This document shows, piece by piece, positions 1 to 64,000 of a DNA stretch of 64,000 bases (its first letter is position 1; the number at the start of each line of letters is the position of its first letter). Source of the DNA: an uncultured Anaerolineae bacterium (GTDB lineage Bacteria; Chloroflexota; Anaerolineae; Aggregatilineales; UBA3940). Under the pieces are notes generated by a model. That model was not told the origin of the DNA. It worked only from the letters and a program-made list of their open reading frames with translations, and searched no databases. The stretch covers positions 11,957 through 75,956 of the forward strand of contig CAZRXG010000015.1 of the NCBI GenBank assembly GCA_964603985.1, read 5' to 3'. Both the position numbers and the translations under genes were made by a program.

Positions 1-63
1 GCGAGCGGTATTGGTGACACACCCGGAGCCAGTGGAACCGGTGGGGAAAAATGGAGCGGGGGA

Positions 64-792
64 ATGTCCGAGATCACGGAAGGCGTGAAGCCGACGATAA
101 GCTCGTTGGGCGACCTCAACCGGGAGCGTTGCGGGTTCGTCATTTTGTTCTTTGCGTTGATATGCCTCGTGGGTGCTCTGTTAGTTGGGACGTTCATATG
201 GGCCGCCGGGGCCGCAATCAATGTGATCCTAAGTGTCATCTTGATCGCCGCAGCACTCGCCAGAGTCGCCCTGGTCTTCATATTTGCCAGCAGAATCGGG
301 ATGCAGCGCGGAGCACTGTTCAGCTTTATCGCTTTCTGGCCGGTTATCTACTGGGCCGCTTTCTTCGCCGTCGTCGGCTTCGCCCCCGATCACCTGAAGA
401 AGGGCGAAGAGGAGCCAAAGGTGGTCTATTCTCTGATCGGCTGGGGAGTGATCGCCGAGTTGTGGCTCGTGCCATTGGGGCTTATGGGCCTCCTGCTTTT
501 GAGCAATCCCGATTACGCGAGTAAGCTTTTTCTCGGCCCACCAGTTGGCGCATACATGCCAGGGTTATCTATCCCCTGCGGGTGGCCGATTCTCGCGCTG
601 CTGCTCGTGCTTCTAAGTCTGGGATCTGTTTCCTCATGGCTCGGTGCCTGCAAAAGGTACGTGCGGGGAGGGTGGCTGGCACTTCTAATTATGCTGCTTC
701 AAGTGTACGTTATATTCCCCTCCCTCTGGATCGTTACAGTTGGCCCGGCAGCAGTGCAGCTTTACAAGGTTTTTACACTCGAACAGTACTGA
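64..792 (+). CDS. hypothetical polytopic membrane protein (242 aa)
   Basis: Complete ORF in the track. Several hydrophobic helices (FVILFFALICLVGALLVGTFIW, WPILALLLVLLSLGSV, LALLIMLLQVYVIF). No family recognised. Confidence 0.55.
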   Translation: MSEITEGVKPTISSLGDLNRERCGFVILFFALICLVGALLVGTFIWAAGAAINVILSVILIAAALARVALVFIFASRIGMQRGALFSFIAFWPVIYWAAFFAVVGFAPDHLKKGEEEPKVVYSLIGWGVIAELWLVPLGLMGLLLLSNPDYASKLFLGPPVGAYMPGLSIPCGWPILALLLVLLSLGSVSSWLGACKRYVRGGWLALLIMLLQVYVIFPSLWIVTVGPAAVQLYKVFTLEQY

Positions 793-835
793 CTTTATCA
801 CCGACCAAGCCTGGGTAGCTCACCGGAGTGACACC

Positions 836-1831
836 GTGATCGAAACCATTCGCAAACTGGCAGCGGCCTACGGCCCCAGCGGACACGAAGACCAGATCCG
901 TGCCTTGATCCTCGACGAGATCACCGGCCTGGTCGATGAAAAGCCGACCGTCGATGCGATGGGCAACGTCATCGCCTGGAGGCGCGGCGGCAAGACAGAC
1001 GCGCCGATGGTCATGCTCTCGGCCCACATGGACGAGATCGGCGTGATGGTCACCCACATCGATGAGGATGGCTTCTTGCGCTTCACCCACATTGGTGGGG
1101 TGCTGGCCGTCTCGTTGGTTGGCAACCGGGTGCGCTTCGCCGATGGCACCGTCGGCGCGATCTACGTCGAGAGGCGTGACAACACTGGCAGCGTCCCCGC
1201 GCTGAGCCAGCTTTACATCGACGTGAGCGATGGCAGTGGCAAACATGCCGTCAAGGTCGGCGATGCGGCGGGCTTCGTGCGTGATCTGGTGGTGCGAGGT
1301 GACAGGTTAACCGCCAAGAGCCTGGATGACCGCGCGGGGTGCGCTGTCCTGATTGAGGTGCTGCGCGGCCTCAAGGACTCCCCCAATGACGTGGCCTTCG
1401 TCTTCACCGTGCAGGAGGAGGTTGGATCGCGTGGTGCGCAGACTGCTGCCTATGCCATAGACCCTGACGTTGGCATCGCGGTTGACGTGACCCGCACCGG
1501 TGACACGCCCAAAGACCGGACGATGGACGTGGTGTTGGGCAAAGGTCCGGCCATCAAGATCAAGGATGGGCGCATGCTGGCCGCGCCGGAGGTGGTTGAC
1601 CTGCTGGAGAAGGCCGCCCGGAAGGCCAGAGTCCCCTGCCAGCGAGAGGTGCTGCTCAGTGGTGGGACCGACGCTGCCGCGATGCAGCTTGTGCGGGCGG
1701 GCGTCCGTGCGGGCTGCCTGAGCGTCCCCTGCCGTTACGTCCACACCACCAGTGAGACGGTGGACATCAATGACGTGCAGAATGCGGTCAAACTGCTGGT
1801 CGCGCTGCTGGAGGGGCCGGTCAAGGTGTAG
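836..1831 (+). CDS. M42 family metallopeptidase (FrvX / glutamyl-aminopeptidase-like)
   Basis: ORF 740..1831. Motifs YGPSGHEDQIR, SAHMDEIG, DDRAGC and FTVQEEVGSRGA are typical of M42. Start moved to the in-frame GTG at 836, which is preceded by GGAG, because 740-835 overlaps the upstream gene. Confidence 0.8.
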   Translation: MIETIRKLAAAYGPSGHEDQIRALILDEITGLVDEKPTVDAMGNVIAWRRGGKTDAPMVMLSAHMDEIGVMVTHIDEDGFLRFTHIGGVLAVSLVGNRVRFADGTVGAIYVERRDNTGSVPALSQLYIDVSDGSGKHAVKVGDAAGFVRDLVVRGDRLTAKSLDDRAGCAVLIEVLRGLKDSPNDVAFVFTVQEEVGSRGAQTAAYAIDPDVGIAVDVTRTGDTPKDRTMDVVLGKGPAIKIKDGRMLAAPEVVDLLEKAARKARVPCQREVLLSGGTDAAAMQLVRAGVRAGCLSVPCRYVHTTSETVDINDVQNAVKLLVALLEGPVKV

Positions 1832-1838
1832 ACTCCCC

Positions 1839-4286
1839 GTGAGCGCCCGCAATGCAACGTCCCACCCCCGGCTCCCGGTCACCACGTTGCTGGCCGTCGG
1901 GCTGCTCTCGGCGGCGATGCTGTCCTTTGAGCTGACGCTGACGCGCCTGTTCGCCGTCGCGCAGTTCTACCACTTTGCTTTCATGGTGATCAGCCTGGCG
2001 CTGCTGGGCCTGGGTGCGGCAGGCTCGCTGTTGAGCGTGTGGCCGAGCCTGGGTGAACACCCCGCCCGGTGGGCGGTGGGCCTTGCGCTGGCGACGTTGG
2101 TAAGTTATGCCATCCTCAACCTGATCCCCTTTGACTCGTATGCCATTGCATGGGACCGCCGTCAGGCGCTTTACCTGGTGCTGACCTTCGCCGGGGCGGC
2201 GCTGCCCTTCGTGTTCGGTGGGTTGGTAGTCGGTGGGCTGCTGGCCGCAGACGTGCGTGGCCTGCATCGCGTCTATGCCGCCAATTTGGCCGGGTCGGCG
2301 TTGGGCTGTGTCGTCGTGCTGCCGCTGCTCGGTTGGTTGGGTGGTGAGGGTGCGTTGTTCGCCGGGGCTGCGTTGGGGCTGGTGGGGGCCGCGTTGTTCG
2401 GCATCGGGCGTGCCGATGGGGGGCGGAGGATCGGGGAACTGGTTGGGGTCGGGGCTGGCATCGTCGCCCTGCTCGTCCTGGCGGTCGCACGCCCGGAGTG
2501 GGCGGCCATCCGGCTCTCGCCTTACAAGGGGCTGCATCAGGCGCTGCTCGCCCCCACTGCCGATCACACCGTATCGGAGTGGGGGATCGTGGCGCGCGTG
2601 GACGTGGTTGAGAGTGACTCGATCCACATCATGCCCGGCCTCAGCCAGAATGCGCTGATCGCTTACCCGCCGCGACAGGCCGGGCTGACGCTCGATGGGG
2701 ACAATCTGATGCCGATCACCGCGCTTGCGCCTGAAGATGAATTAGCCCGCGCGCTGGCTGCCAACGTCCCCCAGGCGGTGGTGACCGCGCTGCGCCCTGC
2801 CCCGGCGTCGGTCTTGATTCTGGAGCCGGGTGGTGGATGGGACGTGCTGTTGGCGCTGGCGGGCGGTGCGGAGTCGGTGATGGTCGTCGAGCGCAGTCCG
2901 CTCGTCGTGAGCGTCCTGCGGGACGATTATGCCGATTTCACACGCCGCCTGTACGATGACCCGCGCGTGATGGTCGTCGTGGCCGAGGGGCGCACTTACG
3001 TTCGTCGCACCGAGCGGCGCTTTGACGTGATCGTCCTCTCGTTGAGTGATTCGTTTCACCCGGTCACATCGGGAGCTTACAGCCTGAGTGAGGATTATCG
3101 CTACACCGTCGAGGCGGTCGGTGATGCGCTGGATCACCTTGCGCCGGGGGGGGTGCTGGTCATGATGCGCTGGTTACAAACCCCGCCCACAGAGTCGCTG
3201 CGCGCGCTGGGGACGGTTGAGGCTGCGCTCCGTGCCCGTGACGTGGAGCGCCCTGCCGATCACATTGCTGCGCTGCGTGGCATGCGCACCATGACCTTCG
3301 TCGTAGGTGAGCAGCCGCTCGGCGCTGCCGACCGGGGGGCAATCCGCGCCTTTGCCGCCTCGCGCGGTTATGACCTGGTCTGGTTGCCGGGCATCTCACC
3401 CGATGAGGTCAATCTCCGCAGTCGCCTGCCTGAACCGGCTTATTACCTGGCCTTCGCTGCGCTGCTCGATGACCCGGTGGGCTTCGTGCGCGGCCACGAG
3501 TTTGACATCCGCCCGCCCACAGACGACCGGCCTTTCTTCTTCCACTACTTCCGTTGGCGGCAGACGCCGCGCGTGTTGGCCGAGTTGGGCCACACCTGGC
3601 AGCCCTTCGGTGGGAGCGGTTACTTTGTGCTGGTGGCGCTGCTCGTCCTGGTGACGATCCTGGCCGCGCTGGCGATTTTCGGGCCGCTGGTGGCCGGGAG
3701 AGTCCCCGCGCCGGGGCCTCGCCCTCACCGGCGGGGAGTGCGCGTCCGGGCGCTGGCTTACTTCTTCGCCCTGGGGTTGGCCTTCCTGTTCGTCGAGATC
3801 CCGCTCGCGCAGCGCTTCATCCTGTTCCTGGGCCAGCCGGTGACGGCGCTGTCGGTGGTGCTGTTCGCGATTCTGCTTTTTTCGGGGGTGGGCAGTCTGA
3901 GTGCGCCGCGCTGGTCGATCCGGGTCGCGTTGGGTGCGTTGGTGATTGCCGTGCTGCTGACGCCGCTCGTGCTGCGCGGCGTGTTCGCGCTGGCGCTGGG
4001 GTGGCCGCTCGCGGGGCGCGTTGCCGTCGCGATCCTCAGCCTGGCCCCGATGGGCGTGCTGATGGGCGTGCCCTTCGCGCGAGGGATGGCCCTCGTTGAG
4101 GAGGCCGCGCCCGGCCTGACGCCCTGGGCGTGGGCGATCAATGGCAGTGCGTCGGTCATCAGTGGGGTGTTGGCGGTCATGGCTGCGCTGAGCTGGGGGT
4201 TCTCGGTGGTGCTGTGGGTGGGCGCGGGGACATACGCGTTGGCGCTGGTCGCCATCGGGGGGATGGACACGGCCCCCACCGGATAG
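1839..4286 (+). CDS. membrane-embedded spermidine synthase-like (aminopropyltransferase-fold) protein
   Basis: ORF 1752..4286, trimmed to the in-frame GTG at 1839 just after the upstream stop. Many TM helices at both ends. Central SAM-MTase/spermidine-synthase-like block: VLILEPGGGWDVLLAL...VMVVERSP...DPRVMVVVAEGRTYV...FDVIVLSLSD...LAPGGVLVM. Confidence 0.75.
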   Translation: MSARNATSHPRLPVTTLLAVGLLSAAMLSFELTLTRLFAVAQFYHFAFMVISLALLGLGAAGSLLSVWPSLGEHPARWAVGLALATLVSYAILNLIPFDSYAIAWDRRQALYLVLTFAGAALPFVFGGLVVGGLLAADVRGLHRVYAANLAGSALGCVVVLPLLGWLGGEGALFAGAALGLVGAALFGIGRADGGRRIGELVGVGAGIVALLVLAVARPEWAAIRLSPYKGLHQALLAPTADHTVSEWGIVARVDVVESDSIHIMPGLSQNALIAYPPRQAGLTLDGDNLMPITALAPEDELARALAANVPQAVVTALRPAPASVLILEPGGGWDVLLALAGGAESVMVVERSPLVVSVLRDDYADFTRRLYDDPRVMVVVAEGRTYVRRTERRFDVIVLSLSDSFHPVTSGAYSLSEDYRYTVEAVGDALDHLAPGGVLVMMRWLQTPPTESLRALGTVEAALRARDVERPADHIAALRGMRTMTFVVGEQPLGAADRGAIRAFAASRGYDLVWLPGISPDEVNLRSRLPEPAYYLAFAALLDDPVGFVRGHEFDIRPPTDDRPFFFHYFRWRQTPRVLAELGHTWQPFGGSGYFVLVALLVLVTILAALAIFGPLVAGRVPAPGPRPHRRGVRVRALAYFFALGLAFLFVEIPLAQRFILFLGQPVTALSVVLFAILLFSGVGSLSAPRWSIRVALGALVIAVLLTPLVLRGVFALALGWPLAGRVAVAILSLAPMGVLMGVPFARGMALVEEAAPGLTPWAWAINGSASVISGVLAVMAALSWGFSVVLWVGAGTYALALVAIGGMDTAPTG

Positions 4287-4303
4287 GGCTGCGCGCCGCC
4301 TTT

Positions 4304-4513
4304 CCCCATTGATGAACTTTGACCGTTTTATCCGGTCACCGTTTGCCCCCCCCCCCCCGCCCCCCCCCCCCCATACCCCCCCGGCCGCGCGGGGGGGGGG
4401 GGGGGAGGCAGACCGGCGGCCGGCGGGCGGGGGCGGTGCGGCGCACAGGTGGACGAAGCGAGCCGATCAGGCGACCGCCTGATTTGCGTCCACGTCTCGT
4501 TTAAGTTCGCAAA
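4304..4513 (+). repeat. MITE/REP-like intergenic element, copy A (homopolymer-expanded)
   Basis: Left end gaactttgaccgttttatccggtcaccgtttgcc and right end aagggactttg match copy B. The internal arms are expanded to C13-g-C13 ... C7 ... G15. Lies between convergent genes. Confidence 0.6.
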
Positions 4514-4537
4514 GGGACTTTGTGAATATTCCATCCC

Positions 4538-5395
4538 TCAGTAGCCCGCGCCGGTACCGCCGCTGCCGCCCAGCTTCACGACCACGGTGAAAGTGCGGCC
4601 CTGCCGCCACACGCGCAGGCGCACCGACTCGCCCTCTTCGTAGCGCTCCAGCGCGTCGTTCAACGTGTAGTCCTCGGTCAGATCGCGCCCGTCAATCGAC
4701 AGGATGATGTCGCCGGTAGCCAGACCGGCTGCCTCGGCAGGGCTGCCGCCGTGCAGGACGATGATCTGTGCCCCGTCGCTCACGTCGAAGGGATCGCCGG
4801 GCACCACCATGCGGTATTTGACGCCCAGCCGTGCCTCGCTGGGGGACTGATCCTGGTCGGGCGGCGGCGGCACGTAGTGTATGGTGGGCGTCGGCAGGGG
4901 CGGGATGGGGGTGACCGCCGCTCCAAACACGCCCAGCACGACGGTGTATTCGTGGATCATGCCGGGTGGACGGCGGATCACGACCATGATCTCGTCGCCC
5001 GTCTTGTGGCGCTCGATGATGCTGCGGGCCTGCGCCGCGCCGGTGATGTTCTTGCCGTCGATGGACAGCAGTTGGTCGCCGGTTTGCAGACCGGCCAGAT
5101 TCGCCGGGCCGCCCGCCTGCACCGGGTCGAGCACCACTTTGTTCCCCCGGTCCTCGATGATCGCGCCCAGCAGGTCGACGTACTCGACCCGAGGGCCGAA
5201 CAGACGACCGCCCAGGAAACCCATGATGCTGCCCGAAGCCAGCGCGACCAACACGATCACTGCCACCAGAATCCATATCCAGGTCGCCGTATTGGACGAG
5301 GTCGCGGGCGCGGTCTCCTCGACGCGTGGCAGGCGGCCTTCTGCCGCCTCGGTCGCGCGCCGATCCTTCTCTTGCGGGGTCAGGTCTTTACTCAC
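4538..5395 (-). CDS. membrane-anchored protein with two PDZ domains
   Basis: GTG start preceded by GAGGAAGGAGAG. One TM helix (WIWILVAVIVLVALASGSIMGF). Two PDZ signatures: GPANLAGLQTGDQLLSIDGKNI and SPAEAAGLATGDIILSIDGRDL. Confidence 0.8.
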   Translation of the reverse strand: MSKDLTPQEKDRRATEAAEGRLPRVEETAPATSSNTATWIWILVAVIVLVALASGSIMGFLGGRLFGPRVEYVDLLGAIIEDRGNKVVLDPVQAGGPANLAGLQTGDQLLSIDGKNITGAAQARSIIERHKTGDEIMVVIRRPPGMIHEYTVVLGVFGAAVTPIPPLPTPTIHYVPPPPDQDQSPSEARLGVKYRMVVPGDPFDVSDGAQIIVLHGGSPAEAAGLATGDIILSIDGRDLTEDYTLNDALERYEEGESVRLRVWRQGRTFTVVVKLGGSGGTGAGY

Positions 5396-5518
5396 GGGCC
5401 GCTCTCCTTCCTCACGCGTAACTGCTCACAACACGTCCTCACCGATCAAGACGAAAAAACCCCGCCCCAGGTTCCCCTGCGGCGGGTGTGCCGCACATGT
5501 GTCGCCGGGGTTGGCGGG

Positions 5519-6517
5519 TTAAGATTTGCGGCGTGTCCTCTTCGCCAGCTTCGACAACCGGCCTTTGGCAAAGTCGCCGATCAGCGACTCGAAGACCGCC
5601 GACACCACGAATGACCCCACCATGCCCCCCAGCGCGACTGCCATCTCGCCGACCGACCCGACCCGGTAGGAGAACGTCAGCACCGGTTTGAGGAACCGCC
5701 AGGCGGGTGGCACGTAGCTGAAGGTCACCGGGACGCGGGCACGCTGGACCCAGGTGACGGTCTCGCTGCGCAGGTAGGGATGCGTCTCCAGGCTTCTGGC
5801 AAGTCGGGCGTCGAAGAAGGAGCCGCGCGGGAAGTCCTGCAGCTCCACGCTGAGGGTGTCGTAATCCCGCTCGAACCGGTTCAGCCCTTCCGCGCGGAGA
5901 GCCTGCTCGACCAGGTCGCCCTCGCCAAAGGTGATCTCTTTCAGCAGCAGGCCGCGCTTCTCGCCCGTCACGGAAATCGTCGGCAGTGGCACGGAGAAGG
6001 GGGCGCTGCGCACCTCCCGCGCGCACACGCCCCAGTAGCCGTCGTCCAGGCCGGGCGCGAAGGCGGTGACGCTCCCCCCGACTTCGAGCGTCCCCGTGCG
6101 TATGTTCTCGCCCAGCACGACGATCTCGACGCCGGTCACGATGGCGTCCGGGCACGGCACGGCTTCCTGGGCTTCGGCCTCCATCTCTTCGATGGTCTCC
6201 TCCCGAGGGCCAGCCATGGGTGCCAGGAGCAGGGCACCGCCGCCTACGACGACCAGGCACAGCATCCCCACCGCGCCCAGTGCCACCAGCCACACCCACC
6301 ACCGGCGTTTGCGGACGCCCGCCTCCTTGCGCGCCCTGCGCCGCCTGGCGATGCCGACCACCAGCCGCCACGCGAGCCAGGCGATCACGATGCCCGCCAG
6401 CAGCGCCGTGCCCAGCGCGTAATCAACCGCGAAGAAGACCAGGGCCAGGGCCGCGACCGCCAGTAGAATGATCGCAATCAACCCCGCCGCTCTGGCCGTA
6501 TGTGCGCGCTCACTCAT
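5519..6517 (-). CDS. hypothetical membrane protein (332 aa)
   Basis: ATG preceded by AGGAGGAAG. N-terminal and C-terminal TM helices. Sits in an operon-like series with 6537..8684 and 4538..5395. Confidence 0.6.
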   Translation of the reverse strand: MSERAHTARAAGLIAIILLAVAALALVFFAVDYALGTALLAGIVIAWLAWRLVVGIARRRRARKEAGVRKRRWWVWLVALGAVGMLCLVVVGGGALLLAPMAGPREETIEEMEAEAQEAVPCPDAIVTGVEIVVLGENIRTGTLEVGGSVTAFAPGLDDGYWGVCAREVRSAPFSVPLPTISVTGEKRGLLLKEITFGEGDLVEQALRAEGLNRFERDYDTLSVELQDFPRGSFFDARLARSLETHPYLRSETVTWVQRARVPVTFSYVPPAWRFLKPVLTFSYRVGSVGEMAVALGGMVGSFVVSAVFESLIGDFAKGRLSKLAKRTRRKS

Positions 6518-6536
6518 CGTGCTTCCTCCTGGTGGG

Positions 6537-8684
6537 CTATGGTGCCCAGCGAATGTCGTACACGCCCGACAGGCCCTCGATCACGAACATCTCGCCGGTG
6601 GCCGGGTTGACGATCATCAACTGCCCGGCGAGCGTGCCGAACTCGTCTATGCGCCCTTCGGCCAGCCCGGCGATCAGCACCCCGTCCGGTGAGAGGACCG
6701 GCTGCTCCAGCACAATCGCGCCCGTCTCCGGCTGGAGATCGACAATTGGGACCGAGGAAGCTTTCTCCAGCAGCGCGCCGTAAATCTGCACGCTGGTCGG
6801 GCCGGTGGTGTAGGCCGGGCTGAGGCGTCTCAGCAGGGCCAGGCTTCCGTCGGGGCGCACCACCACGTCGGCGATGGGCAGGTCGAGCAGGTCAATAATC
6901 GTCGTCGGCGTCCCCGGCTCGACCAGCTTGAGCGTTGGCTCGCCGTAGTGGCCGCCCTCGTTGTAGACCATGACCAGCCCCTCGTCCGTCCACTTGGCCT
7001 GAGACTGGAAGAGGCCCAGCGTGGTCGGGTTGGGCCGCGTGCCCGTCGAGAGCAGGGCGAAGTCGTAGCCCTCGTAGAAGTTGACCTGCGCCAGCAGCCA
7101 CGCGCCGTCGGGTGACCACTGGGGGTGGCTGTAAATCCTGATCAGCTTTTCCTCGCCGTCTCGCGGGAGGGTATCGGCCACCAGACGGCGCTGCTCGCCC
7201 GTCTCCAGGTCGATGACCCACAGGCCGTTGTTGGCGTAGGCAACCTGCTTGGCGTCCGGCGAGAAGCCCAGTGTCCCCCCGACCGGTTCCGGCAGCGCGA
7301 TCACCTGTGAGACGGACAGCGTATCGACCGCCGCCCGGTAGATCACGCCCTCGCTGGTGTAGACGATCTCCGTCCCGTCCGGGGCGACGTCGTAGGCGGT
7401 GACATCGGAGATGGCGTCGGTGATCACCTCCGGTGGCTGGCCGTTGGATGGGAGCCGCCACACCTGCACCACGTCGTTCTTTGGGGCGAGGAAGTACAGG
7501 TCGGCGGGCAGCGGCAGGCTGGTCACGCTCTGTGGTGGGGGATCGCCCCAGCCGAAGCCGACCGGTGACCCCGCTGCCTCAAACGTCGCCTGTGCCCCCG
7601 TCAGCGCGTCGAGCAGCAGGATGGTCGTCGGGCCGTCGGGGTCGCGGCCTATCAGGCGGGTGGCGGTCGGGTTCCAGATGAAGTCCGCCGTCTGCACGGG
7701 CAGGTTGCCCTCCTGGTGGAAGCTCAGGTCTTCCGGGTCGCCCAGGTACAGAAAACCCGGCCCCTCGATGCCCTCGTCGTGCACGAAGAAGACCAGCGTC
7801 CCGTCGGGCTGCTGGCCCGGCAGTGAGACCTGCCGGTCCTGGCGCACCATGAAGGCCCGCGAGTCGAGGTCTTCTGGGTGGACCAACGCCAGCCCGCCCT
7901 CAGCCGGGGCGAAGGCCAGCCGCCCGTCGGCCAGCCAGGTGTAGCCGTTGATCGCGCCCAGCTCGACCCACAGCGCCAGCAGCGGGTCGGAGCGGTACAG
8001 CGTGGCGACGCCGTCCGCACGCCACGCCAGCAGCCACCCCGAATCGGCTGACCAGCCCAGGTCAACCAGCGGCTCCTCAGGCGCGTCGAAGACCAGCGGC
8101 CCGAAGTCCACGCCCGCGCCGGGGATGTACAGCCGGAAGCCGGTGCCGGTGGAGTAGGCTATCTTGCTGGCGTCCGGCGACCAGCATACCGTCTGCCCGC
8201 GCGCGTCTTCCGGCGGCGTGCCGATGCCGTTGTCGAGCATCTGGCCGCCGGTCCCCGTCAGCGAGGCGACGGCCAGGAACTCGTCGGTGCGGTAGAGCAG
8301 CCAGTCCCCGCCCGGTGCCACGTCGAAGTCACGCACCACCAGGTCGAGGCGCGTCACGGAAGCGGCTGCGTGCTCGTCCCCGGCCAGCGGCTGCCACCAC
8401 ACCTGCCCGGCGTCGTTCAGGTAGAACAGGTCGGCGGCCAGCGGCCAGGCCGTCATCAGGGGTGGCTCGGTGGGCGGCGGGGTCGGGGTGAGCGTCACCA
8501 GGTCGGCCGTCGGCGTGGGCGGCGGGGCCTCCATCGGCTCGACCTCGGTCTCGACTTCGGGTGGGGTGGCCGTCGCCGCAGAAACCGGTTCGCCGGGCGG
8601 CGCGTTGGGCGCGGCTCCCGGCATCTCCAGGATGCTGCACGCCGGTAACATCAGCAGGATTAGCACTGCAAGGGCTTTACGCAT
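6537..8684 (-). CDS. lipoprotein with TolB-like beta-propeller (WD40-like) repeats
   Basis: Lipobox MRKALAVLILLMLPAC. Pro/Thr-rich linker. Repeated motifs of the WSPDG.../FSPDAKQVAY type. Confidence 0.75.
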   Translation of the reverse strand: MRKALAVLILLMLPACSILEMPGAAPNAPPGEPVSAATATPPEVETEVEPMEAPPPTPTADLVTLTPTPPPTEPPLMTAWPLAADLFYLNDAGQVWWQPLAGDEHAAASVTRLDLVVRDFDVAPGGDWLLYRTDEFLAVASLTGTGGQMLDNGIGTPPEDARGQTVCWSPDASKIAYSTGTGFRLYIPGAGVDFGPLVFDAPEEPLVDLGWSADSGWLLAWRADGVATLYRSDPLLALWVELGAINGYTWLADGRLAFAPAEGGLALVHPEDLDSRAFMVRQDRQVSLPGQQPDGTLVFFVHDEGIEGPGFLYLGDPEDLSFHQEGNLPVQTADFIWNPTATRLIGRDPDGPTTILLLDALTGAQATFEAAGSPVGFGWGDPPPQSVTSLPLPADLYFLAPKNDVVQVWRLPSNGQPPEVITDAISDVTAYDVAPDGTEIVYTSEGVIYRAAVDTLSVSQVIALPEPVGGTLGFSPDAKQVAYANNGLWVIDLETGEQRRLVADTLPRDGEEKLIRIYSHPQWSPDGAWLLAQVNFYEGYDFALLSTGTRPNPTTLGLFQSQAKWTDEGLVMVYNEGGHYGEPTLKLVEPGTPTTIIDLLDLPIADVVVRPDGSLALLRRLSPAYTTGPTSVQIYGALLEKASSVPIVDLQPETGAIVLEQPVLSPDGVLIAGLAEGRIDEFGTLAGQLMIVNPATGEMFVIEGLSGVYDIRWAP

Positions 8685-8749
8685 CGCTGCTTCGCCTCAC
8701 TAAAAATAATACGACACCGGGTTCGGGCCGGGCGGCTCGCCGTCCCGGC

Positions 8750-8992
8750 TTACCCTCTGATGGCCTTCTTGAATGCTTTACGGATCTCGCCAACCTCGGC
8801 GTGACGACCCGTCCGCAGCTTACTGTAGACCAGATCGCCGTTGATCTCCACCTCGAAAGCGCCTCCCCCGCCGGGGATGAGCGTCCACTCGTCGATGTAG
8901 GACTCGAACTCCTGGAGGATGTTTTCCGTCATACTGACGGCGTAGGGGAGGTAGTGTCAAGCCGCGCAGTAGGTGATCGATACGGACAGCAT
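8750..8992 (-). CDS. Rdx family (SelW/SelT/SelH-like) selenoprotein with in-frame UGA = Sec at 8957-8959
   Basis: My own minus-strand reading: GAAGGAG-6nt-ATG(8992) MLSVSITYCAA-TGA-HYLPYAVS, then the 60-aa track ORF MTENILQEF...LIPGGGGAFEVEINGDLVYSK.... The C-x-x-U redox motif and the PG.GG.FEV block match the Rdx family. Confidence 0.8.
8926..8940 (-). promoter_or_regulatory. candidate bacterial SECIS hairpin
   Basis: CCGUCA-GUA-UGACGG, a 6-bp stem with G/U in the loop, starts 16 nt after the UGA. Confidence 0.35.
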
Positions 8993-9030
8993 GCGTTACT
9001 CCTTCGATGTGGGTGGTGATAACTGCCGCA

Positions 9031-9039
9031 AGTATAGCA
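9031..9039 (-). promoter_or_regulatory. extended -10 promoter (TGcTATACT) for the selenoprotein gene
   Basis: The minus strand reads cttGCTATACTtg, about 40 nt upstream of ATG 8992. Confidence 0.35.
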
Positions 9040-9107
9040 AGACCCGCCGGGAATCAAAAGACCGCGCTCGTGGTGCAGGCAAGTTCTTTTTCCTCCCGGC
9101 GCTCGAT

Positions 9108-9224
9108 GAGCTTTAACCGTTTAGTCCGGGCACCGTTTGCCCCCCACCCCCGCCCAGAGCAGCCAGACGAGCCACATCTCCGTCATGGCCGGATTAGGCT
9201 CAAGGTGTATAAGGGACTTTGCGG
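9108..9224 (+). repeat. MITE/REP-like intergenic element, copy B (short form)
   Basis: gagctttaaccgtttagtccgggcaccgtttgccccccaccccc ... gcagccagacgagccacatctccgtcatggccggattagg ... caaggtgtataagggactttgcgg. Lacks the central hairpin module. Confidence 0.65.
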
Positions 9225-9245
9225 CTGCGTGCCTGGAGGGGCATC

Positions 9246-11321
9246 CTACTCGCACGGCTCGCCGGGCGGGGCGAAGTACCAGTCCTCGACGTTCCAGGAG
9301 GCGTAGTTGATGGGGCCTTTCTGCGGGCCGCACAGGCCGGGGGCGTGCGCCTCGACCTCAACCCGCTGGAACAGCGGAAGCTGCGGCAGCTCCGCGTTGA
9401 AGATGCGCTGCGCCTCCAGGTAGAAGGGCCGCCGCTCGGAGGGGGCGAGGGCGTTCTGCCCGTCGAATAAAGCCTGGGTCATCGCGGCACTGCACCAGGC
9501 GAGGTAGTTTTTGCCTTCCAGGCCGTCGCGCGTCTCCGGGACCTGCTCCGGGTAGTGCAGCACGTAGCTCTCCGGCAGATTCTCCGCCGTTGGTCTCCCG
9601 AACAGGAACCACTCGCGCGGGCTGGGATACAGAGCAGTCATCTCGTAGGGGACGACGATCTGGCCGAGCAGGTCGGGATGATCGGCCAGAATTTGTCCGG
9701 CGACCAGAAACTTGCCGTCGGGCGTGCGGTAGATGTTTTGCCCGGCGAAGAGGCCGAGCTTGTCGGGGTTGGGGCCAGAGGTCCAGGCAGATTGGCCGAT
9801 CTGGTAGGTGCGCCCGAAGAGCAGCCCCTCCGGGTCGAACCACACCGAGGGCAGCAGGAGATCCAGGTTGACCTTGATGCCGATGTCGGCCATGTTGGCC
9901 TGGAACAGCGTGCTCAACTGCTCGCGCATCGCGTCGCCGGTGGTGGTGTGGAAGGTGACCTCAAATGGCGTGCCCGCCGGGATGGTCCAGGTGCCGCGCT
10001 CGCAGCCGTACTCGCCGCTCAGATCCTCGCGTGCCTCGCGGACGCCGTCGCCGTCGATGTCCAGCCAGCCCGCCTCTTCGAGCAGGGCGCGTGCGTGGTC
10101 GGGGTCGTAGGGATACTGGCCCTCGATCTCCGGGTTGAAGGCCCAGTGATCGGGTGGCAGGAAGCTGTCGAGCGGCTCGACCTCGCCGTAGAGGACCTGA
10201 TCGGCCATCTCGCGGCGGTTGGTGCCGTAGGCGACCGCCTGGCGCACGCGCAGGTCGGCGAAGAAGGCCCACCCTCCGCTCTCGGCGTCGGGCGGGGGCC
10301 AGTGGTTGAAGTCGATGTGCTCCCAGGTCGTCGAGGGGACGGCGCTGTATTCGATCAGGCCCTCGTCTGCTGCCTCGCGGATGGTGGGCAGCTGGGTCAA
10401 TGGGAGGCCGTCGCCGGTCGCGTAGTCGCACTCGTCCGCCAGCAGCGATGACAGCATCTGTTTGGTGTCGGGGATGAAGCGGTAAACCAGATTGGGGGTT
10501 TTGACCTCGCCGCCCCACCAGCTCGTGACGGCCCGCATGGTGACGTGCTCTCCTGCCGCCCACTCGACGAACTCGTAGGGGCCGAGCACGGGGTTGGGCA
10601 GGCGGGCGTACTCGCTGCGCTCGATCTCGGCGGGGGTCATGCCGCCCAGAACGTGCTCAGGCAGGATGGTCGAGAGCGCCGCCGGGCCTGCCAGCGGCGG
10701 CAGAAAGTACGTCGGGTCGAGGACGCCGGGCGGGTAGGTCACGCGCAGCGTGTGGTCGTCGATCTTCTCGAAAGTCTGCCGCTCCAGGATGCCGCGCGAG
10801 GTCGCCCCGGAGCCGGGGTCGATGACCACCTGGCGGGTGAAGATGATGTCGTCCACCGTGAACGGCTCGCCGTCCGACCAGGTGATATCGTCCTTGAAGC
10901 GAAAGGTGACGCTCAGCACGGCGTTGGGGCCTTCTCCCTGCAGCGTGGCGCTGCCGTCCTCGAAGCCGGGGAATGCGTCGTCCGCGAGCATCTGCGTCGC
11001 GTAGAAGTAGTCGCTGTCGTAGATCCAGCCTTTGCCGTCGGCGGCGTGCAGGATCTGCACGGTGGCGGCCATGGTGCTGGTCACCGCGTACAGGCTGTCC
11101 GGCTCCTGGCTCATGCAGATGGTGATGGTATCTTTTGGCTCAGGCGTCGCGGCGGGGGCGGTCGTGGGGGGCGTGGTCGGCTCCTCGGTGACCCTGGTCG
11201 CGGCGGCGGTCAGGGTCTTGCCGCCGTCGCAGGCTGCCAGTGCGAGCGCAGCCGCCAGCACGAGTGTCCCGACGAGCGCCCGTCGATTGCTGAGTGTGGT
11301 CTGCTTGGTCTTCGTTGTCAT
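9246..11321 (-). CDS. ABC transporter substrate-binding protein, family 5 (peptide/nickel type), lipoprotein
   Basis: Start set at MTTKTKQ (ATG 11321, AGGAG upstream). Lipobox LALAAC. Length and composition are typical of SBP_bac_5. No cognate permease genes are adjacent. Confidence 0.8.
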   Translation of the reverse strand: MTTKTKQTTLSNRRALVGTLVLAAALALAACDGGKTLTAAATRVTEEPTTPPTTAPAATPEPKDTITICMSQEPDSLYAVTSTMAATVQILHAADGKGWIYDSDYFYATQMLADDAFPGFEDGSATLQGEGPNAVLSVTFRFKDDITWSDGEPFTVDDIIFTRQVVIDPGSGATSRGILERQTFEKIDDHTLRVTYPPGVLDPTYFLPPLAGPAALSTILPEHVLGGMTPAEIERSEYARLPNPVLGPYEFVEWAAGEHVTMRAVTSWWGGEVKTPNLVYRFIPDTKQMLSSLLADECDYATGDGLPLTQLPTIREAADEGLIEYSAVPSTTWEHIDFNHWPPPDAESGGWAFFADLRVRQAVAYGTNRREMADQVLYGEVEPLDSFLPPDHWAFNPEIEGQYPYDPDHARALLEEAGWLDIDGDGVREAREDLSGEYGCERGTWTIPAGTPFEVTFHTTTGDAMREQLSTLFQANMADIGIKVNLDLLLPSVWFDPEGLLFGRTYQIGQSAWTSGPNPDKLGLFAGQNIYRTPDGKFLVAGQILADHPDLLGQIVVPYEMTALYPSPREWFLFGRPTAENLPESYVLHYPEQVPETRDGLEGKNYLAWCSAAMTQALFDGQNALAPSERRPFYLEAQRIFNAELPQLPLFQRVEVEAHAPGLCGPQKGPINYASWNVEDWYFAPPGEPCE

Positions 11322-11574
11322 GTCTCCTATGAGCAGCAGGCGCGGGTGTGCTCGCTTTGCGGCGCTCGCACGACCACACGGCGGAAAACCGGTCACAAGC
11401 AGGTCTTCCGCCCCACCTAGCCGTCTGGTTGCTTCGCCTGTCGTGTCGGATGATATGGTTGGGCGTGATGCGGTTCGCGCACCGGCCAGAGATTAACCGA
11501 ATCGGCGGCAAAAGGCAAGGAGGGCGAATCGCGAACCGGTAAGGCGCGCGCGCAAGGGGCGGGCCGGGAGGCCC

Positions 11575-12789
11575 TCAACCCTCCGTCGTGATGTGTCCCT
11601 CGACCACGTGCCAGCGCGTCGCCTGGCGCAGAACCTCGTCCGGCAGCAGGCCCGGCTCGGTCGTCGTCAGCAGCACCTGATCTGCGCCGTTGATTTGCTC
11701 CATCAGGTAGGCGCGGCGGTGCTCGTCGAACTCGGCGGTGACCTCGTCGAGCAGCAGCAACGGCCACTCACCGGTGCGCTCGCGCATCCAGGCCAGCTCG
11801 GCCAGCTTGAGCGCCAGCACCGCCGTCCGGTTCTGCCCGCGCGAGCCGTACAGCCCCAGGTCGCGCCCGTTGACGAGGAAGCGCATCTCGTCGCGCTGCG
11901 GCCCGATGGTCGTCATGCCGCGCACGAGGTCGTCGCGGCGGTGGGCATGTAAGGCCGCTTTGAAGCGCTCCGCGATCTGTGAGGGTGGCAACTGCGGCAG
12001 TGCCTCGACGCCCAGGTCGCCTGCGTCAAAGCTCAACTGGCCCTCCGGCGTGGGGGCCGGGTCGAAGCCGGGCAGGTAGCGCAGGCGGAGGTTCTCGCCC
12101 TCGCCGGAGAGGTCGCGGTGGATCTGGCGGGCCCCGCGCTCCAGGTCGCGCACCAGCCGGTAGCGCCCGGCGACGATGACCGCGCCGTTACCGGCCAGCC
12201 GCTCATCCCAGAAGGCCATCTGCGAGGCGTCGCCGCGCCCGCCCCGCTCCTGAAGCTGCCTCAGCAGGGCGTTGCGCTGCGAGAGGACTTTGTCGTACTC
12301 GCTGAGCGCGCGGCAGTAGGCCGGGTCGACCTGGCACAGGGTGATGTTCAGGTAGCGGCGGCGGGTGCTCGGTGAGCCTTCGACCAGGTCCATATCCTGC
12401 GGCAGGAACATCACCACCCGGATCTGGCCCAGCAGATCCATGACGCGCCGGGGCAGCCCGTTGACGCGGATCTGCTTCTTGAAGCGCACCTCTCGCCCCG
12501 TGCGCTCAAGCATCATCCCCACCTCGACGCGCTTGAGGCCCTCGCGGGTCTGCACTTCGGCCACCAGCCGCGCGAACGGGATCGGCTCGTCGTCGGCCAG
12601 CCAGTTGATCAACTGGCGGTCGGAGGTGGTGTGCGGCGAGCGCGAGGTCGTCAGGTAGTAGATCGACTCAAGCAGGCTGGTCTTGCCCTGGGCGTTATCG
12701 CCGTGCAGGACGATCATCCCCGGCGGCAGGTCCAGCTCCAGCCGGGCGTAATTCCTGAAATTGGTCAGCGAGAGATGCGAGATGCGCAT
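11575..12789 (-). CDS. recF: DNA replication and repair protein RecF
   Basis: MRISHLSLTNFRNYARLELDLPPGMIVLHGDNAQGKTSLLESIYY (Walker A), plus LLLDEV and the signature region. Start taken at the second Met of the ORF. Confidence 0.9.
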   Translation of the reverse strand: MRISHLSLTNFRNYARLELDLPPGMIVLHGDNAQGKTSLLESIYYLTTSRSPHTTSDRQLINWLADDEPIPFARLVAEVQTREGLKRVEVGMMLERTGREVRFKKQIRVNGLPRRVMDLLGQIRVVMFLPQDMDLVEGSPSTRRRYLNITLCQVDPAYCRALSEYDKVLSQRNALLRQLQERGGRGDASQMAFWDERLAGNGAVIVAGRYRLVRDLERGARQIHRDLSGEGENLRLRYLPGFDPAPTPEGQLSFDAGDLGVEALPQLPPSQIAERFKAALHAHRRDDLVRGMTTIGPQRDEMRFLVNGRDLGLYGSRGQNRTAVLALKLAELAWMRERTGEWPLLLLDEVTAEFDEHRRAYLMEQINGADQVLLTTTEPGLLPDEVLRQATRWHVVEGHITTEG

Positions 12790-12808
12790 GAGTCTCCACC
12801 GGCTCATG

Positions 12809-12950
12809 AAATTTAACTATTTAATCCGGGCATCGTTTGCCCCCCACCCCCGGCCCCTCCCCCACATTCCGCGCCTGACGGCGCCGGGGGGAGGGGAGAA
12901 GTCAGACGAACCGGTATTTCCATCGTGGCCGGATTAAATGCTCAGTGCAT
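12809..12950 (+). repeat. MITE/REP-like intergenic element, copy C (full form)
   Basis: Terminal inverted repeats tatttaatccgggca / tggccggattaaat. Central hairpin CCCCTCCCCC-acattcc-GCGCC-tgac-GGCGC-c-GGGGGGAGGGG. Confidence 0.7.
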
Positions 12951-12967
12951 AGACCGGCTCACACAGG

Positions 12968-13690
12968 TTACATACCGCCGCCGGGAGGTGAGACACCCCC
13001 GGCAGTGCCCTCCGCCCGCTCCTTGATGCCCAGCAGCATCTTACGCTCCATGATGAAGTGGGCCGGTTCCAGGACGGCGTACACGAGCGGCGCAAGCGGC
13101 AGCCGAGGCTCGTAGATGGCCCGCAGGCGCGCGATCAGGCGCGTTGTCCCGTTGTCCAACTCGTTGAGCAGGAAGGCCCACGTTCCGTCGAAGCGGGGGC
13201 CTGTGTCGTCAGTCGCAACGGCCTGCCCGGTGAGGGGGTTCAGCGTGGCGCGCAGCACGAGTGAGCGCCCCGGCTCGATGGCGGCGACGACGAACCATCC
13301 CACGTCGGGGGCGGCGGGCACCGGGTCGCCGACCTCCAGGTGCTGCAATTCCGGGATGATGCGGTCGGCAGATTCGCCGTCGACGAAGTCACCGGCCCCC
13401 AGGGCATCCTCCAGGCGGTCGTAGCTGTACCACCCGGCACGGTTATACCCGATCTGCACCAGCCAGGGCCAGATGTCGGCGGCGGGGGCGCGAACGGTGA
13501 TGGCGCGGGTGGTTTGCACCAGCGGGTGGGGCACGATCTCGTCGCCCGGCAGCGAGCGGCTGACCTCGTCGTCGGCAGCGCCCCACCTGAGGTGCCAGGG
13601 CCGGACCAGGAGCAGATACGACGCGACGGCGGTGGCCCCGGTCTTGACCAAGCCGCTCGAAGCTCTGAAGACGGATGATCGCTTAGGCAT
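12968..13690 (-). CDS. SRPBCC family protein
   Basis: 240-aa ORF. The pattern ...TRAITVRAPAADIWPWLVQIG..RAGWYSYD... is typical of SRPBCC / polyketide-cyclase-like proteins. Confidence 0.65.
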   Translation of the reverse strand: MPKRSSVFRASSGLVKTGATAVASYLLLVRPWHLRWGAADDEVSRSLPGDEIVPHPLVQTTRAITVRAPAADIWPWLVQIGYNRAGWYSYDRLEDALGAGDFVDGESADRIIPELQHLEVGDPVPAAPDVGWFVVAAIEPGRSLVLRATLNPLTGQAVATDDTGPRFDGTWAFLLNELDNGTTRLIARLRAIYEPRLPLAPLVYAVLEPAHFIMERKMLLGIKERAEGTAGGVSPPGGGM

Positions 13691-13838
13691 CTGTTTTGCC
13701 TCCGGTGTACTGTTGTCTATCGATACGGCGTCCCCATTTTAACACGCTCCCGGCGCACGTGGGGGCCTGGACCCCGTCCCGGCGGTTTGAATTTCCTTAC
13801 CGGGGGGCGCTCAGGCGGGTGCCGGGCCGGGCGTTTCA

Positions 13839-13847
13839 TGCTAAAAT
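13839..13847 (+). promoter_or_regulatory. extended -10 promoter (TGcTAAAAT)
   Basis: catGCTAAAATaac lies 80 nt upstream of ATG 13929. It argues against the track start at 13854. Confidence 0.4.
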
Positions 13848-13928
13848 AACCCTATGGGGGCGGGGATAGCAGACTCAGAGGGCGCTGCTGTGACACGAAG
13901 GTGTGGGTCGCGCCAGGAGAAAGTCGCT

Positions 13929-14609
13929 ATGACCGGTGAAGAATCGGAGAAGAAGCAGGAAAAGGAGTTGGAGGAGAAGCAAAAGTCACCTCTGCCGAAG
14001 ACTACTGCTCGTCTGGAACACCCCAAACGGGACAGTGGGCTGAGCGCACTGGAGTCCGAAGCCGAACGGCTGAACAGGGCGGCAGCGGCCAGACGTGCCC
14101 AGTTGTCCGGGCCGACCGAGCGCCTGCCGCAAGAAGCGCAGGCGGCGATCCCGTATACACCCGGGCTGGCATTCGGCGTGCTGGGAGACGGCGCGACCCA
14201 TTACGTCGTTTTGCCGGGGCACATGGCAGGCACCAAACTGCCGGACGGTACACCGCGCTGGCGCATCGAGCTGCACGGGTTGGCCCCTGGCGCCGCGCCG
14301 GTGGGGCTGGACATCGTGGGGGACACGGTGCTGGGGCGCGGCAGCACCGGCAAGCACGTCCCCGACCTCGACCTGGAGGAGTACAAGGCCCTCGATCTGG
14401 GCGTGTCACGGCGTCACGCGCTGCTGCGCCCGACGGCGCGCAACCTGTACATCATCGACCTGGACAGCACCAACAGCACCAAAGTCAACGCCATCCCGCT
14501 GGGGCCGGGCCTCGCGCGGGCGCTGGCCCACAACGACACCGTCACACTGGGCAGCCGCAGCTTCACGATCAAGCTGATCGAGAGGCCGAACGACCGCAAG
14601 GAGCCTTGA
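13929..14609 (+). CDS. FHA domain-containing protein
   Basis: C-terminal FHA signature: LGRGS...DLDL...GVSRRHALL......LYIIDLDSTNSTKVN...L...D.VTLG. Start at ATG 13929 with AGGAGAAAG 6 nt upstream. Confidence 0.85.
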   Translation: MTGEESEKKQEKELEEKQKSPLPKTTARLEHPKRDSGLSALESEAERLNRAAAARRAQLSGPTERLPQEAQAAIPYTPGLAFGVLGDGATHYVVLPGHMAGTKLPDGTPRWRIELHGLAPGAAPVGLDIVGDTVLGRGSTGKHVPDLDLEEYKALDLGVSRRHALLRPTARNLYIIDLDSTNSTKVNAIPLGPGLARALAHNDTVTLGSRSFTIKLIERPNDRKEP

Positions 14610-14638
14610 AAGCGGAGAACCGGTTTTTCGAGCGCACA

Positions 14639-14679
14639 CCTCCCCGGACGCCGCGTGCGGCGGGGGAGGTTTTTCTTTT
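14639..14679 (+). terminator. rho-independent terminator after the FHA gene
   Basis: CCTCCCC...GGGGAGG stem with inner CGCCG/CGGCG pairing, followed by TTTTTCTTTT. Confidence 0.65.
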
Positions 14680-14702
14680 GCCGGGGGTGGGGTCAATCCG
14701 GC

Positions 14703-15458
14703 TCAATCGACGATGGAGAAGTCCTCCGAGGCGGCCAGGTCGTCGCCGACGTAGAAGCGGATCTCGTAGCTCCCGGCGGGCCAGCCGCCCTGAGCCTCGA
14801 ACCAGTAATAGGCAACCCCCTCGCTATCGTGATCCCACGCCTCGCTCTCGCTGCGAACCACGTTGCCGTTCAGCAGAAGCACCTGTGACCATGATGCCCC
14901 GTTGACCATGCCGGTGAATTCCAGCCAGAAGTAAATGCGCTGCGTCCCGGCGGGGAAGGTGGTGTTGGGGTTGACGGGCGTCAATTGGGGGGAGATTCCG
15001 CTGGAGATAGCGGTGATGGTCAGGCTGGCGTCGGCGGGCGGCCTGACGTCGGACTCGATCGTGGCGATCAGGGAGGTGGGCGATGGGAGAGGCGTCGCCT
15101 GGGTGGGCGTGATGGTTGGCGGCACGCCGGTGGCCTCGCCCGGCATTGGGCCGGAGGTGGCCGTGCGGGGTGGGGCGATCTCCTGGGCAAGGGTGGGCAG
15201 GGGCGTCGGCGGCCTGGAGAAGGGCGATATTCGCCCCGGTGGGGGGACGATGGTGCGGGCGCGGATTGCCGCGCCGAGGACGGCCAGCGAGACGACGATG
15301 ATCAGCACCCAGCGCCAGGCCTGGCGGGCGGCCCGCCGCCGGAACCGAAAGTAGGGGCTTGTGCGTGATTGTCGGAAGTTGGAGTAGGCCGCGATGAGAG
15401 CCACCAGCAGCACAACCCCCAGCACGTATGGGATCAGGTAAACGACAAGCGAGAGCAT
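14703..15458 (-). CDS. hypothetical signal-anchored protein (251 aa)
   Basis: N-terminal TM helix (LVVYLIPYVLGVVLLVALIAAY) and a second TM. Pro/Thr-rich linker. The C-terminal domain was not recognised. Confidence 0.6.
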   Translation of the reverse strand: MLSLVVYLIPYVLGVVLLVALIAAYSNFRQSRTSPYFRFRRRAARQAWRWVLIIVVSLAVLGAAIRARTIVPPPGRISPFSRPPTPLPTLAQEIAPPRTATSGPMPGEATGVPPTITPTQATPLPSPTSLIATIESDVRPPADASLTITAISSGISPQLTPVNPNTTFPAGTQRIYFWLEFTGMVNGASWSQVLLLNGNVVRSESEAWDHDSEGVAYYWFEAQGGWPAGSYEIRFYVGDDLAASEDFSIVD

Positions 15459-15699
15459 GGCGGGCTGTCCCCCTGGTTATCCGGGCAGGTGCCGACTCGG
15501 CTCACAGCCAGTATAGCACAAGAGGGGGCCGCCGGAGCAGCGAGAATCAGGTGGAAGGTAATGAGTCGAAAGCGGCGGGCAGGCGCGGGCGGGGGGCCAC
15601 CGGTGGACGCGCGAATCCACCCCTTTCTTAAAGGACTCTTAACATAAGGTTAATAGGGATTTAAGCGACAGCCGCTAGAATGCGGGCGCATTAAGTGCA

Positions 15700-15990
15700 G
15701 CGACGGTCACCCCCACTTCCGCCTTCCCCCTTGCCCCCTCAGGCAAGGGGGAAAGCTATTGTAAGGGACGTGTGGGCCGGTGCGCCCGCCGCAAAGTCCC
15801 CCGATGCACCTTAACCATTTAATGCGGTAACAACATGGGTGCTCTGTCAACCTGGATCGTGCGAATTGTGGCCCTGCCCTCACCCATCTCGGACGGCCTG
15901 GCCGTCCTCGATTCGCCCTCTCCCACCGGGAGAGGGCAGACTGAGCGCGACCGGAGGTCGCGACCGCAGGTCGGGCGAAGGCGGGTGAGG
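15700..15990 (-). repeat. composite GC-rich repeat region containing inverted copies of modules from the MITE-like family
   Basis: The reverse complement contains ccgcattaaatggttaaggtgcatcggggg (compare copy D ccggattaaatactcaaggtgcatcgggg) and gggagagggcgaatcgaggacggccaggccgtccgagatgggtgagggcag (compare 21199-21250). Extra hairpins such as CCCCCTTGCC-ccctca-GGCAAGGGGG. Confidence 0.5.
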
Positions 15991-16029
15991 GCTTGAGCAA
16001 CAACTTGTGAAAACCAACTTAACGGAGCA

Positions 16030-16920
16030 CTAGTAGCTCGTCTCCATGTCGATCAGCCCCTTCTGCTTCGCCCGGCGCAGCGCCCACCGGTAGAAGAACA
16101 CCGACACGACCCCCAGCACCACGCAGAACCCCAGCAGAATCCCCATCAGCGCTGCGTTGGAGAAGCGGGCCAGCGTCGGGAAGGCTGCCGCCTGCGGGCC
16201 GAGCATCGCCCGCCGCGCCACCTCCAGCCAGTACGTCACCGGGAGGGCGAACCCGACCGGCCTCAGCCACACCGGCAGCACGTCCAGCGGGAAGATTGCC
16301 CCTGTGAACAGGTACAGCCCTCCTGCCACCGCCGTGCCGATTGACCAGAAGTGACGGGCCATCATCATCGTGGCGCTGCCCATCATCAGCCCGATGCACG
16401 CCAGCGCGATCACGCCCAGCGCCGTGCTGCCCAGCAGCAGCGGCCAGTTGATCGTCGCCGCGCTGATCGGCAGCTTGAAGACGACCATCCCGAAGCCAAT
16501 CGTGATCAGCACCGAGATCGTGCCGATGATCAACTGCGCCACCCCGCGCCCCATCAGGTAGAAGTAGCCGCTCATCGGCGTGGTGTGCAGCTGCCTGGCC
16601 GTGCGGTAGTGCTCGCGGTCGTCGATCACCGTCCAGCTTATCCCCGTGATCACCTGCGAGACCAGGATGTAAAGCGCGTTGCCCAGGTAGATGTAGGCGA
16701 AGATCGGCTCGCCCGTCGCGCCGCCGGTGATCACGTTGTACATCACCACCAGGATCAGCACGCTGGCGACCGGACGCGCGAATGAGTAGATCGCGAACAG
16801 GAACGGGTCGGCCCAGTTTGACTCGATTTGCCATCCCAGCCACGCCGCGACCGTGAAGGTGCGCAGCGCGTCGTTCTTGCGCACCAGGGGTATGTTGAGA
16901 ATCCGCTCTGCGATGATCAT
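16030..16920 (-). CDS. ABC-2 type transporter permease
   Basis: 296 aa with about 6 TM helices. Adjacent to a second permease and the ATPase. Confidence 0.8.
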   Translation of the reverse strand: MIIAERILNIPLVRKNDALRTFTVAAWLGWQIESNWADPFLFAIYSFARPVASVLILVVMYNVITGGATGEPIFAYIYLGNALYILVSQVITGISWTVIDDREHYRTARQLHTTPMSGYFYLMGRGVAQLIIGTISVLITIGFGMVVFKLPISAATINWPLLLGSTALGVIALACIGLMMGSATMMMARHFWSIGTAVAGGLYLFTGAIFPLDVLPVWLRPVGFALPVTYWLEVARRAMLGPQAAAFPTLARFSNAALMGILLGFCVVLGVVSVFFYRWALRRAKQKGLIDMETSY

Positions 16921-16932
16921 ATTCCTGCCCTC

Positions 16933-17784
16933 CTAGCGGCGGCGCTCGATCAGCCGACCCTCGCGCCGCCCGATCTCCTCCAGCCTGCCCAGCATCCACC
17001 ACGCCCCGGCGATGAAGGACACCGACAGCGCGGCCAGGATTGCGATCTCAAGCGGCACCGGGAGGAAGCCCAGCGTCGGGTCGCTGCTGAAGAGCAGCTG
17101 CCGCATCGCGTCCAGCCCCACCGTGAGGGGGATGATCGAGGTGAAGGTGGCCGCCCAGGGGCCTAATGCCTTGACCGGGAAGAAAAACCCCGATGCCAGG
17201 TAGATCGGCTCCTGGAGCAGGTTAGCCAGATGCCACGCCTCGCGCCCGCTCGCCAGGAACACCGATGCGAACATCATCCCCATGCCGTACAGTGCCGCCA
17301 TCGTCAGCGCGAACACTACCAGCAGCAGCGCCACGCTGCCCACCTGGTACGGCACGCCGAAGATGATCGACCCCACCACCAGGATGATCGCCGCCCGCGT
17401 GCCCGTCATGATCAACCCGCCGACTGCCATGCCCAGCAGCACGGCCATCATCGGGCCGGGGCTGACGACGTACAGCTCCAGGTTGCCGCCGTCCTTGTCC
17501 CAGTAAAGCTGGCTCGCCATGCCCCACAGCATGTTCAGCCAGAAGGCCGTCATCGCCCCGCCCACCACCACGAAGCCGATGTACTCCCCCGGCGCGCCGA
17601 CGGCCCGGTAGACGAACACGTACGACGCCGTCCCCATCAGTGGCAGCAGCGTCTCGAAGAATATCCAGCTTGGCTCGCGCACCGAGCCGACAATGCGGGG
17701 GTAGGCCCGTGCCCACACCGTCGCCACGAACAGCCGCCAGCCGCGTGTCTTCTCAACCTGCCCTGCGCCCGGTTGGCTCATCAT
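16933..17784 (-). CDS. ABC-2 type transporter permease
   Basis: Only the C-terminal 283 codons of track ORF 16933..18501 look like protein (MMSQPGAGQVEKTRGWRLFVATVWARAYPRI..., about 6 TM). The ATG at 17784 overlaps the ATPase stop as ATGA. Confidence 0.8.
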   Translation of the reverse strand: MMSQPGAGQVEKTRGWRLFVATVWARAYPRIVGSVREPSWIFFETLLPLMGTASYVFVYRAVGAPGEYIGFVVVGGAMTAFWLNMLWGMASQLYWDKDGGNLELYVVSPGPMMAVLLGMAVGGLIMTGTRAAIILVVGSIIFGVPYQVGSVALLLVVFALTMAALYGMGMMFASVFLASGREAWHLANLLQEPIYLASGFFFPVKALGPWAATFTSIIPLTVGLDAMRQLLFSSDPTLGFLPVPLEIAILAALSVSFIAGAWWMLGRLEEIGRREGRLIERRR

Positions 17785-18836
17785 GCCCTCTCCTGCTGCT
17801 GATCGCCGCTTTCCCCGGCGTGGCGCTGCGACGTGTCCACGCTCAGGCTGCGCCCCACCAGGTCGATGAACACGTCCTCCAGCGTCGGCTCGCGCTTCTC
17901 CAGCGAGATCAGGTTTGAGCCGCGCTGTGTCAGGTGCGCCAGCACGTCCGACAGCACCTCCTCCTGCTCCAGGATCAGGCTCAGGTTGGTGTAGCCGTTC
18001 TGGTCGGATACGCCCACCTGCCGCACGCCCGGCACTGCCTCGATCATCGCGTCGCCGCTGGGACGCGGCCCCAGCAGTCCCACCTTGAGGTGAAAGATCG
18101 CCTCGCGTTGCAGCCGCCGCTTGAGGTTGGCCGGAGTGTCGCACGCCAGCACCTTGCCCCGGTCGATGATCGCCAGCCGGTCGCACAGCTCGTCGGCCTC
18201 GGCCATGTAGTGCGTCGTCAGCAGGATCGTCCGGTCGGGATGCTCGACCATCCACTGCCGGACGAACCCCCGCACGTCGCGCGCTGCCGCCACGTCCAGG
18301 CCCAGCGTCGGCTCGTCGAGGAAGATCACGCCCGGATCGCACACGAAGCCCCGGACGAAGTTCATCTTCTGGCGCAGCCCGGTCGAGAGGTCTGAGATCT
18401 TGGTGCGCTTGCGGTCGGCCAGCTCGACCACGTCCAGCAGCGCGTCGATGCGCCGGCGGGCGGTCTTGCTGTCCAGCCCGTAGAAGCGCGCGAACATCCA
18501 CAAGTTCTCCTCGACCGTCAGCAGGCCGTAGCCGCTCGTCTCCCCGCCGCTGACCATGCTGATCAGCCGCCGGATCTCCTTCACGTCCCGCGTCACGTCC
18601 AGCCCCTCGACGTAGGCCCGCCCGCCGGTCGGCAGAAGCAGTGTCGCCAGGATCTTGATCAGCGTGGTCTTGCCCGCCCCGTTTGGCCCCAGCAGCCCGA
18701 ACAGCTCCCCTCGCTCGACCGTCACGTCGACCCCGTCCAGCGCGATCACCTCCTGCGGGTCGTCTTTGCGCTTTGGGCCGCGCAGTTTGTAGGTCCGGCG
18801 CACGTCCTCGGTGTAAATCGCCGCTGTGTCTTTCAT
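17781..18836 (-). CDS. ABC transporter ATP-binding protein
   Basis: Walker A GLLGPNGAGKTT, signature LSTGLRQK, Walker B VIFLDEPT. Start at MKDTAAIY (ATG 18836, AAGGGGA upstream). Confidence 0.9.
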   Translation of the reverse strand: MKDTAAIYTEDVRRTYKLRGPKRKDDPQEVIALDGVDVTVERGELFGLLGPNGAGKTTLIKILATLLLPTGGRAYVEGLDVTRDVKEIRRLISMVSGGETSGYGLLTVEENLWMFARFYGLDSKTARRRIDALLDVVELADRKRTKISDLSTGLRQKMNFVRGFVCDPGVIFLDEPTLGLDVAAARDVRGFVRQWMVEHPDRTILLTTHYMAEADELCDRLAIIDRGKVLACDTPANLKRRLQREAIFHLKVGLLGPRPSGDAMIEAVPGVRQVGVSDQNGYTNLSLILEQEEVLSDVLAHLTQRGSNLISLEKREPTLEDVFIDLVGRSLSVDTSQRHAGESGDQQQERA

Positions 18837-18970
18837 CTGTCCCCTTCTTTTTACGTGTGAGTTAAATCCCTGAGCCGGTCGCGTTCCCTTGCCTTCGATC
18901 GCCATAAAACACACAGGCCGTGTGTTACCCCGGACCCGGCACCCACGGCCTGCAAGAAATACGACCGGCC

Positions 18971-19008
18971 AAAATAAAAACCGTGGGCGGCTTCGCAGCG
19001 GCCCACGG
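18971..19008 (-). terminator. rho-independent terminator
   Basis: Minus strand: CCGTGGGCcGCTgcgaAGCcGCCCACGG followed by TTTTTATTTT. Confidence 0.7.
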
Positions 19009-19034
19009 GTTGGTATCGAATCAGGATACGTATC

Positions 19035-19127
19035 TCAACCATCAGCAGGCGCACTACGGCCCGGGTAAGCAGCAGCATCGAGGGCTGTATGTGCCGTCAT
19101 ACGTGCTGGCCCAGGTGTAATGAACAT
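19035..19127 (-). CDS. candidate small protein (30 aa, MFITPGPARMTAHTALDAAAYPGRSAPADG)
   Basis: Below the track size cut-off. AAAGGAGG lies 10 nt upstream of the ATG. Sits between a consensus promoter and an intrinsic terminator. Confidence 0.35.
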   Translation of the reverse strand: MFITPGPARMTAHTALDAAAYPGRSAPADG

Positions 19128-19159
19128 GTGTCGCCTGCCTCCTTTCGTAAGATGGACGG

Positions 19160-19188
19160 AGTATAACTCCCCCTGCGAGGCGTGTCAA
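19160..19188 (-). promoter_or_regulatory. sigma70-type promoter, TTGACA-17 nt-TATACT
   Basis: Minus strand: TTGACAcgcctcgcagggggagtTATACT. Perfect -35, 17-nt spacer, 5/6 match at -10. Confidence 0.6.
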
Positions 19189-19262
19189 AAACAAGGGGGA
19201 CGTAGCGGCAGCCGATCCATCCATCCGCGAAATCCGCGAAATTTGCGGACTGAACTCTCCCC

Positions 19263-20858
19263 TCACGTCTCCTCGTGACGGTCTTCAAGCGTCAGCACCT
19301 TGATGCCGATCGCCGCCTCGATCTCGTCCGCCAGCGCCTGCAGCGCCTCGCGCTGGAACAGGCTGCTGTCCCTCTCCGGGCTGCCCAGCACCACCAGGCT
19401 GACCTCCTCCTCGTGGGCCACGGCCTGAAGCTGCTCGCGCAGGGTGCCCGTCCTGACGATCACCCGCGCCCGCACGCCTGCCTGACGGGCCTGCTCTTGC
19501 GCCGTCGTTTGCAGGAAGGCCAGCATGTGCTCGACCTGGGCCTTGACGTTGATCACAATCGGCGTCGCCACCCGCTCCAGAAGGCGCTGGTCGAACACAT
19601 ACAAAAAGAGCAGTTCGGCGTCCTCCGCCCGCGCCAGCGCGATGGCCTGCTCGTGGGTTGATTGGCTGGTTTGCCCGCCCCGCGTCGCGCACAGGATCTT
19701 GCCCCGGCCCCTTTCCTGCTCGCCGATCCTGGCGGCGATCAGGTCGCCGATCCACTTGCGGCCCGCCAGCCCCAGCCCTCCCACTGCGATGATCACCCCG
19801 CACACTGCCAGCCAATCGAGCAGCGTCCCCCCGGCTGCGATGACCACCTGGTAGGCGAGGAAGCCCAGGTACGTCATCAGCAGGTACGCGCCAACCACGC
19901 GGTTGATCGTGCGCGCCCTGCCCAGCCATTGCGCGTCCAGCAGCAGCAGGGCCACCAGCGTCAGGTTGATCGCGTTCATGAAGATGAAGCTCAGGATGGC
20001 CGTCTCCCCGATGTCCAGCGGGCGGATCAGCGCCGGAAGTCCCAGCCCGAACAGCAGGTTGAACAGGTTGCTGCCGAAGGCCGTGCCCAGCACCAGGTCG
20101 GCGTGCCCGCGCCGCGCCGCCTGGATCGACGATGCGATCTCCGGCAGTGAGGTGCCCGGCCCGATGATCGCCAGCCCTATGATGAACTCCGGCACGTTCA
20201 GCACCATTGCCAGCGCCGTCGTGTTGAGGATCAGCACCCGCGAGGCCAGCACCAGCACCACCAGCCCCCCGAACAGCGCCAGCAGTGCCTGCCCGCGCGT
20301 GAGGTGCAGCGCCGTCGGGTGCGAGATGGCCTCGATCTCGGTCATCTCGACCAGCAGCACGCTTCTCTCGTGGGTGCTCCTGGCGTACTGGATGATCAGG
20401 TACACCGCTGCCACGAACACAGCCAGCATCAGCGCCGCCTCAAGGTGTCCGATCCGCCCGTCGATGACCAGTGCCGTCATCAGGCCGGTCGCCGCCACGT
20501 ACAGCGGGACGTCCTTCTCCAGTGCGGCGCGCGGCACCGCGATCAGGCCGGCGATCAGTGCCGATACGCCCAGCTCGATGCCGAAGTTGACCAGGTTCGA
20601 CCCCAGGATGTTGCCCGCCACCGCCGACGTGTCGCCGCTGCCCAGCACGACGACCAGGTTGACCGCCAGCTCAGCCGACGAGGTGCCCATCGCGACCACC
20701 GTCGCCCCGATCACCAGTGGGCTGATGTTCAATGCGTGAGCCATGTGGACGGCGCCGTCCACCAGGTAGTGCGAGGCGCGGGTCACGACGTACAGTGCGC
20801 CGAGGATGAGCAGGATGTTGATGGGCAGCGGCAGCCCGCAGAAGAAGCGTTCCAGCAT
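19263..20858 (-). CDS. Ca2+/Na+ antiporter (CaCA family) fused to a C-terminal universal stress protein (USP)-like domain
   Basis: Two alpha-repeat regions (GTSSAELAVN.., GTSLPEIASS..) and about 10 TM helices. The C-terminal roughly 150 aa (KILCATRGGQTSQ...LLFLYVFDQ...VVLGSPER) is USP-like. Confidence 0.85.
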   Translation of the reverse strand: MLERFFCGLPLPINILLILGALYVVTRASHYLVDGAVHMAHALNISPLVIGATVVAMGTSSAELAVNLVVVLGSGDTSAVAGNILGSNLVNFGIELGVSALIAGLIAVPRAALEKDVPLYVAATGLMTALVIDGRIGHLEAALMLAVFVAAVYLIIQYARSTHERSVLLVEMTEIEAISHPTALHLTRGQALLALFGGLVVLVLASRVLILNTTALAMVLNVPEFIIGLAIIGPGTSLPEIASSIQAARRGHADLVLGTAFGSNLFNLLFGLGLPALIRPLDIGETAILSFIFMNAINLTLVALLLLDAQWLGRARTINRVVGAYLLMTYLGFLAYQVVIAAGGTLLDWLAVCGVIIAVGGLGLAGRKWIGDLIAARIGEQERGRGKILCATRGGQTSQSTHEQAIALARAEDAELLFLYVFDQRLLERVATPIVINVKAQVEHMLAFLQTTAQEQARQAGVRARVIVRTGTLREQLQAVAHEEEVSLVVLGSPERDSSLFQREALQALADEIEAAIGIKVLTLEDRHEET

Positions 20859-21003
20859 TGACGCTATTTACCTCTCTGTGTAACTGGGTTGTTCGCCAGG
20901 TCGCACAGGGGCGGTTTGCGACCTGCCCCTGATCTCACTTACATCATACAACATGTCGGGTGCGAATCCGAGAGCGTTTCTGGGTTGTGTTTCTGAGTGC
21001 CCT

Positions 21004-21250
21004 GTTAAGCTTTCTAATTCCCCCTCGTCGTCGCTGCGCTCCGGTCATCGTTTGCCCCCCACCCTCGTCCCCTCCCCCACATTTCGCGCCTGACGGCGCT
21101 GGGGGGAGGGGGCAGTCAAGCAGCCAGGCAGCCAGGCAGCCAGGCAGCCAGACGAGTCACATTTCCATCATGGCCGGATTAAATACTCAAGGTGCATCGG
21201 GGAGAGGGCGAATTGAGGACGGTCTGCCGTCCGAGATGGGGGAGGGCAGT
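21004..21250 (+). repeat. MITE/REP-like intergenic element, copy D (longest; 8-bp VNTR plus second module)
   Basis: ccggtcatcgtttgccccccaccc...cccctcccccacatttcgcgcctgacggcgctggggggaggggg. (GCAGCCAG) x4 perfect plus 1 degenerate unit at 21112-21151. ...catcatggccggattaaatactcaaggtgcat. Then the module gggagagggcgaattgaggacggtctgccgtccgagatgggggagggcag. Confidence 0.7.
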
Positions 21251-21301
21251 ATGGGGGACGGATGAGCCGTCAGGCTCACAGGGGGGTGGCGTGGTATGGC
21301 A

Positions 21302-21331
21302 TTGACCTGATGCCGGGTTGCTCTATACAAT
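21302..21331 (+). promoter_or_regulatory. candidate promoter for the GTPase gene (TTGACC-18-TACAAT, or -16-TATACA)
   Basis: aTTGACCtgatgccgggttgctcTATACAATtgg, about 107 nt upstream of ATG 21438. Confidence 0.4.
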
Positions 21332-21437
21332 TGGAGGTGTACCACGCAGGCATGTTGTCTGTTTTGGGAAAGGTCGTGCACCAGAAGATGAGCAAGCTCG
21401 TCAGCAGCGTACTCAGCAGGAAAGTGAGCGGGTAGCC

Positions 21438-22427
21438 ATGCCAACCAACCTTCCCCCGGAGTATTATGATGTTGAGAAGCTCTATCGGGAGGCCAGAACG
21501 CCGGAGGAGAAGGCCGAGCACCTTGAGGAAATGCTCAGCACTATCCCCAAGCACAAAGGCACCGATAAACTGCGGGCCGACCTGCGCCGCAAGCTCTCCA
21601 AGTTAAAAGCTGCCGCCCAGACCCAAAAAAAGACCGGTCGGCGGGAATCGGCCTATCGCATCGACAGAGAGGGCGCCGGGCAGGCGGTCGTCGTCGGGCC
21701 GCCCAACGTGGGGAAGTCCTCGTTGGTGGCTGCGCTGACCAATGCCACCCCTGAGGTGGCCGATTATCCGTACACCACGCAGTTGCCCATTCCAGGCATG
21801 ATGCCGGTTGATAATATCAGGGTCCAGTTGATCGATACGCCCCCTGTGGGCGGGGAGTTTGTCGAGCCGCAGGTGTTCAATCTGATCCGGCAGGCGGATC
21901 TCATCCTGTTGGTCGTGGACCTCCAGACCTACCCCATCGAGCAGCTTGAGGACACGGTTGCCGCGCTGGAGGAGCGACGCATCGTCCCAGGCCACCTGAG
22001 AGAGCGTTACGCCGGGGATCAGCGCCGCCTGACCTTCATCCCGCTGCTGGTGCTGGTCAACAAGAACGATGACGCAGGCTCCGACGAGGATTTTGAGGCG
22101 CTGTGCGAGTTGATCGGCGGTGATTGGCCGCTGGTGCCCGTCTCCGCCGCGACCGGTCGCAACCTCGACCGCCTGAAGCAGCTTGTGTTCGATCACCTGG
22201 GGATCGTCCGCGTTTACTCCAAGCCCCCCGGCAAGGAGCCGGATTTCAGCTCCCCGTTTGTCATGAGGAAGGGCGGCAATGTGGAGGAGTTCGCGGGCAA
22301 GGTGCACAAGGACTTCGTCGAAAACCTGAAGTCGGCTCGCGTCTGGGGCAGTGGCGTGCACGACGGGCAGATGGTGGGCCGCGATCACGTCCTTCATGAT
22401 GGTGACGTGGTGGAGCTGCGCATTTAG
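21438..22427 (+). CDS. DRG/Rbg-like GTP-binding protein with C-terminal TGS domain
   Basis: G1 GPPNVGKSS, G2 YPYTT, G3 DTPP, NKND. C-terminal TGS-like VRVYSKPPGKEPDF..PFVMRKGGNVEEFAGKVHKDF. Start at MPTNLPPEYY. Confidence 0.85.
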   Translation: MPTNLPPEYYDVEKLYREARTPEEKAEHLEEMLSTIPKHKGTDKLRADLRRKLSKLKAAAQTQKKTGRRESAYRIDREGAGQAVVVGPPNVGKSSLVAALTNATPEVADYPYTTQLPIPGMMPVDNIRVQLIDTPPVGGEFVEPQVFNLIRQADLILLVVDLQTYPIEQLEDTVAALEERRIVPGHLRERYAGDQRRLTFIPLLVLVNKNDDAGSDEDFEALCELIGGDWPLVPVSAATGRNLDRLKQLVFDHLGIVRVYSKPPGKEPDFSSPFVMRKGGNVEEFAGKVHKDFVENLKSARVWGSGVHDGQMVGRDHVLHDGDVVELRI

Positions 22428-22553
22428 CGTGCGCCTGTGGGGGGCATCGCGTCCAGATCTTGCCGGTAGTGCGCTTCCTGTGTATCTATTTTGTCCTGGT
22501 GTGTTTAGTAGTACAGCACACTCTCGCGGCAGGCGTAAAGTCGGGGCGGCCCC

Positions 22554-22586
22554 AAACGGCAAACGACCCGGCTCAGACCGGGTCGC
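22554..22586 (-). terminator. candidate terminator after the lipoprotein gene
   Basis: Minus strand: GCGACCCGG-tctgag-CCGGGTCG followed by TTTGCCGTTT. Confidence 0.45.
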
Positions 22587-22646
22587 TGCGGTGGCACTGC
22601 TGGGGGCGCTGTGGCCCTGCTGCAAAGAGGGGGTTAACCACTCTTG

Positions 22647-23147
22647 CTATTGGCTGCGGGCCGTCTCGATGCGCCACACCATCGTCAGGGTGGTCTCGGT
22701 CACGCTCACCGATTGCAGCTTGCGGTTTGGGCGGCGCTTACCGGCCTTCTCCAGCCGCTGGGCGATGCGCTCGCTCCACTTCTCGACGCGCTCGTCGTCG
22801 GCCGGTTCGCCGTTGACCTTCACGTCGGAGATGGTGGCGGTCAGGCCCTCGTCCTTGACGCCCAGTTCCACGCGGAAGGTGATCTCGTCGATCTGCCCGC
22901 CTTCAGGCCGCTCGCGCTCCATCGCCACGTCGATGTAGCCGTCCTTCAGGTCGGCGCTCACGCTCTGAACCTGCGTGTCGTTCTCGCTGAGGGCCAGCTC
23001 AAGCTCCTGCTGGATGCTCTCCTCGGTCATCACCGACGTGGCGGTCAGCGAGCCGTCGGGGTTGCGCTCCACGTCGATGCTGCACGCGCTGACCAGCGCG
23101 CCGAGGCCGATCACCAGCATTGCTACCAGAACACTTCTGCCCTTCAT
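22647..23147 (-). CDS. hypothetical lipoprotein (166 aa)
   Basis: MKGRSVLVAMLVIGLGALVSAC lipobox. Acidic soluble domain. Family not recognised. Confidence 0.65.
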   Translation of the reverse strand: MKGRSVLVAMLVIGLGALVSACSIDVERNPDGSLTATSVMTEESIQQELELALSENDTQVQSVSADLKDGYIDVAMERERPEGGQIDEITFRVELGVKDEGLTATISDVKVNGEPADDERVEKWSERIAQRLEKAGKRRPNRKLQSVSVTETTLTMVWRIETARSQ

Positions 23148-23387
23148 CTTAGATAAACCTCCTGATTGGCTTTTGCTCAACTCACCCTTATCCTGGCACA
23201 CACGTGTAAACAGACATCCTCAAGGATGTAAAACGTGTGTAAAATGCCGCCAGCACGGGGTTGATACGACGTAATGCCGCCGGTGAGTGACCTGCCCCCG
23301 GCTTCTCTGATCGCCTTTTCGCCTGCTCGGAATTGGCTATACTGAGTGGCGAGGGTCGGGTATGGTTCATCAATGTGAAAGGCAGTC

Positions 23388-25580
23388 ATGTCTCAAGTGA
23401 TTCGTGAGCTTTCTCCTGGGCGCTTGCTCCCCGGCCTGGCTGCCGGTCTCGTTACAGCCATCATCCAGATCACGGTGGCAACCGCCTTTGCCGTGCTCGT
23501 CTTTTCGGGAGACCTTTCTGATTATGTCCCTGTTGGCGTTGGTTATATGCTCTTTGCCGCCGTCGTCATCGCCACGTTGATGGGCCTGTTCAGCTCCTTC
23601 CCCGGCCTGGTCGCCGGACTTCAGGACAGCGCGGTGGCTATCCTGGCGCTTGTGTCAGCCGCGATTGTCCAGGGCATGCCGGCTTCTGCAACGCCTCAGG
23701 AGACATTCGCCACCGTTGTCGCCGCCGTCGCCCTCGCATCGCTGTTAACCGGAGTGGCTTTCTTGATCCTGGGATACTTCAAACTGGGGGACTTGATACG
23801 CTACATCCCTTACCCGGTAGTTGGGGGGTTCCTGGCGGGCACCGGCCTGCTGCTTGTCCAGGGCGCAGTTCTCGTGATGACCGATGCGCCCCTTGGTCCC
23901 TCCTTGACCCGGCCAGACTTGCTGGCAAAATGGCTCCCTGGGCTGGCCTTCGCCGTCCTCTTGTTGGTGGTGTCGCGCCGCTCCGGGCATTTCCTGATCA
24001 TGCCGGGGATGCTGCTGGCGGCCAGCGTGATTTTCTTCGTGGTCTTGTGGTTGGCCCACATCACCGCCGCCGAGGCAACTGCTCAGGGTTGGTTGTTAGG
24101 CTCGCTTCCTGAAGGTGGGCTTTGGCAGCCGCCGACTCTGTCTGACCTTGGACGGGTGAATTGGTCGGTCCTGCGGGGGCAGGTTGGCAGTCTGGCGGCC
24201 ATCGTCCTCGTCAGCGTCCTGTCGCTTTTGCTTAATGCAACCGGGATCGAGCTCGTTACCGGGCACGAGATGGATTTGAATCGTGAGCTCACGGTTGCCG
24301 GTGTTGCTAATCTCGTCGCGGGCCTGGGCGGTGGAATGGTTGGCTTTCATGTTCTGAGTGACACGGCCCTGGTTCACAAGATGGGTGTCCGGGGCCGCAT
24401 GGGGGGCGTCGTCCTGTCTGCGGTGTGCGGTGCTGTGCTGTTGGCCGGTGGCTCTCTGCTGTCCCTGTTCCCCAACTTTGTTCTCGGTGGCTTGCTGCTC
24501 TTCCTTGGTTTAGGCTTCCTGATCGAGTGGATATATGATGCCTGGTTCACGCTGCCCCGGATCGATTACCTGCTCGTCGTTCTGATCCTGGTCGTCGTTG
24601 GCGCGGTTGGCTTCTTGCAAGGCGTTGGTCTGGGTGTGGTTGTGGCCGTGATTTTGTTCGTCGTCGATTACAGCCGCATCAACGTGGTCAAGCACCAACT
24701 CTCAGGCACCAGTCATCATAGCAATGTCGAGCGTCCCCGGCTCTATCGTCAGTTGCTGCGCCGGAAGGGACATTGGCTCCACATCCTCAAACTGCATGGG
24801 TTCATCTTCTTTGGTACGGCCAACAGGCTGTTTGAGCAGGTTCGTCGGCGCGCAAATGACTTGAGCTCGCCGTCGCCGCGTTACGTGGTGCTCGATTTCC
24901 GGCTGGTAACCGGCCTCGACTCTTCCGCCGCGTTCAGCTTCGCGAAGATGAGGCAACTGGCGGAAAGGGAGAACATCGTCCTGGTTTTTACACATCTCTC
25001 AACTGAGATTCGTCGCCAGTTGGAAAGGGTGGCCTTTGAGGGTGGGGAGGTGCGCGTCTTTCCGGACCTGGATCATGGCGTCGAGTGGTGCGAGGACCAG
25101 ATGATTGCGACCTTCGAGAGCGTGGGGCTTGCGGCGAGGTCGCAGACCTTGATGCAGCAATTGGGAGATGCCCTGCCCCAGGCCGATGGCTTCGCCGGGC
25201 TGCGGAAATATCTCAGCCGGAAGGAGGTTCAGCCGGGGGATTGTCTCGTGCGTCAGGGCGATGCGCCCGGTGGGATTTACTTCATTGAGACAGGGCGGGT
25301 GACCTGTCAGCTTGAGCTTGCCGATGGCAGCGTAGTCCGCCTGCGCACGATGGATGCGGGTACGGTTGTCGGCGAGTTGGGCACGTATTTGAAAGCGCCT
25401 GCTACTGCGTTGGTCGTCGCCGGACAGCCCACGACGCTGCTTCACTTATCGGTGGATGCACTCAGGCAGATGGAAACTGAAGACCCTGAGTTGGCGTTGG
25501 CGTTCCACCGCTTTATGGCGGAGTTGATGGCCGAACGGGTGGCTTCTACCAATGACACGATAGAGGCGTTGCTCCAGTAG
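23388..25580 (+). CDS. SulP family anion transporter with STAS and cyclic-nucleotide-binding domains
   Basis: About 11 TM helices. STAS block (LKLHGFIFFGTANRL...VVLDFRLVTGLDSSA). C-terminal cNMP-binding-like block (GDCLVRQGDAPGGIYFIETGRV...GTVVGELG). Confidence 0.9.
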   Translation: MSQVIRELSPGRLLPGLAAGLVTAIIQITVATAFAVLVFSGDLSDYVPVGVGYMLFAAVVIATLMGLFSSFPGLVAGLQDSAVAILALVSAAIVQGMPASATPQETFATVVAAVALASLLTGVAFLILGYFKLGDLIRYIPYPVVGGFLAGTGLLLVQGAVLVMTDAPLGPSLTRPDLLAKWLPGLAFAVLLLVVSRRSGHFLIMPGMLLAASVIFFVVLWLAHITAAEATAQGWLLGSLPEGGLWQPPTLSDLGRVNWSVLRGQVGSLAAIVLVSVLSLLLNATGIELVTGHEMDLNRELTVAGVANLVAGLGGGMVGFHVLSDTALVHKMGVRGRMGGVVLSAVCGAVLLAGGSLLSLFPNFVLGGLLLFLGLGFLIEWIYDAWFTLPRIDYLLVVLILVVVGAVGFLQGVGLGVVVAVILFVVDYSRINVVKHQLSGTSHHSNVERPRLYRQLLRRKGHWLHILKLHGFIFFGTANRLFEQVRRRANDLSSPSPRYVVLDFRLVTGLDSSAAFSFAKMRQLAERENIVLVFTHLSTEIRRQLERVAFEGGEVRVFPDLDHGVEWCEDQMIATFESVGLAARSQTLMQQLGDALPQADGFAGLRKYLSRKEVQPGDCLVRQGDAPGGIYFIETGRVTCQLELADGSVVRLRTMDAGTVVGELGTYLKAPATALVVAGQPTTLLHLSVDALRQMETEDPELALAFHRFMAELMAERVASTNDTIEALLQ

Positions 25581-25599
25581 CGGAACAGCCGCGATGCGC

Positions 25600-27255
25600 T
25601 CAGCCGTCCCCCTGGCCGTAGATCCACTGGCCGAAGAGCAGCCCGGCCTCCTCCCCGAAGTGCTCAAGCATCAGCCGCTCGACGTCGGCGGTGTGCGCGA
25701 TGCGGTAGCGGTAGGTCTCGTAGTAGGCTCGCAGGAAGTCGCGCATCAGGTCGGGGCCGTAGGTGTCGTACAGGTGGCCGTAGAACAGCGCCCCGGCCCG
25801 GTAGACGAACACGTTGTAGGCTTCTTGATCGGCGTATGCGCCGGTCGCCAGGCCCACCGGGAGCTGGGGCTTGCCGGTCAGGCGGTAGATGTCGGTCTGC
25901 TTTTGCTGGTACTCGCGTACCGCTTCGGCCCCCGCCTCGCCCTTCGTCGTGCGGAAGTACACCTCGACGCTGTACTCGGCCAGTGCCTCGTCCAGCCAGG
26001 GCTCGTCGACCTGGTTGCTGCCCACCACACTGTACCACCATTGGTGAGCCACCTCGTGGGCGGTCAGCCACTCCAGCGTGTAGCTGTCCTCGTTCCACAG
26101 TGCGTTGTTGAGGTAGATCAGGCCGGGGTACTCGACGCCCACCACGATGAATGGGGCCTGCACCACGTCAAGCTCGGCGAAGGGGTATGGTCCGAACTGC
26201 TCGTCGAAGATCGCGAGTGCCGTTTGTGCGAAGTCCATCACCTGCTGATCGCGCCCGTGGCCGCCCGGCCATGACCACACGTTGACGGTGATGCCCGCCT
26301 CGGTCGCGCTCAGCAGCTCGAGGTGATCGCTCAGCATCAGCGCGAACTCGCGCACCGGGCCGGTGGTGATGGTGTAGGTGGTCGTGCCGTCGCCGTTGGG
26401 GGCTGCCTCGACCGTGTGGCCGCTGCTGGCCATCGCCAGCCCGTCCGGTGCGGTCAACTGCACGTCAAACAGGGCCGTCCCCCCGTAGACCGGGTCGCCC
26501 ACGCCCGCCGGTTGGCCCGTCCACCACATCCCACCCGGCTCGTAGACCGACAGCGTCGGGAACAGCCCGAACAGGGCGATCACGCCCTTGAAGTCGGCCA
26601 GACGCCCGTCGCCGTACTGGAAGTCGGGGGCCAGCTCGAGTGCAAATGCCAGGTCGATGTCGACCGCCTCGCCGGGGGCCAGCGTCCGGCCAAGCTCCAC
26701 CTGTAGAGCCGTGTTGCCCTGCTGCAAGTGCATCCCGGCGGGCTGACCGTCGATGGCAGCCGACTCGACGGTCAGGAGGGGCAGGTCGCCTTGCTCTGGG
26801 GCGTAGACGTTGGGATACAGACGGAAGTACACGCTGTCGCAGGGCGCGGCGTCGACCGGGTTGTGGAAGCGCACCCGCTCGGTGCCGTCGACGTGCACGG
26901 GGTCGTCGCGCATCGTCAGTGATACCCAGTAGCGCGTCCCGGCGGCGTGCGCGTCAACGTCGCCCTGGAAGCCTTCGCGCATCGCCAGGTGGTGTGCCGA
27001 CACGCCCTCGTCGATGATGACCGGTATCGGCGTCGTGGCGACGGCCTGTGCCTGGGTGGTGGCCTCGGTGGTGGGTGGTGGTGTGTTGGTCGGGGGCACC
27101 GGCAGTGGTGTGCCGGTCGGGATGGCGGTGGGTGGGGGCGGTGTGGTGGCCTCGATGGTGGGGTGGGTGCAGCCCGTGACCACGACGCCTGCCAGGATCA
27201 GCGCGCGGATGGCGTGCGCCGAACAGCAGTTGAGTTTGTGCATCGGAGGTCTCAT
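25600..27255 (-). CDS. M1 family metallopeptidase (aminopeptidase N-like), lipoprotein
   Basis: HEVAHQWW-(18 aa)-E gluzincin motif (LTAHEVAHQWWYSVVGSNQVDEPWLDEALAEY). N-terminal LILAGVVVTGC lipobox. Confidence 0.85.
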   Translation of the reverse strand: MRPPMHKLNCCSAHAIRALILAGVVVTGCTHPTIEATTPPPPTAIPTGTPLPVPPTNTPPPTTEATTQAQAVATTPIPVIIDEGVSAHHLAMREGFQGDVDAHAAGTRYWVSLTMRDDPVHVDGTERVRFHNPVDAAPCDSVYFRLYPNVYAPEQGDLPLLTVESAAIDGQPAGMHLQQGNTALQVELGRTLAPGEAVDIDLAFALELAPDFQYGDGRLADFKGVIALFGLFPTLSVYEPGGMWWTGQPAGVGDPVYGGTALFDVQLTAPDGLAMASSGHTVEAAPNGDGTTTYTITTGPVREFALMLSDHLELLSATEAGITVNVWSWPGGHGRDQQVMDFAQTALAIFDEQFGPYPFAELDVVQAPFIVVGVEYPGLIYLNNALWNEDSYTLEWLTAHEVAHQWWYSVVGSNQVDEPWLDEALAEYSVEVYFRTTKGEAGAEAVREYQQKQTDIYRLTGKPQLPVGLATGAYADQEAYNVFVYRAGALFYGHLYDTYGPDLMRDFLRAYYETYRYRIAHTADVERLMLEHFGEEAGLLFGQWIYGQGDG

Positions 27256-27311
27256 GATGCTTCCAGTATATGCACGCCTGGACGGTGGGGCAACAGGGGG
27301 GCTGCCCGCCT

Positions 27312-27370
27312 GCCGGTCATTGTTTGCTCCCCCACTCCCGACCCCTCCCCCGGTACCGTCAGGCTCGTCA
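27312..27370 (+). repeat. partial copy (E) of the MITE-like element
   Basis: ccggtcattgtttgctcccccactcccgacccctcccccggtaccgtcaggctcgtcagaccgggggg. It abuts the stop of the 27368 gene. Confidence 0.45.
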
Positions 27371-28327
27371 GACCGGGGGGTCAGCGCGAAAGTGTCTCTT
27401 GACGAACACGACGAGCGCCACGGTCACGAGAAGGGGAACGGCGACCATCACGGTGATGTGGTGGCTCTGGAAGGGCACGTTCTGGAAGGCCGCCGTTTCC
27501 AGGGGTGGGAAGCTCAGCAGCAGCAGAATATCGCCGAAGGTGTAGCGTGGCAGCGTGACCAGCGACGACAGCGTCAGGGCGCCGAAGGTGATCAGCGTGC
27601 CCCACCAGGCCCATAGCTTCAACCGCGCAAGGCCCCAGATAAGCCCCACCAGCACCAGGATCACCACGTCAAGGGCGACGATGCCGTGTAGATTGGACAG
27701 CAGCGTGCCGAACAAGGGGAAAAGGCCGTGCAGCAGGATCATGACGTGCAGCGCCAGAACGTACAGGCACAGCAGCGCGCACAGCACCCGCACGGCCAGT
27801 GGGATCGAGTCAAGCCAGGAGGGGGTAGGGTCTGTGCGCTCAAAGGTGGCCTGTACGTCTTTGCTTTGATAGAAGCGGATCAGCCCCACCGGCACGATGG
27901 GATAGGCGATCAGGGCGAATGGCAGCGACGCCAAAAGCGTGCCCGGCGTGGGGTCCTTGGCCTGAATGAATATCAGGTAAGTCACGATCATCAGCGGGAA
28001 TCCCGCCAATACCCAGAACCACAGCAAAGTCAGCGTCAGCGCCCTGGCCCATCGACGGCCTGCCAGGTGCCCGTATCCCAGGGAGATGCCGGTGATGGCG
28101 ATCAGGTAGTAGCCCACAATCTGGGTGGCGATGTTGGCAAACATGAACGACCCCACGCCAAACCCCTCGTAGTGGAGGCGGCCTCCCTCGGAGAACAGGT
28201 AGAAGCAGTACATCTCGACCGGCCCGATAAACGCGACGGCAATGCCGGTCAGAAGCATGAGCGCGCCGATAGCCTTGAGGATCAGGCCCCGGTCGCGGTG
28301 CTCTGAATTGTCAGTCGTATCGTGCAT
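27368..28327 (-). CDS. hypothetical polytopic membrane protein
   Basis: Start set at MHDTTDNSE (ATG 28327, AGGGGGA upstream). About 9 TM helices. Confidence 0.65.
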   Translation of the reverse strand: MHDTTDNSEHRDRGLILKAIGALMLLTGIAVAFIGPVEMYCFYLFSEGGRLHYEGFGVGSFMFANIATQIVGYYLIAITGISLGYGHLAGRRWARALTLTLLWFWVLAGFPLMIVTYLIFIQAKDPTPGTLLASLPFALIAYPIVPVGLIRFYQSKDVQATFERTDPTPSWLDSIPLAVRVLCALLCLYVLALHVMILLHGLFPLFGTLLSNLHGIVALDVVILVLVGLIWGLARLKLWAWWGTLITFGALTLSSLVTLPRYTFGDILLLLSFPPLETAAFQNVPFQSHHITVMVAVPLLVTVALVVFVKRHFRADPPV

Positions 28328-28521
28328 TTGTCCCCCTGGAGTTTGTGCCCCGGCTCCCCATAAAAGATAACACCGCTGCGGTGTAGTTTTGCGACAGGCG
28401 GCCTGTGAGTCTTTCGTTCCTTCATACAATTCGTGCCGTCCACCCATTTGCGTAATGGGCGAGAATAGGCGAGACTCCGGCCAACAAATCCACACCCTGC
28501 TTGACAAGGAGGTTCAGCATC

Positions 28522-28917
28522 ATGTCCTACACTATCGAGGTGCTCCCTGGCGAGCCGATCATCTTCTCCAAGCTCTCCAAATCTTTCAGCATCGAGCGCG
28601 ATCTACCGGTGGCGATAGACACAATATTCGAACTGTTGGAAGGTATGGACGGGAAGTGTTTCTTCATTGTCGATTCGGGAGGATTCGTTCCCGACCTGCA
28701 GGGCATCGTGACCAGCGCCAGCATGATGGCCAGAGGCGAGGACCCCGTATGGCACCATCCCAACATATGGGAGGTTATCGTGGTTACGTCGGCAAACATT
28801 GTTAAGATGAGCGTTGATGGACTTCGACATGCGGCGTTTGGGCATCTGAAAATCCAGGCCTTCAGCACGCCCGAAGAAGCGCTGGCCTACGCCCGTGGGA
28901 AGATCGCCGGGGAATGA
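28522..28917 (+). CDS. hypothetical protein (131 aa)
   Basis: ATG 28522 with AAGGAGG 9 nt upstream. Lower GC than its surroundings. Family not recognised. Confidence 0.6.
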   Translation: MSYTIEVLPGEPIIFSKLSKSFSIERDLPVAIDTIFELLEGMDGKCFFIVDSGGFVPDLQGIVTSASMMARGEDPVWHHPNIWEVIVVTSANIVKMSVDGLRHAAFGHLKIQAFSTPEEALAYARGKIAGE

Positions 28918-29138
28918 AAGAACTGGTGCTTCGTTAAGTTGGTTTTGCCTCCCTTCTTGGGCACCCTCATCGCCGCTGCGCTCCGATGTGTCGCCCGCGC
29001 ATGGGGGGACGGACGATCCGTTGGGCTTCGCAGGGGGGTGGGGGCTTCCTGGAAATGGAGTGAATGAGCTACCAATGCCCTGCAAAGGGGGAGGCTTTTG
29101 GTGACAATTTGTTCGTGCCTCCCGCCAGAACCCGGCAT

Positions 29139-29167
29139 TTGATACCTGGTCTGCTTGCGATTATAAT
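29139..29167 (+). promoter_or_regulatory. sigma70-type promoter TTGATA-17 nt-TATAAT (a second extended -10, TGaTATAAT, at 29180-29188)
   Basis: TTGATAcctggtctgcttgcgatTATAAT read directly, with gTGATATAAT 15 nt downstream. Confidence 0.6.
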
Positions 29168-29206
29168 CCCGCTACCGGGTGATATAATCCAACGGGCACG
29201 TGACAG

Positions 29207-29230
29207 AGGTGCCGCCAGCGGCACCTTTTT
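29207..29230 (+). terminator. leader terminator/attenuator upstream of the 465-aa gene
   Basis: aGGTGCCGccagCGGCACCt followed by TTTTT. The upstream GGCAC (29195-29199) can pair with the GTGCC arm instead, as an antiterminator. Confidence 0.5.
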
Positions 29231-29294
29231 GCCTTATGCGGGCGAGACCGTCGCCCCAGCCAATAAACTAAGCGAAGTGGGGGAGTCAAACAGT

Positions 29295-30692
29295 ATGCTA
29301 GTCCACGAACAACCAACAACGACCACCAGACACCCGGAGAGGGTATACACATGGCAGCCAAGGGCGTTCAATGTGTGGGTGGGCACGGAGCCTTACAACG
29401 CTTTGCAGGCACGCTTCCTGGCGCAGCTGCGGAAGCGCCTGGAGGCGCAAGGCTGCATCTTTGTCGAGGTGCCGGAGCAGGAGACAAAGCTTGGTCCGGT
29501 GGCCCACCTGGCTATCGCCTTCGGTAGGGACCTTGAGGAAGAGATCAGTCCCGTGACGCTGGTGGGGCGTATGCCCAAGCCGCGTGGCATGATGCTGGTC
29601 GTCAACGCGGTTGGCCGCATCCCGGCCATGCGCCTGTTCGACCTGGCGCGTGGACAGCTTGTCAGGAAGGCGGGCCACATCGGCGTCACGCTGGAGGGCA
29701 GGCTGGACGGTGCGCGCATCGAGCGGGCGCTGTGGGCCAGTATGGCGGGCAACAATCGCCTGCTCGATGGGGCCGAGAGCGCGATCCTGGACAGCCTGGC
29801 GCTGCGCGTGGAGGCGCACGTCAGCGCCCAGAAGATCAACGACCACGCGGGAGACGTTGAGACGCCGATGACGTGGGCCGAGTGGAGCGCGTCGCCCGTC
29901 CACGCGGACATCGCCCGTGCGGCGCGCGCGCTGGGAAAGGCCGGGATCATCGAGGACGAGGTGCCGCTGGGGCAGTATGGCTCAGGCGGCCAGGTGCGCC
30001 ACGTGCTGCGTTTTCTGAAGCGGGCGGCGCTGGGCGAGGGCATGCGCAGCCAGCTTGACCTTGACCTGGGCGTCATGGGGGTGACGACCTCCGGCGGCAA
30101 CAAGATCAGCGTCAGCGATGACGCCGAAGAAGCGCACATCGTGCCGGTCAGCCAGTTGACGCAGACGGGCTACGTGCGGGCCATCCCGGAGGACTGCCCG
30201 GTCAGCTACATCTCGCCGTCGGTGGAAACGCACGAGAACGGCATGGTGTACCTGGCCGACGCGCTGGTCAATGCCGGTCTGGTCGACAGCTTTGACAGCT
30301 TCCTGGGCTACCTGGAAGCTCACTTTGCTCGGCATGAGCGGATCGACATCCTGCCGCAGGGGACGTGGCACAAGGTAACGGCCATCGACCACTTTCACCG
30401 GCAGCCCAGGCTGGACAGCATCAAGGAGTCGGAACGGGTGGAGATCGTCTACCCGGACACGGAGCGCTTCCCGGAGATCGATTTTCCGTGTGGCGTGCGC
30501 GAGGCGGAGCTGCATCTGCTCTCGGCGCTGTTCAAGTCGGAGCTGTTTCTCACGCCGGAGCCGCTGGGTGAGCGTGCGATCGTCGTCGTGCTGCCGGGAC
30601 ACGGGTCGGTGGCGCTGTACGGCGGGCCGCGCGACGAGCTGACCGACCTGCTGGTGAGTGGGATGGAGATGGAGGAGATCGTGCGGATATAG
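29295..30692 (+). CDS. hypothetical protein (465 aa), family not recognised
   Basis: Long ORF with normal amino-acid composition. Start set at MLVHEQP (ATG 29295), downstream of the promoter/leader. The track start at 29064 would lie upstream of the promoter. Confidence 0.65.
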   Translation: MLVHEQPTTTTRHPERVYTWQPRAFNVWVGTEPYNALQARFLAQLRKRLEAQGCIFVEVPEQETKLGPVAHLAIAFGRDLEEEISPVTLVGRMPKPRGMMLVVNAVGRIPAMRLFDLARGQLVRKAGHIGVTLEGRLDGARIERALWASMAGNNRLLDGAESAILDSLALRVEAHVSAQKINDHAGDVETPMTWAEWSASPVHADIARAARALGKAGIIEDEVPLGQYGSGGQVRHVLRFLKRAALGEGMRSQLDLDLGVMGVTTSGGNKISVSDDAEEAHIVPVSQLTQTGYVRAIPEDCPVSYISPSVETHENGMVYLADALVNAGLVDSFDSFLGYLEAHFARHERIDILPQGTWHKVTAIDHFHRQPRLDSIKESERVEIVYPDTERFPEIDFPCGVREAELHLLSALFKSELFLTPEPLGERAIVVVLPGHGSVALYGGPRDELTDLLVSGMEMEEIVRI

Positions 30693-30821
30693 GAGGCAGG
30701 CGCACGAACCTGCTCCTGAGTGTCTATCCGTCCGGTCGCCGCGCACCCCGGATCGTTGTGTCCGGGGTCTTTGATGTTGCGGCGGCCCCCGGTTCTTTCT
30801 AAACAAGGAGAAGGTGCACGC

Positions 30822-32072
30822 ATGACACGGCGTAATCGGACGTTGCTGGTGGGCGCTGTGCTGGCGCTGGGTGTGGTGCTGTTGGTGATCACCGGATGCG
30901 GTGGGCAGCGCCAGCGCCCCGACGTGGCCGCCATGGAGAAGGGGGCGGGCGTTGACTTTTGCGACCGCTACCCGCAGCCGGTAGCCAGTCCATACGTTCC
31001 GTTGAGCGACGTACTGGCGGGGCTGCCCGGCGAGCACGCGCGCGGGGCGAGGCAGCCGATCGTCCAGTTCACCCTGTACGGCGACCTGCAATGCCCGCCT
31101 TGTGCCGAGACGGTGAAGAGCCTCGATAAGCTGCTCGAAGCGTATCCCGACGAGGTGCAGGTGGTCTTCCATCACCTGCCGCTGGTCGATGTGCATGACA
31201 AGGCTCATCTGGCCGCTCAGGCGACTGAAGTGGCATCCGGTCAGGGTGGCAGCGAGGCCTTCTGGGCGATGCACGACTTGCTTTATGAGCGCCTGGAGGA
31301 GTGGGACCCGCTGTCTGAAGAGGAGTTCAAGGAGAAGTTGGCCGATTATGCCGGGGAGATCGGGTTGGACGAGGAGCAGTTCACCAGGGAGCTTGAGAGC
31401 GGGGGCTATGCGGGGTTGATCGACTTCTCCCTCACCACCGCGCTTGAGATGCCCGGCATGCAGGGGGTGCCGATACTGTACGTGAACGGCCAGCCGCTCG
31501 TGTTGCCGCCGGTTGACTTCGTCAGTCTCGATGCGCTGTTCAAGCTCCTCCGGGCGCAGTCGGTTTACAGCGAGGCGCCGCCGATGAAGATCGACCCGAA
31601 GAAGGAGTACGTGGCCTGGATCGTCACCGAGCACGGCGACGTGGCGGTCAACCTGTTCGCCGACCTGGCCCCGGAGACGGTCAACAACTTCGCGTACCTG
31701 GCCTGTACCGGCTACTACGACGACCTCACCTTCCACCGCGTGATCTCCGGCTTCGTGGTGCAGACCGGCGACCCCAGCGCGACGGGGTATGGCGGGCCGG
31801 GCTACACCGTCCCCGACGAGTTTGAGAACAGCAAGCTGGCCTTCGACCGGCCCGGTTGGCTCTCGATGGCGCACACCGACCAGCCGGATACGGCCGGCGG
31901 GCAGTTCTTCATCACGCTTGGCTCGGCACCGCAGCTTAACAATGCCTTCACCATCTTCGGGGAGGTGGCCGACGGGATGGACGCGGTCTACCAGATCGGC
32001 GAGCACGACCCGGAGAACCTGTACGTACCGGGCGACCGGCTGGTGACGGTGATCGTGCGCGAGGTGGAGTAG
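30822..32072 (+). CDS. lipoprotein fusion of a DsbA-like thioredoxin domain (CPPC) and a cyclophilin-type peptidyl-prolyl isomerase
   Basis: AAGGAGAAGG SD. LLVITGC lipobox. YGDLQCPPCAE. C-terminus FHRVISGFVVQTGDP...GGQFFITL is the cyclophilin signature. Confidence 0.85.
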   Translation: MTRRNRTLLVGAVLALGVVLLVITGCGGQRQRPDVAAMEKGAGVDFCDRYPQPVASPYVPLSDVLAGLPGEHARGARQPIVQFTLYGDLQCPPCAETVKSLDKLLEAYPDEVQVVFHHLPLVDVHDKAHLAAQATEVASGQGGSEAFWAMHDLLYERLEEWDPLSEEEFKEKLADYAGEIGLDEEQFTRELESGGYAGLIDFSLTTALEMPGMQGVPILYVNGQPLVLPPVDFVSLDALFKLLRAQSVYSEAPPMKIDPKKEYVAWIVTEHGDVAVNLFADLAPETVNNFAYLACTGYYDDLTFHRVISGFVVQTGDPSATGYGGPGYTVPDEFENSKLAFDRPGWLSMAHTDQPDTAGGQFFITLGSAPQLNNAFTIFGEVADGMDAVYQIGEHDPENLYVPGDRLVTVIVREVE

Positions 32073-32097
32073 CGGTCGGCAGTCGGGCGGCAGCGCG

Positions 32098-33342
32098 ATG
32101 CACGTCACGATCCTGGCCTACGGCTCGCGCGGGGACGTTCAGCCTTACGTGGCGTTGGGCGTGGGGTTGCAGGGGGACGGTCACACAGTGCGGGTGGCCG
32201 CGCCCCGGCCATTTGAGGCGCTCATCACAGAGCGCGGGCTGGAATATGCGCCGTTGGCGGGTGACCCGGCCCTCCTGGTGCGAGGGCTGGTTGACCGGGC
32301 GGGGCACAACCTGGCCCGCATCGTGCGGGTGATGGGTGAGTACACCATCCCCCTGGCGCTGGAGGTGCTGGCCGACACACAGCGTGCCTGCCGGGGGACG
32401 GATGCGATCGTGCACTCGTTCTTGATGACGCTGGCCGGGCACCAGATCGCGCAGGCGATGGGCGTGCCTGACTTCTCGGCGCTGCTGTACCCGATCTTTG
32501 CGCGCACCGGTGCCTTCCCCAACCCGATGTTCCCCCGGCTGCCGTTGGGTGGTGCTTACAACCGGCTGACGCACGATTTCTTCACCCGGTCGTTTTGGCA
32601 GTTCAGCCGCCTGGCGTATGGGTGGCTGCGGCGTGGTCGGCCTGACCTGCCGCCGCTGCCGGGGTGGCCCTTCGCCGCCGCGAATCCACACCCGCCGCCC
32701 ATCTTGTACGGGTTCAGTCCGCGTGTGATCGCGCCGCCGCGCGACTGGGGCGAGCACGTTCACGTGACGGGTTACTGGTTCCTCGACGCGGCCTCCGGCT
32801 GGCAGCCGCCCTCTGCGCTGCTCGATTTTCTGGAGGCCGGGCCGCCGCCGGTGTGTATTGGCTTCGGGAGCACCATCGCCGGGGAGATGGAGCGGCTGGC
32901 CGGGATCGCGCTGAAGGCGCTGGCGCGCACCGGCCGGCGCGGAGTTCTGCTGACCGGCTGGGCGGGGGAGATCGGCGGCGGGGGCGACGACGTGTTCGTG
33001 ATCGATGCGGTTCCGCATGGATGGCTGTTCCCGCGCGCGGCGGCCATCGTGCATCACGGCGGGGCGGGTACGACGGCGGCGGGGCTGCGGGCGGGCGTAC
33101 CGGCGGTCGTGGTGCCGTTTGGGAGTGACCAGCCGTATTGGGGGCGGCGGGTGTGCGAGTTGGGGGCCGGGCCGGAGCCGATCCCGCGCAAGAAGCTGAC
33201 CGTCGAGCGGCTGACCGAGGCGATCCGGATCGCGACCGGGGATGCGGCGATGCGCCGCCGGGCTGCCGAATTGGGCCAGCAGATCCGGGCGGAGGACGGC
33301 GTCGGTCGGGCGGTGGCGATCATCGGGCAGCGCCGGGCATGA
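32098..33342 (+). CDS. glycosyltransferase family 1 (UDP-glycosyltransferase / MGT-like)
   Basis: MHVTILAYGSRGDVQPYVALG... and C-terminal VHHGGAGTTAAGLRAGVPAVVVPFGSDQPYW. Confidence 0.85.
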   Translation: MHVTILAYGSRGDVQPYVALGVGLQGDGHTVRVAAPRPFEALITERGLEYAPLAGDPALLVRGLVDRAGHNLARIVRVMGEYTIPLALEVLADTQRACRGTDAIVHSFLMTLAGHQIAQAMGVPDFSALLYPIFARTGAFPNPMFPRLPLGGAYNRLTHDFFTRSFWQFSRLAYGWLRRGRPDLPPLPGWPFAAANPHPPPILYGFSPRVIAPPRDWGEHVHVTGYWFLDAASGWQPPSALLDFLEAGPPPVCIGFGSTIAGEMERLAGIALKALARTGRRGVLLTGWAGEIGGGGDDVFVIDAVPHGWLFPRAAAIVHHGGAGTTAAGLRAGVPAVVVPFGSDQPYWGRRVCELGAGPEPIPRKKLTVERLTEAIRIATGDAAMRRRAAELGQQIRAEDGVGRAVAIIGQRRA

Positions 33343-33359
33343 CTCACCCGGCGCTGTTT

Positions 33360-33368
33360 TGCTATAAT
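33360..33368 (+). promoter_or_regulatory. extended -10 promoter (TGcTATAAT)
   Basis: ttTGCTATAATcc lies 34 nt upstream of the TTG start at 33402. Confidence 0.4.
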
Positions 33369-33401
33369 CCGGGCTGACTTTGTGACAGAGAGGGGGACAC
33401 T

Positions 33402-34079
33402 TTGTTTAATTTAACACCTGCGGTCCTGATCTCGCGGGCCATCGTGCTGCTGGTGGCGATGACGGTGCACGAGTTCGCGCACGCGTACATCGCCTACCGG
33501 ATGGGCGATTCGACCGCCAAAGAGATGGGGCGTATGACGCTCGACCCCAGGGCGAACATTAACGTGTACGGGTTCATCGTTGGGGTGTTGATCGGTTTCG
33601 GCGTGCTCGGCTCGGCACCGGTCAACCCGTACCGGATGCGCAACCGCCGCCTGGGGATGTTCCTGGCCGTGCTGGCCGGGCCGGTCTCCAACCTGATCCT
33701 GGGGGCGCTGTTCGCGCTGCCGTTCCGCTTCGGGGTGATCCCTAACTTCATGAACGGGTTGGGGGACGGCTTCTTTCTGCCGTCGCCGGTGGACGTCCTG
33801 TACCAGATGATATTCTTGAACGTGCTGCTGTTCGTGTTCAACATCCTGCCCCTTTACCCGCTCGACGGCTGGACGATCATGCTGGCTGCGCTGCCGCCCA
33901 ACATGGCGATCTGGTGGGAGCGCAACAAGCAGACCAACATGTACATCTTCTTTGGGCTGATCGCGCTGGCGTTCATCGCGCCGCAGTTGAGCAATCTCGG
34001 GCTGGGATTTCTGGACCCGCTGGGCTGGCTCATCTGGCAGCCAACCGAGAGGATCATCAGCCTGCTGATAGGGTACTAG
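33402..34079 (+). CDS. site-2 protease family (M50) membrane metalloprotease
   Basis: HEFAHAY zinc motif, multiple TM helices, NILPLYPLDG motif. TTG start after GAGAGGGGGA. Confidence 0.8.
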   Translation: MFNLTPAVLISRAIVLLVAMTVHEFAHAYIAYRMGDSTAKEMGRMTLDPRANINVYGFIVGVLIGFGVLGSAPVNPYRMRNRRLGMFLAVLAGPVSNLILGALFALPFRFGVIPNFMNGLGDGFFLPSPVDVLYQMIFLNVLLFVFNILPLYPLDGWTIMLAALPPNMAIWWERNKQTNMYIFFGLIALAFIAPQLSNLGLGFLDPLGWLIWQPTERIISLLIGY

Positions 34080-34085
34080 CCGGAC

Positions 34086-34601
34086 ATGTGGTGGTACCGC
34101 CTCAAGCAGGTGTGGTGGGATCTGACGGCCATCGTGCTGCCGGTTGATTACACGGAAGCCGAAGCCGCGCTCTCGCCGGAGCTGCTGGCGCTGTTCAAAC
34201 GGATGAGGAAAGGCGACCAGCGGCACGGTCTGCGGGTGATGGGCAAGCTCACGGCGGCGGGGCACATGCACCCTGACCTGCTGGTCGCCGCCCTGCTGCA
34301 CGACGTGGGTAAGGCGCGCTACCGGTACACGGTCTTTGACCGGACGTTGGTGGTGCTGGCGAAGCGGTTCGCGCCGCGCCGGTACGCGCGCCGGTCGCGG
34401 GGCGAGGCGCGCGGGTTGTGGCGACCGTTGACGATCTCGGCGCAGCACCCGCAGTGGTCGGCGGAGGACATGGCAGCCGCCGGGGCGAGCGAGCTGGCGG
34501 TCGCGCTGGCGCGGCGGCACCAGGATGCGCTTGAGGGGGAGCCAAATTGCGAGGAAGACCGGCTGCTGGCGCTGCTCCAGTCGGTGGATGATGAGAGTTG
34601 A
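34086..34601 (+). CDS. HD domain-containing protein
   Basis: ...DQRHGLRV...ALLHDVGK... matches H...HD metal-dependent phosphohydrolase motifs. Confidence 0.65.
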   Translation: MWWYRLKQVWWDLTAIVLPVDYTEAEAALSPELLALFKRMRKGDQRHGLRVMGKLTAAGHMHPDLLVAALLHDVGKARYRYTVFDRTLVVLAKRFAPRRYARRSRGEARGLWRPLTISAQHPQWSAEDMAAAGASELAVALARRHQDALEGEPNCEEDRLLALLQSVDDES

Positions 34602-34659
34602 GGCTTGGCGAATGTCCAAAGTCCCATTACTGCCCAATGCACTCTAAGAGAGGGATGGG

Positions 34660-36351
34660 GTGATAAGTGTTATGCAGGCATTGAATGATATGATTGAGGC
34701 TCATCCCACTCACAAAATACATAGGGAGTTGAGAAAGCAACAGGTTCTGGAAGCTTTCTCGGACTATATTGATGAGACCACCTTTTACCAATGGCATCTG
34801 AGCCTCTATAAGTTCGCTACGGTCAGGCCATTAGTTTACTATCGTGATTCCACCATTTCTGACGCGCTAGACTTCTTTAGTCAGAGTCCTGATCTGGCCC
34901 TGGAAGCCATTTGTGCCTTTCAGCGAGAGTTAAACCACTCCATCATGTCGTTACTACGCCCAGCCAGAAGCTGGGAGAAGGAAGATAAACTATCCCTGGA
35001 TAACCCAGAGCAAATCTTCGAATTTGAGAGTGTGTGGCACCCTGAGTACCAGAGATACTCTGAGCATGTATTCAATCATCTAATCAATGTGCCTTTGTAT
35101 ATGTTGGGTCGCCTCAACCGAAAACCTAAAGCGAAGAAGCCAAAGGACTTCGTCAGTCAAACCCTCGCCAATAGAGTAGAGACGCTCAAAGACAAGAAGT
35201 TAACTTCTTTGACTGATGGGTTTGAACCGATTGTGAGAAATGCGATCTCTCATGGAGGAGTAGACTTCGGACTTGTTGAGATTACATATATCGACAAGAG
35301 AAAGAATGCCCAAAAGGTCCTCTCTGCTTATGAGTTCTCGCAGCTTTTCGACGACATGGTCGACACGTGTCATTCTATTCTCATAGCAATGCTTTTGTTT
35401 GTCTGCAATCACCGCCCTCTTGTCCAAACCCATGGTCTGCATCGTCTTCCATTGGGCCTACGTTTTTTGTTTATTGACGCGATTGCCTCAACTACTCGCT
35501 TTCAACTCCTTACAATGATAGAGAGCCGCGCAGTTATAGGCAACCGGAGGCAACTGAACATATCATGCAGGATAGATACATGCTCGCGCTTAACACACAC
35601 ATATGAGGCGATTGCTGCCTGCTGGCATTCAGCCAGCTTTGGCGGGGAGGATTATGAACGCTTTGCAGTGAGTATAGACTGTGGGAGACTCGTTACTTCA
35701 TCCCTATTCGTAGATGGGGATGTACTCCATCAAGCGATCTCCAAAAACTGGACAATTGATCAATGCAGAGAAGCAAAATTGGTGGAAACTGATCTTCTGT
35801 GGTTTGATGTGCCGACTTTACAGCGGAAGATGAACTCCTGGCGTAACTTGTTCTTAGCACGGTGGGAGTTGTGTAAGCGACAAGTGATCCAGCAATGGCG
35901 TCAAGGCGGTTTTAAGATGCTGGGCTCGCGTTATTCAATCCGACATATCATCGACAAGAGCGCCGAAAAAATCCGTCGAATTGAGGCCTATGTTGTACTG
36001 CATGAAACCGGAACTATCACTGATGCAGAGATTCATAGCATCATCAGGCACATTGTCAAGCGATTACGAAAACATAGGATTAAAGGAAAAAGATTAGACA
36101 GAGAGATTGGGTTTTCTAGGAAGCCAAACTATATCTGGATACGGTTGTATGCTGCCGATAGAAGGCTCAGACGATTTTCAGGCTGGCATGATGGTAATTT
36201 AATCCTAATGGCTGAGTGGTTTTCGCGTTGGAAAAATAATGGCCCAATATTTGTCAAGAGTCCACATCAGGAAATTAGTGAGATCCGTATTCGGTATAAT
36301 CCGGAATTGACCATAGACGAGGATGGAAATCCCGCATTTACTGTTGCCTGA
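34660..36351 (+). CDS. hypothetical 563-aa protein in a low-GC island, with an RNxxxH (HEPN-like) motif
   Basis: Clean ORF with no antisense shadow ORFs. Hand-counted 60-nt lines give 38-55% GC, against about 75% just upstream. Contains EPIVRNAISHGGV. No family recognised. Confidence 0.7.
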   Translation: MISVMQALNDMIEAHPTHKIHRELRKQQVLEAFSDYIDETTFYQWHLSLYKFATVRPLVYYRDSTISDALDFFSQSPDLALEAICAFQRELNHSIMSLLRPARSWEKEDKLSLDNPEQIFEFESVWHPEYQRYSEHVFNHLINVPLYMLGRLNRKPKAKKPKDFVSQTLANRVETLKDKKLTSLTDGFEPIVRNAISHGGVDFGLVEITYIDKRKNAQKVLSAYEFSQLFDDMVDTCHSILIAMLLFVCNHRPLVQTHGLHRLPLGLRFLFIDAIASTTRFQLLTMIESRAVIGNRRQLNISCRIDTCSRLTHTYEAIAACWHSASFGGEDYERFAVSIDCGRLVTSSLFVDGDVLHQAISKNWTIDQCREAKLVETDLLWFDVPTLQRKMNSWRNLFLARWELCKRQVIQQWRQGGFKMLGSRYSIRHIIDKSAEKIRRIEAYVVLHETGTITDAEIHSIIRHIVKRLRKHRIKGKRLDREIGFSRKPNYIWIRLYAADRRLRRFSGWHDGNLILMAEWFSRWKNNGPIFVKSPHQEISEIRIRYNPELTIDEDGNPAFTVA

Positions 36352-36404
36352 AGTAACTGATAGTGAGTCTTCTGACGTGAGCCTGAGATTTGAGATCGGA
36401 CAAC

Positions 36405-36608
36405 ATGAATTGGCGAGAGTACATTCATTCGGACCCGGATATTCTGGTTGGAAAGCCCGTCGTAAAGGGCACCCGGATAGGCGTGGCCTTTATCCTCGAC
36501 CTGCTTGCCGCAGGGTGGACGGAGAAGCAAATATTGGAAAACTACCCGTCGTTGACGCGCGACTCCCTGAAGGCTGTTTTTGCGTTTGCCGCTGAGAAAC
36601 GGTCGTAG
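36405..36608 (+). CDS. DUF433 domain-containing protein (antitoxin-like HTH)
   Basis: MNWREYIHSDPDILVGKPVVKGTRIGVAFILDLLAAGWTEKQILENYPSLTRDSLKAVFAFAAE matches the DUF433 consensus (dP.i..GkPvi.GTRi.V..il..l..G.s.eeIl..YP.Lt.e.i.aal.yA). Confidence 0.8.
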   Translation: MNWREYIHSDPDILVGKPVVKGTRIGVAFILDLLAAGWTEKQILENYPSLTRDSLKAVFAFAAEKRS

Positions 36609-36612
36609 CATC

Positions 36613-37296
36613 ATGACCCCATTTATCGACCTCAGTCACGTCTTTGAAGACAACATGCCCGGCTTCAAGCTGAAGAACGAGGACGGGACGGTCACACAGT
36701 ACACGGCCCGCATCCGGCCCTTCATGACGCACGCCGAATCGGCCCCCAAGTACGAGGGCCGGTGCTCATTTGAGGTGACGGAGATCACGTTCCAGACTTC
36801 GGTGGGCACCTACCTCGACTCGCCTTACCACCGCTACCCGGATGGGCGTGACATTGGACAGATCCGGCTGGAGGAGGTGATCCTGCCGGGTGTGGTCGTC
36901 GATGCGCGGGGGCGGGGGCCGTTCGAGGCGTTGAGCGGGGAGGCCCTGCCCGCCGACGCCGACCTGGAAGGCCGGGCGGTGCTGTTCAACTTTGGGTGGG
37001 ACAGGCATTGGGGGAGGGAGCAGTACCACGCCTACCCGTTCGTCTCACAGGCGGTCATCGAGCGGCTGATCGCGGCGCGGGTGAAGCTGGTCGGCGTCGA
37101 TACGGTGAACGTTGATGACTCGCGTGACCTGACCCGCCCGGCCCACACGTTGTTTCTGCGGGACGAGATCCTGATCGTCGAGAACCTGGCCCACCTCGAC
37201 CGGCTGCACGGCCAGCGCTTCCGGTTCTTCGCCGTGCCGATCAAGGGACGGGGCGTCGCGGCGATGCCGGTGCGGGCGTTTGCGGAAGTGCTGTGA
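36613..37296 (+). CDS. cyclase family protein (arylformamidase / kynurenine formamidase-like)
   Basis: MTPFIDLSH.F...MP.... and ...GTYLDSPYH...VGVDT.NVD.. motifs. Confidence 0.75.
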   Translation: MTPFIDLSHVFEDNMPGFKLKNEDGTVTQYTARIRPFMTHAESAPKYEGRCSFEVTEITFQTSVGTYLDSPYHRYPDGRDIGQIRLEEVILPGVVVDARGRGPFEALSGEALPADADLEGRAVLFNFGWDRHWGREQYHAYPFVSQAVIERLIAARVKLVGVDTVNVDDSRDLTRPAHTLFLRDEILIVENLAHLDRLHGQRFRFFAVPIKGRGVAAMPVRAFAEVL

Positions 37297-37368
37297 GCGG
37301 TTGGAACCCTGGCGGGCATTTGCACGTTATGATCACGGACACTCGATCACATGACAGCAGAGGAACAC

Positions 37369-38961
37369 ATGGCACAAGCAGCACAACAACCCGCTCCTGA
37401 AAGAGGACGCGCGCGCCGCCGGGCGAAAAGGCGGCGTTCTCGCCGCTGGCCCTTCAACCGGTACACGCCGCGCGCGGTACTGATCGGGGTGGGCTTGGGG
37501 TTGGTGACCTTCGTCCTGCTGGGCGTTATGATGGTCGTCGGGGCCTACGGGTACTTCCAGGTGTTCGGGCTGATCGTGCCGGGCGTGCACGTCGGGGGCG
37601 TGAAGCTGGGCGGGATGTCGGTCGAGGAGGCGTCGCTGGCGCTGGATGAGGCGTGGAACGTCGAGCAGGGGGGGATCATCCTGACCGACGGCCAGCGCTC
37701 GTGGTACGCGCCGCCCTCGGACTTCGGGCTGGCGCTCGATCCGGTGGCGACGGCGCGGCGTGCCTCCGACGTGGGGCACGGTGGAAGCGTGATCGGCGAG
37801 ATGGTGATGATGATCGACAGCACGCTGAACGGGACGCCGGTCGAGCCGGTGGTGCAGGTGGATGCCGAGGCAGCCAGAGCGGGGTTAGAAGATTGGGCGG
37901 AGAAGATTGACCTGCTGCCGCAGGATGCCTCGATCCGCATCGAGGGCGGTGAGGTGGTCGCGGTGCCGGGTGTGCCGGGTTACACGCTGGACGTGGAGGG
38001 CACGCTGGCGGCGCTGGTCGCCGCCCCCGGCCTGGCGCTGATAGACGGTTACCTGCCGCTGGTGCTGGTGCCGGTCGCGCCGCGCGTCGCCGATGCGGGG
38101 GATGCCGCCGCCGATGCCGAGCGGCTGCTGGCCTCTGACTTGAGCGTTGAGGGCTATGACCCGATCACGGACGAGCACTTACAGTGGACGGCCTCGCGGG
38201 AGGAGATCGCGTCGTGGTTGGCGGTCGTGGAGGGCGAGGATGGGCCGGAGGTGGTCGTGGGCGAGGAGCGGTTGGCGGCCTACCTGGATGAGTTGAGCGC
38301 CTCGTTGGGGGAGGGGCGGTACTTCGATGCGCAGGAGAGTGCGGGGTTGCTTGAGGCGGCGCTGCGCGAGGAGTCGGCGGCGGCGCTGATCGTCCGCCAC
38401 ACGCCGACGACGTACACCGTTGGGGCGGGTGATACGCTGACCAGCATCTCGTGGGACGTTGGCATGCCTTACTGGCGCATCCTGGACGCCAACCCTGGCC
38501 TCGACTCCGAAACGCTCACGGTGGGGCAGGTGCTGACCATTCCCTCGAAGGACGACCTGCTGCCGCTGCCGGTGGTGATCAACAAGCGGATGGTGGTCAG
38601 CATCAACCGGCAGCGGTTGTGGACTTACCAGGATGGCGAGCTGCTGCATGAGTACGTGATCAGCACGGGCATCGACCGCTCGCCGACCCAGCCGGGGATT
38701 TTCCAGGTGCAGACGCACGAGCCGCTGGCTTACGCCTCGGTGTGGGACCTGACGATGCCGCACTTTTTGGGGATTTACGAGTCGTGGCCGGGCTTCATGA
38801 ATGGCTTTCACGGGCTGCCGTCGCGGGGCGGCGGGCAGGTGCTGTGGGCCGCCTCGCTGGGGCGCAAAACGTCGTTCGGGTGCATCATCCTTGACCTGGA
38901 CGATGCTGAGGCGCTTTACAATTGGGCTGACGAGGGCGTGGTGGTGGAGATCGCGGAGTAA
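37369..38961 (+). CDS. L,D-transpeptidase (YkuD domain) with LysM domain, membrane-anchored
   Basis: LysM: YTVGAGDTLTSISWDVGMPYWRILDANP...VGQVLTIP. YkuD: ...GFHGLPS...SFGCIIL. One N-terminal TM helix. Start at ATG 37369 after GAGGAA. Confidence 0.85.
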   Translation: MAQAAQQPAPERGRARRRAKRRRSRRWPFNRYTPRAVLIGVGLGLVTFVLLGVMMVVGAYGYFQVFGLIVPGVHVGGVKLGGMSVEEASLALDEAWNVEQGGIILTDGQRSWYAPPSDFGLALDPVATARRASDVGHGGSVIGEMVMMIDSTLNGTPVEPVVQVDAEAARAGLEDWAEKIDLLPQDASIRIEGGEVVAVPGVPGYTLDVEGTLAALVAAPGLALIDGYLPLVLVPVAPRVADAGDAAADAERLLASDLSVEGYDPITDEHLQWTASREEIASWLAVVEGEDGPEVVVGEERLAAYLDELSASLGEGRYFDAQESAGLLEAALREESAAALIVRHTPTTYTVGAGDTLTSISWDVGMPYWRILDANPGLDSETLTVGQVLTIPSKDDLLPLPVVINKRMVVSINRQRLWTYQDGELLHEYVISTGIDRSPTQPGIFQVQTHEPLAYASVWDLTMPHFLGIYESWPGFMNGFHGLPSRGGGQVLWAASLGRKTSFGCIILDLDDAEALYNWADEGVVVEIAE

Positions 38962-39106
38962 GGCGCCCGGCGCTTCGCCGCGAGCCGGTGGAGGCGGGGA
39001 GATTCAATCCGCAGATGGCGCAGATGGCGCGGACATATAGCTACTAGCGGTGGGGCCTGCGAGATTCGCAGGCTCTCGGTTTGAGATATGCCGCCAGAGG
39101 CCCGGT

Positions 39107-39135
39107 TTGACTCTCGCCCGTGCCTTACATAAGAT
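39107..39135 (+). promoter_or_regulatory. candidate promoter TTGACT-17 nt-TAAGAT
   Basis: TTGACTctcgcccgtgccttacaTAAGAT, 39 nt upstream of ATG 39174. Confidence 0.45.
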
Positions 39136-39173
39136 AGGGCCGCGTACCGCGCGATCAACCGGAGGGGGACACA

Positions 39174-41357
39174 ATGGCCCGGCAATCCTATACGCCCGAA
39201 TACCAACACTCCTGGGCGCTCGTGATCGGCATCGACAGCTACCAGGACACCAGCCTCCCGCCACTGGAAACGGCGGTCAAGGGCGCGCGGGAGGTGGCCC
39301 AACTGCTGCAAGATGACCTGGGCTTCGACGCCGGGCGCATCATCCGGCTGGAGAATGAGCAGGCCACCCAGCGCGCCATCCGCCGGGCGTTCGCCGATCC
39401 GCTGGGGCGGGCCGACCGGGTTGGCCGCGATGACCGGGTGCTGATCTACTTCGCCGGGCACGGCTTGACCTACGACACCGCAGAGGGCCTGATCGGCTGC
39501 GTCGCGCCCTACGACATCGAGACGGCCTATTGGGACACTGCCATCCCGATGGATGAGCTGACGCGGCTGGCGAACCGCAGCCATGCCAAGCATGTGCTGT
39601 TCCTGCTGGATGCGTGCTTCTCAGGCTTCGCGACGGTGCGCGAGGTCGACAGCGGGGCACAGCGCCAGGTGGCCGACTACCTGACCCGGCCCGTGCGGCA
39701 GGTGATCGCCGCCGGGACGCGTGAACAGGCGGTCAGCGACCTGTGGGGGCCGGGGCGGCACTCGCTGTTCACGGGGTTCCTGCTGGAAGGGCTGAGCGGA
39801 GCCGCGCCCGCGCCGGGGGGCATCCTGCGGGCGTTCCACCTGGCGGGGTATTTGCAGGACGTGGTGGCACAGCACTCGCGCTCGCGGCAAACGCCGCAGT
39901 ACGCGGCGCTGATGGGCAGCAGCGGCGGCGACTTTGTATTTGGCGTGCGTGACGTGGTGCAGCTTCCCCAGTGGCTGACGGCCTTCGCCGAGAGCGCCGA
40001 CCCCAGCCAGCGCGTGATGGCCGTCCGTGAGCTTTTGAAGACGGCCCAGGGCGACGATCCGTGCCTCGCCGATGTGGCACTGGATCACCTGGAGCGGTTG
40101 TGTGGCGACGAGGACGCCATTGTCCGCTCGTCTGCGGCGGCGGCGCTGGGGCAGGTCGCGCCCGCGCCTGAGCCGCCCGCCCCGGAGGACGTGCGCGATG
40201 AGCCGGTGCAGGTCGCGCCCGCGCCTGAGCCGTCCACCCCAACACGCCCGGTGCCGGGTGCGAAACGCGCACGTCAGGGCTTAAAGCCGCTGTGGATCGT
40301 CGGCGGGCTGGCAGGCGCGGCGGTGCTGGTGGTTGTGCTGCTGGCGCTGTCGGGGGTGATCGGGAAACCGGCAGCCGAGGAGGAGCCGGTAGAGGAAGAG
40401 GAACCGGCGGTTGTGGAGAGTATCCCGGTTCCCGACGTGGTGGGCATGGACATCGCTTCTGCCAGAGCGGCCCTGGAAGACGCCCGGTTTGTGGTTGAGG
40501 TGCTCGAAGAGGAAGGTGAGTTGATCATCGGCCAGGCGCCCGCCGTCGAAGAGCAGGCCGACATCGTCGACGATCAGGACCCTGACGCCGGTACGCTTCT
40601 GGGTACAGGAGAACGGGTGATTATCGTGCTGAAGATGCCCCCAACTTATGTCACACCCACTCCCTCATACGAGAAGCCCCCCCTCACGGTGGGAGATTAT
40701 TTTGTCTACAGAATGAGCTGGGACGAATCGGAGAAGACCTACAGCGTCGTGGGCGGGGACCAGGTAAACGGGCGTCCTGTCTGGGTTGTGGAGGCCACCT
40801 GGGATACGGACGGCTACCAGTCGTACCTGGAGACGGTCTGGGTAGATCAGGAAACAGGCGTGCACCTCCAGCTCGAGTTGAACGAGGTTTACGCCTCTCC
40901 TAAAACCTGGCTCATCGACGAGGAACAGGTTCAGGTTACGGAGAGAAGATACAGCTCCAGCTATGAGCTTGAGGAGGGCATCCAGGAAAAGGTATCGATT
41001 GTAATTGACACCTCGAATGAGGAACACGAATCATTCGGTCAGATCGTAGGAGGCCCCAGCATCTTCAAAATCACCCGCGATCTGAAAATAGACGAATGGT
41101 ACCCCTGGAAATTTGAGGGTCAATGGCCCTCGCAGGTGGTCGGGGAGGACGTTATCGCCGTACCGGCGGGCACCTTCGACTGCTGGGCTGTCAAGACCGT
41201 TCAATCGGAGGACGGGCAGCACTACATTCGCTACTTCGATAAAGAGACGGGCATGCTGGTCAGGTACGAAAACTGGGTCAAGCGTGACGACGAGTGGGAG
41301 ATCGTCGAGGGGGAAGTGCTGATCTCGTTCCTGTACAGCGCAGCCGGGAACAGGTGA
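39174..41357 (+). CDS. caspase-like (peptidase C14) protein with HEAT-like repeats, TM helix, PASTA-like segment and an unknown C-terminal domain
   Basis: WALVIGIDSY..., catalytic His in VLIYFAGHG, catalytic Cys in VLFLLDACFSG. HEAT-like VRELL...DEDAIVRSSAAAALGQ. TM LWIVGGLAGAAVLVVVLLAL. PASTA-like VPDVVGMDIASARAALEDARFVV. Confidence 0.85.
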   Translation: MARQSYTPEYQHSWALVIGIDSYQDTSLPPLETAVKGAREVAQLLQDDLGFDAGRIIRLENEQATQRAIRRAFADPLGRADRVGRDDRVLIYFAGHGLTYDTAEGLIGCVAPYDIETAYWDTAIPMDELTRLANRSHAKHVLFLLDACFSGFATVREVDSGAQRQVADYLTRPVRQVIAAGTREQAVSDLWGPGRHSLFTGFLLEGLSGAAPAPGGILRAFHLAGYLQDVVAQHSRSRQTPQYAALMGSSGGDFVFGVRDVVQLPQWLTAFAESADPSQRVMAVRELLKTAQGDDPCLADVALDHLERLCGDEDAIVRSSAAAALGQVAPAPEPPAPEDVRDEPVQVAPAPEPSTPTRPVPGAKRARQGLKPLWIVGGLAGAAVLVVVLLALSGVIGKPAAEEEPVEEEEPAVVESIPVPDVVGMDIASARAALEDARFVVEVLEEEGELIIGQAPAVEEQADIVDDQDPDAGTLLGTGERVIIVLKMPPTYVTPTPSYEKPPLTVGDYFVYRMSWDESEKTYSVVGGDQVNGRPVWVVEATWDTDGYQSYLETVWVDQETGVHLQLELNEVYASPKTWLIDEEQVQVTERRYSSSYELEEGIQEKVSIVIDTSNEEHESFGQIVGGPSIFKITRDLKIDEWYPWKFEGQWPSQVVGEDVIAVPAGTFDCWAVKTVQSEDGQHYIRYFDKETGMLVRYENWVKRDDEWEIVEGEVLISFLYSAAGNR

Positions 41358-41411
41358 CGGTCGAGTCGGACGCCCTGCTGCCCGGCGATAAGCCCCCGTT
41401 ATCCAATCCCG

Positions 41412-41437
41412 ACTCTCTCCGGATGCCCGGAGAGAGT
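41412..41437 (+). terminator. strong hairpin between the caspase gene and chrA (possible terminator/attenuator)
   Basis: ACTCTCTCCGG-atgc-CCGGAGAGAGT, an 11-bp stem followed by TCGTCTTG (weak U-tract). Confidence 0.4.
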
Positions 41438-41460
41438 TCGTCTTGATGGGAGAAAGCGCC

Positions 41461-42657
41461 ATGACCGGACATCCTACCTCCCAACCCGGCCCCCCGCTCG
41501 CCCGGCGGCTGGTCGCGATTGCGGCATTGTTCCTCAAGCTGGGCTTCACTGCCTTCGGTGGCCCGGCGGCGCACGTCGCCATGATGCGCGACGAGGTCGT
41601 CACGCGGCGGGGGTGGCTCGACGACCAGCACTTCCTCGACATGCTGGGCGCGACCAACCTGATCCCCGGCCCCAACTCCAGCGAGATGGCGATCCACATC
41701 GGCTACACGGTGGCCGGGCTGCCGGGCATGATCGTCGCCGGGCTGTGCTGGATGCTGCCCGCCTTTGGCATGGTGCTGGTGCTCTCGTGGGTGTACGTGC
41801 GCTTCGGGGCGACGCCGACGGCGGACGCGCTGATGTACGGCATCAAGCCGGTCATCATCCCCATCATCGTGCTGGCGCTGTGGAGCCTGGGCAGGCGGGC
41901 GGTCAAGGGCTGGTTGACCGGGATCGTGGGGGCGGTGGTGCTGGCGTTATACCTGCTGTGGGGCAATGTGCTGGCGCTGCTGGTGGCGGGTGGCCTGGTC
42001 GTGATGGTGGTTGAGAACGCACGGCGGCTGGTCGGGGATAAAAGGGGAGTCAGGCTGCTGCTGCCGGGCGTGGGTGCGCACCTCGTGCCCCTGCTGGCCG
42101 GTGCCGCTGCGCCGTTCAGCCTGGGGGTGATGTTCCTGACTTTCCTCAAGGTGGGCGCGGTGTTGTACGGTGGTGGTTACACGTTGTTCGCGTTCCTGGA
42201 AGCTGACTTCGTGCGGCGGCTGGGTTGGCTGACCGGGCCGCAGTTGATCGACGCCATCGCGGTGGGGCAGATGACGCCCGGCCCGCTGTTCACGACGACG
42301 ACCTTCATCGGCTACGTGCTGGGCACGCAGTTCGGCCTGCCGCCCGTGCCCACCGCCGCGCTGGCGACGCTGGGCTTTTACATCCCGTCGTTCGTTTTCG
42401 TCGCGATCAGCAACCCGATCATCCCCCACGTGCGCGAGTCGGCCTGGGCGAGCGGCTTCCTGGATGGGGTGAACGTGGCCGCGCTGGGCGCGATGGCCGG
42501 GGTGACGCTGCACCTGGGGCAGGCGGCCTTCGCCGACCCGGTGGCGGTGGTGATCGGCCTGCTCGCGGCGGCGGCGCTTTTCCGCTTCCGGGTGAATTCG
42601 GTCTGGTTGGTGATCGGCGGGGCGGCGGCGGGACTGCTGGTCTCGCTGGTGCGTTAG
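41461..42657 (+). CDS. chrA: chromate transporter ChrA
   Basis: FLKLGFTAFGGPAAHVAMMRDEVV..RGWL and a second repeat FLKVGAVLYGGGYTLFAFL. Duplicated CHR domain architecture. Confidence 0.85.
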   Translation: MTGHPTSQPGPPLARRLVAIAALFLKLGFTAFGGPAAHVAMMRDEVVTRRGWLDDQHFLDMLGATNLIPGPNSSEMAIHIGYTVAGLPGMIVAGLCWMLPAFGMVLVLSWVYVRFGATPTADALMYGIKPVIIPIIVLALWSLGRRAVKGWLTGIVGAVVLALYLLWGNVLALLVAGGLVVMVVENARRLVGDKRGVRLLLPGVGAHLVPLLAGAAAPFSLGVMFLTFLKVGAVLYGGGYTLFAFLEADFVRRLGWLTGPQLIDAIAVGQMTPGPLFTTTTFIGYVLGTQFGLPPVPTAALATLGFYIPSFVFVAISNPIIPHVRESAWASGFLDGVNVAALGAMAGVTLHLGQAAFADPVAVVIGLLAAAALFRFRVNSVWLVIGGAAAGLLVSLVR

Positions 42658-42747
42658 GGCACTCTCGCCGGATTGCGCTACAATACCAACCCTGCGGGAC
42701 CGCAGAGTCGGCCCCTTCTGTGACTACACCTGGAGGAGAGAGACACC

Positions 42748-44184
42748 ATGTCAGCCCCGGCACTCCAGCTTGACGAAGAAACACGTCAGGCCCTTTGGCG
42801 CTACGTCGTCGATGCGGTCGAGGATTATATGCAGCGCGTTGGCTCGACGCGCGTTGCCCCGGAGCTGGACCCGGACGTGGTACGGGCAATGCTCGGCCCG
42901 CTCGACTTTGACGACCCCCTCGACCCGCTGGAGGCTGCCGAGTTCGTGGTACAGGGGTTGTGGGGCCATCAGGTGCACACGCCGCACCCGCGTTACTTCG
43001 GCCTGTTCAACCCGGCCCCCACCGCGATGGGCGTCGCGGCGGATACCCTCGTGGCGGCGTTTAACCCCCAGTTGGCGGCCTGGAGTCACAATCCGCTCGC
43101 CAACGAAATCGAGCAGCACACGATACGCGCTATCGGCGCGCGCTTCGGCTACGATCCCGCTCTGGTGAACGGTGCCTTCACTTCCGGCGGTGCGGAGGCC
43201 AATCACACCGCGCTGCTGACGGCGCTGGTCGACAGGTTCCCGCAGTTCGCAGTTGAAGGTCTGCGTGCCCTGGATGCGCAGCCGGTGTTTTACGTCTCCG
43301 CGCAAAGCCATCACTCCTTTGTGAAGGCGGCCAGATTCTGCGGGTTGGGCACGAACGCGGTGCGGTCTGTCCGCGTAAATGACCAGTTCCAGATGGATAC
43401 CGACCGGCTTGCCGAGCAGATCGCAGCCGACCGGGCGGCGGGGCTTGCGCCGTTCATGGTCGCGGCGACGGCGGGCACCACCAACGCCGGTGTGATCGAC
43501 CCCCTCCCCGCGTCAGGCCAGATCGCCGCTCAGGAGCGGTTGTGGTTCCACGTGGACGCAGCCTGGGGGGGAGCAGCCGTGTTTGTGCCGGAGCTTCGTC
43601 CCCTGCTTGCGGGTATCGAGCGGGCCGACTCGATCACGTTTGATGCCCATAAGTGGCTCTCCGTCCCGATGGCAGCCGGGATCTACCTCACCCGGCACCC
43701 TGAGATCCTGCACCGGACGTGCCGCATCACGACCGAGTACATGCCCCGCGAGGGGTCCGATCTCCCGACCACGGACCCGTACACGCACTCGATGCAGTGG
43801 TCGCGCCGGTTTATCGGGCTGAAGGTCTTTCTATCGCTGGTGGTGGCCGGTTGGGATGGGTACGCGGACGCCATCCGCCACCAGGTGGCAATGGGGCAAC
43901 TGCTGCGCCGGGAGCTGGAGGCGGCGGGCTGGCGGATCGTTAACCAGACCGACCTGGCGGTCATTTGCTTTGTGGACGGCGACGATGTTCTGGGGCACAG
44001 TGCCCCGTACCTGGAGGCGATCGCCCACGACGTGGTCTCGTCTGGCCGCGCGTGGCTGTCGACCACCCGCCTCGACGAAGCGACGGACGTGCTGCGGGCG
44101 TGCGTTACCAATTACCGCACCGGCCCGGAAGACGTGAATGCGCTGGTTGAGGCCCTGAACAGCGCCCGGCAGAAACATAGATAA
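42748..44184 (+). CDS. pyridoxal phosphate-dependent decarboxylase (group II)
   Basis: ...TSGGAEANHTAL..., HVDAAWGGA..., SITFDAHKWLSVP (PLP lysine). Confidence 0.85.
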   Translation: MSAPALQLDEETRQALWRYVVDAVEDYMQRVGSTRVAPELDPDVVRAMLGPLDFDDPLDPLEAAEFVVQGLWGHQVHTPHPRYFGLFNPAPTAMGVAADTLVAAFNPQLAAWSHNPLANEIEQHTIRAIGARFGYDPALVNGAFTSGGAEANHTALLTALVDRFPQFAVEGLRALDAQPVFYVSAQSHHSFVKAARFCGLGTNAVRSVRVNDQFQMDTDRLAEQIAADRAAGLAPFMVAATAGTTNAGVIDPLPASGQIAAQERLWFHVDAAWGGAAVFVPELRPLLAGIERADSITFDAHKWLSVPMAAGIYLTRHPEILHRTCRITTEYMPREGSDLPTTDPYTHSMQWSRRFIGLKVFLSLVVAGWDGYADAIRHQVAMGQLLRRELEAAGWRIVNQTDLAVICFVDGDDVLGHSAPYLEAIAHDVVSSGRAWLSTTRLDEATDVLRACVTNYRTGPEDVNALVEALNSARQKHR

Positions 44185-44207
44185 GGGATTACTGGCGAGG
44201 TTATGTC

Positions 44208-44654
44208 ATGTTTCCTGGAGAAGTGAAGCTTCCAACGTGGGTCCTGCTGGTCATTCTGGGGATCATCATCCTGATCGCCGTCCTGACGCTGCTCGGCCCC
44301 GTGATCGGCCCCATTGATTGTACGCCGGTCGCGTGCCTGGACGGGGTGACGATCTACTTCGAGGGGCCGTTGCCGCCCGACCACACCTTTGAGGCGGTCA
44401 CGGACGCGGGACGGTTCGCATACGTGTGCCGGGACGGCCAGCGGGTGGAGGGCACCGTCGAGGGGGTGAATCTGGGGCAGTGCACGACCTGGCTGGAGAT
44501 TCACGGGCTTACGCCCAAGAAGATGACCATCACCGTCACCTGGGAAGGTGGGGGCAAGACCGAGACCTTTTACCCGGTTTACGAGGCCGTCGAGCCGGAA
44601 CGATGCATGGACTGCCGCCGCGCCAGGGTGGTCGTGAAACTGCCCGGAGGCTGA
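44208..44654 (+). CDS. hypothetical signal-anchored Cys-rich protein (148 aa)
   Basis: N-terminal TM helix (WVLLVILGIIILIAVLTLL). 7 Cys in the soluble part. Confidence 0.55.
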   Translation: MFPGEVKLPTWVLLVILGIIILIAVLTLLGPVIGPIDCTPVACLDGVTIYFEGPLPPDHTFEAVTDAGRFAYVCRDGQRVEGTVEGVNLGQCTTWLEIHGLTPKKMTITVTWEGGGKTETFYPVYEAVEPERCMDCRRARVVVKLPGG

Positions 44655-44762
44655 GGCCCCGGCGGCCCGGCTCACGCCAACGAGCGACGGGAATACGCTT
44701 CCCTCCGCGTGGGCAGGGAGTATAATCGGTGAACAGCGTCGCTCGTGATGAGGGAGATCGAC

Positions 44763-46193
44763 ATGCTTGAGTACCAGCCGTTCTACGCCAATTCATACGC
44801 CCTGGTGATGGGCATTAACGCCTATAAGCACCTGGCTCCGCTCTCGGCGGCGGTGGGTGGTGCGGAGCGCCTGGCGGGCGTCCTGGAGGAGCACTATGAC
44901 TTCGAGGTGACGCTGCTGGCGGATCGGCGCGTGACGCGTGATGCGGTCTTCGAGTGGTTGGGCGCGATGGCCCACGACGCCGGGCCGGACGACCGGGTGC
45001 TGATCTACTTCGCCGGGCACGGGATGACGCGTGGATCGGGCGTCTATGAGCGGGGTTACCTGGGCCTGGCGCACTCCGAGCCGGGCCGCTGGCACACCAC
45101 GCTGGCGATGGACGACATCATCGAGGAGGCGCGCTTCCTCAAGGCCAAGCACCTGCTTTACCTGCTCGACTGCTGCTTCGGCGGGATGGCGCTTGAGACG
45201 CGGGCGGCGGTCGACGTGCCGCGCGAGCTTGATTACTACCTGACACGCCCGGTGCGCTACGTGATCACGGCGGGCGGCAAAGAGGTGGTCGATGATGCGC
45301 TGGCCCCCGGCATGGAGCAGAGCCTGTTCACCCACCACCTGCTGGAGTGGCTGGTTAGCGAGCACGTCAGGCCGCCGGGGGGCATCTGGCGGGCGCGCGA
45401 ATTGGGCAATTACCTTGAGCGCACGGTGGCGCGCAACCGGCGCAGCGGTCACAAGCCGAATCACAATTACCTGCCGGGCAGCGGTGATGGCGATTTCCTG
45501 TTCCGGTGGGAGAGCGACCCGCGCCTGATCACCGAGGGCGTGAGTGGCGCGCTGCGCTCGACGAGCTGGCACGTGCGGCAGGGCGCGGTGGCGGCGCTGA
45601 TCGACATGGCGCGCGGTGACGATGCCGAGCGGGTGGCCTACGCCCGTGACCGGCTGGCGCGCATCGCGGGGGAGGACGCGGACGAGCGCGTGCGGCAGAC
45701 GGCGCAGGTCTTCCTCGATGAAGAGCCGCCCCCGCCTCCACCCGTGACCGAAGCCCCGCCGCCTGTGCCGGTCGCCGCGCCGCCGGAGGTGCGGCCCCGG
45801 CCCGCCGGGGTGATGCCCGTCCTCAGGCGGTGGTGGGGCGTGATCCTCTGTGGGCTGGCCGCCGTGCTGGTGGCGATCCGCTTTGCGGTGGATGTACTCG
45901 AACTTTTCTGGAGTGACTTCGTTTACGGCTCCAGGCAGGAGATCGTGGTCGCAGCCGGGCTGCTCATCGGCGTGGTCGGCGTGGGGCACCTCACCAGACG
46001 GCGCTGGCTGCGCGGCGCGCTCTTCCTGCTGGCCGCGCCGGGCTGGCTGTTGTTCGTGCTGTACGAAACCTTCGAGTGGTACAACACCTGGCTGCACTGG
46101 TTGGACTACCTGGTGTGGCTGCCCTTTGTCCTGACCGTCGGAGCGCTGGTCTGGTCGGTGGTGGACGCCGTCCGGGGCGGGGAAGAGAGCTAG
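44763..46193 (+). CDS. caspase-like (peptidase C14) protein with HEAT-like repeat and C-terminal TM helices
   Basis: YALVMGINAY..., VLIYFAGHGMT, LLYLLDCCFGG. HEAT-like HVRQGAVAAL...DADERVRQTA. 3-4 C-terminal TM helices. Start at MLEYQ after GAGGGAG. Confidence 0.85.
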   Translation: MLEYQPFYANSYALVMGINAYKHLAPLSAAVGGAERLAGVLEEHYDFEVTLLADRRVTRDAVFEWLGAMAHDAGPDDRVLIYFAGHGMTRGSGVYERGYLGLAHSEPGRWHTTLAMDDIIEEARFLKAKHLLYLLDCCFGGMALETRAAVDVPRELDYYLTRPVRYVITAGGKEVVDDALAPGMEQSLFTHHLLEWLVSEHVRPPGGIWRARELGNYLERTVARNRRSGHKPNHNYLPGSGDGDFLFRWESDPRLITEGVSGALRSTSWHVRQGAVAALIDMARGDDAERVAYARDRLARIAGEDADERVRQTAQVFLDEEPPPPPPVTEAPPPVPVAAPPEVRPRPAGVMPVLRRWWGVILCGLAAVLVAIRFAVDVLELFWSDFVYGSRQEIVVAAGLLIGVVGVGHLTRRRWLRGALFLLAAPGWLLFVLYETFEWYNTWLHWLDYLVWLPFVLTVGALVWSVVDAVRGGEES

Positions 46194-46217
46194 GCCCTGC
46201 TCTCCAGGGGTGATAAG

Positions 46218-47084
46218 ATGCCGACCGCCATTGCCTGCGCTTCGGGCGCGTTCCGGGGAGTCTTCACGCATGGCGTGCTGAGCGCGTTTGAGGCGTCCGG
46301 CCTGCGCGCCGATGCCTACGCCGCCGCCTCCTCGACCGTCGTACCGGCTGCGCTTGCCGCCACCGGCCAGCTTGACGCGTTGGGCGGGGCCGCTTACTGG
46401 CGGGACGGCATCGACGTGCTGCGGCAGTTGGGCGACATCAGCCAGATGATCCTGCGCGGCATTGCCGAGCATGGCCCCCGGCTGCGCGGGGCGCTGTTCG
46501 AGCCGGAGGTGCCGCGCTTCCTGATCGTGGCCAGCGCGGTCGTCACCGGTGAGGCCGCCGAATTAACGCAGGGGCCGGGCGCGCGGCGGTTGGGGCAGAA
46601 GCTGCTGCTGGCGATGCGCACCGGGGATCGCAGTTGGGCGGACGAGCACCTCGCCCCCCACCTGTACGACACCGCCGGGCACGGCGGTGTCGACCTGCGC
46701 CTCGCGCCGGAGAACCTGGAGGCGGTGGCTTACGCCTCGACGCGCATGCTGCACGCCTGGAAAACCCCGGCCTGGATCGATGGGCGGCCTTACGTCGATG
46801 CGTCGTACACGTGCGCCTGCCCGGCGGTCGAGATGGTCGGGCGCGGCTACGATGCCGTGATCGCCATCTCCCCGGAGCCAGGCCCTATCTACCGTGACCT
46901 GTTCCGGTCGGAAACCATCCCCGCAGCGTGGCGGGGCGTCCCGATCCACATCGTGCAGCCGGACGTAGACCTGGGCAGCCTGGGCGTGGACTTCACCGCC
47001 GCCACGCCCGGCGGGTTGGAGGCTGCCTTCCGGCACGGCGAGGCGAAGGGCCGGGCGTTCCTTATGGAGCAAGACAGAACGTGA
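46218..47084 (+). CDS. divergent patatin-like phospholipase family protein (tentative)
   Basis: IACASGAFRGVFTHGVLSAFEASGL..DAYAAASSTVVPA resembles the patatin GGGxRG ... GxSxG blocks, but with A-A-S-S-T. A later YVDAS sits in place of DGA/DGG. Confidence 0.45.
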   Translation: MPTAIACASGAFRGVFTHGVLSAFEASGLRADAYAAASSTVVPAALAATGQLDALGGAAYWRDGIDVLRQLGDISQMILRGIAEHGPRLRGALFEPEVPRFLIVASAVVTGEAAELTQGPGARRLGQKLLLAMRTGDRSWADEHLAPHLYDTAGHGGVDLRLAPENLEAVAYASTRMLHAWKTPAWIDGRPYVDASYTCACPAVEMVGRGYDAVIAISPEPGPIYRDLFRSETIPAAWRGVPIHIVQPDVDLGSLGVDFTAATPGGLEAAFRHGEAKGRAFLMEQDRT

Positions 47085-47106
47085 TAACCTGCCTGCCGGG
47101 GGACCT

Positions 47107-47418
47107 TCATGGTGTCACGAACGCAACCAGCACGAAGAAAGATGCCACCATCGTAATGAACAACAGCGCGACGGCCAGGGCAATCACCCGCCACATGGTC
47201 GCCGTTTGGGCGCGGCGCAGGGTCCTCATCTGGTGGTTCGGCGGCAGCTCCACCGGTGTTGCCTGGAGCAGCTTATCGTTCATGCGGCGCGCCATCCGGG
47301 CGAACTCCGGGTCGCCTTCAAAGTAGCCCTCGACCAGCCGCCTGGTCTGCTCACTGGCCTCGCCGGAGAAATAGGCGGGCAGCAGGTCGATAATGATCTC
47401 ACGAGTCACTTCTGTCAT
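47107..47418 (-). CDS. anti-sigma factor (single C-terminal TM helix)
   Basis: Immediately downstream of, and overlapping, the ECF sigma gene. C-terminal TM helix WRVIALAVALLFITMVASFFVLVAF. Start uncertain (47418, 47430 or 47454). Confidence 0.6.
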   Translation of the reverse strand: MTEVTREIIIDLLPAYFSGEASEQTRRLVEGYFEGDPEFARMARRMNDKLLQATPVELPPNHQMRTLRRAQTATMWRVIALAVALLFITMVASFFVLVAFVTP

Positions 47419-47911
47419 GTCGTCCTCCATCCATCTCTTGATCGCGGAAATCAACCAGCTTCAGCCGTGCCCGGTGAACCTTCACCCGGGCCGCTGCCAA
47501 TGAGACACCCAGCGCTGCCGCGATTTCCTGATAGGGCATATCGTACAAGGCGCGCATCAGCAGCGCGGCGCGGTCGACCTCGGTCAGGGTTTGCAGGCCG
47601 CGCAGCACCGCCCGCAGCTCGGATCGCTGCTCGACACTGGCTTCCGGGCCTGACGCCCGGCTGGGCAGGTGATCGTCCAACCGGGTAAAGCGCTGCTCGC
47701 TTCGGAGCTGCTTGAGGTACAGATTGCGCACGATAGCCAGCAGGTACGCCTTGACGGTCGGCATCCACAGCGAATCGCGCCGCGTCCAGACGCGCACAAA
47801 CGTCTCCGAGGTCAGATCCTCGGCCCAGTCGGTGCTGCCACACAGATACAGCGCAAAGCGGAACACGTCACCGGCATAGTTCCGGTACAGTTGGGTGAAA
47901 TCTTTTATCAT
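47399..47911 (-). CDS. ECF (sigma-70 family, group 4) RNA polymerase sigma factor
   Basis: Region 2 (DLTSETFVRVW) and region 4 HTH (MPYQEIAAALGVSLAAARVKVHRAR). Confidence 0.9.
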   Translation of the reverse strand: MIKDFTQLYRNYAGDVFRFALYLCGSTDWAEDLTSETFVRVWTRRDSLWMPTVKAYLLAIVRNLYLKQLRSEQRFTRLDDHLPSRASGPEASVEQRSELRAVLRGLQTLTEVDRAALLMRALYDMPYQEIAAALGVSLAAARVKVHRARLKLVDFRDQEMDGGRHDRSDS

Positions 47912-48011
47912 CGCGCCTCATCTACAATATCCATTCGAGGGGCAAAAGTTACAACCCGGAGGGTATGACGGTCAGTAGACCGCAATCGTCCGGTCAGGCA
48001 GGGTGGCTTAT

Positions 48012-48173
48012 GAGCTTTAACAATTTAATCCGGTCACCGTTTTTGCCCCCCACCCCCGGCCCCTCCCCCACATTCCGCGCCTGACGGCGCTGGGGGGAGG
48101 GGGCAGCCAAGCAGCCAGGCAGCCAGACGAGCCACATTTCCATCATGGCCGGATATAAATACTCAAGATGCAT
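48012..48173 (+). repeat. MITE/REP-like intergenic element, copy F (full form)
   Basis: gagctttaacaatttaatccggtcaccgtttttgccccccacccccggcccctcccccacattccgcgcctgacggcgctggggggaggggg, then (GCAGCCAG) x2 plus 1 degenerate unit, then gccacatttccatcatggccggatataaatactcaagatgcat. Confidence 0.7.
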
Positions 48174-48312
48174 TAGCCCCCCGTAGGAGAATGGCCCGCG
48201 TGGGGGCGCTCTCCTAAAGGCGCGAAGTACGCTATACTGTCCCCCCGTTGAACAACCTATCGAGACTCGATACGATACCCGACCCTCGTGAAACAAAGGA
48301 GATCCTCCAGAC

Positions 48313-49479
48313 ATGCGAATCCGACGTCACCTGGCACCTGTGATCGTGGGCGGCCTGGCCGCGCTGGCGTGCAACCTCAGCGGGTTGGCCCTGGGCGAAA
48401 GCCCGACCGCCGCCCCGGTCGTTGTAGCACCGACTGTGGCACAGGCACCTGCCGAACCGGCCCCGGCAACCGAGACCTCCGCCGTATCCACACCCGTCAC
48501 GGCCACGCGAACGCTCAGGCCCCGGCGCTGCCAGGATACGACCGACTTAAGCGGGTGGTGCCTGCTCGGCGATGGTGTGGCGTTGGACGTTGCCGCGCCG
48601 GTGGAGAAGCCCCAGTTCTTCGACTATGCCCCGGCGACCAACCGGGTGCTCTATGGCAGCCACCCCTACGGCGAGCCGACCACCGGCCCCGGCAGGCTGG
48701 CCCTGACCGATCTGTGGAGCGTTGACCTGAGCACGAACGAAGCACAGCCCGTCGTTGACGAGGACGTGATCGTCAAGGCTTTCTGGGCACCCAACGGACA
48801 GGACCTGGTTTACCTGCGCGCCACCGACGTTACCTATGAGCTGCGCCGCCGCATGGCCTCCGGCGAGGACACGCTCCTGGCCGTCGACGTGGCCCCGCTG
48901 TTTGCCGTCTCGCCCGCAGGTGACGAGGTGGCCTTCGTGCGCGAGCCTGGGCGTGGGGTGGACGTACGCTCCGGGCTGTACGTGATCCCAATCGCCGGTG
49001 GGGAGGAACGGTGGATCGCAGAGGTCGACCGCTCCGGAGGTGGCAGCGTCGACGACCGCCCGATCTGGTCGCCGGATGGGCAAACCATCCTGCTGCCGGT
49101 CTCAAGCCGTGAAGGGTCAACCGGGATGCTGCGCGCGACTGCCGCCGGCGGTTCGGGCATCATCGGCTTTGACGAAGCGCTGGCCGGACAGCCCGGCTAT
49201 GGTGAATTAGGGGCGTTTCTGCTGTGGCACCCGGACAGCCAATCGCTGATCGGCACCGGTATGACCGGCCACCCGATGACCAACGACGCGCGGTGGTGGG
49301 TCGTGCAGTACAGGCTGGACGCGGCGCGGGAACGCGTCACCGGGATAGTGGTCGTGGCGGAGGACGCGCTGCTGCTGGGTTGGGATAGGCCCGGCGAGTC
49401 GGTGTGGGTCCAACCCGTCGAGAGCATGCCGGACGCGGCCCCGCTGCCGATGCCCGTGGTCGTGCCGCTGCCGGAGTGA
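48313..49479 (+). CDS. lipoprotein with TolB-like beta-propeller repeats
   Basis: Lipobox GGLAALAC. PIWSPDGQTILL and FWAPNGQDLVY motifs. Confidence 0.7.
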   Translation: MRIRRHLAPVIVGGLAALACNLSGLALGESPTAAPVVVAPTVAQAPAEPAPATETSAVSTPVTATRTLRPRRCQDTTDLSGWCLLGDGVALDVAAPVEKPQFFDYAPATNRVLYGSHPYGEPTTGPGRLALTDLWSVDLSTNEAQPVVDEDVIVKAFWAPNGQDLVYLRATDVTYELRRRMASGEDTLLAVDVAPLFAVSPAGDEVAFVREPGRGVDVRSGLYVIPIAGGEERWIAEVDRSGGGSVDDRPIWSPDGQTILLPVSSREGSTGMLRATAAGGSGIIGFDEALAGQPGYGELGAFLLWHPDSQSLIGTGMTGHPMTNDARWWVVQYRLDAARERVTGIVVVAEDALLLGWDRPGESVWVQPVESMPDAAPLPMPVVVPLPE

Positions 49480-49572
49480 GCGCCACTCTCTGCCTGCCGC
49501 CGCTTTCCCAGCACATGAGAATGACTATAATGGGAGAAGTTTAGTCGTTTTCATAGTGAGGGATGATGCAAG

Positions 49573-50127
49573 ATGGCGCAAGATAGAGAGAGGGTTTTTG
49601 TCGAGCGGGAGAGCGAGAAGGGTAAGAGGCTGAACTGGCATGCGGCCTGGCTGCGACTTGATCAGATGACGGGTGTCATCGCGCTGCAATCGATGGGGGT
49701 GGCGAAGAAGTGGGCGGTGACGTTTCAGGTTGCTCAGCTTGAGGCGTTTGAGATCCTGCGCGTCAGTGACGTGCGCACGCTGACGGCGATGTACGGTGGC
49801 GGGCTGGCGGGCTGGGCGATGGCCGCGATCATGTCGCGGTGGGCCAAAGTGCCCGTCATTAAGCTGTCCCAGCAGTCCGCCGAGGCAGGCGGGCGGTGGG
49901 CACACATCCGCATGCCGGGGATGCGGCCCAAGAAGACACGCGATCTGGCTAACCGGATCGCGGACCTTCTGCGCCAGCACGGTTACAGCGGCATGATGCC
50001 GAACCTGGCCGACGAGGAACTGTGGAAAGCACCCACCGGCCCGATCCTGATCGGGTGCGGGCTGCTCATCGTCATCGTGGTGTGCCTGGTCGCTGTGATA
50101 ACCGTGATCGGTACCTCCGGTTCGTGA
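49573..50127 (+). CDS. hypothetical protein with C-terminal TM anchor (184 aa)
   Basis: ORF in the track. C-terminal helix ILIGCGLLIVIVVCLVAVITVI. Family not recognised. Confidence 0.55.
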   Translation: MAQDRERVFVERESEKGKRLNWHAAWLRLDQMTGVIALQSMGVAKKWAVTFQVAQLEAFEILRVSDVRTLTAMYGGGLAGWAMAAIMSRWAKVPVIKLSQQSAEAGGRWAHIRMPGMRPKKTRDLANRIADLLRQHGYSGMMPNLADEELWKAPTGPILIGCGLLIVIVVCLVAVITVIGTSGS

Positions 50128-50229
50128 GAGGGGGCCGAATCGCGAAGGGGCGAAGGCCGCAGGAATGCACAAGGGCCTGAGTTCTAAGTCGATCCCAGGC
50201 CCTTGGGTGGTAAAGATCTCCTCTGGCAT

Positions 50230-50682
50230 TCAGGGGTTCCTGTAAGCATCCTCTACAACAGTCTCTTTCCAGCGGTAGCATCTGTCCCATTCGACTTGCA
50301 GGTGATATGTCACATTGCCGCCTGGAGATTCATCTTTGATATAAAGCTCGTAGTCACCAAACGGTGAGGCATTTCCTATACACACCGGCCAGTCATACTC
50401 CCTGCACCCTGCTGCAATATAAAAGGCCACGACATCCGCATATGTATCTGTGGTCTCATACTCATATACGTATGTAGCGTATTCATATCCATCAATATCA
50501 ATATGCTCTTTCGTGAGAACACTACCTGGATAGACAGGGGCCTCAGGAATAATGGTATCGCGCTCGCGGCAGTTGGTAATTGGCTTGCCATCTACTAGTG
50601 CCACAGCAGTACATAGACACACAGTAATGACCACCAGTGCCACCGCAGCGATTCTCGCAAGGTGCTCTTTGAAACTCATCAT
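50230..50682 (-). CDS. hypothetical secreted/anchored protein in a low-GC patch
   Basis: MMSFKEHLARIAAVALVVITVCLCTAV signal/anchor. Tyr/Glu/Asp-rich domain. AT-richer than the flanks. Confidence 0.6.
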   Translation of the reverse strand: MMSFKEHLARIAAVALVVITVCLCTAVALVDGKPITNCRERDTIIPEAPVYPGSVLTKEHIDIDGYEYATYVYEYETTDTYADVVAFYIAAGCREYDWPVCIGNASPFGDYELYIKDESPGGNVTYHLQVEWDRCYRWKETVVEDAYRNP

Positions 50683-50904
50683 ATCTCGCTCAAGTAAGCG
50701 ACATGCCAACATAGCCCGCGCCACAGTCTACATCAGAATCCCCAACCTGAACACCCACCACCCGGCGATGAAGGTCGCGCTGCGGCACCGCGATTGCCCA
50801 TCTGTTCAACCTCCACTAGAATACACCAGAGTCGGGTACGTCGGACGCCCGCAGGCAGCGCGCGGCATTGCTGTGTGACGGGTACGCAGTACGCGAGGAT
50901 CGCC

Positions 50905-51663
50905 ATGCCAGAACTGCAACCCTACAAAGGCTTGTTCGCCGAGTGGCTTGCATCGATGGACACAGCGCAGGCGGAGCAGGTCAGGCAGCCCTCCGGGATC
51001 ACCGACCTGGCGCATTTGGCGCCGGGCGGGTATGCGCGGCGTTTGATCATCGGGGCCGTCGTCGCCTGGTGGCTGCTCGGCGTCGGGCTGTTCGTCGCCG
51101 TCTGGCTCCTCGGCGGTCTCTCGCTCGTGATGCGCAAGGGCGGGATACTGGGGGTGGTGGGCATGTCTTATGTGCCGTGCCTGTGCTTCCTGCTCCTGGT
51201 CGCGGGCACGGTTGCCGTCGCGTTCGGCGGGCCGCGGCTCCAGGCCGCCATCGTCGGTCGACGTCTCGGTTCGCCGGTGATGTGGGCCTCGGCGGAAGAA
51301 CTGCTGCGCGGCGACACGCTCGACCTGACCTTCAGCCAGGACATCAACAGGCCAACCGACATCCAGAGTGTGGTCTTTCAGTTGTTGCTGCGCGAGACGG
51401 TCACTTATACCAGCGGCACCGACCGGGTCACCGTCACCCACGACCACGTCATCGGGCGGGTGGAGCGCCCCGGACGCCCCATGCAGAAGGGCTACCGGCT
51501 GGAGGAGCGCGCCGACTTCCGGATTCCCCCTGACGCGATGCACACCTTCGTCGCCAGCAACAACAAGCTCCAGTGGTTCGTCACCGTGCAGGTCAAGATC
51601 GCCCGCTGGCCGGACTTCCGCAAGGTCTACCAGGTGACCGTCCTGCCGGAGATCACACCGTAA
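50905..51663 (+). CDS. membrane-anchored protein with C-terminal arrestin/Spo0M-like beta-sandwich domain (paralog 1)
   Basis: MPELQPYKG..., 3 TM helices, then LRGDTLDLTF.QDIN.PTDI.SV..QLLLRET.TYTSGTD.VTVTHDHV... FRIPPDAMHTF.... The fold assignment is by eye only. Confidence 0.65.
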   Translation: MPELQPYKGLFAEWLASMDTAQAEQVRQPSGITDLAHLAPGGYARRLIIGAVVAWWLLGVGLFVAVWLLGGLSLVMRKGGILGVVGMSYVPCLCFLLLVAGTVAVAFGGPRLQAAIVGRRLGSPVMWASAEELLRGDTLDLTFSQDINRPTDIQSVVFQLLLRETVTYTSGTDRVTVTHDHVIGRVERPGRPMQKGYRLEERADFRIPPDAMHTFVASNNKLQWFVTVQVKIARWPDFRKVYQVTVLPEITP

Positions 51664-51720
51664 TCAGAACACTGTAGGGGGCGCAGTGTGATGCGCCCCC
51701 CACAAGGAGAAGAAACCGGC

Positions 51721-52482
51721 ATGCCAGAATTACAACCTTATCGCGGTGGGCTGACCGAGGCGGCGGCAAGGGCAGGCGTGTCCCGGTCGCCCGCAGCCAG
51801 GCGGATGGTGGGGGGCGTCGCCAGCATGGCGAAGCCCGCGCTGGGCAAGCAGCAGGGTTGCGTGATAGCTGCCACCGTCTTCGGCTGGTGGGGGCTGGGC
51901 GTCGGCCTGTTCCTGCTGCTGGAGTTCGCGGGGGGCCGGTTTGTCGAGTCGCTGCTGGGCGAAGACATAGGCACGGCCTTCATGTCGGCGCTGCCGTGCG
52001 TGTGCTTCCCGCTGATCTTCGCGGGGACGATCGCGGTCGTGATCGGGCGCTCGTGGCTGATGGGCCTCATCGTCAGCCGCAAGCTGGGGCCGCCCAGCAT
52101 GTGGGCCTCGGCGGAGGAGGTGCTGCGCGGTGACGTGCTCGACCTGACCTTCGGCCAGGACATCAACAGCCCAACCGACATCGAGAGCGTGATCATCCAG
52201 CTTCTGCTGCGCGAGACGGCCACCTACACCAGCGGCACCGACACGGTGACCGTCACCCACGACCACGTCATCGGGCAGGTGGAGCGCCCCGGACGCTCCA
52301 TGCAAAAGGGCTTCCGGCTGGAGGAGCGCGCCGACTTTGAGATCCCGCCTGAAGCGATGCACACCTTCGTCGCCAACAACAACAAGCTCCAGTGGTTCGT
52401 CACCGTGCAGGTCAAGATCGCCCGCTGGCCGGACTTCTACGAGTTCTACCACATTACCGTGCTACCGCAGGAGGCAGCCTGA
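51721..52482 (+). CDS. membrane-anchored protein with C-terminal arrestin/Spo0M-like domain (paralog 2)
   Basis: AAGGAGAAG SD. MPELQPYRG.... The C-terminal half is nearly identical to paralog 1, including about 85 nt with a single mismatch at an offset of 819 bp. Confidence 0.65.
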   Translation: MPELQPYRGGLTEAAARAGVSRSPAARRMVGGVASMAKPALGKQQGCVIAATVFGWWGLGVGLFLLLEFAGGRFVESLLGEDIGTAFMSALPCVCFPLIFAGTIAVVIGRSWLMGLIVSRKLGPPSMWASAEEVLRGDVLDLTFGQDINSPTDIESVIIQLLLRETATYTSGTDTVTVTHDHVIGQVERPGRSMQKGFRLEERADFEIPPEAMHTFVANNNKLQWFVTVQVKIARWPDFYEFYHITVLPQEAA

Positions 52483-52928
52483 TGGCACCCAAACAAGACA
52501 CCCGCGCGGACGTTCGTTTTGTGCTGGAGGGCGAGGTGGAGCGCGACGGCCTGATGGTCTACCCGCCGGGCGCGACCGTCACCGGGCGCTTCGAGGTCAT
52601 GCCCAACCGCGACCTGGAGTGCCGTCACCTGCTGCTCCAGCTTGAGTGGCACACCGAGGGACGCGGCGACCGTGACGGCAAGGTCATCGAGGAGGCCGAC
52701 CTCTTCCAGGGCGTGCTGACGGCGGGCGTCTCAATCGGGGAGGACTTCGTCTTCACGCTGCCCGACCAGCCCTGGAGCTACGCCGGGCACTACGTCAACA
52801 TCGTGTGGGCCGTCTCGATCAAGATCGACATCCCGCGCGCTAAGGACGTTAACGCCAGCCAGCCGTTCATCATGACGCCCGACCGGGACCGTGTGACGCC
52901 AGAATCCGCGCCAGACTCGATCTGGTGA
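52482..52928 (+). CDS. soluble arrestin/Spo0M-like domain protein
   Basis: Its ATG shares one base with the upstream TGA (TGATG), and GCAGGAGG is the SD. Pattern VRFVLEGEVERDGLMVYPPGATVTGRFEV...LLLQLEWHTEGRGD...FTLPDQPWSYAGHYVNIVWAVSIKIDIP. Confidence 0.65.
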   Translation: MAPKQDTRADVRFVLEGEVERDGLMVYPPGATVTGRFEVMPNRDLECRHLLLQLEWHTEGRGDRDGKVIEEADLFQGVLTAGVSIGEDFVFTLPDQPWSYAGHYVNIVWAVSIKIDIPRAKDVNASQPFIMTPDRDRVTPESAPDSIW

Positions 52929-53565
52929 TCGCGCCCGGCGCGTCCAGGCGCTGGAAAACCTCGTACAGCAGCAGCTCCGACGCGCGCAGGTCGCCGCCGT
53001 AGGTCTCCCACAGCAGTGCGACTGCCTCTGGCGTGAGGCTCACGCGCGGCGGGTCGTCGAGTGCGAAGGCTACCAGCCGACGCGCCAGCGCCGCCGCCAG
53101 ATGCTCGCGCGTGACCGCCGCCGCCAGGTGGACGGTCGTCAGCGGCAGGCCGCGCCGCGCAAAAGCCGCCCCCAGATCGTCGTGGCTGGCGACGACCAGC
53201 CGCAGTCCGCGCATTGCCGCTCGCAGCAGCCGCGCCCGGTGCCGCCCGCCGAGCCGCTGCGCCTCGTCGAGCAGGAAGCGGTCGAGGCCGCCCAGGCTGG
53301 TGTGGAAGCGGCGCTCGCCTTCGGGCAGGCGCTCGTAGGCCACGCGCTCGCCCGCCTCGCCGAAGTGCTCGGCCAGCCACAGCAGCACGGTCGTCTTGCC
53401 GAACCCCTTCTCGCCGATCAGTTGCAGGTGCGCGGGGTCGGCCTCAAGCGCCGCCGCCACCGCCGGGGGCAGCACCGCGATGGCCGCCCACTCGTCACGC
53501 GTCAGCGCGCCGAACGGGTTGCGCTCGAAGCCAAGCCTGCGGAACGGGAAGTAGCGGTCGGGCAT
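52870..53565 (-). CDS. ExeA-like AAA/P-loop ATPase (231 aa)
   Basis: Start at MPDRYFPFRRLGFERNPF (an ExeA-type N-terminus). Walker A GEKGFGKTT, Walker B FLLDEAQ. The 3' end overlaps the convergent gene by 59 nt. Confidence 0.65.
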   Translation of the reverse strand: MPDRYFPFRRLGFERNPFGALTRDEWAAIAVLPPAVAAALEADPAHLQLIGEKGFGKTTVLLWLAEHFGEAGERVAYERLPEGERRFHTSLGGLDRFLLDEAQRLGGRHRARLLRAAMRGLRLVVASHDDLGAAFARRGLPLTTVHLAAAVTREHLAAALARRLVAFALDDPPRVSLTPEAVALLWETYGGDLRASELLLYEVFQRLDAPGAITRSSLARILASHGPGRAS

Positions 53566-53688
53566 GGTGACTATGGTAGCACGGGCCGGGCCGGGGGGCG
53601 AGGTGGGCCTTTGCGCTCCAACACGGTTGACACGTCGCCCGGCGCGGAGTTTAATAGTAGCCTGCCCTGATCGTACAGGAGCGTAGCC

Positions 53689-54681
53689 ATGACTGACCAA
53701 CCGAAGCGCGACCGGCGAGATGAATCGGCCAGCACACACGCCAACGGCGATTTTGTTGCGGGCGACAAGAGCCAACTGGCCGACATCGCCCGTATGCGCG
53801 GTGACTGGGACGAAGCCGGGACGCTCTACCGCGCGGCGCTGGAGGAGTTCGAGGCGCTGGGCGACCGGTGGGGCGTGGCGGTCAGCAAGGGCAAGCTGGC
53901 CGACATCGCCGCCAATCGCGGCAACTGGGCCGAGGCCGAGGCGCTGTTCGAAGAGGCCATCGCCGTCATGAAACAGTTAGGTGACCGGCAACAGGTGGCC
54001 GCGATGCAAGGGGTGTTGGCCGACGTCGCCCGCATGCGTGGCAACTGGGACGAGGCCGAGAAGTTGTTGAATGAAGCTATGGCAGTTTCCATCGAGATTG
54101 GCGACCGGCGTGATGCGGCCGTCAAAAAGGGCAAGCTGGCCGACATCGCCGCCCATCGCGGTGACTGGGACGCAGCCGAGATGCTACGCAAAGAGGTGCT
54201 GGCCGAATACGAGGCGCTGGGCGACCGGCAGGGTGTGGTGGTCAGCAAGGGCAAGCTGGCCAACATCGCCGCCAGGCACGGCGACTGGGCCGAGGCCGAG
54301 ATGCTCTACGGCGCGGCGCTGGCGGGGTTCGAGGCGCTGGGCGACCGGCAGCAGATTGCAGTTGTCAAGGGTAAGCTGGCCGACATCGTCGCCCATCGCG
54401 GCGATTGGGACGCAGCCGAGACACTCAACCGCGAGGCACTGGGTGAGTGCCGGGCGCTGGGTGCGTTGGTCGAGGAGGCGGTCAGGTCGTATAACTTTGC
54501 GGGTATGCTGTGCAGGCTGGGGCGGTTGGCCGAGGCCGTCGAGCTGATGGAACGTGTGGTGGAGATCGACGAGCAGGTCAACCACCCCGATCTGGAGAGG
54601 AACCGGGCGCGCCTGGAGCAGTTCCGTGCCGAGTTGAAGAAACGCGGCGGCGGGCAGGGAGATCAGGCCGCCAGGGGATGA
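53689..54681 (+). CDS. TPR-like helical repeat protein with 6-7 tandem 40-residue repeats
   Basis: Repeats of the form KGKLADIAAHRGDWDEAE.L...AL..FEALGDRQGVAV. The 120-bp period is visible at the DNA level. Confidence 0.75.
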   Translation: MTDQPKRDRRDESASTHANGDFVAGDKSQLADIARMRGDWDEAGTLYRAALEEFEALGDRWGVAVSKGKLADIAANRGNWAEAEALFEEAIAVMKQLGDRQQVAAMQGVLADVARMRGNWDEAEKLLNEAMAVSIEIGDRRDAAVKKGKLADIAAHRGDWDAAEMLRKEVLAEYEALGDRQGVVVSKGKLANIAARHGDWAEAEMLYGAALAGFEALGDRQQIAVVKGKLADIVAHRGDWDAAETLNREALGECRALGALVEEAVRSYNFAGMLCRLGRLAEAVELMERVVEIDEQVNHPDLERNRARLEQFRAELKKRGGGQGDQAARG

Positions 54682-54727
54682 CGCCGGGCCGTCTCGTCTT
54701 CTGCGCGGAGTCGTGCTATGATGGCCT
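54682..54727 (+). repeat. 46-bp perfect direct repeat, copy 1 (contains extended -10 TGcTATGAT)
   Basis: cgccgggccgtctcgtcttctgcgcggagtcgtgctatgatggcct is identical to 55342-55387. Confidence 0.9.
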
Positions 54728-54755
54728 GGCAGGACACAGTCCCTGGGAGCGGCAT

Positions 54756-54956
54756 ATGCAGGTTCAACTGGACGGCCAGCTTGTCAGGCTGCTTCAGCGC
54801 CTCGCCGAGCAGCAGGAGCGCGGCGTTGATGAGCTTGTCAAGGAGGCGGTGGAGCAGTATCTCATCCGCCAGCAAGAGGCAGCGGAGTTCGACGCCGACA
54901 TCAGGCGCATCATGGATGAACACGCCTGGCTGCTCAAAAAACTTGCCAAGTCGTGA
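54756..54956 (+). CDS. putative antitoxin (Phd-role; RHH-like by eye) of the Doc toxin
   Basis: 66 aa, MQVQLDGQLVRLLQRLAEQQERGVDELVKEAVEQYL.... Its stop overlaps the GTG start of doc as GTGA. Confidence 0.7.
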   Translation: MQVQLDGQLVRLLQRLAEQQERGVDELVKEAVEQYLIRQQEAAEFDADIRRIMDEHAWLLKKLAKS

Positions 54957-55333
54957 CACGCTACCTCACCGCCGACGAAGTCGAGCGGATCAATGGCATG
55001 GTTCTGGGCGGCCAATCGGCGCTTCGCGACCGGGCCTTACTTGAGTCGGCTGTAGCACGCCCGGCGAGCAGCGCGTTCGGCGAGGATGCATACCCGACGA
55101 CGCTTGATAAAGCTGCTGCCCTGTTGCACTCGCTCGTGCTCAATCATCCCTTTGTGGATGGCAATAAGCGCACCGCGACCGTGGCGATGATCTACTTCCT
55201 GGAACGCAATGGCCTACGCGTCACGTGGGAGCCTGCTGAGGCGTTGGACTTCATCCTCGAAGTCGCCCAGGGCCAACATGATGTCCCTGCTATTGTGGCT
55301 TGGCTGGCAGATAATACGGAAGCCGCGCCGTAG
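54953..55333 (+). CDS. doc: Doc (death-on-curing) Fic-family toxin
   Basis: HPFVDGNKRTA motif, 126 aa, paired with the small upstream gene. Confidence 0.9.
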   Translation: MTRYLTADEVERINGMVLGGQSALRDRALLESAVARPASSAFGEDAYPTTLDKAAALLHSLVLNHPFVDGNKRTATVAMIYFLERNGLRVTWEPAEALDFILEVAQGQHDVPAIVAWLADNTEAAP

Positions 55334-55341
55334 TCCCCCGC

Positions 55342-55387
55342 CGCCGGGCCGTCTCGTCTTCTGCGCGGAGTCGTGCTATGATGGCCT
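55342..55387 (+). repeat. 46-bp perfect direct repeat, copy 2
   Basis: Identical to 54682-54727, exactly 660 bp downstream. Confidence 0.9.
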
Positions 55388-55419
55388 CGACGTGTTCATT
55401 CATACCGGGTAGCACGCAC

Positions 55420-55683
55420 ATGGAAGCCATACGCATCCGCACGACGGTCGAGGAAGGCGGCAGAATCTCCCTGGCCGACCTCCCCCTCAAACAGGGCCAG
55501 GAGGTCGAGGTCATTCTGCTGGTCGGGGCCGACGATCAGGTCCTCACGGCTCGCCAGTTGGCGGAGTCCGAGGTGGTCGGCCTGTGGGCAGATCGGGAGG
55601 ACATTCAGGACAGCGCCACCTATGCGCGGGAACTCCGCAGCCGACGTGACACCCCCTCGCGCCGGAGAAACCCGACGCGGTAA
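55420..55683 (+). CDS. orphan antitoxin-like small protein (87 aa)
   Basis: MEAIRIRTTVEEGGRISLADLPLKQGQEVEVILL...GLWADREDIQDSATYARELR resembles AbrB/DUF104-type antitoxins. No toxin gene follows. Confidence 0.5.
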   Translation: MEAIRIRTTVEEGGRISLADLPLKQGQEVEVILLVGADDQVLTARQLAESEVVGLWADREDIQDSATYARELRSRRDTPSRRRNPTR

Positions 55684-55686
55684 CTC

Positions 55687-56358
55687 ATGGCAGACTCCCC
55701 ACCCGCCCGCACGCCCGGCATCCATCCTCAAACCCTTGCCCGCGAAGGGGCCAGGGACCTGCGCTACACGCTCGCCATCCCCGCCGATTTCGCCCCCGAC
55801 CGCCCCGCGCCGCTCGTCATCGCGCTGCACTACGGCGGCCCGGTGACGCCCTTCTTCGGGCGCGGCGTGCTCGTCGACCTGGTCGAACCGGCCCTGCGTG
55901 ACCTGGGCGCGCTCATCGCTGCCCCCGACTGCCCCACCTCGGCCTGGGCCAACCCCCAGAGCGAGGGGGCCGTCGTCGCGCTGCTCGATCACCTGACCGC
56001 CGCCTACCGGATCGACCCGGCGCGCGTGATCCTGACCGGCTACAGCCTGGGCGGCATGGGGACGTGGTACATCGCCGCCCGCCACCAGGCGCGTTTTTCG
56101 GCGGCCATCCCAATCGCTGGGCAGCCCCAGCCCGACACCGCCGACTTCACCTGGACGACCCCGCTCTACGTGCTCCACAGCCGCCACGACGGGTTCATCC
56201 CCCTCGCGCCGACCGAGGAGGTGGTCGGCAGGCTGAAGGAGGCGGGCGCGCGCGTCGAGCTGGTCGTCGTCGAGGACATCACCCACTTCGAGGTGCCGGA
56301 CTTCGTGCCCCACCTGCGCGCGGCAGTCCCCTGGATCAAAAAGACCGCCTGGACGTAG
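55687..56358 (+). CDS. alpha/beta hydrolase (esterase / PHB-depolymerase-like)
   Basis: VILTGYSLGGMG nucleophile elbow. Later HSRHDGFIP and THFEV. Confidence 0.75.
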   Translation: MADSPPARTPGIHPQTLAREGARDLRYTLAIPADFAPDRPAPLVIALHYGGPVTPFFGRGVLVDLVEPALRDLGALIAAPDCPTSAWANPQSEGAVVALLDHLTAAYRIDPARVILTGYSLGGMGTWYIAARHQARFSAAIPIAGQPQPDTADFTWTTPLYVLHSRHDGFIPLAPTEEVVGRLKEAGARVELVVVEDITHFEVPDFVPHLRAAVPWIKKTAWT

Positions 56359-56458
56359 CTGGGTGTTTCAGCGCCGGGGCTGCTAACCCCCGGCGTACAC
56401 AAACCTTCCTCTAACCACGCGCCAACCGGACGCAAATTTTTGTTGTACATTTGTCCAA

Positions 56459-56486
56459 TTGACAGCCGCTTATCCTGTGCTACAAT
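56459..56486 (+). promoter_or_regulatory. strong sigma70-type promoter TTGACA-16 nt-TACAAT with extended -10 TG
   Basis: TTGACAgccgcttatcctgTGcTACAAT read directly. Confidence 0.6.
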
Positions 56487-56516
56487 GGATATAGAACGCA
56501 AGTTCTACGTGGGCCG

Positions 56517-57920
56517 GTGGGCGCGCCACGCGGCAACCCCAACCACAGGCGGGGCGCATTGATGGGCACCGGTGAGGTGCTCGCGCCGCCCCGGAGAGCA
56601 TGTCAACGACCGCATGGTCACGAGCCGGACGGCCAGCCGCCCACCGCGACGCACAGCACGCCGGGGGTACGAGACACCGTGCCCCCGGCGGCGCTGGCAA
56701 GTGAAAGGAGTGACACAATCGACAGGTTACGTTATCGCGTCTCAGATCTGCGGGCCGACCAGCGCGCCATCGCCCGGTGCGACGTGCGCTTCAAGGTCGT
56801 GGCTTGTGGACGGCGCTGGGGCAAGACGACGCTCGGCCTGGTGATGGCCGTAAACTCCGCGCGGCGCGGTCGGCGGGTGTGGTGGGTCGCGCCGACCTAC
56901 GGGCTGGCCTTCCACCCCTGGAGGGCGCTCAAGTCGGTGCTGTTCCGCGAGTGGGCGCTCAAGCTCGAAGCGGAGCGCTACATCGAGCTGAAGAACGGGG
57001 GCAACATCACCGTCAAGTCCGCCGAGGACCCGGACAGCCTGCGCGGGGTGGGGCTGGACGCGCTCGTGATCGACGAGGCGGCCTTCGTGGCCGAGGAGGC
57101 GTGGACGGCCTGCCTGCGCCCGGCGCTCGCGGATCGCAGGGGGCGGGCGTTGATGATCTCGACGCCGAAGGGACGCAACTGGTTCTACCACGCCTTTGAG
57201 CGCGGGCGTGACCCGCTGGTCGAGGATTGGCGGGCGTGGCGCTATCCGAGCGCGGCCAACCCGCTGATCGGGGATCGCGAGATCGCCGATGCGCACGCGC
57301 TGATGCCCGATCGCATCTTCAAGCAGGAGTTCGAAGCCGAGTTCATGGCCGACGGCGGTGAGGTGTTCCGCAACCTTGAGGCGGCGGCCATCGCCCCCAT
57401 CGACGCGCAGCCCACCCTCGGCCACCGCTACGTGATGGGCGTTGACTTCGCGCGTTACGAGGACTTCACCGCGCTGGTCGTGATCGACGCCGACGAGGGG
57501 GCGATGGTGGCACTGGACCGCTTCAGCGAGGTCAACTGGGGAGTGCAGCGGGCGCGCATCGCGGCGCTGGCGCGGCGGTGGGACGTGTCGATGATCCTGG
57601 CCGAGGCCAACGCGATGGGCGAGCCGAACATCGAGGCGCTGCGCGACCAGGACCTGCCGATCCAGGGCTTCACCACGACGGCGCGCAGCAAGCCGCCGCT
57701 GATTGAGGGGCTGGTGGTGGCGATTGAGAACGAGGATCTCAGACTGCTGCCCGACCCGGTGCTGTTGGGCGAGTTGGAGAGCTTCGCTTACAGCAACACG
57801 CCCTTTGGGACGCAGTACGGCGCGCCGCCGGGCCGCCACGACGACACGGTGATCGCGCTGGCGCTGGCGTGGCGGCTGGCCTCGGTGCCCAGGTTGACGC
57901 TGGCGATTGCGGTGGTGTGA
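56517..57920 (+). CDS. phage terminase large subunit (orphan); true start uncertain, probably near 56680-56720
   Basis: Walker A VACGRRWGKTT, Walker B ALVIDEAAF, STPKGRNWF. C-terminal RNaseH-like nuclease with VMGVDFA and HDDTVIALALA. The first roughly 60 codons are Arg/Pro-rich and unlikely to be coding. Confidence 0.8.
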   Translation: MGAPRGNPNHRRGALMGTGEVLAPPRRACQRPHGHEPDGQPPTATHSTPGVRDTVPPAALASERSDTIDRLRYRVSDLRADQRAIARCDVRFKVVACGRRWGKTTLGLVMAVNSARRGRRVWWVAPTYGLAFHPWRALKSVLFREWALKLEAERYIELKNGGNITVKSAEDPDSLRGVGLDALVIDEAAFVAEEAWTACLRPALADRRGRALMISTPKGRNWFYHAFERGRDPLVEDWRAWRYPSAANPLIGDREIADAHALMPDRIFKQEFEAEFMADGGEVFRNLEAAAIAPIDAQPTLGHRYVMGVDFARYEDFTALVVIDADEGAMVALDRFSEVNWGVQRARIAALARRWDVSMILAEANAMGEPNIEALRDQDLPIQGFTTTARSKPPLIEGLVVAIENEDLRLLPDPVLLGELESFAYSNTPFGTQYGAPPGRHDDTVIALALAWRLASVPRLTLAIAVV

Positions 57921-58017
57921 GGGGGGTATGTTGCACAGGCACCCTGGCGAGAGTATAGTTGTGAACAAGCTCTGTCCCTTTGCGAATTCAGACAGGCGTT
58001 GGCTTCGCGGGTGCTTG

Positions 58018-58779
58018 ATGGCCGATCTAGCCAGAATCAAATATCGCCACTCCCCCATCATAGAGGTTGTGTGTGAGTTCCGCTTTGTCTCAGACGCACG
58101 GTGGGATGCGGCCGTTCCTGACCGGATCTACGACCGGATCAAGGGCGTATTTCCGGGGAAGAGGAAGGCCCAGGTGGTCGAAAGCATAACCGGGGTGGCA
58201 CATGAGGCTGGCGTTGAGCAGAAAGTAACCATAATTGAGCGCCAACAGTTCCTGCGGGAAGATGAAACTGCATTCGTTCAGGTCAGCCCCAACTTTCTGG
58301 CAATCAACCATCTCAAACCGTATCCTACCTGGGAGAAGTACTTACCGTTAATAAGGCATGCGTTCGAGGCTTACGTTGGCGCGGCGCAACCGCAGGGGCT
58401 GCACCGCATTGGGCTGCGGTACATTAACCGGATCGAGTTTGAGGCCAAGAAGACGTACCTGGAAGAACACTTCAAGTTCCGACCGCAGCACCCATCCATG
58501 TCCGAGGTCAGGTTTGAAGCATTCCTGGTTGGGCTGGACGTGGTATATGAAGAGGAGCGCGACCGGTTGAGAATGCAATTGGCCAGCTCACCGCCTGAAT
58601 CACCGGGTAAGCTCGTGGCGATCTTTGACCTCGACTATTCGCTCGTCCAGGCTGAGGCGGTATCGCTGGACGAGGCAATCGGCTGGGTGGATAAAACAGC
58701 TCACTCGCGCATACAGCAGGCTTTTGAGGACTGTCTTACTCAGGATCTGAAGAACAGGTTTGAACCGGAACAGGAGTGA
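58018..58779 (+). CDS. TIGR04255-like uncharacterised protein
   Basis: MADLARIKYRHSPIIEVVCEFRF... matches my recollection of the TIGR04255 N-terminus (Y.n.Pl.EV..E.RF). Lower GC. The family call is unverified. Confidence 0.6.
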   Translation: MADLARIKYRHSPIIEVVCEFRFVSDARWDAAVPDRIYDRIKGVFPGKRKAQVVESITGVAHEAGVEQKVTIIERQQFLREDETAFVQVSPNFLAINHLKPYPTWEKYLPLIRHAFEAYVGAAQPQGLHRIGLRYINRIEFEAKKTYLEEHFKFRPQHPSMSEVRFEAFLVGLDVVYEEERDRLRMQLASSPPESPGKLVAIFDLDYSLVQAEAVSLDEAIGWVDKTAHSRIQQAFEDCLTQDLKNRFEPEQE

Positions 58780-58785
58780 GTCATC

Positions 58786-59199
58786 TTGCAGGCTTTTACT
58801 CCCTCAAGGTGGTACATACCATCGCCCACCACGAGCCATACTAAGCCGGAACTTGCAATCGATCCAACCGACCGGGCCTGGCCAAGTATTGAGGGCTTCT
58901 ACACCGTCCAGGATGAGGACACCATATTTGCTTTTCTAAGAAAACATCCGGAGATCAATGTTCTGCTTATAGAGGCACGCCGACCGCTCAGCAAACTCTT
59001 TGGCCCCAACCCGCAAGTAGAACTCCGGGTAGTCTCTGACCCGGAGGCAGAGGGGTTCGAAGAGCTGTTCGGCTATATCAGGACATCTCTACCGGTTGAG
59101 GAAGCCCTTGCACAACTCGATGCGTTCGATGAAGCTTGGTTGCTAAATGCCCTCGACAGAGCCAATGGGAAGCTCAACTTTAACCTTATTTTCCAATGA
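58786..59199 (+). CDS. hypothetical protein (137 aa) translationally coupled to the HEPN gene
   Basis: TTG start 7 nt after the upstream stop. Its stop overlaps the next ATG as ATGA. No nucleotidyltransferase (GS..G / DxD) motif seen. Confidence 0.5.
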   Translation: MQAFTPSRWYIPSPTTSHTKPELAIDPTDRAWPSIEGFYTVQDEDTIFAFLRKHPEINVLLIEARRPLSKLFGPNPQVELRVVSDPEAEGFEELFGYIRTSLPVEEALAQLDAFDEAWLLNALDRANGKLNFNLIFQ

Positions 59200-59573
59200 G
59201 TTTTGACTGGTCGGACTATCTCTCGCTGGCCGAATCTCTGTCTCAACACCCCGAAGCCCCCGGTCCCGAAGAAGCCGCCCTTCGTGCGGCCATCAGCCGG
59301 GCATATTATGCAGCCCACTGTACGGCCCGTAATTTCGCACGCAGCCGGGGGATCACCCTGACTAGAACGGGGCGCGATCATCAACTGGTTATCGACTATT
59401 TCAAGGAATCAAAGGACAAGGGAAGAAAAAGCATCGGTCTCTGGTTAGACCGTCTGCGCGATGATCGAAATAAAGCTGACTACGACGACACGCTGACCGG
59501 CGATCCCAGGTTACAGGCCCAATCCTCGGTAGCTCAAGCCAGGAGTGTCCTCACGAAGCTCAATACCCTTTGA
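59196..59573 (+). CDS. HEPN domain protein (UPF0332-like)
   Basis: ...AISRAYYAAHCTARNFARSRGI......DHQLVIDYF............WLDRLRDDRNKADYDD matches the HEPN/UPF0332 pattern sRaYYa.fhaa.alL...gi....H..v...F...l...R...DY. Confidence 0.65.
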   Translation: MSFDWSDYLSLAESLSQHPEAPGPEEAALRAAISRAYYAAHCTARNFARSRGITLTRTGRDHQLVIDYFKESKDKGRKSIGLWLDRLRDDRNKADYDDTLTGDPRLQAQSSVAQARSVLTKLNTL

Positions 59574-59645
59574 TCAGCCAAAAACCTCCTTTAACCCGGA
59601 GGCCGATCCTCCGGAGAAGGTCATAGTGAGAGCAGCTGCCAGCCC

Positions 59646-61208
59646 TCACCGCCTGCGCAATAGCAGCGCCATGATAGCCAGCACCAGCGCGATGCTGCCC
59701 AGCGTGATCCCCAGGTAAGGCGCCGTCTGCGTGACGGTGATCCCGGTCAGTGCGAGGATCAAATCGGCCAGCGCCGCGCCGGTCAGGATCCCCGCCAGCC
59801 AGTTGAGGAACTCGGTGGCGCGCGCCTCGCGGTAATCGTGGAACTCGCTGGCGTAGCTGAGCAAAAGCTCCTGCTTGCACTCGAAGCGCTCGGCCAGTTG
59901 GTCGAGCTTGTGATAGCTTCCTGCCCGCTCCAGGAACTCGACGCGGGTGGCGAAGGGCGTGATGCCCTCGCGGTACTGCACCAGGTCGGCCAGCGCGCCC
60001 TGGAGCGCGGCGATCATCGCGCGGCGGTGCGGCGTGGGGGCGGCGGCCAGCGCGTCGAGGCGCTGGATGTAGGAGCGCAGGATGGCGTCCTGCAGGTAGA
60101 CCCACTCCAGCAGGACGGTGTAGTGAGCGTAGAGGTAGGTGACGGCGTGTTCGGCGTCCAGACGCAGGCGCTTCTCCAGGCCGGGCAGGATGCCGGACAG
60201 CAGGTCGTTGTAGAGGATCAGCTCGCTGTTGCCCAGCAGGTAGACCGCCGCCTCGCTGTCCACGCTCAGATTGTCGGCTAGCTCGCGCTCGACCAGCCAC
60301 CCGGCGCGCTCGTGGTAGAAGGTGTCCATCGCGCCGATGCCGCGCAGTGGGGCGGCGTGCCCGGCGATGAAGGCCGGGAAGTCGGCGGCGGCAGGTGGGT
60401 CGGTTTCGAGCAGCACGACGGTCGTCGAGCCGGTGGGGCGCGGGGCCTCGCCGAGGACGGCCTGCTGCCGCTCCTGGTGCTTGCGCTGACGGCGTCTGCG
60501 CGGCGGCGCGGTGGACTCGTAGCGCGCGCTCAGGCGGGCGGCCATGACCTGTGCAACGTCGCGCAGGCTGGCGACGGCCAGGTGCCAGCCGGGGGTGTCC
60601 TCGACGATCAGGGAGATGTGGGCCGTCGAGGGGTCGGCGGGCAGCACGGCCCGCCAGTCGGCTGACAGGTTGAGCAGTTGCTGGCTGATGCCCAGCCGCA
60701 CCAGCTCGATAGCCTGCTCCGGCGTGTAGCCGGGAGCAGCCTCACCGGTGGGGGCGTCAAATGAGGCGTGGTACTCCATGATGCCCACCCCGGCCCGGTG
60801 GAGCAGCAGGAAAGGCGTGATCGCGATCCACGCGCTCGCTTCGTCGGCCTCCAGTGCGGCCTCCACAACCTGGCCGGGCATGAGTGCGTCGGGTGGACGG
60901 CGATGCCTGTCGCAGGCCGTGCGCAGGCTTGCCATCTCAAAGGATGCGAACTGGAATCGCAGCAGGTCGTCGTAGCCGATGCTGGCCACGTTGCGCGAGA
61001 CGCGCTCCAGCACGCGCAGTCCGGGGGGCTGGACGTTGCGGGGCGAGAGGCGGTCGGCGTGATAGCAGGGCAGGGGGGTCAGGCGCTCGCGGCTGCCTTC
61101 GAGGAAGTCGGGCAGTGGGTCGGCGACGACGAAGGTATTGCGCCAGATGACGTGCATTTGCCGGACGCGCAGGGTGGGCGCGGGCGTGGATTCGGGTTGA
61201 ACGGTCAT
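59646..61208 (-). CDS. hypothetical 520-aa protein with two C-terminal TM helices (CorA-like topology, no GMN motif)
   Basis: Long ORF with normal composition. C-terminus FLNWLAGILTGAALADLILAL ... LGITLGSIALVLAIMALLL. Confidence 0.65.
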   Translation of the reverse strand: MTVQPESTPAPTLRVRQMHVIWRNTFVVADPLPDFLEGSRERLTPLPCYHADRLSPRNVQPPGLRVLERVSRNVASIGYDDLLRFQFASFEMASLRTACDRHRRPPDALMPGQVVEAALEADEASAWIAITPFLLLHRAGVGIMEYHASFDAPTGEAAPGYTPEQAIELVRLGISQQLLNLSADWRAVLPADPSTAHISLIVEDTPGWHLAVASLRDVAQVMAARLSARYESTAPPRRRRQRKHQERQQAVLGEAPRPTGSTTVVLLETDPPAAADFPAFIAGHAAPLRGIGAMDTFYHERAGWLVERELADNLSVDSEAAVYLLGNSELILYNDLLSGILPGLEKRLRLDAEHAVTYLYAHYTVLLEWVYLQDAILRSYIQRLDALAAAPTPHRRAMIAALQGALADLVQYREGITPFATRVEFLERAGSYHKLDQLAERFECKQELLLSYASEFHDYREARATEFLNWLAGILTGAALADLILALTGITVTQTAPYLGITLGSIALVLAIMALLLRRR

Positions 61209-61377
61209 GGTTACCTCGCGGAATCAAAAGGCCGCAGCCTGGATGGGGATTATCATCTGGTGCCATTGTATGCGTCCTGGCGTGGGTGGCAAATGGGCGG
61301 AATTGGCAAGAGCGGCAGGCGATTCTACAATCGGGTGGAAGCGATACAGGCCGATCACCACAAAGGAGGGCTACTGT

Positions 61378-61608
61378 ATGCATAAATGGGAGTACCTGAT
61401 CATCACCTACGACCATGCCAATGACGCCTGGCGACCGCGCTACGCCAGGGGACGGGAGATGCCCGACTGGGAGACGGGGCCGACCTCGCATCAGTTCATG
61501 GACCAGCTCGGCGAGCAAGGCTGGGAGTGCTTCGACGTGGAGATCACGCGCGATGGCAAGGGCGAAGTTCGCTCGTACTGGATGTACTTCAAGCGGGCCC
61601 GGACGTAG
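61378..61608 (+). CDS. DUF4177-like small protein (76 aa)
   Basis: AAGGAGGG SD. MHKWEYLIITY...QFMDQLGEQGWE... is the typical DUF4177 pattern. Confidence 0.65.
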   Translation: MHKWEYLIITYDHANDAWRPRYARGREMPDWETGPTSHQFMDQLGEQGWECFDVEITRDGKGEVRSYWMYFKRART

Positions 61609-61654
61609 GCCGGACGGAGCGCCGCGCGGGGGCGGGATGGCGTGCGCCCCGTGC

Positions 61655-62410
61655 TCACAGGTCGAGATCGGCCAACCAGTCGAGGATCTGGCGCTGTAAC
61701 CAGGGACGGTGCCAGGTGAAGGAGTGATTGGCCTCCGGGTGGACGGCCAGCCTGCGCGGCTCACCGGCCCGCTCGAAGAGGGCCTCCGACTGCTCGACCG
61801 GCACCGCCTCGTCGCCCTGGCCGTAGATGACGAGCAGCGGGCGCGGGGCCAGCCGTGCGACCTGCTCGACCGGCGCGTAGGCGGCGTCCAGCTCCCGCCA
61901 CTGGGCGACGAGCGCGTCGGGCGTCAGGCCGGGCAGCCAGGGTGTGAACTCGGTGGCGGCGACCTCGGCGATGGCTGCCGTGAAGTCGGGGCGGCGGGGG
62001 TCGGTCACGCTCCCGTAGATGGCGACGGCGCGGGCGCGCGGGTCGGCTGCGGCGGCCAGGATGGCGGCCCAGCCGCCCATGCTGTGGCCGATCAGCACCA
62101 GGCGTGCCGGGTCAACCTGGGGATAGCGCCCGCTGCTCAGATCGTCGAGCGCGGCGTGCACGTCGTCGGGGATGGTCTTGAAGGTGTAAAGGCCCTGGCT
62201 GCCCCAGCAGCCCCGGTAGTGGAAGATCAGGCTGTTCCAGCCGTCGTCGCGCAGAGCGTGGGCCAGGTCGTAGTTCTTCTCGATGCCGGGCAGGCCGTGC
62301 AGGATCACGGCGGTCGGCTTGGGATCGTCGCCCTGGGCCAGGAAGAGGCTGCCCAGCAGGCGGTAGCCGCCGCTGTCAAAGGTGACGCCGATCTGGCCTT
62401 CGTGTGGCAT
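61655..62410 (-). CDS. alpha/beta hydrolase
   Basis: VILHGLPG..., nucleophile elbow LIGHSMGG, C-terminal ...PEANHSF. Confidence 0.8.
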   Translation of the reverse strand: MPHEGQIGVTFDSGGYRLLGSLFLAQGDDPKPTAVILHGLPGIEKNYDLAHALRDDGWNSLIFHYRGCWGSQGLYTFKTIPDDVHAALDDLSSGRYPQVDPARLVLIGHSMGGWAAILAAAADPRARAVAIYGSVTDPRRPDFTAAIAEVAATEFTPWLPGLTPDALVAQWRELDAAYAPVEQVARLAPRPLLVIYGQGDEAVPVEQSEALFERAGEPRRLAVHPEANHSFTWHRPWLQRQILDWLADLDL

Positions 62411-62516
62411 GGGGGTGTCCTTTCACCGGTAGGCCCTCATTCTGCGAGGGATGGGGACAAGGCGCTCGTGAGCGTGGGTATATTATGGCACCGGGTGTAA
62501 AATCGGGAAAACGCAA

Positions 62517-63380
62517 ATGGGAGGAAAAGCTGTGATTGAAGCGACGGGTAAGCGGGTAGCCTTTCAGGGAGAGCGGGGGGCGTACTCGGAGATGGCGGCG
62601 CTGGACGCCCTGGGCGAGGGGATCGTGCCGGTGCCGTGCCGCACCTTTGATGAGGTGTTCGACAGCGTAGAGGCGGGTGAGAACGATCTGGGGCTGGTGC
62701 CGATTGAGAACTCGCTGGCGGGCAGCATTCATCGCAATTACGATTTGCTGCTGCGTCACGGACTGCACATCGTGGGGGAGACGCAGTTACGCATCGAGCA
62801 CTGCCTGATCGCCAACCCCGGCGTGAAGCTGTCCGACGTGAAGGTGGTGCGGTCGCACCCGCAGGCGCTGGCGCAGTGCGAGCGTCACCTGGCCGAGATG
62901 GGCGTCGTGGCCGAGGCGGCTTACGACACGGCGGGCAGTGTGCGTGACCTGCGTGACGGTGGGGCGCGTGACGCGGGGGCGCTGGCGAGCCGCCTGGCAG
63001 CCGGGGTGTACGGCATGGCGATCCTGCGGGAGAGCATGGAGGACAACCAGCAGAATTACACCCGCTTCCTGGCGCTGGGGCGCGAGCCGGTTGATCCGCC
63101 GGGTGAGAGCAAGACCTCGATTGTGTTCGCGCTGAAAAACGAGCCGGGGGCGCTCTTCAGGGCGATGGCGTGCTTTGCGCTGCGTGACATTGACCTGACC
63201 AAGATCGAGTCGCGGCCCCGGCCAGGCTCGCCCTGGGAATACCACTTTTACCTGGATTACATCGGCCACAGAGATCGTGGGCCGGGACAGCGGGCGCTCG
63301 ACCATCTGGCCGAGGTGGCAACCGAGCTTCGGGTGCTGGGAACTTATCCGAGGGGGGTGTGGGTCCCGCAGGAGGAGTAG
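62517..63380 (+). CDS. pheA: prephenate dehydratase with ACT domain
   Basis: VAFQGERGAYSE..., VPIENSLAGSI, TRFL.LG, ESRP motif (TKIESRPRPGSPWEYHFYLD). The start may be the GTG at 62532. Confidence 0.85.
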   Translation: MGGKAVIEATGKRVAFQGERGAYSEMAALDALGEGIVPVPCRTFDEVFDSVEAGENDLGLVPIENSLAGSIHRNYDLLLRHGLHIVGETQLRIEHCLIANPGVKLSDVKVVRSHPQALAQCERHLAEMGVVAEAAYDTAGSVRDLRDGGARDAGALASRLAAGVYGMAILRESMEDNQQNYTRFLALGREPVDPPGESKTSIVFALKNEPGALFRAMACFALRDIDLTKIESRPRPGSPWEYHFYLDYIGHRDRGPGQRALDHLAEVATELRVLGTYPRGVWVPQEE

Positions 63381-63417
63381 TCGTTATCTTGTAAGCCGGT
63401 AAAGGAGCGAGATGGGA

Positions 63418-64000
63418 TGAAGCAACTCACACACGCACGGCTGGCCGTGCTGATTGCAGCCGGGTTGTTTATTGGGGGGTGCATTCTCACCGGGGTGGGG
63501 CCGTCGCAGCCGGAACCGACGGTGGTGACCGTCGAGGAGGTGATAGTTTCCCCTCTTGCCGAGGCCGTCGATACGCCCACGCCCTTCGTGCCGCCTGATA
63601 CCCCAACCTGGCCGCCCACGCCCACCGGTGTCCCTTCGCAGGAAACCGCACCTCCGGCGGGCGGCGATGTCCAGACGGACACGCCCACGGACACGCCCAC
63701 CCCTACCCCTACGCAGACCGCAACCGTAGCGCCCACCGACACGCTGCTCCCTGGCAGCGGGGTGGTGGCCGTCTACGCCAGCCAGGAGGGGGGGAACGTC
63801 GAGATCTTCGTGGAGTATGCGGATGGCACGGTGGTCAACGTGACCAATGACCCGGCCAATGATGGCTATCCCGACCTTTCGCCGGATGGGACGCGGATCG
63901 TGTTTTCGTCGAACCGGACGGGGTGGGCGGAGATCTACGTCATGAACGTGGATGGCTCCGGGGTGACGCGGTTGACCGACCGGCAGAGCGAGGATACCGA
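63418..64000 (+). CDS. TolB-like beta-propeller lipoprotein, 5' part (runs off the window)
   Basis: Not in the ORF track because it has no stop in the window. AAAGGAG SD. MKQLTHARLAVLIAAGLFIGGC lipobox. ...YPDLSPDGTRIVFSSNRTGWAEIYVMNVDGSGVTRLTD. Confidence 0.7.

What the first reader, a model, noticed from the sequence alone, without database searches (positions are those of the whole stretch)
58018..59573. Tight three-gene cassette: TIGR04255-like protein + unknown 137-aa protein + HEPN (UPF0332-like), with a non-MNT partner
The three ORFs are packed tightly, with a 6-nt gap and then an ATGA overlap. They have visibly lower GC than the flanks and sit between an orphan terminase and a convergent 520-aa membrane protein. 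The last gene has the HEPN/UPF0332 pattern (SRAYYAAHCTA...DHQLVIDYF...LRDDRNKADYDD). HEPN proteins of this class are normally preceded by a minimal nucleotidyltransferase antitoxin, but the 137-aa upstream protein shows no GS..G/DxD NTase motif. The first gene belongs, by my recollection of its N-terminus, to the sporadically distributed and uncharacterised TIGR04255 family. This is a candidate new toxin-antitoxin or defence module.
Basis: partly seen in the sequence, partly recalled or inferred. Interest (0 to 1): 0.65.

Follow-up and report, generated by a model that had tools for sequence, protein, structure and literature searches.

The report
Three-gene HEPN toxin-antitoxin-like cassette
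This is a real, horizontally moving three-gene operon in which a HEPN-type putative RNA toxin pairs with a new kind of acidic partner protein instead of its usual nucleotidyltransferase antidote. The operon is led by an uncharacterised TIGR04255 protein that also heads other toxin-like gene trios in unrelated bacteria.

Summary
There are three co-directional genes: g1 at 58018-58779, g2 at 58786-59199 and g3 at 59196-59573. They are separated by a 6-nt gap and an ATGA overlap. The cassette has 54% GC against 69.5% in both neighbouring genes.

- **g1** is a full-length TIGR04255 protein (130 bits, cutoff 30).
- **g3** is a UPF0332-type HEPN.
- **g2** matches no Pfam, NCBIfam, PADLOC or PHROG model. 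Its confident AF2 model has no PDB neighbour and is not a nucleotidyltransferase. Its C-terminal ~100 residues define a large unnamed family (2018 clusters at 50% identity).

Linkage is very strong. Of 63 informative metagenomic loci found through g1 relatives, 62 carry g2 and 62 carry HEPN, in the same order. The g2-HEPN pair also occurs alone, or behind a different first gene. Distant TIGR04255 genes on plasmids head other trios, including Xre-HTH protein plus unknown protein, and unknown protein plus Zeta toxin.

HEPN is often decayed while g2 stays intact. g2 is acidic and HEPN basic.

Best reading: a tripartite toxin-antitoxin-like conflict module with a new antitoxin family and TIGR04255 as a shared accessory component. 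Function is untested. I rate it a new variant of a known kind.

The parts
57932..57959 (+). Weak sigma-70-like promoter match (TGCACA-16-TATAGT) in the 97-nt spacer between the terminase stop and the g1 start. Possible operon promoter.
   Evidence: 9 of 12 hexamer matches. The region holds 2 such sites against 0.9 expected, so this is not significant on its own.
58018..58779 (+). g1: TIGR04255 family protein, 253 aa, the first gene of the operon. The predicted structure is two repeats of an antiparallel beta-sheet plus a long helix. Family-wide invariant residues are Y102, R134, Y135, D204, D206 and T241, with R130 and G132 nearly invariant.
   Evidence: NCBIfam TIGR04255 130.1 bits, positions 1-252 of 252. 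AF2 pLDDT 93.3, pTM 0.89. Invariant columns from 12 sequences of 15-35% identity. No PDB match by sequence or fold.
58786..59199 (+). g2: 137-aa acidic protein (pI 4.6) with a TTG start. Residues ~1-33 form a variable N-terminal extension. Residues ~34-136 form a conserved unnamed domain with motifs FG...V.L.V..DPE and LD.FDE.W. This is the putative antitoxin or adaptor.
   Evidence: No hit in Pfam, NCBIfam, PADLOC or PHROGs. 2018 representative clusters at E<=1e-3. AF2 pLDDT 92.2 with order H-H-H-H-E-E-H-E. Best Foldseek PDB hit E 3.7e-3, highest TMq 0.41. The TTG start and N-terminus are conserved in L001.
59196..59573 (+). g3: UPF0332-type HEPN protein, 125 aa, basic. Its start overlaps the g2 stop (ATGA). 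This is the putative toxin or effector. Invariant residues are the MSFDW N-terminus, E26, R30, S34-RAYYA39, H62, R86, R91, A94 and D95. Y96 is conserved in at least 90% of sequences.
   Evidence: Pfam HEPN E 4.3e-4. PADLOC PDC-M05B E 4.6e-5. phrog_5176 E 2.9e-12. Profile against PDB: 9xbd HEPN 1.9e-8, Retron-Kva2 HEPN 0.015, AF0298 UPF0332 0.21. Alignment.
59596..59614 (.). Perfect 7-bp GC-rich stem-loop (CCGGAGG-CCGAT-CCTCCGG) between the convergent stops of g3 and the 520-aa gene. Possible bidirectional transcript end, with no T-run.
   Evidence: Sequence and RNAfold, -16.9 kcal/mol for 59581-59630. The terminator scan, which requires a T-run, did not call it.

Best explanation
This is a mobile, tripartite toxin-antitoxin-like conflict module.

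**Shown**
- The three genes form a conserved, translationally coupled operon in the order TIGR04255, g2, HEPN.
- The g2-HEPN pair is the core and can exist without TIGR04255.
- TIGR04255 genes in other phyla head other three-gene sets whose second gene looks like an antitoxin (Xre-HTH) or whose third gene is a known toxin (Zeta).

**Inferred**
- The basic UPF0332-type HEPN protein is the growth-arresting effector. It most likely binds or cleaves RNA through the conserved R86/R91/D95/Y96 cluster and H62.
- The acidic g2 protein, made just before it from the same message, neutralises it by direct binding. It therefore fills the place that the MNT nucleotidyltransferase holds in classical HEPN-MNT pairs, but without enzymatic chemistry.
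- The variable N-terminal extension of g2 is the handle through which the first-gene product acts. The extension type changes with the type of first gene.
- TIGR04255 is an accessory controller (sensor, trigger or stabiliser) of the antitoxin. Its invariant R-x-G-x-R, D-x-D, Tyr and Thr residues on beta-strands suggest that it binds a phosphate-bearing ligand or nucleotide, possibly with a metal. A weak, recurring structural resemblance to triphosphate-tunnel (CYTH/TTM) enzymes points the same way.
For: **Linkage**
- 62 of 63 informative loci found through TIGR04255 carry g2, and 62 carry HEPN, in the same order and strand.
- 10 of 13 genome loci found through g2 have HEPN directly downstream. 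Two of the other three (L014, L015) are cut short at a contig end.
- The g2-HEPN junctions are mostly ATGA overlaps or gaps of 8 nt or less.

**Mobility**
- The cassette GC is about 15 points below its flanking genes.
- It sits in different neighbourhoods in different genomes: between TldD/PmbA and gatC in L003 and L006, next to pyruvate kinase in L021, next to a terminase here.
- Source names span Chloroflexota, Bipolaricaulia, Caldithrix, Thermodesulfobacteriota, Tectomicrobia and Fraserbacteria. It is also on Thermus plasmid pTB1 beside VapC/CopG and CRISPR genes.

**Toxin-like asymmetry**
- HEPN is missing, frameshifted or truncated while g2 stays intact in L011, L012, L031, L042, L057, L119, L120 and P0259. 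The reverse case is seen once, in L075.

**Charge and rate**
- Median pI is 4.7 for g2 and 9.3 for HEPN.
- Against the one close relative, g2 and g3 have dN 0.061-0.064, while g1 and the flanking genes have 0.012-0.020.

**Modularity of TIGR04255**
- Other trios are TIGR04255 + 179-aa protein + Zeta toxin in Vibrio parahaemolyticus, and TIGR04255 + Xre-HTH protein + unknown protein in Chroococcidiopsis, R. etli, A. baumannii and V. furnissii. Further variants occur in Crinalium and Rhizobium.
- An unrelated ~210-aa first gene recurs with a long-N-terminus g2 in L008, L020 and L114.

**TIGR04255 residues and fold hints**
- Foldseek against BFVD finds RNA 5'-triphosphatase/capping enzymes at E 5e-4 to 1e-3 and a CYTH protein. 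The PDB list includes Pct1 and YgiF.
Against: - There is no experimental evidence of toxicity, neutralisation or phage defence for any member.
- The canonical HEPN Rx4-6H RNase motif is absent (R91-x4-Y96), so catalysis is uncertain.
- g2 has no recognisable DNA-binding domain, unlike most type II antitoxins.
- No PADLOC model matches g1 or g2.
- The cassette is very rare in viral contigs: one locus each for g1 and g2 among 2.9 million. g2 is absent from the plasmid collection.
- Many copies sit among housekeeping genes.
- The CYTH/TTM resemblance has low TM-scores (0.13-0.20) and no sequence support.
- The link between g2 extension type and first-gene type rests on few loci.
Confidence: 0.6

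Rival explanations
1. Enzymatic (type VII-like) neutralisation by TIGR04255. In this reading g1, not g2, is the functional replacement of MNT. It uses its invariant D-x-D and Arg residues to transfer a nucleotide or phosphate onto the conserved HEPN Tyr96, and g2 acts as a scaffold or adaptor.
For: HEPN keeps the Tyr next to the R-N-x-A-D motif (Y96 conserved in at least 90%). Published HEPN-MNT systems AMPylate the HEPN toxin (PMC11586414 abstract), and a conserved C-terminal HEPN tyrosine was proposed as the target (PMC3710099). g1 has invariant D204-x-D206, R130/R134 and Y135. There are weak structural hits to triphosphate-handling enzymes. The nearest solved HEPN pair, 9xbd/9xbc, differs by Y to F at the equivalent position.
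Against: g2-HEPN pairs are common without any TIGR04255 gene nearby (L009, L010, L016-L019, L116, L117), so g1 cannot be required for neutralisation. The same g1 family precedes unrelated third genes such as Zeta toxin and proteins with a conserved QTCD motif, which argues against one substrate-specific chemistry. g1 does not have a nucleotidyltransferase fold.
Confidence: 0.12
2. Chaperone-addicted toxin-antitoxin system (TAC-like). In this reading TIGR04255 is a dedicated chaperone. It binds the disordered N-terminal extension of g2 and protects it from aggregation or proteolysis. Loss of the chaperone would free HEPN.
For: The accessory gene is shared by several unrelated antitoxin-toxin-like pairs. 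The g2 extension varies and co-varies with the first gene. Short g2 forms of 104-117 aa are paired with HEPN. The window's g2 N-terminus has lower pLDDT, 69-72.
Against: g1 matches no SecB or other chaperone family in Pfam or NCBIfam. It carries invariant charged residues (R, D-x-D) that look more like a ligand or active site than a chaperone surface. In described TAC operons the chaperone gene comes last, not first (own knowledge).
Confidence: 0.13
3. Not a conflict system. In this reading the trio is a housekeeping or regulatory RNA-metabolism complex, with HEPN as a non-toxic RNA-binding subunit, that happens to be patchily distributed.
For: Many copies lie among core metabolic genes. The canonical RNase motif is absent. 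Non-catalytic regulatory HEPN domains such as MtlR are known (PMC3710099). All three genes are under purifying selection.
Against: The distribution is patchy across phyla and insertion sites vary. The GC content is anomalous, and copies occur on plasmids beside other TA, restriction-modification and CRISPR genes. HEPN is lost repeatedly while g2 is retained. g2 and HEPN evolve faster than their neighbours. Homologous positions in other trios hold Zeta toxin or Xre antitoxin-like proteins.
Confidence: 0.1
4. A canonical HEPN-MNT pair in which the 137-aa protein is a very divergent minimal nucleotidyltransferase.
For: The gene order and the overlap with HEPN are those of MNT-HEPN dyads (PMC3710099). 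The residue pattern G73-x11-D85-x-E87 superficially recalls the G-S...D-x-D motif.
Against: None of 56 family members hits a Pfam nucleotidyltransferase family at E<=0.01. hhalign against a real MNT gives probability 0.6%. In the confident AF2 model G73 follows a helix, and D85-P-E87 sits in a beta-hairpin loop rather than on the catalytic strand. No nucleotidyltransferase is in the top 50 Foldseek PDB hits. There is no Ser after the Gly, and the Pro in DPE is conserved in at least 90% of sequences.
Confidence: 0.02

Closest known systems
HEPN-MNT toxin-antitoxin systems (type VII; e.g. Shewanella SO_3165/SO_3166, Legionella HEPN-MNT)
   Same: A small HEPN protein is encoded as the 3' gene, translationally coupled to a small upstream partner. 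The distribution is patchy and mobile. A conserved Tyr sits next to the conserved Arg motif. The HEPN is of the UPF0332/COG2250-like kind that classically pairs with MNT.
   Different: The upstream partner is not a nucleotidyltransferase by sequence, profile or predicted fold. A third gene, TIGR04255, is obligately attached in this subfamily. The canonical Rx4-6H motif is replaced by R-x4-Y plus a distant invariant His.
HEPN (MAE_18760 family) + ParA/Soj ATPase dyads described by Anantharaman et al. 2013 (PMC3710099)
   Same: This is a precedent for a HEPN toxin whose 5' partner is something other than MNT and is inferred to be the antitoxin from gene position.
   Different: The partner here has no P-loop and no ATPase similarity. 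It has a new alpha/beta domain, the HEPN subfamily is different, and there is an extra first gene.
Toxin-antitoxin-chaperone (TAC) systems with a SecB-like chaperone (own knowledge: M. tuberculosis HigB1-HigA1-Rv1957)
   Same: The layout is tripartite, with an accessory protein that serves several unrelated antitoxin-toxin pairs. The antitoxin carries a variable extension that may mediate dependence on the third protein.
   Different: TIGR04255 is not SecB-like. It is encoded first rather than last, and it carries invariant R and D-x-D residues suggestive of ligand binding. Dependence has not been tested.
omega-epsilon-zeta / PezAT three-gene cassettes (own knowledge)
   Same: The gene order is accessory gene, antitoxin, toxin. 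One TIGR04255 family member in a Vibrio parahaemolyticus plasmid is followed by a 179-aa protein and a Zeta toxin (Pfam Zeta_toxin 3.1e-12).
   Different: Omega is a ~70-aa ribbon-helix-helix repressor, whereas TIGR04255 is a ~250-aa two-lobed beta/alpha protein with no DNA-binding signature. The toxin in the window is HEPN, not Zeta.
PADLOC candidate system PDC-M05 (component B)
   Same: g3 weakly matches three PDC-M05B models, best E 4.6e-5.
   Different: g1 and g2 match no PADLOC model, and the match is only at the level of a generic HEPN. This is not the same system.
CYTH / triphosphate tunnel metalloenzymes (for g1 only)
   Same: g1 has alternating charged residues on beta-strands (R130-x-G-x-R134, D204-x-D206). 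Foldseek gives recurring hits to RNA 5'-triphosphatases, Pct1, YgiF, LEF-4 and a CYTH phage protein.
   Different: TM-scores are low (0.13-0.20) and there is no sequence-profile similarity. The ExExK signature is not conserved across the family. This is only a lead.

Membership tests
TIGR04255 (NCBIfam) | Whole-protein score above the curated cutoff, with full-length coverage of the model | tested here: met
   130.1 bits against a cutoff of 30, E 1.2e-37, residues 8-249 on model positions 1-252 of 252.
HEPN domain (Pfam PF05168 / UPF0332 type) | Pfam gathering score for PF05168 | tested here: inconclusive
   g3 scores 20.9 bits against a cutoff of 22, E 4.3e-4. Close homologues carry precomputed PF05168 hits. 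The Thermus orthologue scores 27.2 bits. The subfamily profile hits solved HEPN proteins 9xbd (1.9e-8) and AF0298 UPF0332 (0.21).
HEPN domain (catalytic RNase subset) | Rx4-6H active-site motif | tested here: not met
   The conserved motif is R91-N-K-A-D95-Y96, with Tyr where His is expected. H62 is invariant but lies elsewhere. PMC3710099 notes that MNT-associated HEPNs often lack the motif or use alternative histidines, and can still be toxic.
HEPN domain | Four-helix up-down bundle fold | not tested
HEPN-MNT (type VII) toxin-antitoxin | Upstream partner is a minimal Pol-beta nucleotidyltransferase (G-S ... D-x-D) | tested here: not met
   None of 56 g2 family members hits a Pfam nucleotidyltransferase family at E<=0.01. 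hhalign against an MNT gives probability 0.6%. The AF2 topology is H-H-H-H-E-E-H-E, and no nucleotidyltransferase is in the top 50 Foldseek hits.
HEPN-MNT (type VII) toxin-antitoxin | 5' partner and 3' HEPN in one operon, with a conserved Tyr in HEPN | tested here: met
   ATGA overlap here and in most loci. Y96 is conserved in at least 90% of the subfamily.
Type II toxin-antitoxin | Small adjacent co-transcribed genes with patchy, mobile distribution | tested here: met
Type II toxin-antitoxin | Antitoxin with a DNA-binding domain (HTH, RHH, AbrB) for autoregulation | tested here: not met
   g2 and its family have no such Pfam hit. No DNA-binding fold appears in the Foldseek results. Some distant TIGR04255 trios do have an Xre-HTH second gene.
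Type II toxin-antitoxin | Toxin arrests growth, antitoxin binds and neutralises it | not testable with these tools
   This needs expression assays. The only support is indirect: HEPN decay with g2 retained, and the acidic/basic pairing.
TAC (toxin-antitoxin-chaperone) | SecB-like chaperone as third component | tested here: not met
   g1 has no SecB hit in Pfam or NCBIfam, and SecB is not among the top 50 Foldseek PDB hits.
Known anti-phage defence systems (PADLOC-DB 2.0) | Component proteins match the system's models | tested here: not met
   g1 and g2 have no hit. g3 has only weak PDC-M05B hits.
CYTH / triphosphate tunnel metalloenzyme (for g1) | Eight-stranded beta-tunnel with an ExExK motif and inward-facing basic and acidic residues | tested here: inconclusive
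   Foldseek E is 5e-4 to 3e-2 with TM 0.13-0.20. R-x-G-x-R and D-x-D are invariant, but the N-terminal E-x3-E-x-R is not conserved family-wide. There is no profile match to PDB sequences.

The most novel reading that the evidence does not exclude
TIGR04255 marks a widespread, unrecognised class of tripartite conflict systems. In this reading one conserved ligand- or nucleotide-binding beta-barrel-like protein gates many unrelated effectors (HEPN, Zeta kinase, proteins with a conserved QTCD motif). It does so through interchangeable adaptor-antitoxins, which it recognises by their N-terminal extensions. The g2 domain is then a new, large antitoxin family for HEPN toxins that works without nucleotidyl transfer.
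Probability: 0.3. Interest if true: 0.8.

Novelty: new variant of a known kind. Interest (0 to 1): 0.62.

Why it matters
- HEPN toxins are central to toxin-antitoxin, abortive-infection and CRISPR biology. Their UPF0332-type members are understood almost only as partners of MNT nucleotidyltransferases.
- Here a large HEPN subfamily is instead coupled to an unnamed domain family (about 2000 clusters at 50% identity). That domain has a confidently predicted fold with no solved relative. This implies a second, non-enzymatic way of holding HEPN in check.
- The TIGR04255 family, which returned no paper in the full-text library searched here, now has a concrete and testable context. It is the shared first gene of several different toxin-like trios on chromosomes and conjugative plasmids.
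- If confirmed, this would give both families a function and add a modular 'controller-adaptor-effector' layout to the toxin-antitoxin and defence repertoire.
- It would also supply well-defined material (three small soluble proteins) for structural and phage-defence experiments.

Tried and rejected
- **g2 word-index homology search:** it found only the window protein and one syntenic relative. The exhaustive HMMER search was needed.
- **PDB sequence-profile searches:** g2 and g1 gave nothing meaningful.
- **Foldseek against PDB:** g2 had no hit at E<=1e-3. The best matches were OsmC/Ohr, tautomerase and RbfA, with TMq up to 0.41. I do not read these as homology. For g1 there were only weak TBP, ARO/CYC, AdoMetDC and arginine kinase hits.
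- **Divergent MNT idea for g2:** rejected.
- **Alternative first gene of L008/L020/L114 as a distant TIGR04255:** hhalign probability 0.3%, rejected.
- **g2-HEPN fusion proteins as a Rosetta stone:** none found. The longer g2 representatives are a tandem g2 duplication, frameshift read-throughs, or a HEPN remnant.
- **Phage origin:** g1 and g2 each appear once in 2.9 million viral contigs, and PHROGs match only the HEPN.
- **Plasmid search for g2:** no match.
- **Rfam scan of 56-62 kb:** nothing.
- **tRNA scan:** no tRNA in the window, so there is no obvious integration site.
- **Literature:** 'TIGR04255' returns 0 papers, and 'HEPN' with 'UPF0332' returns 0. The two large comparative papers on HEPN and type II TA systems do not describe this trio.
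- **First genome scan with the 56-sequence g2 alignment:** it failed for lack of a conserved stretch and was repeated with 10 sequences.
- **The 520-aa convergent gene as part of the module:** rejected. It accompanies the cassette only in the syntenic relative.
Full report
**Observation**

The three ORFs are exactly as described. g1 runs 58018-58779 (ATG, 253 aa), g2 runs 58786-59199 (TTG, 137 aa) and g3 runs 59196-59573 (ATG, 125 aa). A 6-nt spacer separates g1 from g2, and g2 and g3 share an ATGA stop/start overlap.

The cassette has 54.2% GC. The terminase gene upstream has 69.5%, the convergent 520-aa gene downstream has 69.4%, and the window as a whole has 64.8%.

The upstream gene is a terminase large subunit (Pfam Terminase_6N/6C; phrog_2 1e-41). 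I found no other phage gene among the ORFs I scanned in 42.7-64 kb. A weak promoter-like site lies in the 97-nt spacer before g1. A perfect 7-bp stem-loop lies between the convergent stops after g3.

**Identity of the three proteins**

- **g1** is a full-length member of NCBIfam TIGR04255 (130.1 bits, cutoff 30).
- **g3** is a UPF0332-type HEPN.
  - Pfam HEPN scores 20.9 bits, E 4.3e-4, just under the cutoff of 22.
  - JGI names its homologues 'UPF0332 family', and several carry precomputed PF05168 hits.
  - A 35-sequence profile matches the solved HEPN protein 9xbd at 1.9e-8, a retron HEPN at 0.015 and AF0298 (UPF0332) at 0.21.
- **g2** matches nothing in Pfam, NCBIfam, PADLOC or PHROGs. None of 56 family members matches any Pfam nucleotidyltransferase family at E<=0.01.

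**The middle protein is a new domain family, not an MNT**

The word-index search found only one syntenic relative. The exhaustive HMMER search found 2018 representative clusters at E<=1e-3, and 416 at E<=1e-10. All of them align to residues ~34-136 of g2. The N-terminal extensions range from none to about 200 residues.

Conserved positions are W118 (invariant) and F50, A64, F72, G73, L80, D85-P86-E87, L102, L111, D115 and L120.

The AF2 model built on that alignment is confident (pLDDT 92.2, pTM 0.76). It shows four helices, a beta-hairpin whose loop carries the DPE motif, a long helix and a final strand.

Foldseek against the PDB finds no match at E<=1e-3, the highest TMq is 0.41, and no nucleotidyltransferase is in the top 50. 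A PDB sequence-profile search is empty. hhalign against a genuine MNT from locus L006 gives probability 0.6%.

**Linkage**

I built HMMs for the three families and scanned fetched loci in all six frames.

- From 13 genome loci found through g2 (all Chloroflexota), 10 have HEPN immediately downstream. One has lost it. Two (L014, L015) are cut short at a contig end. One of the 10 (L012) carries a frameshifted HEPN.
- From 80 metagenome loci found through TIGR04255 (38-51% identity to g1), 63 have at least 900 nt downstream. Of those, 62 carry g2 and 62 carry HEPN, in the same order and strand.
- Junctions between g2 and HEPN are mostly 4-nt overlaps or gaps of 8 nt or less.

This TIGR04255 subfamily is therefore essentially always attached to g2-HEPN. 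The reverse is not true. Many g2-HEPN pairs stand alone among housekeeping genes (L009, L010, L016-L019). Three independent loci (L008, L020, L114) carry a different, unrelated ~210-aa first gene.

**TIGR04255 is a shared first gene of different trios**

A tblastn search of annotated plasmids found distant family members (15-35% identity). Each is followed by two co-directional genes, in most cases overlapping or only a few nt apart.

| Host | Second gene | Third gene |
|---|---|---|
| Thermus brockianus pTB1 | divergent g2 (recognised by eye; my g2 HMM does not detect it) | unannotated HEPN (E 5.6e-33 to my HMM; Pfam HEPN 27.2 bits) |
| Vibrio parahaemolyticus | 179-aa protein | Zeta toxin (Pfam 3.1e-12) |
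| Chroococcidiopsis, R. etli | HTH-type or 'transcriptional regulator'-annotated protein of ~220 aa (Pfam HTH_3/Xre-like hits, below cutoff, in Chroococcidiopsis only) | homologous ~280-305-aa unknown |
| Kocuria, Paenarthrobacter | none annotated; a 600-800-nt unannotated gap | ~254-326-aa unknown, homologous to the third gene of the row above |
| A. baumannii, V. furnissii | HTH protein | ~275-aa unknown |
| Crinalium, Rhizobium CB3060 | further unknown proteins | further unknown proteins |

Neighbours in these records include VapC/CopG, DNA methylases, Cas6, a ubiquitin-like/ThiF/DUF6527 set, integrases, IS elements and conjugation genes. These are typical mobile or defence surroundings.

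**What the proteins look like**

*g1.* The model is confident (pLDDT 93.3, pTM 0.89) and shows two repeats of a multi-stranded antiparallel sheet followed by a long helix. It has no significant PDB neighbour. The weak hits are TBP, di-domain ARO/CYC, AdoMetDC and arginine kinase.

Against viral models the best match is an unnamed protein (E 7e-7, TMq 0.49). After that come giant-virus mRNA 5'-phosphatase/capping enzymes at E 5e-4 to 1e-3, a CYTH protein and LEF-4. The PDB list also held Pct1 and YgiF. TM-scores for these matches are low, so I treat the triphosphate-tunnel resemblance as a lead only.

Across 12 family members of 15-35% identity, the invariant residues are P46, Y102, R134, Y135, D204, D206, F236 and T241. 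P13, R130 and G132 are nearly invariant. R130-x-G-x-R134 and D204-x-D206 lie on beta-strands, so each pair points to one face. That pattern fits a phosphate or metal ligand site better than a passive scaffold.

*g3.* The subfamily has an invariant MSFDW N-terminus, E26, R30, SRAYYA, H62, R86, R91, A94 and D95, with Y96 conserved in at least 90%. The canonical Rx4-6H motif is therefore replaced by R-x4-Y plus a distant His. Anantharaman et al. discuss this situation for MNT-associated HEPNs, some of which are still toxic.

**Why a toxin-antitoxin-like reading**

1. The gene order and translational coupling match antitoxin-then-toxin dyads (for the MNT-HEPN rule).
2. The cassette is mobile. It has anomalous GC, different insertion sites, a spread over several phyla by source names, and plasmid copies.
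3. Decay is asymmetric. HEPN is absent, split or truncated with g2 intact in L011, L012, L031, L042, L057, L119, L120 and in P0259. The reverse pattern occurs once, in L075.
4. Charges are complementary. Median pI is 4.7 for g2 and 9.3 for HEPN.
5. Against the one close relative (L001), g2 and g3 have dN 0.061 and 0.064 with dN/dS 0.27 and 0.46. g1 and four flanking genes have dN 0.012-0.020 with dN/dS 0.11-0.19. This is a single pair, so it is only suggestive.
6. The homologous slots in other TIGR04255 trios hold Xre-type antitoxin-like proteins and a Zeta toxin.

**Proposed mechanism**

The steps below are marked as shown or inferred.

- *Shown:* a conserved three-gene operon, a g2-HEPN core, and a modular first gene.
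- *Inferred:* HEPN is the effector acting on RNA.
- *Inferred:* g2 neutralises HEPN by direct binding through its conserved C-terminal domain.
- *Inferred:* the g2 N-terminal extension is the contact for the first-gene product. This extension differs between TIGR04255-type trios, alternative-first-gene trios (which share an FGYRWRGEDTxDWGDP motif) and short stand-alone forms.
- *Inferred:* TIGR04255 controls the availability or stability of g2, perhaps in response to a phosphate-bearing ligand.

The main rivals are listed in the Rival explanations section:
- enzymatic modification of HEPN by g1;
- a chaperone-addiction role for g1;
- a non-conflict housekeeping role;
- the rejected divergent-MNT idea.

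**Comparison with known systems and novelty**

The module works most like HEPN-MNT and other tripartite toxin-antitoxin systems, but it fails the defining MNT test. It has no SecB-like or RHH third component, and it matches no PADLOC system.

'TIGR04255' returned no paper in the searchable library. The two large comparative studies of HEPN and type II systems do not describe the trio.

I rate it a new variant of a known kind: a HEPN toxin-antitoxin-like module with a new antitoxin family and a new accessory component. All functional statements await experiments.

Noticed in passing
window 54718-55333 (+): A Fic/Doc-family protein (54953-55333, Pfam Fic 1.3e-18) is preceded by an overlapping small ORF. 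The sequence MQVQLDGQLVRLLQRLAEQQERG... lies inside the 54510-54956 ORF; 54718-54956 is a different frame, and it is that frame which was scanned and gave no Pfam hit. By position the small ORF looks like a Phd/RHH-type antitoxin. This is probably a separate Phd-Doc toxin-antitoxin pair about 3 kb upstream of the cassette.
   Followed up: partly
window 44745-46193 (+), 52870-53775 (-), 53689-54681 (+): A caspase-domain (Peptidase_C14) protein, an AAA_16-like ATPase and a 330-aa TPR-repeat protein lie upstream, interspersed with several ORFs that have no family hit. The 44-60 kb stretch looks like an island rich in conflict-system genes.
   Followed up: partly
window 56517-57920 (+): A lone terminase large subunit with no other phage genes detected nearby. 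It is conserved in the syntenic relative L001 at 93.9% aa identity with dN/dS 0.13, so it seems to be maintained by selection rather than decaying.
   Followed up: partly
window 59646-61208 (-): A 520-aa protein with a hydrophobic C-terminus and no hit in Pfam, NCBIfam, PADLOC or PHROGs. It is conserved (95.8% aa) in the relative but is not linked to the cassette in other genomes.
   Followed up: partly
L108 4369-5286, L111 4410-5252, L112 4329-5150, L113 4356-5192, L109 4386-5366: Five of the ~250-330-aa unknown proteins downstream of distant TIGR04255 genes (the third gene of the HTH-type trios, plus the Paenarthrobacter protein) share a conserved [ST]-Q-[ST]-C-D-[IL] motif near the N-terminus. 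They match no Pfam family and may be an undescribed effector family.
   Followed up: no
L008 3713-4351, L020 3999-4655, L114 734-1366: A second, unrelated ~210-aa first gene with no family hit recurs upstream of g2-HEPN. It always comes with a long g2 whose N-terminal extension carries an FGYRWRGEDTxDWGDP-like motif.
   Followed up: partly
L106 4932-6034 (IMG/VR contig): In the only viral-contig hit, a short g2 homologue (111 aa) overlaps by 4 nt a 256-aa protein rich in Cys motifs ([28 protein letters not shown]...) rather than a HEPN. By memory this resembles the phage Gp37/Gp68 (DUF5131) family.
   Followed up: no
L006 2876-3351: In the Anaerolineales genome a genuine MNT (NTP_transf_2, 106 aa) sits about 500 nt upstream of the TIGR04255-g2-HEPN trio. 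In the near-identical contig L007 a 52-aa ORF is called right after it (3193-3351). This may be a decayed classical HEPN-MNT pair next to the new module.
   Followed up: no
L014 and L015 (same MAG, CAZHMV01): Two contigs of one Anaerolineales MAG carry g2 copies with identical HMM scores close to contig ends. This suggests a repeated or multi-copy element.
   Followed up: no
L102 5276-5683 (Thermus brockianus pTB1, NZ_CP016313.1): A HEPN gene downstream of the TIGR04255 gene and the 147-aa hypothetical gene is absent from the gene table PLSDB distributes (which is known to be incomplete). It is intact in six-frame translation (E 5.6e-33 to my HEPN HMM; Pfam HEPN 27.2 bits).
   Followed up: yes
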